A stretch of DNA of 64,000 nt, taken from NCBI GenBank assembly GCA_963700635.1, contig CAVOYH010000003.1, positions 704,001 to 768,000 of the forward strand, written 5' to 3'. The notes beneath the pieces were generated by a model. The model saw nothing but the letters and a program-made list of their open reading frames with translations, was not told the DNA's origin and made no database searches. The DNA comes from an uncultured Bacteroidota bacterium. Its GTDB lineage: Bacteria > Bacteroidota > Ignavibacteria > UBA10030 > UBA6906. The translations under genes and the position numbers were made by a program. Shown here piece by piece: positions 1 to 64,000 of the stretch; positions within the stretch are counted from its first letter, which is position 1, and the number at the start of each line of letters is the position of its first letter.

Positions 1-1
1 C

Positions 2-892
2 ACCGCACTCATTGGTCTCTTCCTCTGGCTGTCCGTTAACCTCGGTGAACACTACCAGTACACAGTTTCAGCGCCTCTCACCATTTATGAAGTGCCGGAT
101 GGCATGGCGATCCGCACCCCCGTGCCGCGGTTCGTCCAGCTGAAGTTCCGGGGTGATGGGTGGCGTCTGGCCGGTCTCCTTCTGGGTCCTGACATAAAGG
201 TGAAGATCCCGTTGAGCGCGCTCCCGCAGGGAAATCGCACGATTACCGTGAATGAAGTTGTCGAACGGATTTCGTTTTCACCGGGCCTGCAATTAGTCGA
301 TGTAAACCCGGACACGGTTGTTGTGTGGCTTGACCGTCTGAGCACAAAGCGCGTGCCCGTGGTACCCGATTTGATTATTACATTTAAGGAAGGATACGGG
401 CAGATCGGCACCGTGATGGTATCGCCCGATAGTGTCTCCATCAGCGGCGCTGAATCCGTTGTCGACCGGATCACGTCCTGGAAAACATTCCACACATCAT
501 TTGAAGAACTGAAAGCGCCAATCGAAGAAACCGTCCCGCTCGCGCAGAGTGACGGTCCGATTGTGCGCAGTTCCCCCTCCTCGGTGCGTGTGCACATCAA
601 CGTCGAGTCATTTGCTGAAAAAGTGTTTAGTGGTCTGCCCGTGGAAATCCGCGGCGTGCCGGTGAACCGCGACGTCATCTTCATCCCACCCAAGATGGAG
701 ATTGTTGCCCGGGGAGGTATACGGCAACTGGCAAGCGTATTGCCGGTGGACTTTCAGCTGGAGGTTTTATACGAACGGATACTTGCCGACACCACAGGCA
801 CCATCGAGGCAGACGTTGTGGCTCCGTCGGGTATCCAGGTTGTCGCACGCAGACCGGAGAAACTCCAGTACATCGTGCGAAAGCGTCTCTAA
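2..892 (+). CDS. YbbR/CdaR-like domain protein (5' partial)
   Basis: Frame is open from position 2 (TALIGLFLWLSVNL, an N-terminal TM segment). Repeated beta-rich YbbR-like units (VPVVPDL..GY..V.VSPDSV.ISG; P.V.I.G). Confidence 0.7.
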   Translation, partial: TALIGLFLWLSVNLGEHYQYTVSAPLTIYEVPDGMAIRTPVPRFVQLKFRGDGWRLAGLLLGPDIKVKIPLSALPQGNRTITVNEVVERISFSPGLQLVDVNPDTVVVWLDRLSTKRVPVVPDLIITFKEGYGQIGTVMVSPDSVSISGAESVVDRITSWKTFHTSFEELKAPIEETVPLAQSDGPIVRSSPSSVRVHINVESFAEKVFSGLPVEIRGVPVNRDVIFIPPKMEIVARGGIRQLASVLPVDFQLEVLYERILADTTGTIEADVVAPSGIQVVARRPEKLQYIVRKRL

Positions 893-964
893 AGAGAACG
901 GTGCGGGTGTCCACAACCGGTCTTGTGAGGCATTCGGCAGGGAACAGAAGGAGAACAATTTTCC

Positions 965-1675
965 ATGCGATTGTGTATCAACATTGATCATGTCGCCACC
1001 CTCCGCGAAGCCCGGGGTGGCATGGAGCCGGACCCCATCATGGCTGCCCATCTGTGCGAGCTCGCGGGCGCGCATGGCATCGTGTGCCATCTGCGCGAAG
1101 ACCGGCGTCACATCAACGACCGGGATCTGAGGCTCCTTCGGGAAACGGTGAAGACGAAGCTGGATCTGGAAATGGCCGCCACGGATGAGATTGTAAAAAT
1201 CGCCATTGACACACTTCCTGAACTTGTGACGTTTGTCCCCGAGCGCAGGCAGGAGCTGACCACGGAGGGGGGGCTGGATGTCCGCGGACACCGGCATCAT
1301 CTCCGCGACATTATCACGGAAATGCATCGCCATGAGATTGAGGTAAGTCTGTTTATCGATCCGGTGACAGAACAGGTGGAAGCTGCAGCGGAGGTGCAGG
1401 CGGACAAGATTGAAATTCACACGGGGGAATATGCCAATGCAGGTTCCGAACGCGAACAACTGGCTCTGCTGGAGATCGTGCGGGGCGCGGCACGGCATGC
1501 GCGGGAACTTGGCATGGGCGTCAACGCCGGCCACGGCCTCAACTACCTGAACATCCTCCCCTTCAGAGAGATCGAGGAGATTGAAGAAGTCAGCATCGGG
1601 CACGCTATAATTTCACGCGCCCTTTACGTGGGTCTCGACCGTGCAGTGAGAGAAATGGGTGACCTGGTTAGATAG
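965..1675 (+). CDS. pdxJ: Pyridoxine 5'-phosphate synthase
   Basis: Motifs NIDHVATLREAR, HLREDRRHI, TTEGGLD, VNAGHGLNY, IGHAIISRA. Confidence 0.97.
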   Translation: MRLCINIDHVATLREARGGMEPDPIMAAHLCELAGAHGIVCHLREDRRHINDRDLRLLRETVKTKLDLEMAATDEIVKIAIDTLPELVTFVPERRQELTTEGGLDVRGHRHHLRDIITEMHRHEIEVSLFIDPVTEQVEAAAEVQADKIEIHTGEYANAGSEREQLALLEIVRGAARHARELGMGVNAGHGLNYLNILPFREIEEIEEVSIGHAIISRALYVGLDRAVREMGDLVR

Positions 1676-1855
1676 ACCTCTGTCTATCCCCTCGCGAGCA
1701 CCCAAACGACAAGCAGCGTCAGAGTAGCGAAAACAAGAACTCTTGGCAAGGATTTCAAGAACCCTCCCCCCTCGTTGTGATCTCTCTCCCTCTTTTTGTC
1801 ACAAACGGGCATGTCTGCAGAAATTCGGATGGCAGACCTGCTTTTCCCGTCGATT

Positions 1856-2998
1856 TCAGGCCCTTCTCAAAATCACCATGGCACTCAACACCATGAGAGC
1901 TGCGACAACGAAAAGAGCCGCGTGGAATGTCCCGGTGGAGTCATAGACAAGTCCGGCAAGGATCGGCGCCGGCGCCGCAAGGATGTTGGCGGAAAAAAGG
2001 AGTCCGTACACTTGTCCGACCCGGGCCGTACCCCATACACGCGCGACAGCCGATGCGTACAGGACGAGTACTCCTCCGTAGTTAAAACCTGCCACCATCG
2101 CAAAGACAACAAGTCCGGCACCGGTGCCACAGGAAAATACAATCACCGAACACGCCTGGAAGATGAGATTTGCACTGATGACTGTGCGCAGTTCCGTCCG
2201 GTCGAACAGATATCCCCACGTTAACCGTCCAAGAGCATTCGCAACCGCAAAAAGCGACACTGCCGCGACTCCTGTTGTTAACGCCCCGGCTGTTGACAAT
2301 TCTTTCAGGTTGGCATTAATCATAAAACCCGCAGCAAGTCCCGTGACCATCGCCAGATAGAGCAGCCGGAATGTGGGGTGAGATACTATTGCTGTTGTGG
2401 AGAGAAGGGGCGGCTCAGATGTAGTTGTTCCGCTGGGAAACCGTAATGTGCGGGAGGCCAGAGACGTCACACCGCAGAAGAGTATTCCCAGAACCAGAAA
2501 TACGTAAAATGGTGATGTGCTTCCTGCGATCAACCACAAACCTGAGACCTGACTGATCAAAGCCGCCCCTCCGCCAAACCCCGCAACGGCAACTCCTGTC
2601 ACTAGCCCTCTACGTTCGGGAAACCACCGCACCAGGACTGCAATGGGCACGACATACGCACACCCGACGCCGATCCCTGCAAGAAGTCCGATTCCCAGCA
2701 CGGTGAACACAAAATGGTAAGAACCCAGCGAAGCAAGAATCCAGCCGGAGCCAAAAAGAATTCCCCCCACCAGCGCACAACGTTGCGGACCCAAGCGGTT
2801 CAGGATCGTTCCGGCAAAGAGCATCGTAGCCGGAAATGCGAAATAGAAGACTGTGAAGGGAAGCTGTACCGTAGCCTGTGAGAGTCCCGTGGTCTCACGG
2901 AGAGGCAGCACAAAGACAGACCATGCATACGTCGCCCCCAGACACATCTGGAGGCCGAGGGATGCAACAATGATCAGGGAACGACGGGGCGTGTTCAT
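1856..2998 (-). CDS. MFS transporter, oxalate:formate antiporter (OFA)-like
   Basis: About 12 TM helices; YAWSVF, WFPERRGLVTG, NALGR..WG..DR motifs. Confidence 0.85.
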   Translation of the reverse strand: MNTPRRSLIIVASLGLQMCLGATYAWSVFVLPLRETTGLSQATVQLPFTVFYFAFPATMLFAGTILNRLGPQRCALVGGILFGSGWILASLGSYHFVFTVLGIGLLAGIGVGCAYVVPIAVLVRWFPERRGLVTGVAVAGFGGGAALISQVSGLWLIAGSTSPFYVFLVLGILFCGVTSLASRTLRFPSGTTTSEPPLLSTTAIVSHPTFRLLYLAMVTGLAAGFMINANLKELSTAGALTTGVAAVSLFAVANALGRLTWGYLFDRTELRTVISANLIFQACSVIVFSCGTGAGLVVFAMVAGFNYGGVLVLYASAVARVWGTARVGQVYGLLFSANILAAPAPILAGLVYDSTGTFHAALFVVAALMVLSAMVILRRA

Positions 2999-3006
2999 AC
3001 GTGGCG

Positions 3007-5322
3007 TTACAACGGATCCCGCTCAACGCCAAGTTCCCAGCGCCGGCTTTGCCGCATCAGCGAATCAAAATAGTGACTGTTGGGATTCGTCTGCAATCTC
3101 CCATTCGCCTTCAGCAAATCCACCATTAAGTCGTAGCTATCCCCCGTTGACGTGTACAGGAATCGCATGTGCCTGTCAAATGTGTAGTTGAGGATTGGCT
3201 CCGAGGGCCATCCCGGCGGGATATCGGGGCCTAATCCGTCACTGATGCACGCCGTGATTCGTCCGAGCCGCTCATCAACCTTTGTAAACAGAGCTGAATT
3301 TCCCTTGCTTGAGCCACGGAAGGCATCTCCCACGGCCGTGCGCGGAATCAGGATATAGTATTTCTCCCTGGCTGCAACGGGGGCATCACAGCGGTACTCT
3401 CCTTGTGTCGGAGAACAGCCATCCATCTGTCCGACTTCCAGAACTGCAACAAAGGCACGCCGGTATGCATTGTTGACGCCACAGGCAACAATCTCTTTCA
3501 CCCCATCCTGATCCACATCTCCGACTTCGATATCTGCCACATGTCCGACATGGACGTATTGTTCCCGTATTGTACCGTCGCGCCCATTCAGGCGCACGAC
3601 AAAACCTGGAAATGATGGTGTGTGCGACCCCGAAACAAACACATCCGGAGCGCCCTCCACACCGGTATCCATGACCACGATGTCTGAGTTACAGTAGGTT
3701 CCTCCGAGGGTTTCCTGCTTTTCTGGAAAAAGCGCCCTGGGAATGATCGTCGTTCGCCAGAGAAAAGTTTCTTTTTGAATGGACCATGCGCACACCTCAT
3801 CGTGTACCACCAGACGATCCGAACTGGTCCGGACAAATACGATATCGGGAACATGATCTCCATCAAAATCGCCGAAACCGTGCCCCTTCTGTGCCACCAT
3901 AGTGCTGACAAGACGTGTCCCCTTCTCAACAGTGGCCCTTCCTACGGTGATGTCCCCTATCATCTTTCCGTACCGGTTCTGCACCGTAAGTCTGTCGCCT
4001 GCATATTCCACCGATACAGGAATCTTATCCCATGATCCCGACAGGTGCCAGAGTGTCAACAGAACGAGCCCCGAGGATGCGACAAGTGCCACACTGCGGG
4101 TCTTTTTCTGCCATATCCTTCGGGCGGTATGAGCGACCAGACCCGACCGGGTATGCCGTGTCACCCGCCGGTCATAAAACACTTCCCGCACATGCCGCAC
4201 CCCGATCACATCCAGCACGCGGTGTGGATGATCCTTTGAGAGTGCCGCAATCAGACTTTCGGCAACGGTCAGGTGGTTCCTGGGGACGACCACGGCCGAG
4301 AGAGGGGAATAGAATACTGCTTCGAGTTTCTGTGGAAGCGTGCCCTCGTCAACGGGCATGACCGATCCGTCGGGATCCACATCTCCGGTGATTGCCACTG
4401 ATGAAAGGACGTCGTATTGTTCGCGTTGTCCGGCAGCGCGTGTTACGCCGGCGATGAGGAGGACCGCCAGGGCGAGGTTTGCCGACCCGCCTTCGTGCAG
4501 GGTCTGTTTGCCGCGGAACGTCGCATGGCCGCGCACATAGTTCCGGGCTATACGTGGCTGCATTTGTTCCAGTACGCTCCGCGCCGCTCTTGCCGAAGTG
4601 TCCCACACCGCTGCATGAACATCCTTCACTCCAAAGACGGCCACATCGGAATGCAGCTCATCTTTTTCGCCTCCTGCCGCACCGGTGATCTGAAGTTCCA
4701 GCATCTGCATTCCTCCCCACGATGCCGGCGCCGCACCCTCTGTCAGGCCATGTTCGACGACAGGAACAAAACAGGAGTTGGAGGATCGTTGAAGGGCAGA
4801 TTCCCAGTGTGCCTGGATTATGCGCAAGGAGGTGGAAACCGGGTGACCCGACGCTTCAACTTCGGCTGTCCACCGGCGTACCCGTTCAAACAAAGGCTCG
4901 CGACCCTCCTCTGGTACCGGCACGGTTGATCCCGGATCGCCACCAGCATCAAGAACCTGCCATGCCCTGTCCCGATCACCCGCGTACAGATACAACTCCG
5001 CCAGCCGTAATCGGATTTCATGTTCAATTTCTGCAAACATCGGTTCTAGGGCAAACCCTGAAACATCGTCCGCCAGAACTGCCAGCGTACGATGGAGTGA
5101 AGCAAGTGGCTGGGGGGAGAGTCCGAATGTCGGCAATTCCTGGATCGTCCCCTTCAGCCTTGGAAGGCAATCACGGATATACGATTCGTATACACCTGCC
5201 TCTTGGCCAAGAAAGGAGAGAAAATGGTCGAGTGCAACGATATCCTGAAGGGAAGAGTGGGGATAAGCGAGTGTGACAAGAAGGGTCTGGTAGTGCTGCT
5301 CGACCGTGAGAGGATTGTGCAT
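3007..5322 (-). CDS. Membrane-anchored Lon-type (S16) protease-domain protein with C-terminal FG-GAP repeat domain
   Basis: HEGGS280ANLA...VAITGDVDPDGSVMPV...PQK332 aligns by eye with the Lon proteolytic domain (DGPSAG...AMTGEI..G.VLPIGGLKEK). One TM at about aa 410-428 after RRIWQKKTR. C-terminal GDFDGDHVPDIV and GDVDQDGVKEIV repeats. Confidence 0.75.
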   Translation of the reverse strand: MHNPLTVEQHYQTLLVTLAYPHSSLQDIVALDHFLSFLGQEAGVYESYIRDCLPRLKGTIQELPTFGLSPQPLASLHRTLAVLADDVSGFALEPMFAEIEHEIRLRLAELYLYAGDRDRAWQVLDAGGDPGSTVPVPEEGREPLFERVRRWTAEVEASGHPVSTSLRIIQAHWESALQRSSNSCFVPVVEHGLTEGAAPASWGGMQMLELQITGAAGGEKDELHSDVAVFGVKDVHAAVWDTSARAARSVLEQMQPRIARNYVRGHATFRGKQTLHEGGSANLALAVLLIAGVTRAAGQREQYDVLSSVAITGDVDPDGSVMPVDEGTLPQKLEAVFYSPLSAVVVPRNHLTVAESLIAALSKDHPHRVLDVIGVRHVREVFYDRRVTRHTRSGLVAHTARRIWQKKTRSVALVASSGLVLLTLWHLSGSWDKIPVSVEYAGDRLTVQNRYGKMIGDITVGRATVEKGTRLVSTMVAQKGHGFGDFDGDHVPDIVFVRTSSDRLVVHDEVCAWSIQKETFLWRTTIIPRALFPEKQETLGGTYCNSDIVVMDTGVEGAPDVFVSGSHTPSFPGFVVRLNGRDGTIREQYVHVGHVADIEVGDVDQDGVKEIVACGVNNAYRRAFVAVLEVGQMDGCSPTQGEYRCDAPVAAREKYYILIPRTAVGDAFRGSSKGNSALFTKVDERLGRITACISDGLGPDIPPGWPSEPILNYTFDRHMRFLYTSTGDSYDLMVDLLKANGRLQTNPNSHYFDSLMRQSRRWELGVERDPL

Positions 5323-5419
5323 AGGAGCTCATGAGACTGCACATCGTACAAAGGGCTCAGGACGCGAGTGGCGGCCAACGGAAAATTCGGCGTGACACGG
5401 ACCGGTGAAGTTACCGGCT

Positions 5420-6265
5420 TTATCCGTACAGTCGCAACACGAAATCCCCCTCCCCTGCGGGGAATTCTCCTGCTCCATGGATCAGAATGCTCAACACGGC
5501 GTCAGACGGAGTCTTCACCAGTGCCACTGCTGGCAGGGCGGGATTTCCCTCGTCATACACACGGACACGGATGAGATCTCCGTTGTTCGTCACCTCGATT
5601 GTACAATGGTGGTCGTTCTCACCCTTCGTGTAGGCGATGGATTTCTCCAGGGGCAGGTCATTTCGGCCGAACGTAACTGTCGCCACCGGTATGCGAAGGA
5701 GTCCTTCGATCTGGGACCAATCACGCGGTTCCATTGCCGGCTGTAACTCAAAACCAACCTGCCCCCGGTCGTCCGTCACAAACTCGCCTATATCCGGAAG
5801 GGAGATCAGCACAACTTCTCGTTTATGCGGATCTTCCGTATGGACGTACAGGCGGTATGCATGCGCATCACCCTCACGCCGTATTCGTACAAGGGTGTTT
5901 TCGGGTTCAGATGCCAGTGTTGCGACCGTTTCGTCAAATCCACGGGCCAACGTCCGGGGTGTCATCGCCGCGAGCACCGTCGTATATCTGCCGTGCAGCG
6001 TGTGCATGTCAGGCCGGGGTCTGAAAGGGATAAGCCGGATGGTCGTTGCTGATGGGATAATCTTCTTCATAACTTCTGCGAGAAGATCTTTCTCCAGAGC
6101 CCCGGCGGTTACCATCGTCGCATAAAACTCCCGCTGCGCTTCCTCCACGGCCCTGCACCCCGGGCACCGGGCCAGATGTTCCCGTATTTCTACGAGTGTG
6201 GCAGCATGCAGTCGCTCAGGGGCGACAATACTGAGTTCGATTGTATGTTCGTCAATATGGTTCAT
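5420..6265 (-). CDS. Putative soluble zinc-finger (zf-HC2/ZAS) anti-sigma factor with C-terminal beta-rich domain
   Basis: N-terminal His plus H30xxxC34xxC37 (EHLARCPGC). No TM segment. Lies directly downstream of the sigma-like gene. Confidence 0.7.
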   Translation of the reverse strand: MNHIDEHTIELSIVAPERLHAATLVEIREHLARCPGCRAVEEAQREFYATMVTAGALEKDLLAEVMKKIIPSATTIRLIPFRPRPDMHTLHGRYTTVLAAMTPRTLARGFDETVATLASEPENTLVRIRREGDAHAYRLYVHTEDPHKREVVLISLPDIGEFVTDDRGQVGFELQPAMEPRDWSQIEGLLRIPVATVTFGRNDLPLEKSIAYTKGENDHHCTIEVTNNGDLIRVRVYDEGNPALPAVALVKTPSDAVLSILIHGAGEFPAGEGDFVLRLYG

Positions 6266-6342
6266 TGTTACTATTGGTTATGCGCAAATCTCTCCTCCCA
6301 CAGAAATCCGCCGTTCTCTCTCCACCGGTTGGGGAGAGCCAA

Positions 6343-7374
6343 TCACGGAACTTTTCCGATCCCCAATTCCCGTCTGATTTGTCGTACAAACGCCGCCCTT
6401 GCGAGTTTTACCAGGTATTCAAATCGACACCGGTGCTCCTGATGATATTGTTCCAATGTCAGCAAGGGTATTCCCGCGGCGAGATGGTCATGGTACGAGG
6501 TGGCGTGTCCGTCGTTTAAAATGAACTCAGCCCGGAGAATCGCCTGAACAGCTTCCCTGTAGGCGCTGAATGTTGTTTCAGCCACCGTTCCTTTCTCTAC
6601 ATAGAGCCTGTGCTTTTTGTCAAATACAGCAGTCACCGTTCCGGTGATTGCCGCTTCAAGTTCTTCCGGACGGATCGCCGATGAAGTGTCCGTCTCTTCC
6701 GGGGTTGTTGCAACACCGATGCGCAAAAAGGCCGTGCGGATCAGCAGGCCAAGCAGCGTTAACGGATAACTCCTCCGGTAGATATTCTGTTGATCCAAAA
6801 TACATGCAACACGATCCATCACTTCAGGCATGACGCTCTTTCCCGAGAGGTCCACAACAAGGAGGCCCTCAAGATATTCCCAGGGGATCTCCGGCAGCTG
6901 CCGGATGTGCTCGGTCTCTGTCGTTACCTGCACCCACAACTCGCCGTTGCGGCGATCTTCAGTCAACCGGGAATTCTTCCGGATGGCATTGCGGATATTG
7001 CGAAGTATCTTTTCCAGAGAGGGATCGGACTCTTTATAGAGCCGTGACAGTTGCTGATGGACTTTACTGTAGACGAGGCGGCGGGTGAAGGAAAGAAGCT
7101 CCTCTTCGGAGAGCGAGTCCCATCCAAGGGGCGTATAGTATGCGTGCAGTTGAACGAATCGTCCGCTTCCATCCCGTTCATAGAGGGGCCCGATACAGTC
7201 GACAGCGAGATCATGAACAGAAAGACCAAAAAAATCGGGATGGATGGTACGTGCGTGGATTCTCTTATGAAGATAGACCGTGGCAATCCGAATCGTCAGG
7301 GCAACATACGGCTGCATATCCGTCGTTGTCGGGTGCGGCGCGAGAATGCGTCGGAGGGCTTCGCTGAGATGCAT
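6343..7374 (-). CDS. Putative divergent ECF-type sigma-factor-like protein
   Basis: DLAVDCIGPLY and LLSFTRRLVYSKVHQQLSRL resemble sigma region 2. C-terminal basic helix LVKLARAAFVRQIRREL resembles the end of region 4. Adjacent to a ZAS gene. ATG at 7374 is preceded by AGGGGA. Confidence 0.5.
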   Translation of the reverse strand: MHLSEALRRILAPHPTTTDMQPYVALTIRIATVYLHKRIHARTIHPDFFGLSVHDLAVDCIGPLYERDGSGRFVQLHAYYTPLGWDSLSEEELLSFTRRLVYSKVHQQLSRLYKESDPSLEKILRNIRNAIRKNSRLTEDRRNGELWVQVTTETEHIRQLPEIPWEYLEGLLVVDLSGKSVMPEVMDRVACILDQQNIYRRSYPLTLLGLLIRTAFLRIGVATTPEETDTSSAIRPEELEAAITGTVTAVFDKKHRLYVEKGTVAETTFSAYREAVQAILRAEFILNDGHATSYHDHLAAGIPLLTLEQYHQEHRCRFEYLVKLARAAFVRQIRRELGIGKVP

Positions 7375-7424
7375 TGTTCCCCTGAATGTCAGCAGCAGCA
7401 ATGCCCCGTGGGGGCACTGCCGTA

Positions 7425-8024
7425 TTAGTCGCGAATCTCCAATCTCCGGATCTCATCCCGCAGGCCCGCGGCCTTCTCGTAATCCTCTTTTTCGATCGCC
7501 TGCTTCAGCTGTTGATGGAGCTGTTCGAGACGGGTAAGCTTGTTGGGTGGCTGATCTTTTGGTGCTGCAGCGGCTTTGGGTGGTTTTGCGCCTCCCCCCT
7601 CTTTCTGTTGTGCTTCCTCTTCTTCTTCCTCCGGCACAAATGACGCTTCGTCCATAACGCCACCCGCCACAAAAATCTGCGCGCCATACCGGACGGCGAG
7701 GGCGATCGCATCACTCGGACGGGAATCAATGAGCTGGTTGTCAATATTCAGCTTTGCGTAAAATGTCCCGTCGCGCAGGTCGTCAATCGTAACATCCATC
7801 AGTTCGGAACCAAACGATGTGATGATGTTTTTCATCAGATCGTGCGTCAGCGGTCGTGGCGGCTTGATCCCCTCCATTTCCAGGGCGATTGACTGCGCCT
7901 CGGCCTGCCCGATAATAATCGGCAGGCGGCGGGTCCCTTCGACTTCCCGGAGAATCAACGCATACGCTCCGCCACTGGCGGGATTTGTTGAGAGTCCTAG
8001 TATATCAACCAGCACGCGTTCCAC
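7425..8024 (-). CDS. Bifunctional nuclease family (DUF151) protein with C-terminal UVR domain
   Basis: RRLPIIIG..EAQSIA, RPLTHDL, IDSRPSDAIALA; C-terminal EDYEKAAGLRDEI (UVR). Confidence 0.93.
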   Translation of the reverse strand: MERVLVDILGLSTNPASGGAYALILREVEGTRRLPIIIGQAEAQSIALEMEGIKPPRPLTHDLMKNIITSFGSELMDVTIDDLRDGTFYAKLNIDNQLIDSRPSDAIALAVRYGAQIFVAGGVMDEASFVPEEEEEEAQQKEGGGAKPPKAAAAPKDQPPNKLTRLEQLHQQLKQAIEKEDYEKAAGLRDEIRRLEIRD

Positions 8025-8097
8025 ACTATACTCCTTCCCTGGGTCAGCTCCTCATCGCCCTGGTCTCGATGATCGTCATGCATCCATCACGGTCTGT

Positions 8098-9069
8098 CTA
8101 TTTCCCGAGCGCCTGCTTTAACTGCGATGTCAGTTCGGGAAGAATCTCGAACACATCTCCCGCAATGCCATAGTCTGCAATCTGAAAGATCGGGGCGTCT
8201 TTATCCTTGTTGATGGCCACAATGTACTTCGACGATGACATACCTGCAATATGTTGAACCGCCCCGGAGATTCCGCATGCAACATACAGTGTCGGAGACA
8301 CCGTCTTCCCGGTTTGTCCAACCTGTTCGTCGTGCGGGCGCCAGCCGGCATCCACCACAGCGCGTGACGCACCCACCGCCGCACCGAGCACATCAGCCAG
8401 CGATTCCAGCAGAGCAAAATGCTCCGGCCCTTTCATTCCGCGACCGCCGGAGACGATGATGTCCGCTTCTGTGACATCAGGCCGGCCTGTGGAAACTTGT
8501 ACATCCTTAACGACAGTGACAAAGTCGGCCGGATCAAGCGCCACTGACACCGACTCGACGGTCGGATCACTGCCTCCCGGGGTCGCGGTGAAGACGTTCG
8601 GGCGCAACGTAAACACCTTCACCGGCGTTGTCACACGCACATCCACGAGCGCCTTTCCTGCATACACCGGCCGCGTCGCTATAATATCGCCGTTCTCAAC
8701 CTTGAGATCCACGCAGTCGCCTGCGAGACCCGCCTTCAGCTTCAGGGCAACGCGGGGGGCAAGGTCTTTCCCCATCTGGCTCGCGGGCAGGAACACGATT
8801 CCGGCACCCTGTTTCGTTGCCACCTCGGCGATCACTTTTGCGTATGCAACGCTGGCATGCGCGGCGAGTGTTGGATCATCCACAACCACAACACGTGATG
8901 CGCCGAACTGTCCGAGTTCCTTTGCCATGGTAGTGATGCCACTGCCAACGACAAGGGCACAGAATTCGGCTTTGAGTGTGTCGGCTACGCCCCGCGCTGC
9001 ACGAATGGTCTCAAACGAGGATTTCTTAAATTTTCCATCACGATGTTCGGCAAATGCAAGAATAGTCAT
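8098..9069 (-). CDS. etfA: Electron transfer flavoprotein alpha subunit
   Basis: [47 protein letters not shown]. Confidence 0.96.
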
Positions 9070-9070
9070 A

Positions 9071-9817
9071 TCAGATCACCTTGGCTTCGTCATGCAACAA
9101 TCGGAGCAATTCAGGGATTGCGGTTTTGTCGGTCCCGATAATTTTGCCGGATGATTTTGCCGGCGGTTTCCGCATCGCATCGGTGACCACCCGGGATTCG
9201 GCTGCAGCCGCTGGTTTCTCTTCAATCGGCTTGCTCTTGGCCGCCATGATCCCCTTGAGTGACGGATAACGCGGCTCGTTGAGCCCTTTTTGTGCAAGAA
9301 ATACTGCCGGGAGTTTTGTCTCAACCGTTTCATGCCCGCCTTCGATTTCGCGCTGGCAGACAACCTTGTCCTCCTGGAGGTCAACCTTGACAACAACTCC
9401 CACAGAAGGCATATCGAGCATTTCCGCCACAGACGTGCCAACCTGTGCATCGTCAAAATCGATGGATTGTTTGCCGAAGAGGATCACATCCGGGGCAAGT
9501 GTGCGCAGCTCCGCAGCGAGACCAAAAGCAACGGAATATGAGTCCCGTTCCGCCTCATCCACAAGCAGCACAGCCCTGTCAGCACCCATGGCCAGGGCTT
9601 TGCGGAGCGTTTCTTTGTGTTTTTCGCCACCCAGGCTAATGACCACCACTTCCCCCTTAAACTTGTCACGTATGCGGAGGCCCTCTTCGACGGCGATTTC
9701 GTCATACGGACTCATGATAAAATTCACCCCTGTGCGGTCAATACCTTTGTTATCGGGGGCGATTTTGATCTTTGTTTCCGTATCGGGGACATGGTTTATG
9801 CAGACTGCAACCTTCAT
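9071..9817 (-). CDS. etfB: Electron transfer flavoprotein beta subunit
   Basis: [40 protein letters not shown]. Confidence 0.96.
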
Positions 9818-9894
9818 CCAAATGGTCTCCTGTGTTGAATTATGGTGTTCCGGAGCCGGGACTGCTCTTCACGGAATCTCTGGGGGAGTATAGA

Positions 9895-9923
9895 AATATA
9901 CCATCCCACGCCCCCAAAGGCAA
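9895..9923 (-). promoter_or_regulatory. Putative sigma70 promoter for etfBA and downstream genes
   Basis: TTGCCT-N17-TATATT with a TGn extended -10 on the minus strand. Confidence 0.55.
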
Positions 9924-9930
9924 CCGGGCT

Positions 9931-9959
9931 TTGACTTTGTCCGATGATTTCCGTATTGT
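9931..9959 (+). promoter_or_regulatory. Putative sigma70 promoter for rpsT
   Basis: TTGACT-N17-TATTGT, back-to-back with the etfB promoter. Confidence 0.55.
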
Positions 9960-10013
9960 ATATGTTCAGTACCTTAACTGTTGACGTAATCCTTTTTTTG
10001 GAGAAGCAGCCGG

Positions 10014-10268
10014 ATGGCTCAGCACGAATCGGCGGAAAAGAGGGCCCGGCAGTCGAAACGCCGTGCAGCCCGTAATGCCCAGTGGAAATCGCGCATGCGT
10101 AATGCCATCAAGCGCGTCAGGACCACAACGGACAAAGACAAAGCAAAGACCGAATTGAACAAGACGGTAAAGCTGCTCGACCAGCTCGCCGCGAAGGGCG
10201 TGATCCACAAGAACACAGCATCCAACCAGAAGTCACGCCTCACCAAGCTTGTCAACTCCCTGAAGTAG
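10014..10268 (+). CDS. rpsT: 30S ribosomal protein S20
   Basis: 84 aa, basic; SAEKRARQ, KGVIHKNTASNQKSRL. Confidence 0.97.
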   Translation: MAQHESAEKRARQSKRRAARNAQWKSRMRNAIKRVRTTTDKDKAKTELNKTVKLLDQLAAKGVIHKNTASNQKSRLTKLVNSLK

Positions 10269-10862
10269 CTTTTCGAGCACTTCAAGGCGTTCACGAAAGC
10301 GTCCGGCCTCCCCCGGGCGCTGTTGCATCAAGAGACGGTATGCCGCAACAGCCGCCCTGTACTCACCTTGCTGCGCATAAATCTCAGCCAGTGTTACGGT
10401 CATTCGTTGCGGTACCTCGCCGTCGCTTCCTCTGCTGTCCTGTGATGGCGTAGCTTCCGGACTCTGCGTTCGTGCTCCCTCCGGCGAGCGTGATGACCCA
10501 AGGCGATCCCTTCCCTGCTTCACTCTCTGCAACTGGCGCAGCATAAAATCTATGCTGCTCTCTTCCTTGCCGGGTGTCGAAGGACCCTTCTGGGACTCTT
10601 CGCCCGAGACACGCCGTAACGCTTCGCCGACTTCCTTGAGTCCGGGAACAAGCTGATTCACTCGCAGAAACTGTGCCGCCGCATCGTCCGGCTTACCGAG
10701 ATCTTCATAACATCGCCCGAGAATCCAGTACCCTGTGGCATAGTCCGGATACTTCCGCGTACCACCCAGACAGAGGCTCAGGGATGCTGCGACCTCGCCC
10801 CTGACAAGCAACTCCACGGCACGTTCTGCAAACCGCGGAGCGATCTCCTCCATCCCGACCAT
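10233..10862 (-). CDS. Tetratricopeptide repeat protein
   Basis: TPR-like helices (YPDYATGYWILGRCY; TLAEIYAQQGEY..A..AY). Start is 10862 or 10853. 3' end overlaps rpsT. Confidence 0.75.
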   Translation of the reverse strand: MVGMEEIAPRFAERAVELLVRGEVAASLSLCLGGTRKYPDYATGYWILGRCYEDLGKPDDAAAQFLRVNQLVPGLKEVGEALRRVSGEESQKGPSTPGKEESSIDFMLRQLQRVKQGRDRLGSSRSPEGARTQSPEATPSQDSRGSDGEVPQRMTVTLAEIYAQQGEYRAAVAAYRLLMQQRPGEAGRFRERLEVLEKLLQGVDKLGEA

Positions 10863-10863
10863 C

Positions 10864-12336
10864 TTACCTACCACCGCTCGGCCGCCGGGCATGATATGCA
10901 TGCTTCACCGACAGGACAGAGACAAAGGAAAATCCCAGGAAGAACATCAGCTGAAAGGGAACCGCCGCTATTTCAAGAAAATAGACCGACGCGACCACTC
11001 CGATCAGACAGTACAGCGCGAGCACGACTTCCAGAATCACCGTCGCGCTGATCTTGATCGGCACATAACTCTTGTCACGCCACGAATCCGTCTTTGCTCG
11101 TATGGAGTACTTGGGTGTGCGTACAAATTCACTTTTCCGTTTGAAAAGACCTTCGAGCACGGCCCGGCTGTTATTGACGGCAAACCCCATACTGCCAGCC
11201 ATAAAGATCGGGAAAAGGAAAATCCGTTTGCGCCAGTCAACATAGACATCTTTTTGCGAAAATAGATAAAAAAGAAATGAACCGATAAACGCAAAGACAA
11301 AGACCGACATAAATACAAAATAGATGTCGTGCGCACCTGCATGCTTGATGAACACCAGCGGCACATTCAGTATTCCCGCCAGCACGATAAACGGAAAGAC
11401 GAGATTGTTCGTGAGGTGGAATGTCGCATGAACCTTGATCTTCAGCGGGAGCGCAGATTTCCAGACCTCCGGAAGCATTTTCCGGGCCGTTTCGATCGCT
11501 CCCTTGGTCCAGCGGAATTGCTGGGACTTCAACGCATTAATCTCTGAGGGCAGCTCTGCGGGAGATGTGACGTTGTTGAGATATTTGAATTTCCAGCCGC
11601 GGAGCTGTGCCCGGTAGCTGAGATCAAGATCTTCGGTAAGGGTATCCGCCTGCCAGTTGCCGGCATCCAGGATACATTCCTTTTTCCAGATGCCCGCTGT
11701 GCCGTTGAAGTTGATGAAGAACCCCACCTTGTTCCGCACGGACTGTTCGATGACAAAATGTCCATCCAGCGCCATGGCCTGTGTGCGGGTAAGCAGTGAG
11801 TAGTCGGCGTTAATATGTTCCCACCGTGTTTGCACCATACCGATCCGCGGATCGGCGGAGAAGTGTGGAAGTGTCTTAAGCAGGAAGTCCTGCCGAGGAA
11901 CAAAATCGGCATCGAAGATGGCAATAAATTCTCCGCGCGCGTTTGTCAGTCCTTCTTTGAGAGCACCGGCCTTAAATCCCTGCCGGTTCGCACGCCGGAC
12001 CTGCTTGATGTCAAAGCCGAGTTTCTGATACCGCTCCACATGCTCCGCAACAAGATCCACCGTCTCATCGGTCGAGTCATCGAGCACCTGAATCTCCAGC
12101 TTGTCCTTCGGATAGATCATTGCGCATGCGGCATCAATAAGGCGCCCGACGACATACACCTCATTGTAGACGGGAAGCTGCACGGTCACCACAGGATACG
12201 TATCCAGCGTCTTGACGGTGGGCTGTATCCGGGTGCGGAACTTCAAATAGTAATAGATCATAATAAAACCGTGCGACCCGAATACGAAGAGGATCGTTAA
12301 TGCGCCAATGTAGGTAAAGAGGATGATCTCTTCCAT
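10864..12336 (-). CDS. Cellulose-synthase-like family 2 glycosyltransferase
   Basis: QLPVYNE, DDSTD, KAGAL, DADF, TEDLDL, QQFRW (QxxRW) and flanking TM helices. Start placed at MEEIILF. Confidence 0.9.
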   Translation of the reverse strand: MEEIILFTYIGALTILFVFGSHGFIMIYYYLKFRTRIQPTVKTLDTYPVVTVQLPVYNEVYVVGRLIDAACAMIYPKDKLEIQVLDDSTDETVDLVAEHVERYQKLGFDIKQVRRANRQGFKAGALKEGLTNARGEFIAIFDADFVPRQDFLLKTLPHFSADPRIGMVQTRWEHINADYSLLTRTQAMALDGHFVIEQSVRNKVGFFINFNGTAGIWKKECILDAGNWQADTLTEDLDLSYRAQLRGWKFKYLNNVTSPAELPSEINALKSQQFRWTKGAIETARKMLPEVWKSALPLKIKVHATFHLTNNLVFPFIVLAGILNVPLVFIKHAGAHDIYFVFMSVFVFAFIGSFLFYLFSQKDVYVDWRKRIFLFPIFMAGSMGFAVNNSRAVLEGLFKRKSEFVRTPKYSIRAKTDSWRDKSYVPIKISATVILEVVLALYCLIGVVASVYFLEIAAVPFQLMFFLGFSFVSVLSVKHAYHARRPSGGR

Positions 12337-12386
12337 AGCAAGTATTTTTGTCAGAAACCTAAGTTGTGAATGGAACTGAGTGGCAG

Positions 12387-12899
12387 TCACCAGCCAGATA
12401 CTGTTTCAAGCAAGACATCTTCACTGATTTTCCGGATCGCTTCTTGCATTCCCGCCTTCCGTTGTGACACGCCACCTCCGGAGTCGTAGTCCCCCCAGTT
12501 GGAAAAATTCTTTTCCCAGACCTTGCGGCGTAGTTTCATGTCCTGAAATGTGAACTTGACCGACATGGTGATGCGGCGTTTGCTCACCTGCTCACCCTGC
12601 TCGACAACGGAGGGTGCATCGGTCACGGTAACGATGGACCCGACCAGCAGCGCATCTGCGGTACTCCGATCGGCAACCTGCAGACTGTTGTCGTTGATAA
12701 AGAGATCCGTCACGGACCGTGTCACTTCCTCCCGCAATCCAGGTTCACCGAATCCCGACTGATCGTCGATCAGTGGAACGGCGATGGTTTTCAGATGTGA
12801 CGGGACAGAAGCCCCGGTAAAGGAATAGACGCATCCGGTAACAAGGAACGCAACCGTGCAGGCAAAGATGTGTACGGGGCCGGTGTTCCGTCTTTTCAT
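12387..12899 (-). CDS. lptE: LptE-family lipoprotein (LPS assembly)
   Basis: Lipobox LVTGC followed by YSFTGAS; C-terminal W; usual position after the sigma54 activator in FCB genomes. Confidence 0.75.
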
Positions 12900-14062
12900 C
12901 CGTGCTCCCTCGCATCCAGCCCGTATTCCTTGATTTTTCTGTACAACGTGCGCTCGCTGATGTGAAGGGCCCGTGCGGCAACGCGGCGGTTGCCTTTGTA
13001 CCGCTCGAGGGCTTCGCTAATCATGCGCCGCTCCATTGTCTCCAGCGAGAGGTTCGCGGGCTCCACAGCCTCCCGGGACTCGTCCGGATCCGCGTTTCCC
13101 GACCGGTACATGTCCTGCGTTTGCAGATGGTCGAGAAGTTCATTTTTGAGGTCCAGAATACTTCCCTTGATGTCAAGCAATGCACGGAGGATCAATTCTC
13201 GTTCCGCCTGTTCAACGCTCCTGCCGACGGGAACCGGGAGATTTCTTTCTTCCGTAACACCCCGGAACTCTTTTAAGTATTTCTGCACATCCTGCGGTTC
13301 AAGATGGCGGCCGTTTTCCAGGATCAGCATGCTCTCCACCACATTGCGCAATTCCCGGACGTTTCCGGGCCAGTGATAGGATTGGAGGAGCGCCAGCGCC
13401 GAAGGGCTGATGCCGGCAAACGGCACGTTGTTCCTGCGGGAGATTTCAGCTGCAAAATGCCGAAAGAGCACGGGAATATCTTCCACGCGCTTCCGGAGCG
13501 GGGGGATGCTGATATTCACCGACCGGAGGCGGTAAAACAGATCTGCGCGGAACCGCTGCGCCTGGACTTCCACCTCGAGGTTTTTATTTGTTGCGGCGAT
13601 CACGCGCACATTCACTGTCCGCGATACCGATGAACCCACACGGAGAAATTCGCCATTCTCAAGTATCCGCAGAAATTTTACCTGCGCCGAGAGGGGTAAT
13701 TCACCCACCTCGTCGAGAAAGATACTCCCCCCGTCAGCCAGCTCGAAGTACCCCTTTCGCTGTTCCGATGCGCCGGTAAAGGACCCGCGCTCATGCCCGA
13801 ACAACTCACTCTCGATGATACCTTCGGGGATGGCGCCACAGTTCACGGTAATCAGGGGCTTTTTGCTGCGCGGGCTGGCTTCATGGATCGCTTTGGCGAT
13901 CACCTCTTTCCCGACGCCACTTTCCCCCGTCACGAGCACGGTGATATCTGTCGGTGCGACCTGTTCAATCACGTCAACGATTTTCCGTATTTCCATGGAT
14001 TCGCCGACGATACCATGCTCTTCCTGGAAACGGTCTGACTGTATGCGTACCGCTGCGTCCAT
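12896..14062 (-). CDS. Sigma-54-dependent Fis-family transcriptional activator (no sensory domain)
   Basis: [46 protein letters not shown] and a C-terminal HTH. Confidence 0.92.
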
Positions 14063-14068
14063 AATCCC

Positions 14069-14869
14069 CTAGCGTGAAATCACCATCGTATCAATATTTA
14101 GTTTCGTCTTGACCCCTGCCGCCGCCGTCTTGGCTTCATCATACGTGGCGTAGTCCCCCACGAGCACAATGAACAGCGCACGGGTATTGCGCACTTTGCT
14201 GACCAGTTCGGTTGCGTATCCCAACGATTCAAAACGCGCTTTCTGAGTTTCTGCGTTTGCATACAACGTGAATGCGCCCACCTGAAGAGAGAAACGCACC
14301 GGGATGGCCGTGTCCGACGGAATCTCCGGCGAAGACGGAGCCGTCTCTGCTGGAGTTGCCGTTGTTTGCGGCGCCGGGTCTGCCGTGGCCTCCGTCCCCA
14401 CGGGGGGCACTGGTGAAGGTTGTGGAGACGCCGATGGCACCACCGGAACCCGGCTGTGGTCCATCCGTGTGTCGTCCGCAGCCTCCCCGCCGTATGGCGA
14501 CGCAGGATAGCTGCTCTTCAGCTGGGCCAGCTTGAGCTCGGCCGTGCGATACAGTCCGAGGGCGTAGTAGAACTGATACACCTTATACAACGCATCATCG
14601 GCCCATTCACTCTGTGGAAAGTTGTCAACAATGCTCTGGTACGTACGCACGGCGTCGGCGCCTTCACGGGTCAGAAGCGCCTGGAGGTACAGCACGCCGG
14701 GGTTATTCGGATACTTGCTGATCAAAGACGGAAGCTGTTCACGAACGGCATCGTCGGCGCCGGCGTTCACCTGTGTTACCAGTTGCTGGATGTCCGGGGC
14801 GCCTCCCTGTGCGGAAAGGGTGTGTATCGATATCATACATGTCACAACGACAACCAGAGAACGCATCAT
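14069..14869 (-). CDS. Secreted TPR/BamD-like plus SPOR domain protein
   Basis: Signal peptide; FPQSEWADDAL repeat; Pro/Ala linker; C-terminal FSLQVGAF...VLVGDY (SPOR). Confidence 0.8.
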   Translation of the reverse strand: MMRSLVVVVTCMISIHTLSAQGGAPDIQQLVTQVNAGADDAVREQLPSLISKYPNNPGVLYLQALLTREGADAVRTYQSIVDNFPQSEWADDALYKVYQFYYALGLYRTAELKLAQLKSSYPASPYGGEAADDTRMDHSRVPVVPSASPQPSPVPPVGTEATADPAPQTTATPAETAPSSPEIPSDTAIPVRFSLQVGAFTLYANAETQKARFESLGYATELVSKVRNTRALFIVLVGDYATYDEAKTAAAGVKTKLNIDTMVISR

Positions 14870-16224
14870 GCGGCCTCTCCTTCGGTTTTCTGTGCGGCAA
14901 CCGGATTTCCGAACAGGGTCGCAGAATTGACTCGCTGAATGAGAATCGGGAGTGTCTGTCCGGTTGTTTCGCTCCCGTGCGGGAAGATAACGGTTTTATT
15001 GGTGTCGGTTCGACCCATAAAAGCTGTTTCCGATTTTTTGCTCGGTCCTTCCACAAGAACCGGCACAATAGTATTGACGAGGTGTCTATTCAGTTCCAGC
15101 GAGATCTCCTGTTGCATCGCCACAATCCCGGTTACACGCGCACTCTTCACTTCGTCCGGAATGTCGTCTCCCATTTCCCAGGCCTTCGTTCTTTCCCTGG
15201 CAGAGTACATGAACGTGTATGCACCGTCGTAGCGCACTTCGCGCATCAGTGACACGGTCATCCGGTGTTCGTCCTCGGTTTCCGTGGGAAACCCGGAAAT
15301 GATATCTGTGGTCAGGCTCACGCCGGGAATGGCGCGCCGGATTTTCTCCACGAGACGCATGTACTCCCCGACGGTGTACGTCCGGTTCATGAGCGAGAGA
15401 ATACGGTCGGATCCGGATTGAACGGGGAGGTGCACATACTTGCAGATATTCTCCTCCGTCGCAAGAGTTTCAATCAGCACATCCGACATATCCTGGGGAT
15501 GTGAAGTGGTAAACCGGATGCGCATCGAACGATCGACAGCAGCGACAGACTTGATCAGGGCAGCGAAGTCCACATCCCCGTCGCGGTACGAATTAACATT
15601 TTGTCCGAGCAGCGTGATTTCCCTGTATCCATGGTCGGCGAGCCTGCGGACTTCCTGGAGGATGCTGGTCAACGACCGGCTTCTCTCACGGCCCCGGGTG
15701 AACGGAACGACACAGAACGAACAAAACTTGTCGCACCCCCGCATCACGGAAATCCATGCACAAATACCCTCTGTTCGTAAGGGTTCGATATCATCGTATG
15801 TCTCGACACGTGACAGCCTCACGGCGATACCTTTTTCTCCCCCGAATGCGCTGCTCAGGAGATCGGGCAACTTGCGGTATTCATCCGGGCCAACGATCAG
15901 ATCAACCAGCCGTTCCTCTTCAATAAACTGCTCGCGCAGCCGTTCGGCCATACACCCGAGAACCCCCACGACAAGGTGAGGGTTGGTCCGTTTGTGTGCG
16001 TTGATGAGCCCAAGCCGCCCCCTGATTCGCTGTTCAGCGTTGTCGCGTATGGCGCATGTGTTCAGAAGAACAACGTCGGCCTCTGACATTTCGCCGGTAA
16101 ACATATACCCGCGGGATCTCAGAATCCCCCCGACGAGCTCACTGTCGGCCAGGTTCATCTGACATCCATAGGTTTCCACGTAGATTCGACGTGGGGTATT
16201 CAGGTGCACTGATTGGGAGTCCAT
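14866..16224 (-). CDS. miaB: tRNA-2-methylthio-N6-dimethylallyladenosine synthase
   Basis: ETYGCQMN, NTCAIR, GCMA, GCDKFCSFC (radical SAM), C-terminal TRAM domain. Confidence 0.96.
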   Translation of the reverse strand: MDSQSVHLNTPRRIYVETYGCQMNLADSELVGGILRSRGYMFTGEMSEADVVLLNTCAIRDNAEQRIRGRLGLINAHKRTNPHLVVGVLGCMAERLREQFIEEERLVDLIVGPDEYRKLPDLLSSAFGGEKGIAVRLSRVETYDDIEPLRTEGICAWISVMRGCDKFCSFCVVPFTRGRERSRSLTSILQEVRRLADHGYREITLLGQNVNSYRDGDVDFAALIKSVAAVDRSMRIRFTTSHPQDMSDVLIETLATEENICKYVHLPVQSGSDRILSLMNRTYTVGEYMRLVEKIRRAIPGVSLTTDIISGFPTETEDEHRMTVSLMREVRYDGAYTFMYSARERTKAWEMGDDIPDEVKSARVTGIVAMQQEISLELNRHLVNTIVPVLVEGPSKKSETAFMGRTDTNKTVIFPHGSETTGQTLPILIQRVNSATLFGNPVAAQKTEGEAA

Positions 16225-16238
16225 TTTGAGGGCTGACA

Positions 16239-16267
16239 AATTTACCTACAGAGTGACAGAAAAGCAA
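16239..16267 (-). promoter_or_regulatory. Putative sigma70 promoter for the miaB operon
   Basis: TTGCTT-N17-TAAATT on the minus strand. Confidence 0.45.
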
Positions 16268-16453
16268 TTTTGGCAGATTAGAAATTCGTTAATTCCTTTT
16301 AATGTGACCCCTTTTTTGTCTTTTTTCTCCATATTGTGACAATACGGCAGATATGCTTGTTAATTTTCTGAACCCCTGTGTTTCAAAATCACTTTGAGTT
16401 GCGTATCTTTGGTCTGCAATCCGGCAAATTCTAATGACCTACATAAAGACCCC

Positions 16454-17440
16454 ATGAAACCCAACAATTTGATGACCGATATTCACACCAAGGCCAAATC
16501 CCTTAAAAAGACCATTGTTCTCCCCGATGCCACGGATGAGCGCACCATCCAGGCCGCCCGCATCCTTGTAGATCAAGGACTGGCCTCTCCGGTGCTCATT
16601 GGTGATACCGGTACAATTGAAGCGGGAATAAAAAAGACAGCTACATCTGCGGATGGAATCCAGATCATTGATCCTTCACGCTCGGACCATCTGGAAAACT
16701 TCTCCGGAATCTTCTGCGAGCTCCGTAAATCCAAAGGACTCGAACTCGCGCAGGCGCGTCAGTTGATGCATCAACCGCTTTATTTTGGGGCAATGATGGT
16801 GAGGCAGGGGCTTGCCGCGGGCAGCGTGGCCGGCTCTCTCTCCACGACGGGTGACGTTTTGCGGGCAGCGATTCAGGTTATCGGACTGGCCGAGAATATT
16901 TCCATCGTTTCAAGTTTCTTCCTTATGGTGTTTCCCCATCAGGTGTACTCGTTTGCCGACAGCGCAGTGGTCCCAGATCCTACCGTCGAACAGCTTGCAG
17001 ACATTGGCATTTCCACTGCGGACAACCACCGTAGGCTGACCGGCGAAGAGCCACGAGTGGCCATGTTGTCGTTTTCGACAAAAGGAAGTGCTGACCATCC
17101 GCTTATTGAAAAAGTACAGAAGGCAACCGAGCTGTTCCGACAGAAGCGGCCTGATTTGATTGTGGACGGCGAGGTTCAGCTCGATACAGCGATCGTGCCG
17201 AAGGTTGCAGCATCAAAAGCCCCGGGGAGTCCGCTGGAGGGAAAGGCCAATGTCCTCATTTTCCCCGACCTCAATGCGGGAAACATAGGGTACAAACTGG
17301 CACAGCGTATGGCCGGCGCGGACGCAATCGGTCCCGTCGTGCAGGGTCTTCGTAAACCGGCATTTGACCTTTCCCGTGGATGTAGCGTCAGCGATATCGT
17401 GAATGTGGTGGCGATTAATGCGATTGTTGGAGCAGCGTAG
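16454..17440 (+). CDS. pta: Phosphate acetyltransferase
   Basis: [46 protein letters not shown]. Confidence 0.95.
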
Positions 17441-17447
17441 GACCCGG

Positions 17448-17469
17448 GAGGAGCGCCGGGGGGCTCCTC
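17448..17469. terminator. Hairpin between convergent pta and ABC permease genes
   Basis: GAGGAGC-N8-GCTCCTC inverted repeat; no clear U tract. Confidence 0.35.
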
Positions 17470-18301
17470 ATGCTGTTCGTCCCGTCATCACACTCCACAA
17501 CCAGGCAACACCCAATCCCACCGATGCGACGCCCACGATGGCAGGTGAGGCCGGAACATCCAGGAGGAATGCCAGATATAATCCCACGAGGGGAGTAATC
17601 ACGCCGATTGTCACAGACACCAGAAAAATTGATTTCACCCTCCGTACGAGCAGCATGGCCGTTACCGGGGGCACAACCAGAAATCCGAACACAAAGAGGT
17701 CCCCTACCATATGCGTGGCCAGCGAGATGACCATGCCGGCGATCAGATAGAACACCATCTCCCACGCGCCCGCCCTGTACCCCTGTGCTGCTGCACTATC
17801 GGGATCAAATGAGACAAATGTAAATTCCTTGTAAAACAGCACATGTGCCGCCATCGCAACCACAAAACCCCCGAGCATGAGAAAAAACAATTCCGGAGTA
17901 ACAAAGAGAATATCACCACGCAACAGGCTTTCTATTTCTGCGACATCGACCCGCGCCGTTTTCTGCATGATAAGCAGTCGTGCCGTCACAGACGTAACGA
18001 AAACGACCCCGAGCACCGCGTCGCGGGGTGTCTTTTTTCCGGTGAGCAGACGGGAGATGATCACCACGGTCACCATGGTTGCCGCGAGTGCGCCAAGGGT
18101 ATGTGGGACGGCAAGAAACGGCAGAAACGTGATCGCCAGACCTAGCACCGACACCTGCGTGAGAACCGCCCCGAGAAAGACGACTCGTTTGGCAACGATA
18201 TAGACACCGAGGTACGCACAGGCTATCCCCACGAGAACACTGCCGTAGACGGCATACGGGAATTCCCGGAAAAGGATTCCGAACACTTCAATGGGGTTCA
18301 T
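17468..18301 (-). CDS. Metal (Zn/Mn) ABC transporter permease
   Basis: ZnuB/MntB-like: LGVYIV.KR..F, SFDPD.A, multiple TM helices. Confidence 0.88.
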   Translation of the reverse strand: MNPIEVFGILFREFPYAVYGSVLVGIACAYLGVYIVAKRVVFLGAVLTQVSVLGLAITFLPFLAVPHTLGALAATMVTVVIISRLLTGKKTPRDAVLGVVFVTSVTARLLIMQKTARVDVAEIESLLRGDILFVTPELFFLMLGGFVVAMAAHVLFYKEFTFVSFDPDSAAAQGYRAGAWEMVFYLIAGMVISLATHMVGDLFVFGFLVVPPVTAMLLVRRVKSIFLVSVTIGVITPLVGLYLAFLLDVPASPAIVGVASVGLGVAWLWSVMTGRTA

Positions 18302-19064
18302 GGAACCCTCCCACCGTAACAACAATATGTCCGCCGATATGATCAACCTTTACGGGAACTCCATACAGTGCCGAGAGGTGCGGTCCCGTGAGGATCTCAC
18401 GAACCCCGCCAACCTGAAAGAAGTCTTTTTCCACGATGGCAATCTGCTCGACATGATTTGCGACGTCATCAAGCAGATGAGAGACCATAATGATGGTCAA
18501 CCGTTCCTGACGGTGTAATGTGCCGATCAGGTCAAGGATTGCAGTGCGTGATGCAATGTCCATCCCGCTTGTGGGTTCATCCAGAATGAGAACGTCGGGT
18601 TCGGATGCCAGCGCGCGCGCAATCAATACCCGTTGCTTCTGTCCGCCGGAGAGATCACGAAAGACCTTTTTGGCAAGATCATCAATGCCCGCCTGGTGAA
18701 GGGCGTGGAGCACGGTTCCACCCTCGCCTTTTCCGGGGAAACGGAACATTCCGATCTGCCTGTACCGTCCCATCATGACCACGTCGGCTGCGGTATAGGG
18801 AAGCACAGAGTCGATCCTGTCGCGCTGAGGAACATACCCGAACCGAAGAGGACGTCCGTCGGGGAACGATGCGCTGCGTGAACCGGATCGGATCTTCAGG
18901 ATTCCAAGAATCGCACGCAAAAGGGTCGTCTTTCCTGCCCCGTTCGGTCCGACGAGTCCGACATATTCACCCTGATGGATGCTCAGAGAAATATCCCGAA
19001 GGATGATTTTACGGCCGTACCCGAGTGTTACCCGATCAAGATGGATGAGTGTATGTGGTGTCAC
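18288..19064 (-). CDS. Metal ABC transporter ATP-binding protein
   Basis: GPNGAGKTT, GYVPQ, LSGGQKQR, LDEP. Confidence 0.92.
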   Translation of the reverse strand: MTPHTLIHLDRVTLGYGRKIILRDISLSIHQGEYVGLVGPNGAGKTTLLRAILGILKIRSGSRSASFPDGRPLRFGYVPQRDRIDSVLPYTAADVVMMGRYRQIGMFRFPGKGEGGTVLHALHQAGIDDLAKKVFRDLSGGQKQRVLIARALASEPDVLILDEPTSGMDIASRTAILDLIGTLHRQERLTIIMVSHLLDDVANHVEQIAIVEKDFFQVGGVREILTGPHLSALYGVPVKVDHIGGHIVVTVGGFHEPH

Positions 19065-19936
19065 TGTAATGCTTTCGCAAGAGTTTTTGTGTTGTATTCC
19101 ATAAGACTGATATACCCGGTTACCCCGTCAACACCACCGCTCGAAGTGGGGAGCCGGAGCACTTGTGCGCCTGTTGCCCGCGCGATCTGGTCTGCGGCGC
19201 TGGAATCATAGAAGGGCTCAACCACAATGGCCTTGATGCCTGAATTCCGGACCAGCGTGATCAGCTCGGCCGTGTGACCCGGGCTGGGGGAAATCCCCGG
19301 TTTGGGCTCAACCTGATCCGCGACCGTCAATCCAAGCCAGGCCGCAAAGTAACTCCAGCTTCTGTGAAACGTGACAACTTTTCTTCCCCTGAAGGGTTTC
19401 ATGGCGCGTTCCCACCCAACGATCATCCCATCGAGTGTTTTCAGATATGCCTCAGCGTTGGCGCGAAAGTACGGTTCATCAGAAGGGGATTTGCGCACAA
19501 GAGCCTGGACGATGTCTTCCACCACGATCCGCACATTTCGGGGATCAAGCCAGTAATGAGGGTTCCCAAAGCGGTGGACATCACCCTGGCTGGCGTCGGG
19601 TCTTGCGGGAATCTCGAGCTTCTGAATACGTTTTGAGAGGTCCACCACTTCCAGCGTGGTATTCCGTGACCCGTCCACGATCTGCGGAGCCCACAGTTCG
19701 AGATCCATTCCAATGATCAAAAAGAGATCGGCGGATTTAAGCTTCATCATGTAACTTGGTTTGATTTCAATGTAGTGGGGATTCTGGTCGCCCCGCACGA
19801 TATAGTCCACGGCAACCCTGTCTCCACCAACCTGCCGGGTCAGGTCGGCAATGTCGGGTAACGATGTCACAACCCGTACCGTTGCCTGTGCAACACCGGC
19901 CAGCAAGACGGTGACAAGAATCAAAAAGAATTTCAT
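19061..19936 (-). CDS. Metal ABC transporter substrate-binding protein (ZnuA/TroA family)
   Basis: Signal peptide; QNPHY, GNPHYWLDP, TFHRSWSYF. Confidence 0.9.
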   Translation of the reverse strand: MKFFLILVTVLLAGVAQATVRVVTSLPDIADLTRQVGGDRVAVDYIVRGDQNPHYIEIKPSYMMKLKSADLFLIIGMDLELWAPQIVDGSRNTTLEVVDLSKRIQKLEIPARPDASQGDVHRFGNPHYWLDPRNVRIVVEDIVQALVRKSPSDEPYFRANAEAYLKTLDGMIVGWERAMKPFRGRKVVTFHRSWSYFAAWLGLTVADQVEPKPGISPSPGHTAELITLVRNSGIKAIVVEPFYDSSAADQIARATGAQVLRLPTSSGGVDGVTGYISLMEYNTKTLAKALQ

Positions 19937-19974
19937 ACTGCTGCTCCTGTGGTCATACAAAGGGAGAATCGTAT

Positions 19975-21114
19975 CTAAAATGGATGTGCCCTGTGAGGGC
20001 CCAGAGAGAAGAGCGCCTGAAGCGCAATCAGATTTACCGATTGCGCGCCAGCCGGTTCTTCGGTTCGTGTATGCTGATACTGAATACGCAGACCGAGCGT
20101 CTCTTCAACCGGATAAAATCCCAGGAAAAGCGCCAGACCGGAAGCTCTCTCGCTTGTGCTGTACGGCGATTGCGTCCAATCGAATCGTATTCCTGCACTG
20201 TACGTCTTCAGGAATTGATAATCCACGTAAAGATACATTCCGGCGGAACGGATGGTCCTTTCTTCGGGATTGCCCCCTGCGGCCAGGAACGGATTCAACT
20301 CCTGATCCTGTTGCGCTTTCCTGATGTTCTGAAGAAACTCACCCTGAACCACAAGCGCGGTATAGGCATCGGGCCTGTACTTGTATTTGAAGTCAAGATT
20401 ACCATACCAGAACCGATGCCGGTGGTAGGGATCGTGGATCCCGGTATATCCGCTCAACCCGATTTCCAGGTCGCTGTTGTCAGCGAGAGCGAGAAAACCC
20501 GTCAATCGGGCTGACGTTGCATAAAACGGACTCCCCCCTGTTGAATCGGCAATTCCCGGACCATTCTTGATTGCCAACCCGCGCAAGAGGTCCACAGTCA
20601 GTCTTGTATAGAGGTCGCCCGTCGGAAGCAGGACGCTGGCCGAGACCCCGAGATCGTTAAGCCCGCTTTCGCCGAGGAATCGTTCCTGCGACAGGGGCTG
20701 GGTGACAAATGGCCAGACATGGGGATGCATCAGGTTAAGTTTCCCGAACTCCGCCCGGTATTTGCCGAACCGGATGTTCAGGTCGAGTGGTAACCCCCGC
20801 AACACCGTAACGTACACCTCCTCGATACCAAGCCTGGAGCTTTCGAGATCAGGTCCGGGAAGCGTCAACACCAAATCACCTTTCGCAAACGGGTTAAGAT
20901 ATGCCTGCATGGCAAGTTCGAGTTCTTCAAAAGCGAAGTCAGGTTGACTGAATTGTCGTTTTCCTTCAGCAAGTTTTTCCCCGTCGTTGGTCTGGACAAG
21001 AAAACGGGGAATCACACTGATCTCAGGGTTCCCAGAAGACTGGCAAAACGTGTTGGACGGTATGAGTGTCGCCATTGCCAGTACCACTGGCATCCATGGT
21101 GCAGGACAGTGCAT
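19975..21114 (-). CDS. Putative outer-membrane beta-barrel protein associated with the metal ABC transporter
   Basis: NPEISVI N-terminus; FGKLNLMHPH; alternating beta strands; C-terminal LGPHRAHPF. GGAG RBS before the ATG at 21114. Confidence 0.7.
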   Translation of the reverse strand: MHCPAPWMPVVLAMATLIPSNTFCQSSGNPEISVIPRFLVQTNDGEKLAEGKRQFSQPDFAFEELELAMQAYLNPFAKGDLVLTLPGPDLESSRLGIEEVYVTVLRGLPLDLNIRFGKYRAEFGKLNLMHPHVWPFVTQPLSQERFLGESGLNDLGVSASVLLPTGDLYTRLTVDLLRGLAIKNGPGIADSTGGSPFYATSARLTGFLALADNSDLEIGLSGYTGIHDPYHRHRFWYGNLDFKYKYRPDAYTALVVQGEFLQNIRKAQQDQELNPFLAAGGNPEERTIRSAGMYLYVDYQFLKTYSAGIRFDWTQSPYSTSERASGLALFLGFYPVEETLGLRIQYQHTRTEEPAGAQSVNLIALQALFSLGPHRAHPF

Positions 21115-21187
21115 AAAGATCTCCAAAGACAAGTGTGACACACATGAGCGGATCCGGGCACTCCCGTTGGCTCTGCCCGGTCGCTCT

Positions 21188-22420
21188 TTATCGATTAAAC
21201 GGCACGCTGATGGATCCAAGCACCACAGACCGAGATGCTCCGGTAACGGACGGCAGATTCGTTGGATGTCCGGCCAAGGTTTCATTCGCGAGAATCGCAA
21301 AACAGATCGCCTCTTTGGCATCCGCATTCATACCGCAGGCCTCCGCAGTTTCTACGCGCACGCCGCCGAACAGCTCGCGCAGACATTCCAGGAAGAACCG
21401 GTTCCGGGCTCCTCCCCCGCTGACGATAATCTCATCCACCTGCATCCGATTCTTCACAAACCGGATGTACGCATCGTGCACTGCCAGGGGGGTGAGCAGT
21501 GCAACGGTATGAATGATATCGTCCGGCAGCATGCCTCTGCTCTTTTCCAGGATCAATTCCACGAACTGTTCCCCGAACACTTCACGCCCTGTGGACTTTG
21601 GAGGTCGCTGGCGAAAATAGGGGTGCCGGCTCAGCGGGGTGAGTAATGCGGGAATGATGTTTCCCCGGGAAGCAACACGCCCGTCGCGGTCAAACCGGCG
21701 ACCATAGAAATGTTTCATCAGAGCATCCACGACCATATTCCCGGGACCGGTATCAAAAGCAAACACGTCTTCTGCTGTGCATCCTTTGGGGAGTACGGTG
21801 ATATTTGCTATACCGCCGATGTTGAGGAGAATCCGACCGGATGTTTTGGAACGGAACGTAAGCCAGTCGAAGTAAGGCACAAGCGGCGCACCCTGCCCGC
21901 CCGCCGCCATGTCTGCAATCCGAAAGTTTCCAACCGTCGGTATCCCGGTCAACGTTGCAAGGGCTGATGGATCGCCGATCTGCAGGGTGGCCCGGATAGG
22001 TTTGCCTGCAATTTTCACAGAGTGGGGAAGGTGGTGGACAGTTTGGCCGTGTGATCCGATCAGGGTGATGTGCCGCATTGACACCCTGGCCTTGCGGGCG
22101 ACGAGACGCACGGTATCGGCATACAGATGAGCAAGCAACATATTGAGCCTGGTGAGATCGTCAACCCGGGCAGTTTCAGCGCGGGAATTCCGCAGCAGCA
22201 TGGACCGAACCGAGGGTGGAAAGGGGCGTTCCACGTATGCAAGTTGTTCGAACCGAGTTGTCACACCAGTGCCCCTCACCCGGAGCAGCACCGCATCGAT
22301 ACCATCCAGAGAGGTCCCCGACATCAACCCCACAATCAGTTTTTCGCGCTTCCGGAGGGTCTGGGAGTCCCGGCGTACCCGGGACGTCCGCATTCTGCTA
22401 CCCGTTTTGTCAATCGGCAT
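21188..22420 (-). CDS. anmK: Anhydro-N-acetylmuramic acid kinase
   Basis: GLMSGTSLDGID, GSHGQT, GGQGAPLVP, NIGGIAN, FDTGPGN, PKSTGRE. Start uncertain. Confidence 0.95.
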   Translation of the reverse strand: MPIDKTGSRMRTSRVRRDSQTLRKREKLIVGLMSGTSLDGIDAVLLRVRGTGVTTRFEQLAYVERPFPPSVRSMLLRNSRAETARVDDLTRLNMLLAHLYADTVRLVARKARVSMRHITLIGSHGQTVHHLPHSVKIAGKPIRATLQIGDPSALATLTGIPTVGNFRIADMAAGGQGAPLVPYFDWLTFRSKTSGRILLNIGGIANITVLPKGCTAEDVFAFDTGPGNMVVDALMKHFYGRRFDRDGRVASRGNIIPALLTPLSRHPYFRQRPPKSTGREVFGEQFVELILEKSRGMLPDDIIHTVALLTPLAVHDAYIRFVKNRMQVDEIIVSGGGARNRFFLECLRELFGGVRVETAEACGMNADAKEAICFAILANETLAGHPTNLPSVTGASRSVVLGSISVPFNR

Positions 22421-22487
22421 GGTGTTCCATCCCTGTATTTGGAGCTTCCTTCTTCATTCTTATCCCTCTCCTTCGTATCTTCTTTCT

Positions 22488-23354
22488 ATGCCTTCGCCTC
22501 CGCTCCTCGGTACCCACGTTTCTGTCGCGGGTGGTATACACACCGCGTTTGACCGGGCTACAACTATCGGTTGCGCCACGATGCAGGTCTTTGTCAAAAA
22601 TGCCAACCGTTGGAATGCCCGCCCGTTGAGCGAATCGGACATCCAAAACTACAAAACTGCGGCTGCCGGTGCAAGCGTCAGTCCGGTAGTCGCCCATGCA
22701 GCATATCTGATCAATCTGTGTGCGGTTCAGCCCGAAACGTTACAGCGGTCCCGGTTGGGCTTCGAAGATGAACTACGTCGCTGTGAAGCGCTGGGTATGA
22801 TGGGACTTGTCGTCCATCCCGGAGCCCACATGGGCGCCGGCGAGGGAGAGGGAGTCCGGCAGATCGCAGAATCACTCAATATCATCCATCTGCGCACGCC
22901 GGAATTTTCTACGCTCACCGTGCTCGAAGTCACTGCCGGTCAGGGAACAGCGATCGGGTACAGGTTTGAACATCTCCGAGACATCCTCGACCGGCTTGAT
23001 GAACCGGCCCGCGCAGGAATCTGCCTCGACACATGCCATGCGTTTGCCGCAGGCTACGATATCCGCACGGCGGAAGGATGGGAAAACCTCTTGCAGGATT
23101 GTGAGGCAACGGTCGGAATACACCGCCTCAAGGTAATTCACGTCAACGATTCCCAGAAGGATCTTGGTTCACGCCGTGACCGGCACGAACATATCGGCAA
23201 AGGAAAAATCGGTGTGGAAGGATTCCGTTTTCTGATGAACGATCCCCGCCTGTCCGGCGTTCCCAAAATCCTCGAAACTGAAAAAAGTGAAGACATGCAC
23301 GAAGACGTAGAGAACATGAATCTGTTACGATCCCTGCTCCGGAGCCCTGAATGA
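22488..23354 (+). CDS. nfo: Endonuclease IV
   Basis: LGTHVS.AGG, HAAYLINL, HPG, DTCHAFAAGY, HVNDS, DRHEHIGKG. Confidence 0.95.
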   Translation: MPSPPLLGTHVSVAGGIHTAFDRATTIGCATMQVFVKNANRWNARPLSESDIQNYKTAAAGASVSPVVAHAAYLINLCAVQPETLQRSRLGFEDELRRCEALGMMGLVVHPGAHMGAGEGEGVRQIAESLNIIHLRTPEFSTLTVLEVTAGQGTAIGYRFEHLRDILDRLDEPARAGICLDTCHAFAAGYDIRTAEGWENLLQDCEATVGIHRLKVIHVNDSQKDLGSRRDRHEHIGKGKIGVEGFRFLMNDPRLSGVPKILETEKSEDMHEDVENMNLLRSLLRSPE

Positions 23355-25798
23355 CCCCACGTCCGTTCGCCATCTTCTGTGTCGCTGTGTTGTGCACATT
23401 TCTCTCACACGCACAGGAACTGTTTCCGGTCCGGGATGCGGGCGAAGCACGGAATCGGAGTTACGACGTCCTGCACTACCGCATTGAGGTCTCGTTTGAC
23501 GAACCCGGCCGCACCGTGTTCGGCAAAGTGACAACAACTCTGGTTCCGTTCAACACGGGATTCCGGGTGCTTGTCTTTGATGCGGAGGAGATGCACATCC
23601 AGAAGGTGTCGCTCCGATCGGGGTTACCCCTTTTGTTCGAACAGGACTCCACGACCGTCACGATCTCTCTGGACAGGGGGTACAGTCTGTATGATACGAT
23701 AACGGTTTCTCTGGAATACTCGTGCACTCCGAGAAAAGGGCTCTATTTCGTTCAACCCGATTCCGGATATCCGGACAAGCCGCGCCAGATATGGACCCAG
23801 GGTGAAGACATGGACAACCACTTCTGGTTTCCATGTTACGATTTTCCAAATGACAAGGCCACCTCGGAAGTTATCGCCACGGTTTCGCGTGATCTGACCG
23901 TCCTCTCCAACGGAGCCCTGCTGGGAATCCGGGAGGACAAGAAAGCGGGAACACGGACTTTCCACTGGAAACAATCCAAGCCGCACGCTTCCTATCTGAT
24001 TATGCTGGCCATTGGCAAGTACACGGTGATCCGCGAAAACGCCGGCGCTGTTCCGCTCGAGTACTATGTGTATCCTCATGCCGTCGAGGACGCACGTATC
24101 TGTTTCCGGGAAACGGCGGATATTATGCGGTTCTTTAACGAGAAAATCGGATTTCCTTATCCGTGGGAGAAGTACGCCCAGGTTCTTATTCATGAATTCG
24201 TCGTGGGCGGGATGGAGAATACCAGCGCAACAAGTTTGATGGATGATGCCACCGTTTTTGACGCGCGTGCGCGGGTCGACCATTCGCCGACGAGCCTGAT
24301 TGCACACGAACTGGCACATCAGTGGTGGGGGGATGTGGTCACCTGTAAGGACTGGCGGCATCTCTGGCTCAATGAAAGTTTCGCCAGTTATTTTGATCCG
24401 TTGTATCACGAGACTACGCTTGGCAGGGATCAATTCGATTTTACCATGTATGAAGCTCAGAGAGCGGGCATCAACGCCGACAAGACGCTCGGCCGCAAGC
24501 CCATTGTGAGTGTGGGTTCCTACGGAACCAACCTCTATCCCCGCGGCGCTTCAGTTTTGCATATGCTCAGATTCCATCTCGGCGATGAGCTGTTCTGGCG
24601 CGCCCTGCGTCACTATATCACGAAACACCAGTTTACTTCTGTTGAAACAAATGACTTCAAAGTCGCCATCGAAGAAGCAACGGGTCAGAATCTGTACTGG
24701 TTTTTCGACCAGTGGGTGTACGGGGCCGGATATCCGGTATTCTCCGTTACCTCATCATGGCAGGATTCCTCGAAAAGACTCCTTCTGCGTGTCACGCAGA
24801 CGCAGACCATGGACAGCCTTACCGGAGTCTTCCGGACCCCGGTTGACATCGAGGTGACGACTGCACGGGGCGTTTCAACACACCGGGTCATGATCACCGT
24901 ACAGGATACCGTTTTTTCGCTGCCGATCCCCTTTGCCCCGCGACTGGTTATTTTTGACAAGGGAAACTGGCTGCTCAAGGATCTCCAGTTCACAAAGTCC
25001 ATCGAGGAGTGGATTGTGCAGGCCGAAGAGGCGAGCAGTCCGATCGATCGTCTCCGCGCGCTCGACCATCTCATGACCGTTGACGATTCCGCCAGAATAC
25101 TTCCGATCGTGACCCGGCGGGCGGATTCTGATTCTTTCTGGGCTGTGCGTCAGGAAGCGGTCCAGATGCTCGGAATGGTGAGCGGAGGCTTTGCCCCCTC
25201 CCGACCGGAGGCACATGATGCGCTCCTCCGAGCGGCGCGGGACAAACACCCGGCGGTCCGGGGGACTGCGATTGCATTCCTGACGGATTCCGGCGATGTA
25301 GGGATGATCGCCGCTCTCCGTGAGGCATTGCGTGATTCCAGTTACACGATAGTGGCACGGGCGTTACGTGCGCTTGCCAGGGCAGCGCCGGATGAAGCCC
25401 GAGCGACGATTCCATCATACCTGGACATGCCCTCGCACGGCCATGTGATTGCATCAGCAGCACTGTCGGCGCTTGCAGAGGTTGATACCGTCATGGCGCG
25501 GCAGCACGCAGTAATCCGTGTGCGTTACGGGAATCCCCCGCCTGTACGTGGGGCGGCGCTGCGCATCCTGCGCCGGTTTGCCGCACATCGATCGATCTCG
25601 GCCGACGTGTTCCTGCCTCTGCTCATGGAGAGAAGCGTGTGGTTACGTAATGCTGCAATCGCCGCACTGGGTGACTGCGGTGGGACAGAATCGTTGCCGT
25701 CACTCGACGCGATCGGGGCTGATTCCAAAAATCCCTCAGCGAAGATCGCACGGCAAAGTGCGACGAAAATCCGTTCACGCGGCGAATCGAAAGGGTGA
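23351..25798 (+). CDS. Secreted M1-family aminopeptidase with C-terminal HEAT repeats
   Basis: GGMEN, HELAHQWWG...WLNESFA; HEAT-like helical C-terminus; signal peptide. Confidence 0.92.
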   Translation: MTPRPFAIFCVAVLCTFLSHAQELFPVRDAGEARNRSYDVLHYRIEVSFDEPGRTVFGKVTTTLVPFNTGFRVLVFDAEEMHIQKVSLRSGLPLLFEQDSTTVTISLDRGYSLYDTITVSLEYSCTPRKGLYFVQPDSGYPDKPRQIWTQGEDMDNHFWFPCYDFPNDKATSEVIATVSRDLTVLSNGALLGIREDKKAGTRTFHWKQSKPHASYLIMLAIGKYTVIRENAGAVPLEYYVYPHAVEDARICFRETADIMRFFNEKIGFPYPWEKYAQVLIHEFVVGGMENTSATSLMDDATVFDARARVDHSPTSLIAHELAHQWWGDVVTCKDWRHLWLNESFASYFDPLYHETTLGRDQFDFTMYEAQRAGINADKTLGRKPIVSVGSYGTNLYPRGASVLHMLRFHLGDELFWRALRHYITKHQFTSVETNDFKVAIEEATGQNLYWFFDQWVYGAGYPVFSVTSSWQDSSKRLLLRVTQTQTMDSLTGVFRTPVDIEVTTARGVSTHRVMITVQDTVFSLPIPFAPRLVIFDKGNWLLKDLQFTKSIEEWIVQAEEASSPIDRLRALDHLMTVDDSARILPIVTRRADSDSFWAVRQEAVQMLGMVSGGFAPSRPEAHDALLRAARDKHPAVRGTAIAFLTDSGDVGMIAALREALRDSSYTIVARALRALARAAPDEARATIPSYLDMPSHGHVIASAALSALAEVDTVMARQHAVIRVRYGNPPPVRGAALRILRRFAAHRSISADVFLPLLMERSVWLRNAAIAALGDCGGTESLPSLDAIGADSKNPSAKIARQSATKIRSRGESKG

Positions 25799-25801
25799 GT
25801 C

Positions 25802-26782
25802 ATGGCGTTGTATCGCGTTGTTCTCGTATGTGCTCTTGCATTCGGAATCTGCTGCAATGGATGCCGGCACACTCCCAGGAGAGCATCTCCAGCTGAAAAC
25901 TCGCAGGGATCGTATTCCAGGAGGATCAGTTTTTTCGTCTTGTGATCTTCGGGATGAGAGACGCAGCAGAGCGGGAAGGAATGGAACTGCTCGAAGGCAA
26001 ACAGTGCAGGAAGACCCGACAAGGAAATCCAACTGGTGAACACGTATATTGCACAGGGAGTTGACGCTATAATTATTTCACCTCTCAAGTTGCACGCGCT
26101 TCGATTAGTGCCCTGGAGCGCGCACGATCCCGGGGAATCGTTGTGATCACATACAATACCACTGTCGCACGGGACATCCCCACCGCCTACATTGAAAGCA
26201 GCCAGGAAGAACTCGGCGCTTTAACCGGCAAAGCTGCTCGTGCATATATTGAGCATACATTGGGAGGCAAGGCGGAGGCGGCATGCCGGCATTCGATTCA
26301 CAAGCACCTGAACAGAGCAGGGCACGAAGAGAGGGATTTGTTTCCCAGATTGTCTCCCTGCCCGGAGTCAGGGTTGTCTCCACACAGGATGCCTGGCTGG
26401 CTGAACAGGCGGTGAAAAAAGCGGGGGACATCCTCACGGCAAATCCGGAGGTTAACGTGCTCTGGGCGGCAAATGAAGGCGGAACCGTCGGCGCCGTGAT
26501 GGCAGTAAAAAATTCAGGTAGGGCCGGCCGGATTGTTGTATTCGGTACCGATTCGGGGGAACAACTTGCAGACTTTCTTCTGGCCGACGACGGTATCCTC
26601 CAAGCTGTCACTGGCCAACAGCCATTCGCAATCGGTGCACAGTCCGTTCTGACTGCGGTCAAGACCCTCAGGGGAGAACCTGTGGAAAAGAGGATCTACT
26701 CTCCCGGGGCGTCTGCTCACACGCCAAAATCAGGATGATGTTCGACAATTCAAAGCAGAATTGCAGAAGACCCTGAACAGTG
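25802..26782 (+). pseudogene. Sugar ABC transporter substrate-binding protein (RbsB-like), multiply frameshifted
   Basis: Pieces in different frames: a signal/lipoprotein-like start, AGIVFQEDQFFRLV, EIQLVNTYIAQGVDAIIISP, VITYNT, WAANEGG, VFGTD, QQPFAIG. May be sequencing indels. Confidence 0.75.
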
Positions 26783-28278
26783 ACAAGCCTGGAACTTCAA
26801 GGGAATATCCAGGTCTTTTCCCAGGCACTCTCGGCCCTTAAAGACTTTACCGTTCACTGGGAGGGCGGCAAGATACATGCCCTGATCGGTCGTAACGGTG
26901 CCGGCAAGAGCACACTCGTCAGAATACTGACCGGCGCCCTGTCACCAACAACGGGAACGATTACGCCTGAATGGCAGATCCCCCGCAGGTTTCGGTCCCC
27001 TGTTGACGCACACCGGGTAGGTATTGCGGCAGTCTGTCAGGAACTAAGTCTGCTTCCCGATGTAAACGTTGTTGAAAATGTCCTTCTCGGACATTTGCCG
27101 GTTCGCCGGGGGATTATCCCTGGGCGTATCGATTGGCAGGCTGCGCAACAACGTACCCGTGATCTTCTGGATCGTCTGCACGTTTCCCTGCCTCTCGGTG
27201 TTCCGATCCGCCACCTTTCGGTCGCCCAGCAGCAGCTGGTAGAGATCGTCAAGGCCATGGGATCCTCGCCCGATGTCCTCCTCCTCGACGAACCGACCTC
27301 GGCACTTTCCTATACTGAGGCGCAGAGCGTGTTTTCCCTCCTGAGGACCCTCGCTGACAATGGTGTTCTCATTATTTACATTACCCATCGGCTCCAGGAG
27401 ATACGTCCTCTGGCAGATACCGTGACAGCACTTCGGGATGGGGTTTCCGGAGGAACTGTTTTGTCAGAAGAAGCGACCCCCGGGCGAATGGTGACAATGA
27501 TGTTCGGGGAGAATATCCGGTTTACACGCATGGTGGAACACTCTCCAACATCATCCGTAGTGCTGGAGGTCCGCGGCCTGACCCACCGCCGGCATTTGCC
27601 GACGTGACGTTTTCTCTGCACGCCGGCGAACTGCTGGGCATTGCAGGTTTGATGGGTTCAGGCCGCACAGAACTACTACGCACACTTGCCGGTGCAGACG
27701 CCGCTGACGCCGGGGTGATGGTGATCGACGGGAGCGTCTGTACTCCCCGCACGCCTGCGCAAATGAAGCGCCTTGGCATCGTGATGACTCCCGAGAACCG
27801 TAAGGACCATGGTCTTGTCGCGTTGATGAATACACGCACCAATATCTCCCTGGCAAGTTTGGATCGACTCGCGCCATATGCCATCACCAGCCGGCGGCGT
27901 GAAGACGAGGTTGTTACCCGCATGAAGCGCGAGCTACATCTTTCTGTCCCTAATCCTGAATCACCCGTCTCCTCACTGAGCGGCGGCAATCAGCAGAAAG
28001 TCGTACTCGGAAAGTGGCTGGCGACTGCGCCGCGTGTACTGCTTCTGGACGAACCCACGCGGGGCATCGATCTCAAGACAAAAGTACAGATCTTTCAGAC
28101 CATCCTTCGTTTGAGCCGCCAAGGAATGGGAATTGTCATCGTCTCCAGCGAATTTGAAGAGCTGCTCCTTCTGTGCCACCGGCTCATGTTCATGCGGCAC
28201 GGACGCATCACCGGCAGCACCGACGCGGGATCGGTGCGCGTCGAAGACCTTCTTGCTCGATGCATGGAATCGTCATGA
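26780..28278 (+). pseudogene. Sugar ABC transporter ATP-binding protein (RbsA-like), split by a frameshift near 27604
   Basis: GRNGAGKST, LDEPTSAL and ITHRL in 26780-27607; GLMGSGRTEL, LSGGNQQK and LDEPTRGID in 27604-28278. Confidence 0.8.
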
Positions 28279-29252
28279 TCAATCGTGTGCGCCAGTTTGC
28301 TCTTGAGATTGTCCTCGTTGCCATGTGCGCTGTCCTGGCCTGGATGGCGCCGGGGTTCTTCACCACGGAGAATGTGCTCAATGTCCTGCGCAACAGTTCA
28401 ATGCAGGGAATTATCGCACTCGGGATGACCATGGTTATCATTGCAGGGGAGATTGACCTCAGCGTGGGATCAGCCGTCGCGTTTGCCGGTTGCTGGACAG
28501 CCTACATCACCGGTGTCCTGACCGGTTCCGCTCTGGGATTTGCACCGACTATCGCAGTCCCTGTGGCTATCCTCATCACAGTCGCGACTGGGCTTTTCGT
28601 GGGATCCTTTACGGGGTTCCTGCGAATGCAGTTTCGGGTACCATCATTCATCACGACCCTTGCACTTCTGACGGGTCTTAGTGGAGTGGCAGAACTGATA
28701 ACCGATGGATTTCCTCTGACGCCTTTTCCGCATTGGTACAACACTCTCGGCGGCGGATACCTCGCGGGAATACCTATTCCGGCTCTGGTGTTTCTTTGTG
28801 TATATATTATTACCCATGTGTTGATGAATCACACGGTCTTCGGCCGGTCTGTGTATGCTGTTGGCGGGAATTCTGAGGCAGCCCGATTAAGCGGAATACC
28901 GGTAGGCCGCATCAAGATCGCAGTCCTGGCTATAACAGCATCTCTCGCCTCGATTGCCGGCGTCTTACAATCCTCGGAAATCATGTCCGGCACCGCCACG
29001 ACAGCGAAGGGATGGGAGCTGGATATTATTGCAGCGGTAATTATTGGTGGTACCAGCCTTGCGGGGGGATCGGGAACAGTCCGCGGTACTATGGTCGGAA
29101 TCATCTTTTTGGGAGTGATAATCAACGGAATGACTCTTCTGAATATCAGCGAGTACTGGCAACATGTGGTCCGTGGGGCGCTCATCCTCACCGCAGTGCT
29201 CCTGAACCGCGCGCAGGACATGCGATCAAGGAACCAGGGAGTACGCGTATGA
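28275..29252 (+). CDS. Sugar ABC transporter permease (RbsC-like)
   Basis: GEIDLSVGS, PSFITTL, GRSVYAVGGNSEAARLSG, IAAVIIGGTSL.GG.G. Confidence 0.92.
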   Translation: MINRVRQFALEIVLVAMCAVLAWMAPGFFTTENVLNVLRNSSMQGIIALGMTMVIIAGEIDLSVGSAVAFAGCWTAYITGVLTGSALGFAPTIAVPVAILITVATGLFVGSFTGFLRMQFRVPSFITTLALLTGLSGVAELITDGFPLTPFPHWYNTLGGGYLAGIPIPALVFLCVYIITHVLMNHTVFGRSVYAVGGNSEAARLSGIPVGRIKIAVLAITASLASIAGVLQSSEIMSGTATTAKGWELDIIAAVIIGGTSLAGGSGTVRGTMVGIIFLGVIINGMTLLNISEYWQHVVRGALILTAVLLNRAQDMRSRNQGVRV

Positions 29253-30274
29253 ACGGCTACGAACGTATCACCGCTGCACTCCGTGGAGATTGGCCGGACA
29301 GGGTTCCCGTCATGCTGCACAATTTCCAGATGGCTGCGCATGAGAACGGACTTACCATGGAACACTACCGCCGTGATCCGCATGCACTCGCCGGTTCGTT
29401 TATTGCAGCGGTGGAACGGTATGGATATGATGGCGTCCTGGTCGATGTGGACACCGCAACTCTTGCCGGGGCCGCCGGTGCGCCCATCGATTTCCCGGTG
29501 TATGAACCCGCGCGCGTCCGGGGTGGTCGTATGCACACTCTGGGTGAGATCTCAACGCTCCGTGCGGTGGATCTGGGCACAGTGGAACGGGTACAGGTGT
29601 GGCTCGAAGGCTGCCGCCTCCTGAAAGAGCATTTCGGCGACGAGGTGTACCTCCGCGGGAATTGTGATCAATCCCCCTTCACGCTTGCAGCACTTCTTCG
29701 CGGTCTCGACGGCTGGATGACCGATCTGCTCGATCCCGAACGGTACGAAGACATCACCGGTCTCCTCGAGTACTGCACCGGGCTGACCACGCAGTTTCTT
29801 TCTCTGATGGCGCAGACCGGTGTGCATATGGTGTCCAATGGCGACAGCGCAGCCGGACCGGACCTGATTTCCCCCACGCTGTACCGCCGCTTTGCTTTGC
29901 CGTACCAACAACGTGTTGTGGCGGCGGCGCATGAACGAAACCTTCCGTATGTACTGCATATCTGCGGCGATACGGGACGTATCCTCGAGGATATGCTGGT
30001 AACCGGGGCAGACGGACTTGAACTTGACTACAAAACCGATCCGGTACGAGCCCACGAACTCCTGCGGCACCGCACCGCTTTCATCGGCAACATCGATCCC
30101 AGCGGCGTGCTTGCCCGGGGTACGCCCGGAGAAGTTGCCGCATCCGTTGATGCACTCCTTCAGATTTTTTCTGATACGCCTCGCTTCATTCTGAATGCGG
30201 GCTGCGCGCTGCCGCCGGAAACTCCCTCCGAGAATCTCCGCATGCTCATGACCACCGCACGGGAGTTCCGATGA
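29249..30274 (+). CDS. Uroporphyrinogen decarboxylase-like / MtaA-CmuA methyltransferase family protein
   Basis: PDRVPV, SPFT, ISP..Y..F, LHICG (HxC), GNIDP, ILNAGC. Confidence 0.85.
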   Translation: MNGYERITAALRGDWPDRVPVMLHNFQMAAHENGLTMEHYRRDPHALAGSFIAAVERYGYDGVLVDVDTATLAGAAGAPIDFPVYEPARVRGGRMHTLGEISTLRAVDLGTVERVQVWLEGCRLLKEHFGDEVYLRGNCDQSPFTLAALLRGLDGWMTDLLDPERYEDITGLLEYCTGLTTQFLSLMAQTGVHMVSNGDSAAGPDLISPTLYRRFALPYQQRVVAAAHERNLPYVLHICGDTGRILEDMLVTGADGLELDYKTDPVRAHELLRHRTAFIGNIDPSGVLARGTPGEVAASVDALLQIFSDTPRFILNAGCALPPETPSENLRMLMTTAREFR

Positions 30275-31350
30275 CACGACACAACGCCGCGGCTCTGGAG
30301 CAGCTCGGATGGCAGCCGTTTTTTGAAGACCACTTCACCGGGTATGCAGAGGAAGGACTGGCACCGGCACGTGTGATCATCCGGCAGAAGAACCGTTATA
30401 CCCTCTCCGACGGTAAACAGGAATGGTCAGCCGAGATCGCAGGCCGGATTCATTTTACTGCCCGGACCTCCGGTGATTACCCGGCCGTGGGCGATTGGGT
30501 GGTTATCCGTCCGCGTCAGGAAAAAGACGGAGCAACCATTCTCGCCATCCTTCCCCGCAAATCTTCGTTTGTCCGGAAGATCCGGGGGATTCGGGAAGAG
30601 GAACAGGTGATTGCGGCAAATATTGACACCGTATTCCTCGTCAACGGATTTGACGCGGGTGTAAACATCCGCCGAATCGAACGCTACCTCGTGATTGTTG
30701 CAGAGAGCGGTGCCCGACCGGTGGTTGTGTTAAACAAGGCTGATCTCGACCCGGACGCGGAGGAAGTTGTGCGGGATGTTCGTAGTGCCATGCCATCCAT
30801 CCCCATTGTCGTAACCAGTGCCATAACAGGATCAGGTCTGGAATCCCTCCTTGACTACGTCGACGCCGGGCAAACCGCCGCATTACTCGGGCCGTCAGGC
30901 GTCGGGAAATCCACCATCGTCAACTCCCTGCTGGGCGAGGAGCGGTTTGCAACAGACGAGGTCCGCAGTGCTGACCGGAAAGGACGGCATACAACGAGCC
31001 ACCGTGAACTTGTCCGGCTCCCGGGAGGGGTCCTGGTTATTGACACCCCGGGAATGAGGGAACTGCAGTTGTGGGAGGGAGAGGAAGGAATCCAGGATAC
31101 GTTCGACGATATCGAGAAACTCTCCTCCGAGTGCAAGTTTCGCGACTGTAAACACACAGGTGAGCCGGGATGTGCAGTACAGGCGGCAGTCATTGAGGGA
31201 ACACTGGAACCGGACCGGCTTGCCAGCTTTGCAAAACTACAGCGGGAGGTTGCGTATCAGAAGCGCCGCACCGACAAGGCTGAACAGTTGCGGGAAAAGC
31301 AGCGTTGGAAGAAGTTAACGGCCCGGCACAAGCGCCGGTATAAGAATTAA
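30271..31350 (+). CDS. rsgA: Small ribosomal subunit biogenesis GTPase
   Basis: PAVGDWV, NKAD, GPSGVGKST, GRHTT, DTPG, CKFRDCKH..EPGC. Confidence 0.95.
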   Translation: MTRHNAAALEQLGWQPFFEDHFTGYAEEGLAPARVIIRQKNRYTLSDGKQEWSAEIAGRIHFTARTSGDYPAVGDWVVIRPRQEKDGATILAILPRKSSFVRKIRGIREEEQVIAANIDTVFLVNGFDAGVNIRRIERYLVIVAESGARPVVVLNKADLDPDAEEVVRDVRSAMPSIPIVVTSAITGSGLESLLDYVDAGQTAALLGPSGVGKSTIVNSLLGEERFATDEVRSADRKGRHTTSHRELVRLPGGVLVIDTPGMRELQLWEGEEGIQDTFDDIEKLSSECKFRDCKHTGEPGCAVQAAVIEGTLEPDRLASFAKLQREVAYQKRRTDKAEQLREKQRWKKLTARHKRRYKN

Positions 31351-31605
31351 CTCTCGCCTTGTTCGGGACCCGGAACGGCCGCGAACGATTGAGAACGGGG
31401 CAACCGCCTCAGTTGCCGGGCCGCGGAGGACGCGGGCGGGCAGAAGAAGAAGCCCCTTTAGAAAGGAAAACAGCGCATCCGCCGTAATCCCGATCAATCT
31501 GAATGGGAGAAGAAGAAGCCACACAATCGGATAGAGCACCAGCGCCAGCAGGGCCAGCGGCCAGCAGACGACCAGAAGGATGAGCCAGAGAAGAAATTTG
31601 GTCAT
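31315..31605 (-). CDS. Small hydrophobic membrane protein
   Basis: GGAG RBS then MTKFLLWLILLVVCWPLALLALVLYPIVWLLLLPFR; very Leu/Pro-rich. Confidence 0.6.
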   Translation of the reverse strand: MTKFLLWLILLVVCWPLALLALVLYPIVWLLLLPFRLIGITADALFSFLKGLLLLPARVLRGPATEAVAPFSIVRGRSGSRTRRELILIPALVPGR

Positions 31606-31694
31606 AACACGTCTCCATATCGGTGCACGCATATTCACTGGGCCAGTTTTACCCGTGTGGTGAACCGGTGCCGCAGACGACAAGCGTCGTCAAC

Positions 31695-33884
31695 TTACAG
31701 ATAGTACAGATACTTCACTTTGGCAACCCCCACGCGAGCCGCGGTGCGCATCCGGCGCGCTGGGGTATCGGACAGTCCCGCCTCCACAACATTCCGGCGC
31801 TCCTGCACCTCATTAAACGCGAGGTAGATCCAGCTCTTCGGGAGGAAGTTATACGAAAACAAGACCCCCACGATCATTTGTTCCATCTGATCCGATGATC
31901 GCAGAAAGAGATTGTCCATGTACACCCGGAGGTTGAGGTTGTTTACCGGTGTGAAGGAAATGAACGGTCTTGCATTGTAGGTAATGTCCTCGACTCCTCC
32001 GTCCGGTTTTCCTTCGATGTACATGCTATACGAGGTTCCGATTTCCAGAGTGTTCAGCGCCTTCCATTCACACTCGCTCCCGAGCCAGACATAGAACGCC
32101 AGATAATCACGCACAAAGTTATACGTCCGTGTATACCCGCCATAGATGTTGCCGTTCCATCGCGGTGAAATATTGAACCATGTGCTGAGACTGAACTCGT
32201 ACGCTGTATATTTCTTGCCGGCATCTTTGTTTTCGCCTGCGGTGATTGTCGTTTCCAGTCCCCAGTCACTCCGGAACTGAATATTCAGACCCAGCACCCC
32301 TCCCCAGTCGGTGTGCAGATCAGCGTCTTCGTACGTTACAAAAAAACCGCTGTATTGGAACATTGACCGTATGGCGCCGGCGTCAAAGTACCACATTGGC
32401 CCCCCGATAGCGGTCAGATTTGCCGTCCCGCGCCATGGTACAAAGCCCACCTCATCCACATCAAACTGATTTCCGATGATGCGCGAACGCACAAGCAGCC
32501 CGAAGTCATTGGTGAACATCCTGAACCCGGCGGATCCTCCAAAATCTCCCTTACCGTTGTTGATCGACCGCGCGAATTGATATGCGAGCTGATACGAAGG
32601 ACTCCGGAATGCGCCGTCGATGTCGATCACGCCATCCAGCCGGCCCGGTGTGTGTTTTCCCACGAAGAGTATGCCGATGGAGGAGTTCTCCAGAATTTGT
32701 TTTTTCACGCGGGCTGATGTGAACAGGGCTGATGGTTCATGACGTGATTCACCGTCAACAGCATAGTCGATGCCACCCGTACGCGCAATAAACCCTCCAT
32801 ACTCCCAGGAATCGAGGCGACCAAAGGTTTTTGCTCCGAGATTGAGGGGAACAAAAGCCCCACCACCCAATGAGCGGCCGATTCGCCGTGAATAGAAGAG
32901 TTCAAGCGGGCGGTAGAACCCCGAGGACCGCTCCCGACCGGAGGCCATAAAGATTTCATTGCCCGCCGTGAAAAATGGACGCTGTTCTGAAAAGTACGTC
33001 TCATAGCGTGAGATGTTGAATTCAAACGGATCCGCTTCGATCTGTGCAAAATCCGGATTCCCGGTTAATTGAAACGTCAGCTTCTCGGAGGGGTTATAAA
33101 AGACGTCGATTCCGGCATCGGGTTTTACTTTGTACGTGTTTCCTCCGATAAGGTCGGCTTTCGCCAGAGCAACAGGATACACTTCAAGATTAAGCCCCTT
33201 GACGACCGGACGTGTGCCGTTGAGAATCAGGCGCCCGAATCGGGAAATCCGTTGTGATTCCGACTGTTCGTATTTGCACCAGTACAAGTCTTCTCTCGTG
33301 GAGGCGATCCAACGGTCGATGTCCAGCCCCCACTCGGTCAGCTCACCGTCATACCTGATGGACTTAAACGGAATTTCCATTTCGACAATGTATCCCCACG
33401 GATGCACACGGGAACGTGCAAACCATACCCCATCCCAGCTGTAGTCACGATTCCGCCCATCATCAATAAGACGTGCGTCTGAGTGTACGCCGGATGCGGA
33501 AACGGCGAATTTGTATGCGGTCCGGTCATCGTTAAAGGTATCGATCATCACTGACACGCCGTCGCCGCTCCACTGATCGTGCACGCCTGCGATATTCTGA
33601 ATGACCGAATGGGTATGATAGCAGACGATCAGCGCGTACAGGGCCCGTTCTGTGGCAAGAAGCCGGGCCACTGTCCGTTCCGAAGGAGGGTTGCCATAGA
33701 ACGGTGTCAGTTGTTCAAAGTCCGCGATGGAATCGGCCTCACTCCATACCGGATCAATTTCACCGTCAATGAGCGGAGCCCGGGACGCTGCGCGAAGCAC
33801 TATGGACTTGTCTGTCTGTGCCTCAAGAGAAAGTGTCAGAACAACGCAGGCGGTGAGGATTCCGAAAACGATGCGTGAACCCAT
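31695..33884 (-). CDS. CBM9-like sugar-binding domain plus DUF5916 outer-membrane protein
   Basis: APLIDGEIDPVW, IDTFND.RTAY.F, EMEIPFKSIRY, NPDFAQIEAD, E.RPFF, LFYSRRIG; C-terminal aromatic strand. Start uncertain. Confidence 0.82.
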   Translation of the reverse strand: MGSRIVFGILTACVVLTLSLEAQTDKSIVLRAASRAPLIDGEIDPVWSEADSIADFEQLTPFYGNPPSERTVARLLATERALYALIVCYHTHSVIQNIAGVHDQWSGDGVSVMIDTFNDDRTAYKFAVSASGVHSDARLIDDGRNRDYSWDGVWFARSRVHPWGYIVEMEIPFKSIRYDGELTEWGLDIDRWIASTREDLYWCKYEQSESQRISRFGRLILNGTRPVVKGLNLEVYPVALAKADLIGGNTYKVKPDAGIDVFYNPSEKLTFQLTGNPDFAQIEADPFEFNISRYETYFSEQRPFFTAGNEIFMASGRERSSGFYRPLELFYSRRIGRSLGGGAFVPLNLGAKTFGRLDSWEYGGFIARTGGIDYAVDGESRHEPSALFTSARVKKQILENSSIGILFVGKHTPGRLDGVIDIDGAFRSPSYQLAYQFARSINNGKGDFGGSAGFRMFTNDFGLLVRSRIIGNQFDVDEVGFVPWRGTANLTAIGGPMWYFDAGAIRSMFQYSGFFVTYEDADLHTDWGGVLGLNIQFRSDWGLETTITAGENKDAGKKYTAYEFSLSTWFNISPRWNGNIYGGYTRTYNFVRDYLAFYVWLGSECEWKALNTLEIGTSYSMYIEGKPDGGVEDITYNARPFISFTPVNNLNLRVYMDNLFLRSSDQMEQMIVGVLFSYNFLPKSWIYLAFNEVQERRNVVEAGLSDTPARRMRTAARVGVAKVKYLYYL

Positions 33885-34120
33885 GGGCAGATCCGGCTGT
33901 GATTTTGCGTGGACGGGGACACCCCTCTCCGGTAAACGAGGTTCAACAGAAAAAGTTACGGAAAAACGTAGCACGCCCGGACGATTCCGACGAATGATGT
34001 TCATCGTTGAGAAAGAAGTTCTCCCCGGCCGTTTCCGGATGCGTTGCATCTGGGCGAGAATCTGTCTACCTTCGACGAAGAATCTATCATCCGCCGCCCA
34101 ACTCACCACCCGGATCAGCT

Positions 34121-35497
34121 ATGCCGTCCGTCGAACTCTTCCTCCAGTCCTTGAGCGACCTTATCTGGGGGTATCCGTTGCTCATCCTGTTGTTCGGAAC
34201 TCATCTCTTCCTCACATTCAGATTACGGTTTATCCAGCGTTATATCGGCCTGGCGATCCGCATCTCATTACGCCGATCCTCGGAGGGTGTGGGTGATGTG
34301 AGCCAGTTCGGCGCCTTAACAACGGCTCTCGCCTCCACCATCGGGACCGGCAACATCGTCGGCGTTGCAATGGCGGTTGCGGCAGGTGGGCCGGGAGCGG
34401 TGCTCTGGATGTGGCTGACCGGGGTTTTTGGTATCTCAACAAAATACGCCGAGGCCCTTCTTGCGGTGAAGTACCGTGTCACAACACCCTCAGGCATGAT
34501 GGCCGGCGGGCCCATGTATGTGCTCGAACGGGGTATGAAACTAAAATGGCTCGGTGTAGTCTTCGCGCTATTGACGGCAGTCGCCGCGTTCGGCATCGGT
34601 AACATGGTTCAGGCAAATTCGATTTCTTCCATGGTCCAGCATACATTCGACCTTTCGCCATGGCTGACCGGAACCGTGATGACGGTCCTGACCGCGGTCG
34701 TTATCATCGGGGGGATCAAATCCATTGCCCGTGTCTGCGAGACACTTGTCCCGTTTATGGCCTTTTTTTATGTGCTCGGTTGTCTGATCCTGCTCGTCAT
34801 GCATATAGAAACGGTGCCGGACACAATTCTGTTGATCTTTCACTCTGCATTTTCCGGGCACGCCGCACTCGGGGGTTTTCTCGGCGCCGGAATGAGAGAA
34901 GCCATGCGGTATGGCATTTCGCGCGGGTTGTTTTCCAACGAATCCGGCCTCGGCAGCGCACCCATCGTCGCAGCCGCAGCGCAGACGAAGAATCCAGTGC
35001 GCCAGGCCCTGGTCTCATCCAGCGGCACCTTCTGGGACACCGTGGTCGTGTGCGCCATGACCGGTATCGTCGTTGTAAATTCGGGAGAGTGGCTCACCGG
35101 GCTAAAAGGTGCCGAACTTACGCACGCCGCTTTTTCCGATTTCCCTGTTGTCGGACCCATCGTGCTGACAGTCGGACTGCTGACCTTCGTGTTCTCCACA
35201 ATTCTCGGTTGGTCCTACTACGGGGAAAAAGCCGCCGAGTATCTTTTCGGCTCTCGTATAGTAAAACCCTATCGCTGGCTCTGGGTCATTGCCGTCATGC
35301 TGGGCTCGGTGCTTTCTTTGCCGGTCGTCTGGACATTCGCTGATATCGCCAACGGACTCATGGCGGTGCCGAACCTTATTGCCCTCCTTGCTCTCAGCGG
35401 AATACTGGTTTCTGAAACGCGCACCTACCTGTGGAGCGGAAACATCGATGCCGACATGGCCGAGAGCGATACCGGAACAAAAAGGAGCGGTCAATGA
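34121..35497 (+). CDS. Alanine/glycine:cation symporter (AGCS family)
   Basis: IGTGNIVGVA, GGPGAVLWMW, GGPMY, RGLFSNESGLGSAP, MAVPNLIAL. Confidence 0.95.
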   Translation: MPSVELFLQSLSDLIWGYPLLILLFGTHLFLTFRLRFIQRYIGLAIRISLRRSSEGVGDVSQFGALTTALASTIGTGNIVGVAMAVAAGGPGAVLWMWLTGVFGISTKYAEALLAVKYRVTTPSGMMAGGPMYVLERGMKLKWLGVVFALLTAVAAFGIGNMVQANSISSMVQHTFDLSPWLTGTVMTVLTAVVIIGGIKSIARVCETLVPFMAFFYVLGCLILLVMHIETVPDTILLIFHSAFSGHAALGGFLGAGMREAMRYGISRGLFSNESGLGSAPIVAAAAQTKNPVRQALVSSSGTFWDTVVVCAMTGIVVVNSGEWLTGLKGAELTHAAFSDFPVVGPIVLTVGLLTFVFSTILGWSYYGEKAAEYLFGSRIVKPYRWLWVIAVMLGSVLSLPVVWTFADIANGLMAVPNLIALLALSGILVSETRTYLWSGNIDADMAESDTGTKRSGQ

Positions 35498-36249
35498 TGA
35501 ACGGCAGTGTTGTGCTGATCACGGGTGCTTCACGCGGAATCGGTAAAGCGGCCGCTCTGATGTTTGCGCAGGCCGGAGCACGGGTGGCGGTACACTATCA
35601 CCGCAATACCAAAAGCGCAGAAGAGACTCTTGCCTCCCTCCCGGGAAACGGACATGTGCTGTTTCAGGCGGACCTCGGGAAGACTTCCGACGCCAGACGG
35701 CTCGTCGAGAATGTGCTCTCTCAAATGCATCGGATTGACATTCTGGTGAACAACGCCGGATTATGGATCGATCACCCGCCAGCAAGTACGTCTTTTGATG
35801 ATTGGGTCGCCGCATGGAACACCACAATCGCCACAAACCTCCTGGGGGCGGCCCACGTCGCACATGGAGCGTCCGGAGCGATGATCCGTCAGGGTGGCGG
35901 ACGGATTATCAACATTACTTCCCGGGGTGCGTTCCGGGGCGAACCGGACGGTCCCGCCTATGCCGCAAGCAAGGCAGGGCTGAACGCCATGAGTCAATCA
36001 CTGGCAAAAGCACTGGCCCCGCACAACATCTATGTGTTCGCCATTGCACCCGGCTGGGTTGACACGGACATGGCCGCCGCACAGCTTAGCGGACCCGGGG
36101 GGGATGAGGTCCGTGCACAGAGTCCGATGGGCCGAGTTGCCAGGCCGGATGAAATCGCGAGGACGATACTGTATCTTGCTTCAGAAGGCACAGATGCCCT
36201 GACAGGATGCATCATCGATGTCAACTGCGCTTCGTATCTTCGCACCTGA
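35494..36249 (+). CDS. SDR-family oxidoreductase
   Basis: TGASRGIG, NNAG, YAASK, APGWVDTDM. Confidence 0.92.
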   Translation: MMNGSVVLITGASRGIGKAAALMFAQAGARVAVHYHRNTKSAEETLASLPGNGHVLFQADLGKTSDARRLVENVLSQMHRIDILVNNAGLWIDHPPASTSFDDWVAAWNTTIATNLLGAAHVAHGASGAMIRQGGGRIINITSRGAFRGEPDGPAYAASKAGLNAMSQSLAKALAPHNIYVFAIAPGWVDTDMAAAQLSGPGGDEVRAQSPMGRVARPDEIARTILYLASEGTDALTGCIIDVNCASYLRT

Positions 36250-36278
36250 CAGGGTGGGTATGGAAGGAGGAGTGTACG

Positions 36279-37361
36279 ATGTCTGCCGGTGAGAGTGTCT
36301 CGTTACGTGGAACGTTGACGCGCCTGTCACGTCCGGGTGAACTCTACGTTGACGCCGGCAAGAAGTGGGTCATCTGTGTGGCATGCGGACACCGGTGCCG
36401 AATTGCACCCGATCGCGAAGGGATCTGCAAGGTCCGGTATAATGACAATGGCACGCTGATGGTGCCGTACGGATATGTTGCGGGCCTTCAGATTGACCCC
36501 ATCGAAAAAAAACCCTTTTTTCATGCCATGCCAGGCGCCAGCGCGCTCAGTTTTGGCATGCTCGGATGTGATTATCATTGCGGATACTGTCAGAATTGGT
36601 ATACCTCGCAGGCACTCCGTGACCCGGCAGCAGGGACCATGCCGGAGGAGATGTCTCCTGAACATATCGTTGCTCTCGCCGTCCAGCACCGGGTCCCGAT
36701 CATCACCAGCACCTACAATGAACCCCTGATTACCTCCGAATGGGCAGTTGCCGTGTTCCGACTGGCGAAACAGCACGGCATCCTGTGCTCCTACGTCTCA
36801 AACGGAAATGGCACACCCGAGGTTCTTGCATACCTGAAACCACACATCGACCTTTTTAAGGTAGATCTCAAAAGCTTTCGCCAGAAGAACTACCAGCAGC
36901 TGGGCGGCAGGCTGGAAGACGTCCTGAACACGATCACACAACTCAAAGAACTGGGTGTCTGGCTCGAGGTAGTCACACTCGTGGTGCCGGGGTTTAACGA
37001 TTCGCCGGAGGAAATGAGAGAGATTGCCGGATTTCTGGTTTCGGTTTCCCCGGACATACCCTGGCATGTCACAGCCTTTCATGAAGACTATAAAATGCTG
37101 GAACCTCCCCGGACAACGGCTGCCGGATTGTTACAGGCCACAGAGATCGGATATGACTGCGGACTCCACTTCGTGTATGCCGGAAACCTGCCGGGCAGAA
37201 CCCGGAGTCTCGAGGATACACGATGCCCCGGCTGCGGAACGACGCTCATTGAACGAACGGGATTTACCGTGAAGTCCAACTGCTTGCAGAATGGGCGTTG
37301 CCCGAAATGTGAACGATCCATCCCGGGGGTGTGGCAGGATGGACAATCCCACGGCAGATGA
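36279..37361 (+). CDS. amrS: AmmeMemoRadiSam system radical SAM enzyme
   Basis: C..C.H.C, DPIEKKPFFH, GCDYHCGYCQN, TYNEP, C-terminal CPGCG...CPKC. Confidence 0.88.
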   Translation: MSAGESVSLRGTLTRLSRPGELYVDAGKKWVICVACGHRCRIAPDREGICKVRYNDNGTLMVPYGYVAGLQIDPIEKKPFFHAMPGASALSFGMLGCDYHCGYCQNWYTSQALRDPAAGTMPEEMSPEHIVALAVQHRVPIITSTYNEPLITSEWAVAVFRLAKQHGILCSYVSNGNGTPEVLAYLKPHIDLFKVDLKSFRQKNYQQLGGRLEDVLNTITQLKELGVWLEVVTLVVPGFNDSPEEMREIAGFLVSVSPDIPWHVTAFHEDYKMLEPPRTTAAGLLQATEIGYDCGLHFVYAGNLPGRTRSLEDTRCPGCGTTLIERTGFTVKSNCLQNGRCPKCERSIPGVWQDGQSHGR

Positions 37362-38614
37362 TGATGTCCCGCGGATATTCTCACCTGTTTCACTTTCTCC
37401 CCATCGTGCTTGCCGTTCTGGCACTACTGTGTTCCCTCTGTTTTTCGTTCCTCATCCTGCCGTATCTATCCGGCCCTCTTGCCGTTACCATCGATCCGGA
37501 CAAACTGGGCGAGCTGGGTCGTAATCTGTCCGAGGGAAGGGGGTATTCGTACGGGGCGGGGAGCTCTGTTGTCCCTGCCTTTGACCGGGCTCCTGTCTAT
37601 CCGCTTCTTGTCATGATCCTCACCTGGATCACCGGCGGGAATCCGCTTTCTCTTCTGCAGATTTTTCAGGGAGTATTTCACGGACTGACAGGTCTTCTGC
37701 TCTTCAAGATCGGCATGGAGGTGTGGAATCGACGGACAGCCCTTCTGGCGCAGGCCATCCATGGTGTTCATCCGATCATGATCTGGTACACTGCGCGTAT
37801 ATGGATTGAAACCACAAACACGTTGCTTATCACCGCGCTCGTCTTCACGCTGCTGTTACTCTGGAAGCGAGAAACAAAGACAACGCTGATCGTTGCCATT
37901 GCCCTCTTTGCTCTGACCGTACTGACGAAATCAGTTATTCTGTTCTTACCCGTTGTGATCTTCATCTTTGCGCTTCTGCGGAAACAGTGGACGTATGCAC
38001 GTTCTCTTGTACTGGTCTTCCTGATCGGACTCCTTCTCATCGCTCCCTGGACGATGCGCAACTATCTGCTGAGCGGACGGTGGGTTCTGGTACACACATC
38101 ACTGGGATTAAATCTGGTTCAGGGAGAGGCGATCGGCGAGCATTGGCCGCAAACGCCGTTCTCGACGCTTGCCTTCTGGGAAAAAGGGCGGGAGCATACA
38201 GAGCGGTTGCTCGCCCCCACCGGACTGCGCCCGGAATCACCCGGGGGTGACATCTTCCTGACCGCTGCCGTCCTTCAGCGCTGGAGAACAGACCCGGGGA
38301 CGCTGGTCCGGCATATTGCCACAAACGCCATCACATTCTGGTATCTCTCGGAATCGCCTTTGAAGTCCGGCGTGGTCATCGTGATGCAATGTCCGCTCCT
38401 TATACTCGCTCTATGGGGAATGCGTATGACGCGGAGCCGGGGATTTTCCACACACGTCCTTCTGGTGACTCTGATCGCCTACTGGATCGTCCATGCAATG
38501 ATCGTCGGCTGGCTCCGGTACAGTGTGCCGGCATTGCCGCTGATGATTCTTTTCGCTGCAGCAGCGGTGGAAAGGTTCGTCGCCCTCCTATGGTTCCCGC
38601 CGCCTTCTGACTAG
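37358..38614 (+). CDS. ArnT/PMT-like (GT-C fold) membrane glycosyltransferase
   Basis: R.PVYP; polytopic; IAPWTMRNY; RYSVP. Confidence 0.75.
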   Translation: MMMSRGYSHLFHFLPIVLAVLALLCSLCFSFLILPYLSGPLAVTIDPDKLGELGRNLSEGRGYSYGAGSSVVPAFDRAPVYPLLVMILTWITGGNPLSLLQIFQGVFHGLTGLLLFKIGMEVWNRRTALLAQAIHGVHPIMIWYTARIWIETTNTLLITALVFTLLLLWKRETKTTLIVAIALFALTVLTKSVILFLPVVIFIFALLRKQWTYARSLVLVFLIGLLLIAPWTMRNYLLSGRWVLVHTSLGLNLVQGEAIGEHWPQTPFSTLAFWEKGREHTERLLAPTGLRPESPGGDIFLTAAVLQRWRTDPGTLVRHIATNAITFWYLSESPLKSGVVIVMQCPLLILALWGMRMTRSRGFSTHVLLVTLIAYWIVHAMIVGWLRYSVPALPLMILFAAAAVERFVALLWFPPPSD

Positions 38615-38691
38615 CTCCTCAGCACACTCCAGACTGTCAGAGACTCCGGGGTTGGGCGCAGGGTGGCAGGATCTCCTGCGGTTGGGGAGGG

Positions 38692-39882
38692 TTATGCCGG
38701 GGTTATCCGATTTCTGCCGCCGTACAGGAGTAATCCGGCTGCCGCCACTGCCGCAAATACCGCACCTGCAGAAAATGTGGCTGAAGCCCCGAATGCGCTC
38801 CAGAGAGCGCCTGCGATCACGCTCGCCAGCAACAAGCCGACTCCGCTTACAAGGTTAAAAATGCCGAAGGCCGTACCACGGAGCCTTACCGGAGTGTTAT
38901 CAGCGACAAGTTTCGAAAACAATCCCTGCGTCAACCCCAGATGGACGCCCCAGAAGGCCGCACCCAGGAGCACCATCAATGGTGATGTTGCCTGTGCCAG
39001 CACCCAATCGGCGGCGATCAGAACTGTGAGTCCGCCAATGAGCAGCGTCCGTGGCTTGATCCGATCGCTGAGTGCTCCCGCAGGATATGCGGTCGCCGCA
39101 TAGAGCACATTCATCACAATAAACACAACGGGAACGTACCCCATGGACAATCCAACATCGTGCGCGCGGAGGATCATGAATGCCTCGCTGAAACGGGCCA
39201 GCGTAAAGATCCCTCCGAGTGCCACGATCATCCAGTACCGGACAGGAAACTGTTTGATGTCGGTCAGAGACAACGGGAATCGTTTTACCGATTGGGGGCC
39301 GGCATCAACGGGCTCGTGAACCCCGACAACAAGCAGGGCAACGGCGATACACGCAGGAATGACTCCGAGCCAGAGGACCATCCGGATATCGTTTACGAAC
39401 CACATCATAAAAGCAACGGCAAGCAGGGGACCAAAGACCGCGCCGATGGAGTCCAGTGATTGCCGGAGCCCGTAAGCGGCGCCGCGCAGTTCCGGTGGCG
39501 TGATATCCGCAACAAGCGCGTCACGGGGTGCACCGCGGATCCCTTTTCCAATGCGGTCCACAAACCGCGCCACGAATACCCAGGTGATGGTTGTTGCCAG
39601 AGGGAAGATCGGTTTCGTCGCTGCCGCAAGTCCGTAGCCGAGCACAGCAAGCACTTTCCGCTTTCGCATGTAGTCGCTCAGCGTGCCCGAAAAGACTTTC
39701 GTGATTGCCGCAGAAGCTTCAGCAACACCCTCCACGATCCCGATCGTGGTCATCGACACTCCGAGCACTGTGCCCATAAAGACGGGCAACAGGCTATGGA
39801 TGAGCTCGGACGAGGTGTCCATGAACATGGAAACAAGGCCGAGGGCCCAAATGGAGCCGGGCAGAGTGCGAACGTTCTTCAT
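38692..39882 (-). CDS. MFS transporter
   Basis: VSMFMDTSSE, DRIGKGIRGAPRDAL; about 12 TM helices. Confidence 0.9.
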   Translation of the reverse strand: MKNVRTLPGSIWALGLVSMFMDTSSELIHSLLPVFMGTVLGVSMTTIGIVEGVAEASAAITKVFSGTLSDYMRKRKVLAVLGYGLAAATKPIFPLATTITWVFVARFVDRIGKGIRGAPRDALVADITPPELRGAAYGLRQSLDSIGAVFGPLLAVAFMMWFVNDIRMVLWLGVIPACIAVALLVVGVHEPVDAGPQSVKRFPLSLTDIKQFPVRYWMIVALGGIFTLARFSEAFMILRAHDVGLSMGYVPVVFIVMNVLYAATAYPAGALSDRIKPRTLLIGGLTVLIAADWVLAQATSPLMVLLGAAFWGVHLGLTQGLFSKLVADNTPVRLRGTAFGIFNLVSGVGLLLASVIAGALWSAFGASATFSAGAVFAAVAAAGLLLYGGRNRITPA

Positions 39883-39943
39883 GTTCCGGTCTCGGTTCTC
39901 ACGATACATTTTTGTATCTTCTCACATCACACTCTGACGACCC

Positions 39944-40777
39944 ATGTCCCCGGCACTTTCGCTCATCATCGCAGTCTATAATAAGCCTTCCATCCTGGAA
40001 TGTGTTCTCGCGGCGTGTGCTCGCCAGTCATTCAAGGATTTTGAAGTGCTTGTGGCTGATGATGGTTCAGGGCCGGAAATTGCAGACGTCATTCGCACTG
40101 CCCGATCATATGCTCCTTTCCCCATCATCCACCTCTGGCATGAGGATCTGGGCTGGCGAAAGAACACGATGCTGAACAACGCCGTGCGCGCTGCCCGATC
40201 GGAATATCTGGTGTTTATCGACGGGGATTGTATCCCCTCCCGCCATTTCCTGAAGGACCACCACCACGAGCGAGAACAGGACCGGGTGCTTCTTGGCCGG
40301 CGCGTGGAAACAAGCCCACGGTGGTCTGCGTCGCTCACGTTAGAGACAATCCACTCGGGAAAATTTGAAACAATGGGATGGTCGGAGTGGGTGGACGGGA
40401 TACGGGGGAAATCTCTCCGTGTTGAAGATGGAATCCGCATCCCATTCCGGTTTCTGCGACGGATACTCCTGCGTAACGTGCGCGGAATGCTCGGATCCAA
40501 TTTTTCCGTCTGGAAACGGGATCTCATCGCTATCAACGGCTTCGATGAACTGTACAACGGGCCCGGTTGCGGGGAAGATTCCGATGTGCAGTTCCGACTC
40601 TCCCTCATTGGTGTGACCGGAAAATCGTTGCGTAATATGGCGGTTCAATATCACGTCCATCATCCCCTGACCGGCGTATCGGATGCTTGCTGGGACCGGT
40701 TTCAGGACGTGCAACAAAAAAGGGAGCCGCGATGCCACTTCGGGCTCGAACAGCTCCCCTCAGAAAATCTTTCCTGA
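39944..40777 (+). CDS. Family 2 glycosyltransferase
   Basis: IIAVYN, ADDGS, FIDGDC, NGFDE, GEDSD. Confidence 0.9.
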   Translation: MSPALSLIIAVYNKPSILECVLAACARQSFKDFEVLVADDGSGPEIADVIRTARSYAPFPIIHLWHEDLGWRKNTMLNNAVRAARSEYLVFIDGDCIPSRHFLKDHHHEREQDRVLLGRRVETSPRWSASLTLETIHSGKFETMGWSEWVDGIRGKSLRVEDGIRIPFRFLRRILLRNVRGMLGSNFSVWKRDLIAINGFDELYNGPGCGEDSDVQFRLSLIGVTGKSLRNMAVQYHVHHPLTGVSDACWDRFQDVQQKREPRCHFGLEQLPSENLS

Positions 40778-40835
40778 TATCGTCGCGCTGAAGTTCTGGC
40801 GCTCCGGCGGAAATCTCTCCGCCGCAGTCTTGTGT

Positions 40836-41597
40836 TTACCGTTCCCCCATCTTTTGCGGATCAACCTTCTTAAATCCCGCCGGAATCTCAAAATCCGAAC
40901 GTGAAGTTGCTGTCGGCTCGATCTTCGTGACCACGGTCTTTATTCCTGCCGTTACCGATTCCATAGGGAACCCGTCAATATTCTCCATCGCCGTTGCCAG
41001 ATCCCCTCCCATGGCGGGGTTCATAGACGTCATACGGTTGGAGAATGCCTTCAGGTCATTGCGCATGGCTTCAAAACCCCTGATATCCTTTGTGACCCAC
41101 ATGTCAGCGATTTCTTCCGTATCTCTCATGATCTTGTACCGGGTGCAGGCAAATCCGCCGACCTTTTTTGTTTCACCGCTCTTTTTTACAACAGCCTTGG
41201 GTCCTTTTTTCCCTGCGGATTTCCCGAGCATTTTCTCCATCATCTGACGTTGCTCCGCGGGCATGTCTTTCATCTGTTCGAGCGCCTGTTCCAATTGCGC
41301 GTTTGCCTGCTTCATCCCCTTCTCCATTTCGGCAAACGTCATCATGGAGTAGGTCTTGTTGTTCTGTTTCACCATGTACAACTTTTCCTGGTCCAGGCGG
41401 AGAATGACATATTCCGCTTCGCTGCCGGTCTGAATTTTCAGCATTTTCGGCATGTACCAGGTCTTCATCACTTCTGTTCTTTCCATCTTTTCGCTGGTGA
41501 CCTTGCTTTCCCAATACATGCCCTGTGTCCAGGCGCCGGCCACAGAAACTGCAAGAAGCAGGAGGATAACGGCCGTACATGTTCCGAAGTGTTTCAT
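40836..41597 (-). CDS. Secreted DUF4412-like protein
   Basis: Signal peptide; GETKKVGGFACTRY, WVTKD, C-terminal FEIPAGFKK. Confidence 0.7.
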   Translation of the reverse strand: MKHFGTCTAVILLLLAVSVAGAWTQGMYWESKVTSEKMERTEVMKTWYMPKMLKIQTGSEAEYVILRLDQEKLYMVKQNNKTYSMMTFAEMEKGMKQANAQLEQALEQMKDMPAEQRQMMEKMLGKSAGKKGPKAVVKKSGETKKVGGFACTRYKIMRDTEEIADMWVTKDIRGFEAMRNDLKAFSNRMTSMNPAMGGDLATAMENIDGFPMESVTAGIKTVVTKIEPTATSRSDFEIPAGFKKVDPQKMGER

Positions 41598-41636
41598 GAG
41601 AGAGGTTCTCCACTATAGTGTACGATATGTGTGCTG

Positions 41637-42533
41637 TTACGCTGGCTCAAGCGGCCTCACCACCATGATGCCCGTGTGGGAAGGAATGCCCGCGACATAC
41701 TCCGCAAGGGGCCCCGACGATATCAGGACTTTTTTTCCTGATAAGGACGCGTGCATGAACCGTGCAACACTTCCAAGCCGGAGGACCATACCGGTGTGCG
41801 AAACGTCCATGCCGACCATCGTCGTGGTGGTCCCGATAATATCACCGCTTTGCAGACGATTCTGGATTCCACCGATATGATCCGATGGAATATGATAGTG
41901 CGGCGAGCCGGAGAGCAACCTCTCCTCGCGCCTGATCTGTTGTACGAACTCCGCCCTGTCAAGTTGCCGGTACGATGTGCGGTGTGTCGTCATGAAGTTG
42001 ATGGTCTTTGTATAGGCGCTGCCCCCGAGCTCCCGGGTGATATCCTGAACAATTCCCTTCTGAATATTGTCCCTTATCCACGTCGAAAAATAGTGCAGCC
42101 GGCTGGGGTAGCCCTTGATGATTCCCCCGGTGTAGCGGATAGTGGTCAATTGCTTCTGGAAATCTTCAAAACCCCTCTTCCCGCTCTTGTGAGACCGGGC
42201 CAGGGCGAGCATATTTTCCACAAAGGTCAGACAGTCGAACTCCCTGAGGTTCACCACGAGTCGTTCCTCTCCCGGAGCTTCCAGCGTGTGGCCCTTGTAC
42301 GGCGTGCCTGTGAAGTGCTGACCGAATGCAGCAACCGCATGCCCGACCGGTCCGGAAGAGAATCCACGCATGTTCGCCAGCAGCATCGCTTCCAGGAAGA
42401 TCTCTTCATCTGACATGTCGGCCTGGAGCAGATTGCGTCCGGCGGCTCTCCCCAGAAAAGCGGCAGGCAGAAGGAGCGCCAGTTGACCGAGAAAAAAACG
42501 TCGTGTGGATCGAATGTCAGGGGACATATTCAT
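41637..42533 (-). CDS. DUF1460 / AmiA-like (NlpC/P60 fold) N-acetylmuramoyl-L-alanine amidase, Tat signal
   Basis: TRRFFL Tat motif; GTPYKGHTLE, VNLREFDCLTFVE, RLHYFSTW, DVSHTG, MHAS. Confidence 0.85.
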   Translation of the reverse strand: MNMSPDIRSTRRFFLGQLALLLPAAFLGRAAGRNLLQADMSDEEIFLEAMLLANMRGFSSGPVGHAVAAFGQHFTGTPYKGHTLEAPGEERLVVNLREFDCLTFVENMLALARSHKSGKRGFEDFQKQLTTIRYTGGIIKGYPSRLHYFSTWIRDNIQKGIVQDITRELGGSAYTKTINFMTTHRTSYRQLDRAEFVQQIRREERLLSGSPHYHIPSDHIGGIQNRLQSGDIIGTTTTMVGMDVSHTGMVLRLGSVARFMHASLSGKKVLISSGPLAEYVAGIPSHTGIMVVRPLEPA

Positions 42534-42541
42534 TGTGTTCG

Positions 42542-43978
42542 TCAGAACGATGGTTCTTCAAGCTGTGCCGGCATCTGGTGCAACCCTGGAAGCGCGAGGT
42601 TTTCAAACCGGGCATAACGGTGGACAAACGCAAGATTGATGTCGTCAATCGGTCCGTTTCGCTGTTTACCGACGATGATCTCTGCCCGACCCTGGACGTC
42701 CTGTGCCTTTTCTGATTTGGGATCAGTATACATCTCCGCGCGGTGTACGAAGGCAACAACGTCCGCATCCTGTTCGATAGCCCCGGACTCGCGGAGATCC
42801 GAAAGGATCGGTCTTTTGTCGGTGCGTCCCTCCACCGCGCGGCTTAACTGCGAGAGGGCAATAACCGGAAGTGTAAGTTCTTTGGCAAGCGCCTTCAGAG
42901 AGCGGGAGATCGCCGAGATTTCTTTCTCGCGGTTCTCGGCACCTCTGGGTCCCTGCATCAACTGCAGGTAATCTACGATGATGAGACCGGCATTATGTTC
43001 TGCCTTCAAGCGGCGCGCTTTGGCGCGGAGTTCAAGAATTCCGAGGCTTGCGGTGTCATCGATAAACACGTTTGCCTTTGCGAGACGCCCCGCGGCCAGA
43101 CTCAGGCGTGTCCATTCCTCATCGGGCAGGCGGCCGGTACGGACGGCGTGCGCATCGACACGAGCCTCGGCGCAGAGTAACCGCATGATGAGCTGCTGGG
43201 TCGACATTTCAAGCGAGAAAATGCCCACCGTTGTCGCTTTGCTTTTGTGGAGCGCAGCATTTGATGCAAGAGAGAGCGCAAACGCAGTCTTCCCGGAGCT
43301 GGGCCGCCCTGCCACAATAATAAGATCGGAGTTCTGCCAGCCACCAGTCAGGGTATCAAGATCACGGAACCCTGTCGGTACGCCGGTGACCCCTTCGTTC
43401 TTGCCGTGGATACTCTCGAGCATTTCAAGTGTGCTATGGAGGGCGCTGTCCATCGACACAAAACTCTTTTTCAGCCGCCATTCTGAAATCTTAAAGATGG
43501 ATTGCTCTGCATCGTCGAGCAGATCGAACGCATCTTCAGCCGGACTAAACGCGCGAGAAGCAATCTTCGAGCTTTCCGAAATCAGTTTCCGAAGGATCGC
43601 CTTCTCCAGCACGATACGTGCGTGATACTCCACGTTCGCTGCACTGCTGACTTTCATCGTCAGCTCAACGAGATACGATTGTCCGCCTGCGCTTTCCAGC
43701 TGGCCCCGGCGCCGGAGTTCCTCGGCAATCGTGATGCTGTCCGAAGGTTCCCCCCGCTCAAACAGCGCCACAATGGCCTGGAAGATTTTCCGGTTCCGCT
43801 CGGCATGGAATGCATCTTCATCCAGAACCTCAATGGCCTTTGAAATCGCTTCCTTCTCGAGCAACATGGCACCGATGATCTGCTCCTCGATATCCACGGC
43901 ATGAGGCGGCATACGCCCTTCTGCCTGAGTCCGATCGGGCACCAGATCAATGCCTCCTTGCTGCGGCCGATCAGCCAT
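42542..43978 (-). CDS. dnaB: Replicative DNA helicase
   Basis: PPHA...E, GRPSSGKT, FSLEM, DYLQLM, SQLSR, SDLRESGAIEQDAD, KQRNGP. No intein. Confidence 0.97.
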   Translation of the reverse strand: MADRPQQGGIDLVPDRTQAEGRMPPHAVDIEEQIIGAMLLEKEAISKAIEVLDEDAFHAERNRKIFQAIVALFERGEPSDSITIAEELRRRGQLESAGGQSYLVELTMKVSSAANVEYHARIVLEKAILRKLISESSKIASRAFSPAEDAFDLLDDAEQSIFKISEWRLKKSFVSMDSALHSTLEMLESIHGKNEGVTGVPTGFRDLDTLTGGWQNSDLIIVAGRPSSGKTAFALSLASNAALHKSKATTVGIFSLEMSTQQLIMRLLCAEARVDAHAVRTGRLPDEEWTRLSLAAGRLAKANVFIDDTASLGILELRAKARRLKAEHNAGLIIVDYLQLMQGPRGAENREKEISAISRSLKALAKELTLPVIALSQLSRAVEGRTDKRPILSDLRESGAIEQDADVVAFVHRAEMYTDPKSEKAQDVQGRAEIIVGKQRNGPIDDINLAFVHRYARFENLALPGLHQMPAQLEEPSF

Positions 43979-44750
43979 GCTGTGCTCCTTCCGTTCCATC
44001 GTTCCCGTTGTGTTCGGTCAGGAATTTCTGCACCGCCTGAAAATCTTCCCACGCCGGACGTTTCCAGTTGGGGTTTCGCAGTAATGCCGCCGGATGATAT
44101 GTCACGATCATGGGAATGCCTGCGAATGCCATGATGCGGCCGCGGAGGCGGCCAAGACTCTCCGTTGTCCCGAGCAGAGTATGGGCTGCTGTCAGACCCA
44201 GACACACGATTAATCTCGGTTTTACAAGTTCAATCTGCTTTCGTAGATACGGGAGACACTGCTCCACCTCTTCGGGAACCGGCGTGCGGTTCTTGGGCGG
44301 ACGGCACTTCAGGATATTGGCGATATACACATCCTCGCGTCGCAACGTAATGGCTTCCAGAATTTTGTTCAGGAGTTGCCCGGCTCTGCCGACAAAAGGC
44401 TCACCCTGCGCGTCTTCGTCTGCGCCCGGCGCCTCACCAACGAACATCAGGGAGGCATGCGGATTGCCGACACCGAAGACAAACTTTGTGCGAGTTGCAC
44501 CCAGGGGACACTGAACGCAGGTGTTGATTTGTGCATCAAGGGAAGAGAGCGAGGCTGCACCGGACCAGGAGTCCTGAGGTGCAGACGGCGCAACACGTTC
44601 GGATCCGAACAGGTCCGGAGAATCTCCGGATTCCGGCCCGGGAACAGGATCGGTTTTTTTTGAGAGTGGACGTTCGAGCACGAGAAAGTCTCCAAACACT
44701 TCGCGTTCATCCTGCAACACGCGCTGCAGGGTCGTAAGTAGATCCGCCAT
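43971..44750 (-). CDS. Uracil-DNA glycosylase family 4
   Basis: [39 protein letters not shown]. Confidence 0.93.
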
Positions 44751-44767
44751 TCGGTATTCTCCCGGTC

Positions 44768-45994
44768 TTACCGGGTCGGGGATAAGAGGTGAACAACACG
44801 ATCCAGAATATGGTGCGCCACATTCAATTTCGAAAGGCGGGGGAGCGGTGTCGCGTTATCGTCACGATCAATCAACGTCACCACGTTGGTTTCCGCACCA
44901 AACGCAGCTCCTTCTACAAGCGGATCATTAAGAACAACAAGATCAAGCTGTTTTGATGCCCGTTTTGCGCGTGCGTGCTCGAGACCATTGTCTGTTTCGA
45001 GGGCGAAGCCCACAAGAATCTGTCGCGACCGCCGGTCTGCCGCCAAACGCAGAATATCAGGGTTCTTCTCACACGTGATTGTCAGATGGTCGCCATGTAC
45101 CGTTCCGCGTTTGATCTTTGATGGAGCGGCAGCGGCAGGAGCAAAATCGGCAACCGCAGCCGCCATAATCAGCACATCGCAGTCGCTAAAATGGCTCAAC
45201 ACGACGTCGGCCATTTCGCGGGCAGTAGAGACGTCGGTCCGCCGCACTCCGGCCGGTGTCGGCAAATGTACAGGTCCCGCGATGAGCGTCACGGAAGCCC
45301 CGCGTGTTGCCGCCGCCTGAGCCACGGCAAAACCCATTTTGCCGGACGACCGGTTGCCCAGGTAGCGGACCGGGTCGACAGGTTCCTGCGTCGGACCAGC
45401 CGATACAAGGATCCTTTTCCCCGCAAGGTCTTGTGATGACCCGGCCAAAATCCCCCGAACAGTATCCATGATCACCGAAGGATCGGGCAGGCGCCCCGGA
45501 CCGGAAAGACCGCTCGCGAGCTCGCCCGATTCCGGTTCGATGATGTGGATGCCCCGTTCACGGAGGAGTCTCAGATTGTTCTGCGTGGTGGTGTGCTGGT
45601 ACATATCCACGTCCATTGTCGGCGCGATCACCAGCGGCCCGCGGAGGGCGAGGACCAGAGACGTCAGGAAGTTGTCTGCCATCCCCACGGTGATCTTTGC
45701 AATCGTGTTTGCGGTCGCCGGGGCAATGAGCATCAAATCCGCCCACACGCCAAAATCGATGTGCTTCGTCCATTGCGAGGTGGGTTGACCGGGAGCAGAC
45801 GGAAACATCTCCACAACAACATCGCGGCGGGAGAGCGTTGCAAAGGTCAGGGGGGTAATAAATTGTGTCGCCGCGGGAGTCATCACCACCTGGACCTCGG
45901 CGCCTTCGCGCATAAGATCACGGACGAGTAATGCGCTTTTGTAGGCGGCGATGCCCCCGGAAATCCCCAGGAGGATATGCTTGCCCGTCAGCAT
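44768..45994 (-). CDS. coaBC: Bifunctional phosphopantothenoylcysteine decarboxylase/ligase
   Basis: GGIAAYK, APATANTIAK, GPTQEPVDPVRY.GNRSSGKMG, AAVADF, GFALET. Confidence 0.96.
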   Translation of the reverse strand: MLTGKHILLGISGGIAAYKSALLVRDLMREGAEVQVVMTPAATQFITPLTFATLSRRDVVVEMFPSAPGQPTSQWTKHIDFGVWADLMLIAPATANTIAKITVGMADNFLTSLVLALRGPLVIAPTMDVDMYQHTTTQNNLRLLRERGIHIIEPESGELASGLSGPGRLPDPSVIMDTVRGILAGSSQDLAGKRILVSAGPTQEPVDPVRYLGNRSSGKMGFAVAQAAATRGASVTLIAGPVHLPTPAGVRRTDVSTAREMADVVLSHFSDCDVLIMAAAVADFAPAAAAPSKIKRGTVHGDHLTITCEKNPDILRLAADRRSRQILVGFALETDNGLEHARAKRASKQLDLVVLNDPLVEGAAFGAETNVVTLIDRDDNATPLPRLSKLNVAHHILDRVVHLLSPTR

Positions 45995-46006
45995 GAACGT
46001 GCGCCC

Positions 46007-46357
46007 TTATTCCTCGTCTTCTTCTTCCTCTACCTCGTCATCCTCTTTAAGAACGACGATCGGCTCCTTCTCCTTGTAGCGCCACTGCAACGAATTGTCA
46101 AGCAGGTGGTCGAGTGCTGTATCTGCCGGTTTGGGACGTTTTTCAAACTCGATGCTGATTTTCAGCTGATCCGGGTTAATATCATTCTCCTCGGCTTCAG
46201 CTTCTGTTTTGGTGGTAATAAGTTCCACCCGCTGGTTAAACTCGATCTTGATTTCTTCGTTGATCTGCCGCGCCCGTTTTGATGTGGCCACGATGCACTC
46301 GTGCACATTCTTTCCGGACTGGTTGAAGATTTCAAGATCAATGGGTTTTAATGGCAT
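46007..46357 (-). CDS. rpoZ: RNA polymerase omega subunit (Bacteroidota type)
   Basis: NVHECIVATSKRARQIN...ISIEFEKRPKP; located between gmk and coaBC. Confidence 0.8.
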   Translation of the reverse strand: MPLKPIDLEIFNQSGKNVHECIVATSKRARQINEEIKIEFNQRVELITTKTEAEAEENDINPDQLKISIEFEKRPKPADTALDHLLDNSLQWRYKEKEPIVVLKEDDEVEEEEDEE

Positions 46358-46373
46358 CGGTACTGCCTCCACG

Positions 46374-46964
46374 CTATGGCGACTGTAAATGTTGTTCTAC
46401 TATTTTTTGTACTTCGTCGATCGCTTTTGTCAGGACATCATTCACTACCTGCCAGTCGAACAGAGGTGCCTGATCGAGTTCCATGGGCACGCGTTCAAGC
46501 CGGCGGCCCAGCGCTTCCGTATCCTCGGTAAGGCGCGCACGCAGACGCTGCTCGAGCACCGCTACGGAGGGCGGCCGGACAAAGATCAGACACGCTTCGG
46601 GATATGTGCGCTTGACGGACAACGCCCCCTTGACATCCACGTCAAACAGCAGGTTCTTTCCCTGCCGGACCGCAGCATCAACTTCGCTCTGCAGTGTACC
46701 GTAGAGATTGCCGTAAATTTCCTCCCACTCCACAAATTCTCCGAGGTCGACACGGCGACGGAATTCTTCCGGCTCGAGGAAAAAATAGTCCTCACCGTTC
46801 ACTTCTCCGCGTCGCATGGGTCGTGTCGTCGCCGAGACCGAAAACCGGAGTGATGAATTCCGCTTAAGTACTTCCCGCGCAATTGTTGTTTTCCCGGATC
46901 CGCTCGGAGCCGAAAGCACAATCAGTTTTCCGTTTCCGGATGATGTCGAAGATTCACCCGTCAT
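46374..46964 (-). CDS. gmk: Guanylate kinase
   Basis: APSGSGKTT, SATTR..R.GEVNGEDYFF, YGT, DVDVKGA. Confidence 0.96.
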   Translation of the reverse strand: MTGESSTSSGNGKLIVLSAPSGSGKTTIAREVLKRNSSLRFSVSATTRPMRRGEVNGEDYFFLEPEEFRRRVDLGEFVEWEEIYGNLYGTLQSEVDAAVRQGKNLLFDVDVKGALSVKRTYPEACLIFVRPPSVAVLEQRLRARLTEDTEALGRRLERVPMELDQAPLFDWQVVNDVLTKAIDEVQKIVEQHLQSP

Positions 46965-46967
46965 TCA

Positions 46968-47846
46968 CTACTCGATGTTCTGCAGCTGTTCCCGCACCCT
47001 CTCCAGTTCCTCCTTGATTCCCACTACCACATGCGCAATCTCGGGGGCACTGGACTTCGAACCGATCGTGTTGGCTTCCCGGTTGATTTCCTGCACGAGG
47101 AAGTTCAGCCGCCGACCGGGCGATTCGGCGCTCCCCAGGGCTTCGAGGAAAAACTTGTTGTGGCTCCGGAAACGTACACATTCCTCGGTCACATCAAGAC
47201 GATCGGCAAGGATGGCGACCTCAAGCTCAAGGCGTCCTTCGTCAACATGTTCTGTATCCAGTAGCTGCTGTATCCGTTCCTTGAGACGTTCACGTTCACG
47301 CGGAACCTGTGCCTTTGAGAGGCGCTCCACTTCCCGCAACCGTTCATCCAGAATCGTTATCCGTGCCCGGAAATCATTCTCCAGCTCGCGTCCTTCCTTC
47401 TGGCGCATCTGCTGAAGGTCCGTCACTGCAGCCTCGAGTGCCTTCCGCGTGAGTGCCCATTCAGCTTCATCCGCACCGGATTCTTCTTCTTGCTCCAGAA
47501 TTTCCGAAAACTTGAGCAGGTGTTCCAGACGCACCGGCTCGCGTAACTTCAACGCCTTCTTCAGGTCGTTAAGGAGCTTGTAATAGGCTCTGGCTGTCTC
47601 GGGATTGATGCGCAATGCCGCCGCTTCAGTTGCCCCCCGATCCAGGGTCACGGTCGCATTGATCTTCCCCCTGGAAATAGTCCGTCGGATTATTTCCTTA
47701 CAATCATTTTCCCTGAGGGAAAGCGAGCGTGGAAGCCGCAAGGCTATCTCAAGAAAACGGCTGTTTACACAGCGTAGTTCCACGCTGACGTGGTGAGTTC
47801 CGGATGAGGCCTCACCCCGTCCGAATCCGGTCATACTTGTGACCAT
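46968..47846 (-). CDS. yicC: YicC/YloC family endoribonuclease
   Basis: SMTGFG, VNSRFLE, RGKI, GRRLNFLVQEINREANTIGSK, REQLQNIE. Confidence 0.95.
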   Translation of the reverse strand: MVTSMTGFGRGEASSGTHHVSVELRCVNSRFLEIALRLPRSLSLRENDCKEIIRRTISRGKINATVTLDRGATEAAALRINPETARAYYKLLNDLKKALKLREPVRLEHLLKFSEILEQEEESGADEAEWALTRKALEAAVTDLQQMRQKEGRELENDFRARITILDERLREVERLSKAQVPRERERLKERIQQLLDTEHVDEGRLELEVAILADRLDVTEECVRFRSHNKFFLEALGSAESPGRRLNFLVQEINREANTIGSKSSAPEIAHVVVGIKEELERVREQLQNIE

Positions 47847-47935
47847 GTGTCCTAATCGAAATTGTGCCTAAGCCATTAAACCTACAAAAAAGTCAATGCA
47901 GTTGCAACCCACTCTGCATCAAACAGGATGCCAGA

Positions 47936-48008
47936 TTATCCACAATCTATCCACAGCAATTCAGCTAAATCATTGAAAATCAAGGGTTTTTGAGTATATT
48001 GTGGATAA
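47936..48008. promoter_or_regulatory. Cluster of DnaA boxes with IHF-like site
   Basis: TTATCCACA (47936-44), CTATCCACA (47947-55) and TGTGGATAA (48000-08) in an AT-rich intergenic region. Confidence 0.7.
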
Positions 48009-48013
48009 CAATT

Positions 48014-49810
48014 ATGCATGCTTCGCACCACACGCTCTCCCTTCTGGTGGCCGATCTTTCCCGGCGATTCGAGGGAGCCCTCATTGACAGCATATTCTCG
48101 CAGGAACGGGACGAACTGATCGTAACTTTTGCCGATCGCCCGGAATGCCTTTTTATAAGTTGTTCTTCAAACCTCCCCATGGTGTTTCTCTATGACTCGT
48201 TTGTGCGTGCAAGACGTAATTCCGTGGACCTGCTCACTGCCGCAGGCGGCACGTACATCGCAGGAGTCGCAGTGCATCCCTCCGACAGAATTCTCACATT
48301 CCGCCTTTCTTCTGGAAGTGTTCTGGAAATCAGGCTGTTCGGGATGCGATCCAATGTATACCTTCTCGACAACAAGCGAATCGTGATCGACGCATTCAAA
48401 CGGGGGCGCGCAACCGTCGGGACACCGCTCACTCAACCGCTTCCCGTCGAGCATCCGACTCTAACCCAGCAGGTACAACATCTCACAAGCGCAGGCACAA
48501 CGTTCCCCATCACCTCAACAGCCCGTGAGACCCCTGAGGGTATGGCCAGGCATACCATTCCATCCGGCCCATCCCCGACGGCGGCCCTGCCTGTGGAACA
48601 ATCCGGGAAACCTGCAACGACCATTCAAGCCGCACTCAAGAACACTCTTCCGATTGTTTCACAGACAGTCGTACGCGAACTTGTACACCGGGCCGGCCTT
48701 TCATCCGGCGCGCTCATCCGTGACATAGGCCCGGAGCAATGGTCGGCTCTCTTTGCTGCCGCGCTGCAGATTGAACGGGAACTTATGAACCCCCGCCCCA
48801 TTGTGGTATCAACTCTGACTGGTCTTCCACTTCGTTTTTCCACGATACCGTTGCACCATCTCCCTGAAACCAGGGAAACGGCGCACCCCGACATCCACAC
48901 AGGTCTCCGAGAGTTCTATGTTCAAAGGCGATCCGCGGAGGCCTTTCAGGGCGAGCAACAGCAGCTCCGGGATCGCCTGCGACGCCGGATCGAGAAGGTG
49001 GAACGCACCTGTGAGGCAATCCGCACGGACGTGGCAGAAACTGACCGGGCCCGCACATATCGCGAGTTTGGTGCCCGCCTTATGGAGCACCTCGGAACGA
49101 TCACCAAAGGTGTCACGACATGGACGTGGACTGACGGGGAATCGTCATTGGAAATCCCGCTGATTCCCTCACTGACGCCGGTACAGAATGCACAACGATA
49201 TTTTGAAAAAGCGAAGAGCGCTGAACGATCGCGACTCCTGACAGAAGACCGCCTTCGTGCGTACGGCGCGATCTTAACGCGCGCGCGAAACCTCCTGTCT
49301 GAACTCGAGTCCATTTCCACCCGTTTTGCTTTGAGGGCATTCATGAAACAGCAGAAAGAACCACTGCGGTCCGTCGGGGCTTCAGAATCCGAGCAGGACA
49401 AGGAACGCGCTCCATTCCGCGTCTTTGTTGTTCACGGCGGATTTGAAGTGTGGGCCGGAAAGAGCAGCATCAACAACGATGATCTGACCATGCACCATAC
49501 GCGCCCCGAGGATCTGTGGTTTCATGCCCGCGGCGCGTCCGGCTCACATGTTATCCTGAAGATTTCTTCAGCCCCGGGAGAACCCGGCAAACGTGCACGA
49601 CAGGAGGCTGCGGCCATCGCGGCGTATTACAGTAAGATGCGCAAGGCCAGAATCGTCCCGGTGGCCATGACCCGTCGCAAGTATGTCCACAAACCCAGGG
49701 GGGCGCCGCCGGGTACCGTCGTCATCACACGCGAAGAAGTTTTGATGGCCACTCCAGGTCTGCCAAAAGTGCCTGCTCATACAATGAAAGAGGAAAATCC
49801 CGATGCGTAA
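48014..49810 (+). CDS. rqcH: NFACT/RqcH (FbpA-like) ribosome quality control protein
   Basis: HPSDRIL, PVQNAQRYFEKAK, GKSSINND.LT, LWFHARGASGSHV, AAYYSK, KPRGAPPG. Confidence 0.85.
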   Translation: MHASHHTLSLLVADLSRRFEGALIDSIFSQERDELIVTFADRPECLFISCSSNLPMVFLYDSFVRARRNSVDLLTAAGGTYIAGVAVHPSDRILTFRLSSGSVLEIRLFGMRSNVYLLDNKRIVIDAFKRGRATVGTPLTQPLPVEHPTLTQQVQHLTSAGTTFPITSTARETPEGMARHTIPSGPSPTAALPVEQSGKPATTIQAALKNTLPIVSQTVVRELVHRAGLSSGALIRDIGPEQWSALFAAALQIERELMNPRPIVVSTLTGLPLRFSTIPLHHLPETRETAHPDIHTGLREFYVQRRSAEAFQGEQQQLRDRLRRRIEKVERTCEAIRTDVAETDRARTYREFGARLMEHLGTITKGVTTWTWTDGESSLEIPLIPSLTPVQNAQRYFEKAKSAERSRLLTEDRLRAYGAILTRARNLLSELESISTRFALRAFMKQQKEPLRSVGASESEQDKERAPFRVFVVHGGFEVWAGKSSINNDDLTMHHTRPEDLWFHARGASGSHVILKISSAPGEPGKRARQEAAAIAAYYSKMRKARIVPVAMTRRKYVHKPRGAPPGTVVITREEVLMATPGLPKVPAHTMKEENPDA

Positions 49811-51026
49811 GAATCGTCGCGCCCACATCCATGGACCGGCCACCCGGGCGATTCATGGCGTCCATCTGCATCCCTTTCAGGGGCCGGTCACGCCGGCTAT
49901 CGTACAGACCTCGACGTACCGGTTTGCCAATTCGCTCGATGCAATCCGGTATGCCCAGGGGGATCCGGACGTCTTTGTCTACACACGATATCATAATCCG
50001 ACTGTGCGCCAGGCCCAGGAACATCTGGCAGAAGTAATGGGAGCTGAGAAAACCCTGCTGCTCTCATCAGGGATGGCCGCTATCACTTCGGCCATACTGG
50101 CTGTGGTCCGGACGGGAGAGACCATCATCAGCACGCCCGCGTTATACGGAGGCACATACCGGTTCTTTCGCGACATTCTGCCACGCCATGGAATCACGGT
50201 ACGTTATGTCCGGCCGGATCGCCTTGAAGAGTTACCGAAGCTGATCACCGCTTCCACACGGCTTGTGTTCGTGGAAACACCAACAAATCCCACGCTCGGC
50301 ATCGTGGACCTCAAGGCTCTGGTACGTGAAGTACGCAAAGGACAACGCCGGACCGGGCGGCGTATCACGATCATGGCAGATAACACGTTTGCCACCAGTC
50401 GCAACCAGCAGCCTCTCGCTCTGGGGGTAGATGTTGTTGTGGAGAGCGCTACAAAGTACCTTGGCGGCCATTCGGATCTTATCGCCGGCGTTGTCGCCGG
50501 CACTGCCCGCACGGTATCGGACACCCACTTCCAGATGAAGTATTACGGTGGATGCGCGGATCCGTTTGTCGCCTATTTGCTCCTTCGCAGTCTCAAGACT
50601 TTTGCCCTCCGTGTTGATCGCCAGAACGCCAGCGCGCTGGCCCTTGCCGAATATCTTGAACACCACCCGAATATCCGCCGGGTGTACTATCCCGGACTTC
50701 CCTCACATCCGCATCACACCATTGCCTGTCAACAGATGACGGGCAGCGGATCAGCGGGGTATGGAGGTATGGTGACCGTGGAAGTGGGCGGCGGAGTGCG
50801 CGCTGCAGCAAAGGTGTGCGACACACTGCGTATTGCAGTGAATGCCATGTCGCTGGGGGGGGCGGAAACGCTCGTCAGCATCCCGGTCTATTCGTCTCAC
50901 GTGGGAATGAGCGCCCGGGAATTGCGGCAGCATGGTGTCACGCCCGGAATGATTCGTATTTCGGTGGGATTGGAGGAAATTGAGGATTTGAAGAGGGATT
51001 TTGATGGTGCGCTATCGGCATTGTAG
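49803..51026 (+). CDS. PLP-dependent cystathionine gamma-synthase/lyase family protein
   Basis: YTRYHNPT, SSGMAAI, ETPTNP, DNTFAT, SATKYLGGHSD, SLGGAETL, RISVGLE. Confidence 0.92.
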   Translation: MRKNRRAHIHGPATRAIHGVHLHPFQGPVTPAIVQTSTYRFANSLDAIRYAQGDPDVFVYTRYHNPTVRQAQEHLAEVMGAEKTLLLSSGMAAITSAILAVVRTGETIISTPALYGGTYRFFRDILPRHGITVRYVRPDRLEELPKLITASTRLVFVETPTNPTLGIVDLKALVREVRKGQRRTGRRITIMADNTFATSRNQQPLALGVDVVVESATKYLGGHSDLIAGVVAGTARTVSDTHFQMKYYGGCADPFVAYLLLRSLKTFALRVDRQNASALALAEYLEHHPNIRRVYYPGLPSHPHHTIACQQMTGSGSAGYGGMVTVEVGGGVRAAAKVCDTLRIAVNAMSLGGAETLVSIPVYSSHVGMSARELRQHGVTPGMIRISVGLEEIEDLKRDFDGALSAL

Positions 51027-51109
51027 GCGCTCCCGGGGCTTCAATCCTGCCGCACCTGCAGAGCTTTCTGCGAAGCTGGCCGGATCAGGGGCAGGAAGGG
51101 CCTGATTCC

Positions 51110-51138
51110 TTGACCTTCATCCCTGTTTTCTGTAACAT
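51110..51138 (+). promoter_or_regulatory. Putative sigma70 promoter for the PPIase operon
   Basis: TTGACC-N17-TAACAT. Confidence 0.55.
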
Positions 51139-51184
51139 TAAGGTCTAGCAATTCATTGCCTGCAACAAATCACGGAGCCTTACA

Positions 51185-53554
51185 GTGAAACGGAGTTCCT
51201 CTGTGCGTGTGTTTGCCCTCTATTTCCTTTTTTCCGCTGCCTTCATGCTGTTCACCCTGTTCATCGGGTGTGCACCAAAAGGACAGGATACACTCGTGGC
51301 CTCAATCGGCAAGACCCCAATCACGATAGCCGACTATGAAAAACTGTATGTGAAGAGTAATGGAAACGGTGAGGCAGGTGCAACGGCGACGCAGGAAGAC
51401 CGGGAGAAATTCCTCGACCTTATGGTAAAATACCGGAAGAAGCTCCTGTATGCCTACGAACAGGGAATGGATCATCGCCCCGAGCTGCGTGGAGAAATCC
51501 AGCAGTACAAGGGGAGTCTTGCCGCATCATACCTGACCGACCGGGAACTTGTGACCCCGGCCGTGAAGAAGATGTATGACCGCAGCCGTGAGGAGATCCG
51601 GGCCAGCCATATTTTGCTTACCTTCGCGCAGGGTGCAACCGCCGAAGACTCAGCAACAGTGCTCAAGCAGGCCGCTGAAATTATCGCCGAAGCGAAGGCG
51701 GGGAAAGATTTTGGTCAACTCGCCCTCAGTTATTCCCAGGATCCCAGCGCAAAGAGTAATCAGGGCGACCTGTATTATTTCACCGTTGGCCGGATGGTTC
51801 CGGAATTCGAACAAGCCGCATATGCACTGAAGAAGGGTGAAGTGACATCGTCTCCGATCTTTACACGCTTTGGCGCGCATATCCTCAAGATCTACGACCG
51901 GAAACCCTCGCCCGGCGAAACACATTGTAGTCACATTATGATCCGGTTCACGTCCCAGACTCCTTCACCTGAAGATACCATCGCAGCGCTGAACAGAATC
52001 ATGCTGCTCGGGGACAGTCTGGCAGCCGGGGCAGACTTTGCGGAACTGGCCAAACGCCACAGCGAAGATGGAGGTTCGGCTGACCGTGGCGGTGATCTCG
52101 GATGGTTTTCACGGGGACGCTGGCCGCAACCGTTCGATGAGGCGGCAATGTTCCTGAAACCAGGCGAGATCTCCTCCGTTATCCGCACCGCCTACGGTTA
52201 CCACCTGATACGCTGTGCGGAAACCCGTCCGCCGAAGACGTTTGAAGAGGCCCGTCAGGAGCTGCAGAATGTCTATCAGCAGCAACGTTTTCAGAGCGAA
52301 TACGCGGATTTTCTTGCCGGCATCAAGAAAGAGGTACACTACGTCCGCGTCGATTCCGTGGCACATCTCTTCACCACAGCGTTTGATTCCACCAGGACCA
52401 CCCGCGACAGCGGATGGGCGGATGAGCTGAGTCCAGAGTTCCGCCGCACGGCGATGTTCAGGTTCGCCAACGGCGGAGTGAGTGTTGACTCGGTTCTTTC
52501 TATTATAGGAAGTCATCTCGAATGGTCAAACCTTTCCCTCCATCGTATTACTCTGACCTCAACGCTCGACAAGGTCGCGGAGCAGCTGATATTCGCCGCA
52601 AAAGCTGACATCCTGGAAAAGAAGGACCCCGAGTTCGCTGCCCTCCTCCGCGAATACAAAGAAGGCATTTTGCTCTATCAGGCCGAACAGGAACTGGTGT
52701 GGAACCGGGTCGTCACAAACGACTCTTTGCTGCGTGAGTATTTTGAGAAGCACCGGGATGCCTATATGTATCCTGACCGGGTCCGGTTCTCGGAAATTCG
52801 CGCTGCGAGTGAATCCCAGGCGAAAAAGATATACGACAGGATCATGGCAGGAAACACGATCGAACGGATTGCCGCCGAGGACTCCGTTCGTATGAAACTT
52901 CCCTCCTCGTATGAAGTACGATTTGCCGCCGGCAGCAGTGTCCTCGGGAAATCTGCACTCACGACTATCGAAAAAGTGCGTGCTGCAATTCTTCGGGAGC
53001 CGGAGCTGCGCATCAAGCTTGTTGTTTCGCCTGATACCACCACCCAGAAAATCAAAAATGAAAAACTTGCTGCCCGCCAATTGGAGATGGTCCAGCGCCA
53101 CCTGACGGAAAAGTCCGGAATTGCCCCGGATGCCATCATGACCGAGCAGCGGCCGCAGCGTTTTGCGGCTGACAAGGTCAAAGACTCGGCCGGTGTGACA
53201 CGACGCGTGGAGATCCAGATTCTGGGGCGCCAGCCTCTGGTCATCAGTCAGATCGAGCACCACCTGCTCGCTCCAGCCTCTGACGATCGGGCCCGGCATG
53301 CCGATACGCTCGCGATCGGTGGTATTTCCATGCCGTTCTTCTTCAAAGTGGGGTATTCGATCGTCCGCCTCGATGGCCGCGAGCCGGCCAGGCAAAAGAC
53401 TCTTGAAGAGGCCGGAGCAGAGGTCAGCAGTCATTATCAGGATTATGAATCAAAACGACTGGAACAGGAGTGGATGGACCGTGTTGCTCAGGAACATCCA
53501 GTCACGTTGTATAAGGAAGCTCTCAGGCAAGCGTTTGCACCTCCCCGGAAATAG
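51185..53554 (+). CDS. Multi-parvulin peptidylprolyl isomerase lipoprotein with inserted OmpA-like domain
   Basis: Lipobox-like LFIGC; ASHIL...GDL..F...MVPEFE; CSHIM...GGDLGWF; OmpA-like segment at aa 576-680. Confidence 0.88.
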   Translation: MKRSSSVRVFALYFLFSAAFMLFTLFIGCAPKGQDTLVASIGKTPITIADYEKLYVKSNGNGEAGATATQEDREKFLDLMVKYRKKLLYAYEQGMDHRPELRGEIQQYKGSLAASYLTDRELVTPAVKKMYDRSREEIRASHILLTFAQGATAEDSATVLKQAAEIIAEAKAGKDFGQLALSYSQDPSAKSNQGDLYYFTVGRMVPEFEQAAYALKKGEVTSSPIFTRFGAHILKIYDRKPSPGETHCSHIMIRFTSQTPSPEDTIAALNRIMLLGDSLAAGADFAELAKRHSEDGGSADRGGDLGWFSRGRWPQPFDEAAMFLKPGEISSVIRTAYGYHLIRCAETRPPKTFEEARQELQNVYQQQRFQSEYADFLAGIKKEVHYVRVDSVAHLFTTAFDSTRTTRDSGWADELSPEFRRTAMFRFANGGVSVDSVLSIIGSHLEWSNLSLHRITLTSTLDKVAEQLIFAAKADILEKKDPEFAALLREYKEGILLYQAEQELVWNRVVTNDSLLREYFEKHRDAYMYPDRVRFSEIRAASESQAKKIYDRIMAGNTIERIAAEDSVRMKLPSSYEVRFAAGSSVLGKSALTTIEKVRAAILREPELRIKLVVSPDTTTQKIKNEKLAARQLEMVQRHLTEKSGIAPDAIMTEQRPQRFAADKVKDSAGVTRRVEIQILGRQPLVISQIEHHLLAPASDDRARHADTLAIGGISMPFFFKVGYSIVRLDGREPARQKTLEEAGAEVSSHYQDYESKRLEQEWMDRVAQEHPVTLYKEALRQAFAPPRK

Positions 53555-54422
53555 CGGTAGTCGATCTCTGCTTGCCACATTCGCTCTTGTGCTCCTGATT
53601 TTTGGAGGCGGATGCGGTGATGCCGGAAAACGTGGTGCGTTCGTGGCCCGGGTGAACAACTCCGTACTCACGGAAGACGACATCGCTCTTTCCCGCGACT
53701 CTCTCGGAGAACCTGCCACACTGTCGCGTGAGTATGTTAATGAGTGGATCGTCGCCGAGATGCTCTATCAGGAAGCGGAACGGCGTGGAATCGCAGATGC
53801 GCCGGAGTTTCAGCAACAGCTCGCCCTGACACGCAAACGGCTCGCCGTCGCAGCTCTGCTCCAGCGGGAGGTCTACGCCTCAATCGATACCAACGCTATT
53901 ACCAATGAGGCGATAGTGCAGTCTTTTGCCGCGTCAGGGCCTGCCTTTGCACTTCGTGAGGATCTGGTTCAAGCGAGTCTAGCACTGTTCCGCGACCGGG
54001 ACGCGGCAAATGTGTTCCGCTCACAGATGCTCAGGGGGTCCTCCTGGGAAGAGAGTCTCCGTACGATACGCGCTGATACAACACAGCGAATACAGATTGT
54101 CCGGACCGACGAGCAAAGGTATTTCACCCGTGCCACGATGTACCCCGAAGAGCTCTGGAAACTGGCACGTAGTCTTCCCCGCGAGGAGGTCTCCTTCCCG
54201 CTGCGCACCCCCGAAGGGTACTACCTGATCCGTGTACACAGGACTCTGCGGCAGGGCGAACTGCCACCGCTGGAATATGTCCGTGCAGAAGTGCGCGAAT
54301 ACCTCATGATGGACCTCCGCCGTCAGCGTTATGAGGATTTTGTCGGAGCACTACGCGGAAAACACAGGGTAGATATTCGTGAGACCAGCGCCGATTCAGG
54401 CGCTTCACTGGAAAAGGAGTAA
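53535..54422 (+). CDS. Peptidylprolyl isomerase-like lipoprotein (EpsD/PpiC-like)
   Basis: FGGGC lipobox-like; VARVN...LT; VS.P...GYYL; located between two SurA paralogues. Start uncertain (TTG). Confidence 0.7.
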   Translation: MHLPGNSGSRSLLATFALVLLIFGGGCGDAGKRGAFVARVNNSVLTEDDIALSRDSLGEPATLSREYVNEWIVAEMLYQEAERRGIADAPEFQQQLALTRKRLAVAALLQREVYASIDTNAITNEAIVQSFAASGPAFALREDLVQASLALFRDRDAANVFRSQMLRGSSWEESLRTIRADTTQRIQIVRTDEQRYFTRATMYPEELWKLARSLPREEVSFPLRTPEGYYLIRVHRTLRQGELPPLEYVRAEVREYLMMDLRRQRYEDFVGALRGKHRVDIRETSADSGASLEKE

Positions 54423-54425
54423 AGA

Positions 54426-55712
54426 ATGCGTGCTGTACGTGTCGTGCTGTTCCCGGTCGTGATGGTACCGATGATCCTCGGTATGTGGTCTGCTGTCCCT
54501 GCGCAGACGCTTGACAGGATTGTCGCTGTCGTGGAAAAGGATCCCATCCTGGAGTCCGAGCTTGACGCACAGATCCAGTTCTTTGTGATGAACAACCGTA
54601 TGGATCCGAAAACTCCTGGATTGCGTGATCAGGTGCTGCAGTCCATGATCAGTGAGAAACTGATTATCGCAAAGGCGATTGAAGACAGCGTTGTGGTCAC
54701 CGACGAGGAAGTCAGGCAGCAACTCGATGCGGCAATCCAGTCGCGCATCCAGCAGGTTGGATCAGAGGCGCGGCTCGAAGAAGTGTACGGCATGCCGCTC
54801 AGCCGGATCAAGCGCGAGTATCGTGACGAAATGCGGAAAAACCTGCTTGCACAGAAGCTTCAGCAACAACGATTTGGATCGTCCCAGATCGGCCGTTTTG
54901 AAGTCGAAGAGTTCTACCGGACGTATCGCGACAGCCTTCCCAGGGTCCCTGAGGAAGTGGAGCTTGCCCATGTTTTTATCAAACCGAAGTTCGGGGAAGC
55001 AGAAAGAACTGCGGCACGGGCAACAATGCAGAAGATCCTGGACAGTCTTGCCGCGGGAGTTGACTTTGCCGACCTGGCGCAACGCCATTCTGAGGATCCC
55101 GGCTCCGCACCCCAGGGCGGTAATCTGGGTCTCGTCCGGCGCGGTCAGTTTGTCAAGGAATTTGAAAGTGCCGTCTTCAGTCTGGGCGAGGGACAGACTT
55201 CCAGTATTGTCGAGACGGAACTGGGGATGCACTTGATTCAGCTTCTGGAACGCCGCGGGGATGCTGTGCGGGCACGTCATATTCTGAAGCGCATCCAGCG
55301 CACCGAGGAGGGGGATTCTTCCACCATCCGCCTGCTTGACTCACTCAGGCTGCGGATACTCGCAGGAGAGAATGTCGCCGAGCTCGCAAAGAGATTCTCC
55401 GAGGATAAAGAAACAAATCTTCTCGGCGGGTCGCTCGGCACGCTCGAATTCGAGCAGCTTGACAAAAACTGGTACTCGACGGTTGCCCCTCTCGCGACCG
55501 GCGACGTGAGTATGCCGGCTCGCCTTCCGATCGGGAATTCCTACGGCTACCACATTGTCGTCATGCGCAAACGTATACCGGCACATACGATGACCCTGGA
55601 TCAGGACTATCACAAGCTCGAACAGATTGCGCTGAACTACAAGCGGACCAGGGACTATCAGGCCTGGCTTGACGATCTCCGCACCAGAATCTACTGGAAG
55701 ATTTACCCCTAA
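54426..55712 (+). CDS. surA: Periplasmic chaperone/PPIase SurA
   Basis: LDRIVAVV...ILESEL; two parvulin domains (SEDPGSA..GGNLG; RARHIL...FSED). Confidence 0.88.
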   Translation: MRAVRVVLFPVVMVPMILGMWSAVPAQTLDRIVAVVEKDPILESELDAQIQFFVMNNRMDPKTPGLRDQVLQSMISEKLIIAKAIEDSVVVTDEEVRQQLDAAIQSRIQQVGSEARLEEVYGMPLSRIKREYRDEMRKNLLAQKLQQQRFGSSQIGRFEVEEFYRTYRDSLPRVPEEVELAHVFIKPKFGEAERTAARATMQKILDSLAAGVDFADLAQRHSEDPGSAPQGGNLGLVRRGQFVKEFESAVFSLGEGQTSSIVETELGMHLIQLLERRGDAVRARHILKRIQRTEEGDSSTIRLLDSLRLRILAGENVAELAKRFSEDKETNLLGGSLGTLEFEQLDKNWYSTVAPLATGDVSMPARLPIGNSYGYHIVVMRKRIPAHTMTLDQDYHKLEQIALNYKRTRDYQAWLDDLRTRIYWKIYP

Positions 55713-55729
55713 CCAAAAGGATATACTGT

Positions 55730-56740
55730 TTGTCAGCACGACCTGCACATCCGGCCGGCCCGTATGACGTTGAAGAGGCACAGCGCCTGAAGGAAGCATA
55801 CGACAGCCTTCGCACTGAAATCGCAAAAGTGATTATCGGCCAGGACGCTGTCATTGAGCATATGCTCATTGCCCTTCTTTCACGCGGCCATTGCCTTCTG
55901 GTTGGCGTCCCGGGACTGGCAAAGACGCTCCTGATTCGCACGCTCGCTCAGGTTCTTGACCTGAAGTTCAACCGCATTCAGTTTACGCCGGACCTTATGC
56001 CGAGCGACATCACCGGGACGGAAATCATTGAAGACAAACCCGGTACCGGATCAAAGACGTTCCGCTTTGTCCATGGCCCTGTATTCGCAAACATCGTCCT
56101 TGCCGATGAGATAAACCGTACTCCCCCGAAAACACAGGCAGCACTGCTCGAAGCGATGCAGGAACACCGCGTTACCGCCGCGGGCACCACCTATACCCTG
56201 GCCGAGCCGTTCTTTGTGCTGGCAACACAGAATCCGATCGAGCAGGAAGGCACCTACCCTCTTCCCGAAGCCCAGTTGGACCGATTCATGTTTAATCTCT
56301 GGCTTGACTATCCATCCCCGGAAGAAGAAGTGCAGATCGTGAAGTCGACGACCAGTCTGCACACGCCAGCACCGCGTCATGTTCTTACCGGTCCTCAGAT
56401 CGGCGCGTTTCAGGATCTTGTGCGCCGTGTTCCGGTCGCTGACAACGTACTGGAGTATGCCGTTCGCCTGGTCCGTGGAAGCCGCCCCCGTGCGTCAGAC
56501 GCGCCGCAGTTTGTCAAAGACTGGATCCGCTGGGGAGCCGGTCCACGTGCATCGCAGTATCTCATTCTGGGTGCCAAAACCCGGGCCCTCCTCACGGGAC
56601 GGCACACCCCGGATATTGACGACGTCCGTCTCCTTGCCGGACCGACGCTGCGGCACCGCCTGGTCACAAATTTTACCGCAGAAGCAGATGGCGTAACGGC
56701 GATAGAAATCGTTGATCGGCTTGTGCGTGAACTTCCCTGA
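55730..56740 (+). CDS. MoxR-family AAA+ ATPase
   Basis: GVPGLAKT, RIQFTPDLMPSD, DEINRTPPKTQAALLEAM, ATQNPIEQEGTYPLPEAQLDRF. Confidence 0.95.
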   Translation: MSARPAHPAGPYDVEEAQRLKEAYDSLRTEIAKVIIGQDAVIEHMLIALLSRGHCLLVGVPGLAKTLLIRTLAQVLDLKFNRIQFTPDLMPSDITGTEIIEDKPGTGSKTFRFVHGPVFANIVLADEINRTPPKTQAALLEAMQEHRVTAAGTTYTLAEPFFVLATQNPIEQEGTYPLPEAQLDRFMFNLWLDYPSPEEEVQIVKSTTSLHTPAPRHVLTGPQIGAFQDLVRRVPVADNVLEYAVRLVRGSRPRASDAPQFVKDWIRWGAGPRASQYLILGAKTRALLTGRHTPDIDDVRLLAGPTLRHRLVTNFTAEADGVTAIEIVDRLVRELP

Positions 56741-56745
56741 CATCT

Positions 56746-58914
56746 ATGCCGCAGGTTGACATCCAACTCGGCGCTTCTCCGTTGTTTGCGCTGCTGGCCC
56801 TTGGACTCGCCGCCCTTCTGGCATATCTGTATTACCGGACAACTCTGCCGCCGATCTCAGGCAGCAGGCGATGGCTTCTGCTTGTCCTCCGGGGCACAAC
56901 GCTCGCATTTCTTCTCCTCCTGCTGCTCGAACCGATTGTCAGGGTTGTCTCCACGACATCCCACCCCCCGGTGCTTACCGTTCTGATCGACAACAGCAAG
57001 AGTCTCTCCATGACCGATGCGCTGGGTCACCGGCCCACCATCGTGCGTACTGTCCTCGGGGCACCGGTCATCCAGCGTATCGCTGACTTTGCGAATGTGC
57101 GGTACGCCGCTTTTGGCATCGCAGCCCGGGATGTCGATCCCGACAGTCTTGCCGTGCTGGGATTCTCGGACGACGGAACTGATCTTGCCTCCGCCATCCG
57201 GTCATACAGTGCTGGCTCTGCCACTCTCAGGTCAAACGCCCTGCTTGTCATCAGCGACGGTGTCTCTACCATCGGCCAGAATCCGGTGCACGGGGCTGAG
57301 GGATATGGAATACCTCTCTATACGGTAGGGATCGGCGATACGACCGAACAACGCGACGTCGCCATCACGGACGTTTCCACCAATGCTGTGGTGTATAGCG
57401 GAGTCTCCACTCCCGTTGATGTGATACTCAAGAGCAGCGGATACCCCGGACGGCAGGTGGAAATCACGCTGGCCAACAACTCGACAATCCTTGATCGCGC
57501 ACAACTTGTCCTCCAGGATGGAACCCGGGAATATGCGGTCAGACTTTCGTACATCCCGGAAGCTGATGGGATTCAGTCGTACGTCATTCACGTGTCTTCC
57601 CTGCCTGAGGAGCTGACGGAAAAAAACAACACGCACACTTTTGCTGTTCGTGTACGGAAGAGCAAACTTCGAATCCTGATGGTCGCAGGAATTCCGTCAC
57701 CCGATGTGGCCGTGCTCCGCCAGACGCTTGGCGAGGTGGACCAGTTTTCCATCCAGTCCTTCACGCAAACTCCGACAGGTGATTTTTATGAAGGCTCCCT
57801 GGCAGCGCAGGCTGCGGACTCCGCTGACTGTCTGATCCTCCTTGGTTTTCCCACACGTACAACAAGGGCGGCGGTCTCGGACATGCTCGTTTCAACGATC
57901 CAGACACGCCGACTGCCCGTCCTGATCCAGGTCTCAAAGAGTACAGATGTGTCGCAACTCGACCGTTGGGCGAACGTGCTGCCTTTTGTCATCCAGGGGT
58001 CGCCTTCAGCAGAGTACGAAGCGACGGTGGATGCGGCGGAGCTGGAACGACTGACCCCGGTGCTCACGCCCGAATATCCTGAAGGAAGCGACCCGTGGGC
58101 ACAGCTGCCACCGTTGTTCAGCATGCGCCTCCCTCTCCGGGTCCGCCCCGATGCCGTCGTCCACGCCACAACCCGCGCACGCGGACAGATGTCAGCGGAG
58201 CCTGTCATCATCTCGCGACGCGCGCAACGTCAGCGCGTGATGGCATTTGTGCTGCACGGATTATGGCGTTGGCGCTTGATGGCCCAGCGTTCCCCTTCCA
58301 CGCAGACGTTCTTTTCTGCATTCCTCTCCAATGCGGTACACTGGCTTACTACGCCCGATGAATCGGGTCCTGTGATCGCCCGCCCTGTTAAGGAATCCTT
58401 TGCTCAAGGGGAACCGATGGTCTTTCGCGCGGAAGTGTACGATACCAGGCAGCGACCCGTTGATGACGCGGAAGTACGAATTGTTGTGCGGCGTGGCGGG
58501 CAGGGTGTGGCGGGGTTGTTGCTCCCCCGGGGGAACGGACGATATGAAGGCGAGACGCCAGGTCTCCACACCGACGGCGCGGCAACGTACCGGGTTACGG
58601 CAACAAAGGCCGGTTCCATCTCAGGGAGTGATAGCGGGCAGGTTCAGGTGAGCGGCACGGCAATTGAATTCCTCCATACCCGCATGGACAGTGATGTTCT
58701 CCGACAGCTGGCATTGAGAACGGGAGGAGTATTCTTGAGGCCGGAGTCTGTCGGAGATCTGGACTCTCTTCTCACAATCCAACCATCATTTGCACCGCAC
58801 ATGACCACGTCAGCCTATGAGCTGCATTTCCGGAGCTGGCCGTGGTACGCGGCGTTGATTGTCATTCTGCTTGCGGTTGAATGGATACTCCGCAAACGCA
58901 GCGGGATGATCTAA
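56746..58914 (+). CDS. Membrane-anchored VWA-domain protein
   Basis: Two N-terminal TMs; MIDAS-like DNSKS...GTD...ISDG; WRWR; C-terminal [12 protein letters not shown]. Confidence 0.8.
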
Positions 58915-61631
58915 CGCCGTCCTTTTTGTTTCCTCTTTGGTGCGGACTTTTTCACCGGTTTCGGTTTCGGTTTCGGTTTCGGGGCTGCGGTCTTCTTTTT
59001 TGCAGGCGGCGGGGGGGGTGCTTTTTTCTTCCCGGCGGACTGTGTCTCTGCGCCACGGACGTCAGCCTTCTTCGGTGTCACTTTCCCCTTCCGCTTTCCG
59101 GGGTTTTTTTTTTCATCACCATCGAACAGACTGATCTGCGGCCCGTTGCCATCTCCGTTATCTCCGCCCCCGGTTTTTGCGCCGTTGACGCTGATCGAGT
59201 CATCGTCATCGGAGGGCACGCTGGCGACATCGGATACCGCATCACCGGCATCCAGTTTGATGAGGCGCACGCCCTGCGTGTTCCGGCCTGCGACGCGGAT
59301 ATCGCTGGCGTGCTGGCGGATTACCACACCACGGTCGGTCACGATCACGACGTCGTCTTTTTCTTTCACCTCTTTGATGGCGATCATACGGCCGGTCTTG
59401 TCCGTCGTCTTGACTGTAAAGATCCCTTTCCCGCCCCGGTGGCTGATCCGGTATTCGTCGGTTTCGCTCCGTTTGCCAAAACCTTTTACGGTGGCGACAA
59501 GGATTGTTGTTCCGGACCTTCGCAGCACCACCGCTCCGACCACGCGATCGTTTTTTCCCAACCGTATGCCGCGTACTCCTCCCGCAGCCCGCCCCATGGT
59601 ACGCACCTCCTGTTCGGGAAAACGGACAGCCATACCGTCAGACGTTCCTATCACGACGTGCTGTTTTCCATCCGTAAGGTGGACATCGATGAGGTTGTCC
59701 CCTTTGGCGAGCCCGATGGCATTGATACCACTTTTGCGGGGATTACTAAATTCTTTGAGGAGCGATTTCTTGATGTTTCCTTTTTGTGTGACCATCAGGA
59801 CATTGAGTGGCGCATCGAAGGCTTTTACCGCGACATACGCAACAATAGTTTCGCCGCTCCCCTTTGAGACCAGGTTGGCAACGGATTTTCCGCGAGCGGC
59901 CCTGCTTCCTTCCGGGATCTCGAAGACCTTCAACCAGTAGCAACGCCCCCGGTCCGTAAAGAGCAGGATGTACTCGTGCGTTGAGGCGATAAACATCGCC
60001 TCGATAAAATCGTCTTCTTTGGTCGTTGCCCCGCTGCTGCCGCGTCCACCGCGCGACTGCCTCCGGTATCCGCTCACGGGAGATCGTTTGACAAAACCGT
60101 TATGGCTGATGGTGATGACCACCTGCTCTTCAGCAATCATATCTTCGATGCTGAACTCTTCGGCCTTGTACACGATCTCCGTCCGCCGCTCGTCGCCATA
60201 CTTATCTTTGATTTGTTGCAGTTCTTCGCGTATGATCTGCAATTGAAGCTGTTTGTTCTTCAGAATCGCCTTGAGGCGTTCGATGAGTTTAATCGTTTCA
60301 CGGTACTCATCTTCAATCTTTTTCCGCTCCAATCCGGTCAGGCGCTGCAGGCGCATGTCCAGAATCGCTTTTGCCTGGATCTCCGAGAGCTTGAACTTCT
60401 TCATCATACCGATCTTCGCCGTTTCCGCATCGCGGGACGCTTTGATCAGTTTGATGATCGCGTCGATATTGTCGAGCGCGATAATATATCCCTCAAGGAT
60501 ATGTGCGCGCTTTTCCGCTTCGTCGAGTTCGAACTTGGATCGCCGCACAACCACCTCATTGCGGTGTGCAATGAAGTGCTGCATCATTTCCTTCAGCGTA
60601 AGCACTTTCGGCCGACCATCGACAAGCGCCAGCATGTTGACGCCGAACGTGGTCTGCATCTGGGTGTGCTTGTACAGGTTATTGAGAATCACGTCCGCAT
60701 TGGCATCACGGCGCAGGTCGATCACGATACGGAGTCCATCCCTGTCTGATTCGTCGCGGATGTCGGCGATATCTTCCAGTTTTTTGTCATTCACCATATC
60801 CGCGATTTTTTCGATCAGGTTGGCCTTGTTGACCTGGTACGGGATCTCGGTGACGATGATACTCTGGCGTTCGTTTTTTCCTGTTTCGATGGACGCACGC
60901 GCCCGTACCACAATACGTCCCCGGCCGGTCATATACGCACTTTTGACACCGTCATAGCCGTAGATGATGCCGCCCGTCGGGAAATCCGGCGCTTTGACAA
61001 ACTTCATCATCCGCTCATTGTCAAGGTTTTCGTCCTTGATCAGGGCGATACAGCCATCGATGACTTCATTGAGGTTGTGCGGGGGGATGTTGGTGGCCAT
61101 GCCAACGGCAATTCCGCTGGAGCCGTTCACCAGGAGGTTGGGCACCATGGCCGGAAGCACAGAAGGCTCCCGGAGGGTATCATCAAAATTCGGGACGAAC
61201 TCGACAGTGTTCTTGTCCAGGTCGCGCAGCATCTCTTCGGCAACACGGGCCAACCGGGCTTCCGTATATCGCATGGCCGCAGCTGAGTCGCCGTCCACCG
61301 ATCCGAAGTTTCCCTGACCGTCCACCAGGGGGTAGCGCATCGAAAAATCCTGGGCCATGCGGACCATGGTATCGTACACTGCGGCATCACCGTGAGGGTG
61401 ATACTTGCCGAGCACTTCGCCGACGATACGTGCGGACTTTTTGTACGGCCGGCTTGCAGCGAGGCCAAGATCCTGCATGCCGAACAACACACGCCGGTGA
61501 ACCGGTTTTAGTCCATCCCGGACATCCGGCAGCGCGCGGGAGACGATCACCGACATCGAATAGTCGATGTAGGATCCGCGCATTTCGTCTTCAATATCAA
61601 CAGGGACTATTTTTTCGCTGAGGGTTGCCAT
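58911..61631 (-). CDS. gyrA: DNA gyrase subunit A
   Basis: [24 protein letters not shown], GyrA-box variant QSRGGRG. Confidence 0.98.
58957..58980. repeat. (GGTTTC)4 microsatellite encoding Lys-Pro repeats in the GyrA tail
   Basis: Four perfect hexamer copies read directly from the sequence. Confidence 0.9.
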
Positions 61632-61655
61632 ACCAGAAGTCTCTTTGTAAGGTTC

Positions 61656-63764
<2,109 letters not shown>

Positions 63765-63998
63765 CTATCGAAACCGAATATCCTTGACCACCTTTGAACC
63801 CGCTGCCTCATTCAGCTTCGCAATAATCTCAAGCCGTTTGAGCGAGAGTTCTGCCCGCCACGGCGCCGTGGTGACACTGACATAGAGCACGCCGTTTTCA
63901 ATACGTTGCGGGCGGGCAACACGGGCGATCTGCTCTCCGACCGTTTCCTCCCACCCCGTAATTACAGAGTATCGCCGCAGCGTCTGGTCTATGCCGAG
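63765..63998 (-). CDS. dciA: DUF721/DciA family protein (5' partial; not in ORF track)
   Basis: Manual translation: LGIDQTLRRYSVITGWEETVGEQIARVARPQRIENGVLYVSVTTAPWRAELSLKRLEIIAKLNEAAGSKVVKDIRFR*; lies upstream of gyrB. Confidence 0.85.
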   Translation of the reverse strand, partial: LGIDQTLRRYSVITGWEETVGEQIARVARPQRIENGVLYVSVTTAPWRAELSLKRLEIIAKLNEAAGSKVVKDIRFR

Positions 63999-64000
63999 CG

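Follow-up and report, generated by a model that had tools for sequence, protein, structure and literature searches.

A putative Lon-type receptor protease of the membrane, encoded in a conserved three-gene cassette with an anti-sigma-like partner

Three adjacent genes on the minus strand of the window, that is, the whole stretch of 64,000 nucleotides analysed here, encode the proteins P0004, P0003 and P0001, and their features are collected in Table 1. An open reading frame for the last of them had been given in a preliminary description of this DNA, and its position, strand, length and ATG start were confirmed. From the N- to the C-terminus, P0001 consists of a helical domain, a Lon-fold protease domain, one transmembrane (TM) helix in the N-in orientation and a periplasmic FG-GAP beta-propeller. 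The central claim of the preliminary description, an ATPase-less Lon domain joined through a TM helix to an FG-GAP domain, agrees with the Pfam, fold and hydrophobicity data described below. For conservation analysis, 138 full-length homologues of P0001 were aligned, and 64 of them were scanned with Pfam. A profile search at E <= 1e-30 placed 960 representative clusters in the family, and every database name returned for its members was 'hypothetical protein' or 'uncharacterized protein', which marks it as a large family without annotation.

Table 1. Positions of the three genes and of the features assigned to their products.
Feature	Position	Strand	Basis or remark
Gene 1, P0004, 343 aa	6343..7374	-	ATG at 7374; frame extends to TTG 7401
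Gene 2, P0003, 281 aa	5420..6265	-	soluble, anti-sigma-like; HxxxCxxC helices, V-L-A-A linker, C-terminal beta-rich domain
P0003 H30-x3-C34-x2-C37, zinc-binding anti-sigma (ZAS) type motif	6155..6178	-	translation
P0003 V97-L98-A99-A100	5966..5977	-	candidate cleavage site or cryptic C-degron
Gene 3, P0001, putative receptor protease	3007..5322	-	771 aa and stop; ATG start at 5322
P0001 helical N-terminal domain, residues 1-177	4792..5322	-	helices at 4-177 in the model; predicted P0003 docking surface
P0001 Lon-fold (S16-type) protease domain, residues 178-386	4165..4791	-	VIA, Foldseek, profile, dyad conservation
P0001 catalytic Ser, S280 in GGS280ANLA	codon 4483-4485	-	counted from the ORF start at 5322
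P0001 catalytic Lys, K332 in PQK332LEA	codon 4327-4329	-	counted from the ORF start at 5322
P0001 single TM helix, residues ~411-429, after basic RRIWQKKTR	4036..4092	-	Kyte-Doolittle
P0001 extracytoplasmic FG-GAP beta-propeller, DxDxDG-type loops, residues 432-771	3010..4029	-	VIA, Pfam; presumed sensor

Comparison of the modelled protease domain with known structures by VIA gave human LONP1 (6wys_A; Z 20.0, rmsd 2.5 A over 179 residues, target length 189), E. coli Lon (1rr9; Z 18.7-18.8) and A. fulgidus LonB (1z0e; Z 17.6), and Foldseek returned E 2.4e-10 with a probability of 1.00. At the sequence level, the family profile matched A. fulgidus LonB among PDB sequences at E 1e-6, and phmmer aligned P0001 with the protease domain of LonB at E 2.8e-4 to 1.7e-3, with S280 opposite the Ser of EGDSAS and K332 opposite the Lys of QKIEA. 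The two residues are 52 positions apart, compared with 43 in E. coli Lon, because P0001 has 7 additional residues in one place and 2 in another between them, which is how the preliminary description had explained the spacing. S280 is conserved in 138/138 homologues and K332 in 136/138; G278 and G313 are invariant (138/138 each), and residue 312 is Thr in 128 members and Ser in the other 10. HxGxSA and the Lys are also retained in all 17 protease copies encoded at the related loci, tandem paralogues included. The preliminary description had proposed the conservation of S280 and K332 as the point at which a catalytic role might fail; since the dyad is strongly conserved, its catalytic reading stands as far as the alignment speaks. 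An ordinary Lon is also encoded in this genome, in an 810-aa frame.

The Pfam scan suggested in the preliminary description detected both expected families, each below its cut-off: Lon_C (PF05362) scored 12.5 bits against a gathering cut-off of 21.1, and FG-GAP_3, at residues 557-612 (E 1.6e-5), scored 25.9 bits, just below 26.9. Lon_C was found at E <= 0.01 in 7 of the 64 scanned family members and reached the cut-off in 2. When tested in these ways, P0001 belongs with the Lon family by its fold and the position of its dyad, not by the Pfam cut-off. No AAA family of Pfam matched P0001 or any of the 64 scanned members, the Walker A pattern is absent from P0001, and only 4/138 members carry it anywhere in the sequence. 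The earlier statement that Walker A and B motifs are missing holds apart from one Walker-B-like string, AVLADD at residue 81, which sits in the helical N-terminal domain. Some VIA rows extend over model residues 68-176 to the AAA+ small subdomain of LONP1, a possible vestige, but with an rmsd of about 6 A.

P0001 has one hydrophobic peak, with a Kyte-Doolittle value of 1.63, and a peak of at least 1.6 is found in 138/138 family members, with a median of 2.3. Lys and Arg are more abundant in the 15 residues on the N-terminal side of the helix than in the 15 on its C-terminal side in 135/138 homologues, which bears out the single N-in helix that the preliminary description had placed after the basic segment. 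P0001 is accordingly best read as a single-pass membrane protein, probably with its protease half in the cytoplasm and its propeller half outside, and this forms part of the joint reading to which a probability is given below. The juxtamembrane segment, residues 384-411, is disordered in the model. Beyond the helix, model residues ~431-750 fold as a propeller (VIA Z 13.5-16.0), with matches to the BBSome (Z 16.0), integrin alpha (Z 14.6-15.5) and YncE (Z 14.5). FG-GAP or FG-GAP_3 was detected at E <= 0.01 in 47 of the 64 members scanned, and loops of the Ca-binding type occur in P0001 at 485 (DFDGD) and 602 (DVDQDG). Fold, Pfam and motifs together uphold the earlier assignment of a C-terminal FG-GAP domain with DxDGD/DxDQDG repeats, and this propeller is presumed to be the sensor.

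The middle gene product, P0003, shows no hydrophobic peak of TM grade, and its counterparts in other cassettes are likewise about 280 aa long. HxxxCxxC is present in 16/24 members of its family and missing from 8/24. The related Pfam family zf-HC2 (PF13490) matched P0003 at E 0.011 with 16.3 bits, below its cut-off of 22.2, and was found at E <= 1 in 4/11 members; the P0003 profile matched nothing below E 0.24 among PDB sequences. Conservation in the family is highest at V-L-A-A, in which V and both A residues occur in 24/24 members and L in 23/24 (V-[LM]-A-A in 24/24). It falls between two segments of P0003 that are predicted to dock on the protease.

This docking was predicted on the N-terminal domain of P0001, for which the earlier label 'TPR-like' could not be maintained: no TPR family of Pfam matched P0001 at E <= 1, and residues 4-177 are simply helical in the model. 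Predictions of the P0001-P0003 complex gave ipSAE values of 0.66, 0.66 and 0.69, whereas the highest value among 3 controls was 0.00. The ipSAE mark was reached by 58/80 solved complexes and 2/110 mismatched pairs, counts that are only rough because own alignments were supplied. The docking runs had at least 86% of their contacts in common, with a pLDDT of at least 73 for the partner. On P0001, the predicted interface consists of residues 1-17 and 44-54, and conserved residues within it are P4, E8 and Y48 of P0001 and T116 and R127 of P0003. Among the 138 homologues, 107 have P4, 126 have Y48 and 103 have E8, with Asp in place of E8 in 18 more. These models suggest that P0003 docks on the N-terminal domain. 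The named interface residues include neither V-L-A-A nor the active site, and therefore the cut site proposed below is purely what we infer, and cleavage, if any, may need to occur in trans.

For the first gene, the ATG at 7374 is the likely start, as homologues begin there and the database call is also 343 aa; first-gene products across the cassettes are about 340 aa. Among the best 50 VIA rows for P0004, 16 are sigma-factor entries covering model residues ~1-126, that is, its N-terminal ~125 residues, at Z 5.4-8.0, a band that is common for helical proteins; 6dxo_A, an entry for the RsbN-BldN complex, is one of them (Z 7.1, with 78 residues at an rmsd of 2.4 A). Foldseek found no match to P0004 at E <= 0.001, and in the ESM Atlas the whole protein and residues 10-145 led to unnamed clusters and to weak hints of Sigma70_r2/r4 (0.82-0.84, short of the 0.9 line). 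Three kinds of search gave no sequence evidence that P0004 is a sigma factor: no Sigma70 family of Pfam matched 13 members of its family at E <= 1, profiles built from 13 and 49 sequences found nothing among PDB sequences, and comparison by hhalign with 8 ECF sigmas from its own genome gave probabilities of 1.4% and 0.8%. A genome-wide search with Sigma70_r2 (PF04542) found 14 other genes and not P0004. Because the sequence searches were empty, we regard P0004 as a helical orphan that is possibly 'sigma-like', a term for which the only ground is the modelled fold of its N-terminus, which resembles sigma domain 2.

Gene order was the same in 13/13 related loci, in which a P0004-like gene, a P0003-like gene and then 1-3 protease copies follow each other on one strand. 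The P0003-like gene was recognised by transitive clustering in 13/13 loci, and the P0004-like gene lies directly upstream of it in 12/13, the contig of the 13th ending before that position. No other neighbour was common to 4 or more of the 13 loci. The preliminary description had called P0001 a one-component receptor, a view that has to be given up, as the protease is the last gene of a three-gene cassette and its N-terminal domain is predicted to dock the middle product. Two or three tandem protease paralogues occur in four loci (L002, L007, L008 and L009). A two-gene variant was found in 6/6 propeller-only matches examined: a P0004-like gene, present at the first position in all six, is followed by a gene in which a P0003-like N-terminus, a TM segment and the same propeller are fused. 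The propeller of P0001 is homologous to the periplasmic domain of these fused variants, HxxxCxxC was read by eye in 6/6 of them, and zf-HC2 matched 2/6 at E <= 0.1. Through this domain fusion, the propeller and the anti-sigma-like domain are linked with P0004 in a single pathway. The 13 cassette loci are spread over several lineages of the FCB group, and the Lon-containing form was counted from search rows in 22/301 genomes of the phylum, a patchy distribution. No shared promoter motif was found in the sequences preceding 19 P0004-like genes: the best 6-mer occurred in 7 of them and the best 7-mer in 5, numbers that shuffled sequences also reach. Among the sequencing runs listed for this DNA there was no RNA run, and two DNA runs contained only 0.05-0.06 of the sequence words.

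With a Lon-type protease inside, a propeller sensor outside and two constant partner genes, a signal from outside is therefore probably relayed by the cutting of a regulatory inhibitor. We consider it probable, at roughly 0.6, that P0001 is a transmembrane receptor protease that cuts the docked, soluble, anti-sigma-like P0003 in the style of CalpL-CalpT-CalpS. The C-terminal domain of P0003 would sit on the N-terminal domain of the protease, and its N-terminal HxxxCxxC helices would hold P0004. Binding of a periplasmic cue by the propeller would then change the state of the protease, most likely its oligomeric state; activation by oligomerisation rather than ATP, put forward in the preliminary description, is plausible by analogy. 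The protease would cut the linker of docked P0003, within the invariant V-L-A-A or close to it, exposing a C-degron of the ...LAA type, and degradation of the N-terminal fragment of P0003 would free P0004. A more specific version of this scheme is tentative and, taken as a whole, doubtful: ligand-driven oligomerisation of the propeller would switch on the receptor-Lon, which would cut in trans after the V-L-A-A of a soluble anti-sigma docked on the N-terminal domain of a neighbour, and unmasking of the LAA degron would free P0004 as the first representative of a novel sigma-like family that is orphan by sequence. Transmembrane signalling of this kind would not have been described before; it would correspond to CalpL-T-S but sense the envelope, and one protein would stand in for the site-1/site-2 proteolytic cascade.

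The model for this reading is CalpL, an ATPase-less Lon protease that binds CalpT through its N-terminal domain, requires cA4-induced filaments for protease activity, and cuts CalpT in an LAAA motif, so that a ...LAA degron is exposed and the sigma factor CalpS is freed (10.1101/2024.05.08.593097). Common to both systems are a Lon-type Ser-Lys protease that lacks an ATPase and lies between a helical domain on its N-terminal side and a sensor domain behind it, a three-gene module with an anti-sigma-type protein, an N-terminal domain that docks the C-terminal part of this partner (predicted in the case of P0001), and an Ala-rich motif between the partner halves, which is the cut LAAA in CalpT and the invariant VLAA in P0003. 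They differ in the sensor, which is a TM helix with a periplasmic FG-GAP propeller in P0001 and a cytoplasmic, cA4-binding SAVED domain in CalpL; in the partner, P0003 having HxxxCxxC where CalpT has MazF/DUF2080; in the third protein, since P0004 lacks detectable Sigma70 domains whereas CalpS is an ECF-like sigma; and in the context, which is CRISPR type III for CalpL, while no cas genes occur in positions 1-12390 of the window. CalpL was not seen among the best 50 VIA rows for P0001 or among its PDB sequence matches, and the likeness is therefore one of functional analogy, with kinship shown only as the Lon fold.

Canonical Lon proteases, LonA and the archaeal LonB, share with P0001 the protease fold and a Ser-Lys dyad at homologous positions, but P0001 lacks the AAA+ module and has nine extra residues between Ser and Lys. 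Archaeal LonB is also membrane-bound; the single TM helix of P0001, in contrast, is C-terminal to the protease and leads to a large extracytoplasmic domain. A further ATP-independent Lon-like protein is the PDZ-Lon of the YlbL type. MtaLonC (4fw9, Z 16.5) and the C-terminal domain of BrxL (8eil, Z 15.7) resemble P0001 in having a Lon protease fold without a working unfoldase (PMC3391209, PMC13069640). LonC retains a degenerate AAA-like module, and none of MtaLonC, BrxL and YlbL is known to have a TM-propeller sensor or a cassette of sigma/anti-sigma type. The two-gene variant brings the cassette close to another class of regulators, with the same layout of an HxxxCxxC N-terminus, a TM segment and a periplasmic sensor beside a P0004-like gene. 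These are the class I membrane anti-sigma factors of the RseA and RsiW type, which are cleaved by regulated intramembrane proteolysis. RseA ends in ...VAA, an Ala-Ala C-degron, and a similar end point is proposed for P0003. The three-gene form departs from this type by its soluble anti-sigma-like protein and by a sensor that is carried on the protease, and therefore one receptor protease would replace the site-1/site-2 cascade.

These data could also be read in other ways. P0003 may be a regulator or adaptor of the protease, acting as inhibitor or substrate-delivery factor, or P0001 may cut itself and release its N-terminal domain with P0003 from the membrane, the true target lying elsewhere in either case. 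The predicted interface, which is stable and lies at a distance from the active-site residues named above, the disorder of segment 384-411 and the 2-3 tandem protease copies in L002, L007, L008 and L009 would all suit such a role; we nevertheless regard it as rather unlikely, given that the invariant linker (V-[LM]-A-A in 24/24) parallels the cut LAAA of CalpT and that the cassette has no other conserved member as a possible target. If genes 1 and 2 were unrelated neighbours, P0001 could be a general ATP-independent membrane protease for housekeeping or processing of envelope or membrane proteins, with a propeller that only anchors or recruits it. By fold, its protease domain is nearest to bona fide quality-control Lons among the best 50 VIA rows, and the surroundings of the cassette in this window are the housekeeping genes pdxJ, ETF, MFS and glycosyltransferase. 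This explanation becomes decidedly unlikely, however, when the constant order and strand in 13/13 loci from several lineages of the FCB group, which have no further neighbour in common, the fusion of the same propeller to the anti-sigma-like domain, the predicted docking of P0003 and the occurrence in 22/301 genomes are considered.

If the cassette served in CalpL-like defence and responded to phage infection rather than to an environmental cue, this would suit the three-part logic that it shares with CalpL-T-S, its patchy distribution and its variable copy number. Against this, none of the three proteins matched a PADLOC family at E <= 0.1, SAVED, CARF and cas genes are absent from positions 1-12390, the sensor faces the periplasm, and the flanks are housekeeping genes that are syntenic in the nearest relatives; PHROG matches reached only E 0.025-0.061, and a role in defence appears very improbable. 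It is scarcely credible that the Lon-like domain lacks catalytic activity and serves, like those of RadA and ComM, as a scaffold, with signalling by binding only: the RadA and ComM domains come close to the Lon proteases in fold score (Z 16.6-16.9), yet in the same VIA table P0001 has 17-21% identity to true Lon protease domains and 11-16% to ComM and RadA, and S280 (138/138), K332 (136/138), G278 and G313 (138/138) and T or S at 312 (138/138) are maintained.

Known routes by which envelope signals reach alternative sigma factors are stepwise intramembrane proteolysis, partner switching, phosphorylation and conformational change. If the receptor-protease reading is true, a single-pass receptor with its own Lon-type protease and a soluble, docked anti-sigma-like target would be added to these routes, the CalpL logic of a sensor-gated, ATP-free Lon that cuts an anti-sigma would extend beyond CRISPR defence, and two orphan families, those of P0003 and P0004, would gain functions. 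Literature searches returned no paper combining 'Lon-like protease' with 'FG-GAP' and none joining 'Lon-like' with ECF and anti-sigma; 'Lon protease domain' with anti-sigma returned only the CalpL preprint and a review of Bacillus proteases. Lon, FG-GAP and S16 are absent from the main text of the ECF reclassification, the supplements of which may list such groups (PMC7826278). The carriers of the cassette include cultured Balneolaceae, and Gracilimonas mengyeensis, G. tropica and Rhodohalobacter sulfatireducens are examples of cultured carriers; the idea is therefore testable at the bench.

A single long ORF with an ATG start encodes P0001, the 771-aa receptor protease, and its translation places codon 4483-4485 at residue 280, the Ser of HEGGSANLA, and codon 4327-4329 at residue 332, the Lys of PQKLEAV. 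When P0001 was compared with PDB sequences by phmmer, the sole match was the A. fulgidus LonB protease domain (four distinct sequences, E 2.8e-4 to 1.7e-3), with S280 aligned to the Ser of EGDSAS and K332 to the Lys of QKIEA. Between these residues P0001 has stretches of 7 and 2 extra residues, in agreement with the preliminary description, which had explained a Ser-Lys spacing of 52 instead of 43 by two insertions. A profile from seven sequences (P0001 and six homologues from the first search) also placed A. fulgidus LonB first in the PDB (E 1e-6), followed by LonA and mitochondrial Lon entries, with 51 distinct PDB sequences at E <= 1. For the single protein, NCBIfam LonB gave E 0.005 and Pfam Lon_C gave E 0.11 (12.5 bits, below its 21.1 cut-off).

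Foldseek with the AlphaFold model of P0001 (mean pLDDT 77.5) retrieved Lon protease domains at E 2.4e-10, with TM 0.71 on the E. coli domain, and VIA matched model residues 177-386 to the LONP1 protease domain (6wys_A, length 189) with Z 20.0 and rmsd 2.5 A over 179 residues. ComM and RadA, whose Lon-like domains are inactive, ranked behind, at Z 16.6-16.9 and 11-16% identity versus 17-21%. A profile search of 1.84 billion representatives returned 4526 proteins at E <= 1e-3, of which 960 reached E <= 1e-30, and 138 proteins of 690-850 aa among the matches listed were aligned. S280 is present in all 138 and K332 in 136, G278 and G313 are each invariant, and residue 312 is T in 128 and S in 10; HxGxSA and the Lys are likewise intact in 17/17 copies from related loci, tandem paralogues counted. 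The refuting condition set in the preliminary description, a dyad that is not conserved in homologues, therefore does not apply. P0001 carries a genuine Lon-type protease domain, which is probably active.

This domain shares the fold and dyad of ATP-dependent Lon, but P0001 is not an ATP-dependent Lon. Walker A is absent from P0001, with the pattern found anywhere in only 4 of the 138 members, and no Pfam AAA family was matched in P0001 or in any of the 64 members scanned. Some structural rows reach model residues 68-176 against the LONP1 AAA+ small subdomain at an rmsd of about 6 A, which is at most a hint that this segment might be an AAA+ vestige. The N-terminus had been called TPR-like, and this was left unconfirmed, as Pfam TPR families gave no match at E <= 1.

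The only TM-grade hydrophobic peak of P0001 lies at ~411-429, and such a peak occurs in all 138 members. The N-side of the helix is richer in K/R in 135 members, equal in one and poorer in two; therefore the Lon half is cytoplasmic and the C-terminal half outside, as the N-in topology proposed earlier required. Beyond the helix, model residues ~431-750 match beta-propellers (BBSome, Z 16.0; integrin alpha, Z 15.5; YncE, Z 14.5), and the DxDGD/DxDQDG repeats ascribed to an FG-GAP domain were located as DFDGD at 485 and DVDQDG at 602. Pfam FG-GAP_3 scored E 1.6e-5 on P0001 (25.9 bits against a cut-off of 26.9), and FG-GAP or FG-GAP_3 was found in 47 of 64 members scanned. On the single protein the Pfam signals are weak, Lon_C and FG-GAP_3 each falling below its own cut-off.

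The same description regarded the protein as a one-component system, which does not fit its gene neighborhood. A scan with one genome per species gave 13 loci, in genomes of Ignavibacteriota, Chlorobi-like, Bacteroidetes and Balneolaceae origin, among them those of the cultured Gracilimonas mengyeensis, G. tropica and Rhodohalobacter sulfatireducens. In all of them the genes lie on one strand in a fixed order: a gene like that of P0004, the orphan helical protein (~335-340 aa; 12/13 loci, the 13th contig ending before it), a gene like that of P0003, the anti-sigma-like protein (~250-300 aa; 13/13 by transitive clustering), and one to three tandem protease genes. No further neighbor was common to at least 4 of the 13 loci. 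In the window the genes are separated by 77 bases (genes 1-2) and 97 bases (genes 2-3).

Coordinates of the three cassette genes and the genes flanking them in the window
Feature	Position	Strand	Remark
MFS transporter gene	1856-2998	-	8 bases past protease stop
Gene 3 (P0001)	3007-5322	-	cassette position three
Gene 2 (P0003)	5420-6265	-	cassette position two
Gene 1 (P0004)	6343-7374	-	start ATG 7374 per homologues and database call
BFN/UVR gene	7425-8024	-	upstream of cassette

The mechanical ORF of gene 1 opens at TTG 7401; the ATG adopted here, which gives the database's 343-aa product, is preceded by a ribosome-binding-like string, AGGGGA. Two protease copies follow a single partner-gene pair in L002 (7953-12763), L008 (5126-9752) and L009 (2333-7023), and three in L007 (3223-10313), with Ser and Lys intact in all tandem copies; in these related loci a single anti-sigma-like protein may receive input from several sensors. 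L005 has two divergent cassettes on one contig, 1-3760 (-) and 6050-10304 (+), and the contig end cuts its second protease copy.

P0003 has no TM-grade hydrophobic peak. It contains the zinc anti-sigma pattern H30-x3-C34-x2-C37, the HxxxCxxC motif being present in 16 of 24 relatives, and Pfam zf-HC2 matched below its cut-off (E 0.011). The highest conservation in the family is at R127 (24/24) and at V-[LM]-A-A, residues 97-100 (24/24; V, A and A invariant), in the linker joining the N-terminal helices to the C-terminal beta-rich domain. Docking of P0003 on P0001 is predicted: with P0001 residues 1-390 (138-row alignment) and P0003 (24 rows), ipSAE was 0.66, 0.66 and 0.69; the best-scoring of three controls gave 0.00. 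Among solved complexes 58 of 80 attained the ipSAE mark, as did 2 of 110 mismatched pairs, counts that are only rough because our own alignments were used. The runs had at least 86% of contacts in common and partner pLDDT of at least 73. The interface would comprise P0001 1-17, 44-54 and 193-195 with P0003 81-90, 111-144 and 167-169, including P4, E8 and Y48 on the P0001 side and T116 and R127 on the P0003 side, all of them conserved. V-L-A-A lies between two docked P0003 segments, the predicted interface itself containing neither this motif nor the active site. Since a solved complex of CalpL and CalpT, the CRISPR type III protease and its anti-sigma partner, exists, the score might owe something to that structure being known to the predictor; however, sequence similarity to these chains was undetectable for both P0001 and P0003.

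P0004 had no match in Pfam, NCBIfam or PDB sequences, and Foldseek with its model (pLDDT 82.7) found nothing at E <= 0.001. Among 50 rows of the exhaustive VIA search, 16 are sigma-factor-containing entries matched over its first ~125 residues, at Z 5.4-8.0, a band that VIA itself flags as unsafe for helical proteins. As the sequence searches were empty and these scores are in the unsafe band, P0004 is described only as possibly sigma-like. Membership in the sigma-70 family was considered and not adopted: P0004 is outside the genome's 14 Sigma70_r2 genes, and hhalign against 8 of its ECF sigmas gave probabilities of 1.4% and 0.8%. The strongest motif of the family, D-P-S-L-x-K-I-[IL]-R-N (residues 117-126 of the 343-aa form), directly follows the sigma-2-like helices, with D117, P118 and N126 invariant in 49 sequences.

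The phylum sample of 301 genomes (G000 included) yielded 33 with profile matches at E <= 1e-20. By reading of the rows, 22 genomes have matches over the Lon domain, 11 have TM-propeller matches only, in frames of ~470-800 aa, and one further genome has both kinds. Six propeller-only places were taken (L016-L021, in G089, G014, G033, G197, G057 and G201). At each of them a P0004-like gene (blastp E 3e-13 to 4e-40) directly precedes, on the same strand, a gene for a single 467-515 aa protein that combines a P0003-like N-terminus (E 5e-4 to 3e-8), a TM helix and a propeller with homology to the one in P0001 (E 6e-11 to 3e-21) and has no Lon domain. HxxxCxxC was seen by eye in 6/6. This fusion ties the propeller, P0003-like and P0004-like parts together, and its layout is that of a classical membrane anti-sigma factor beside its partner. 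The three-gene form appears to be a version of this pathway in which the anti-sigma-like part has become soluble and the protease has taken over the sensor.

Our confidence in this anatomy is high, and it is moderate for the following mechanism, which is proposed by analogy with CalpL. The propeller would sense a periplasmic cue and change the state of the protease, probably its oligomeric state; the protease would then cut docked P0003 at or near V-L-A-A, and the resulting LAA end could mark the N-terminal fragment for degradation, releasing P0004, its putative bound partner. The architecture, the conservation, the topology bias, the cassette and the fusion variant are observed and the docking is predicted, whereas cleavage and its site, the trigger, binding of P0003 to P0004 and the action of P0004 are inferred. 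In the report on CalpL (10.1101/2024.05.08.593097), this ATPase-less Lon protease holds CalpT on its N-domain and, in filaments that cA4 induces, cuts it in trans at the A204-A205 bond of LAAA, exposing an LQLAA-ending degron and freeing the sigma factor CalpS. P0001 is not itself a CalpL, having no SAVED domain, CRISPR context or PADLOC match. No account of a Lon-type protease that carries a TM-FG-GAP sensor, or that belongs to a cassette of this sort, came up in full-text literature searching or in the ECF reclassification paper's main text. The P0001 cassette is rated here as a variant of an already known scheme, in which an ATP-free Lon protease gated by a sensor signals through an anti-sigma-type partner.

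Around the cassette, three Balneolaceae loci (L006, L008, L010) have an inverted repeat of the type TTAATTC-N5-7-GAATTAA in the ~60 bases that precede the P0004-like gene, just ahead of the ribosome-binding site; it was not seen in the window and could serve as an operator or form an RNA hairpin. The product of the MFS gene, which lies on the same strand as the protease gene, matched the NCBIfam L-lactate MFS transporter model at E 5.5e-73, below its cut-off. A 61-63% identical gene is found ~2.8 kb downstream in L001 and in none of the other loci, so the transporter is probably not part of the module. On the other side, the gene for a bifunctional nuclease (BFN) with a UVR motif stops only ~50 bases short of the gene 1 start, and in L001 and L002 the same BFN/UVR C-terminal coding sequence precedes the cassette, indicating synteny of the insertion site across the closest relatives.
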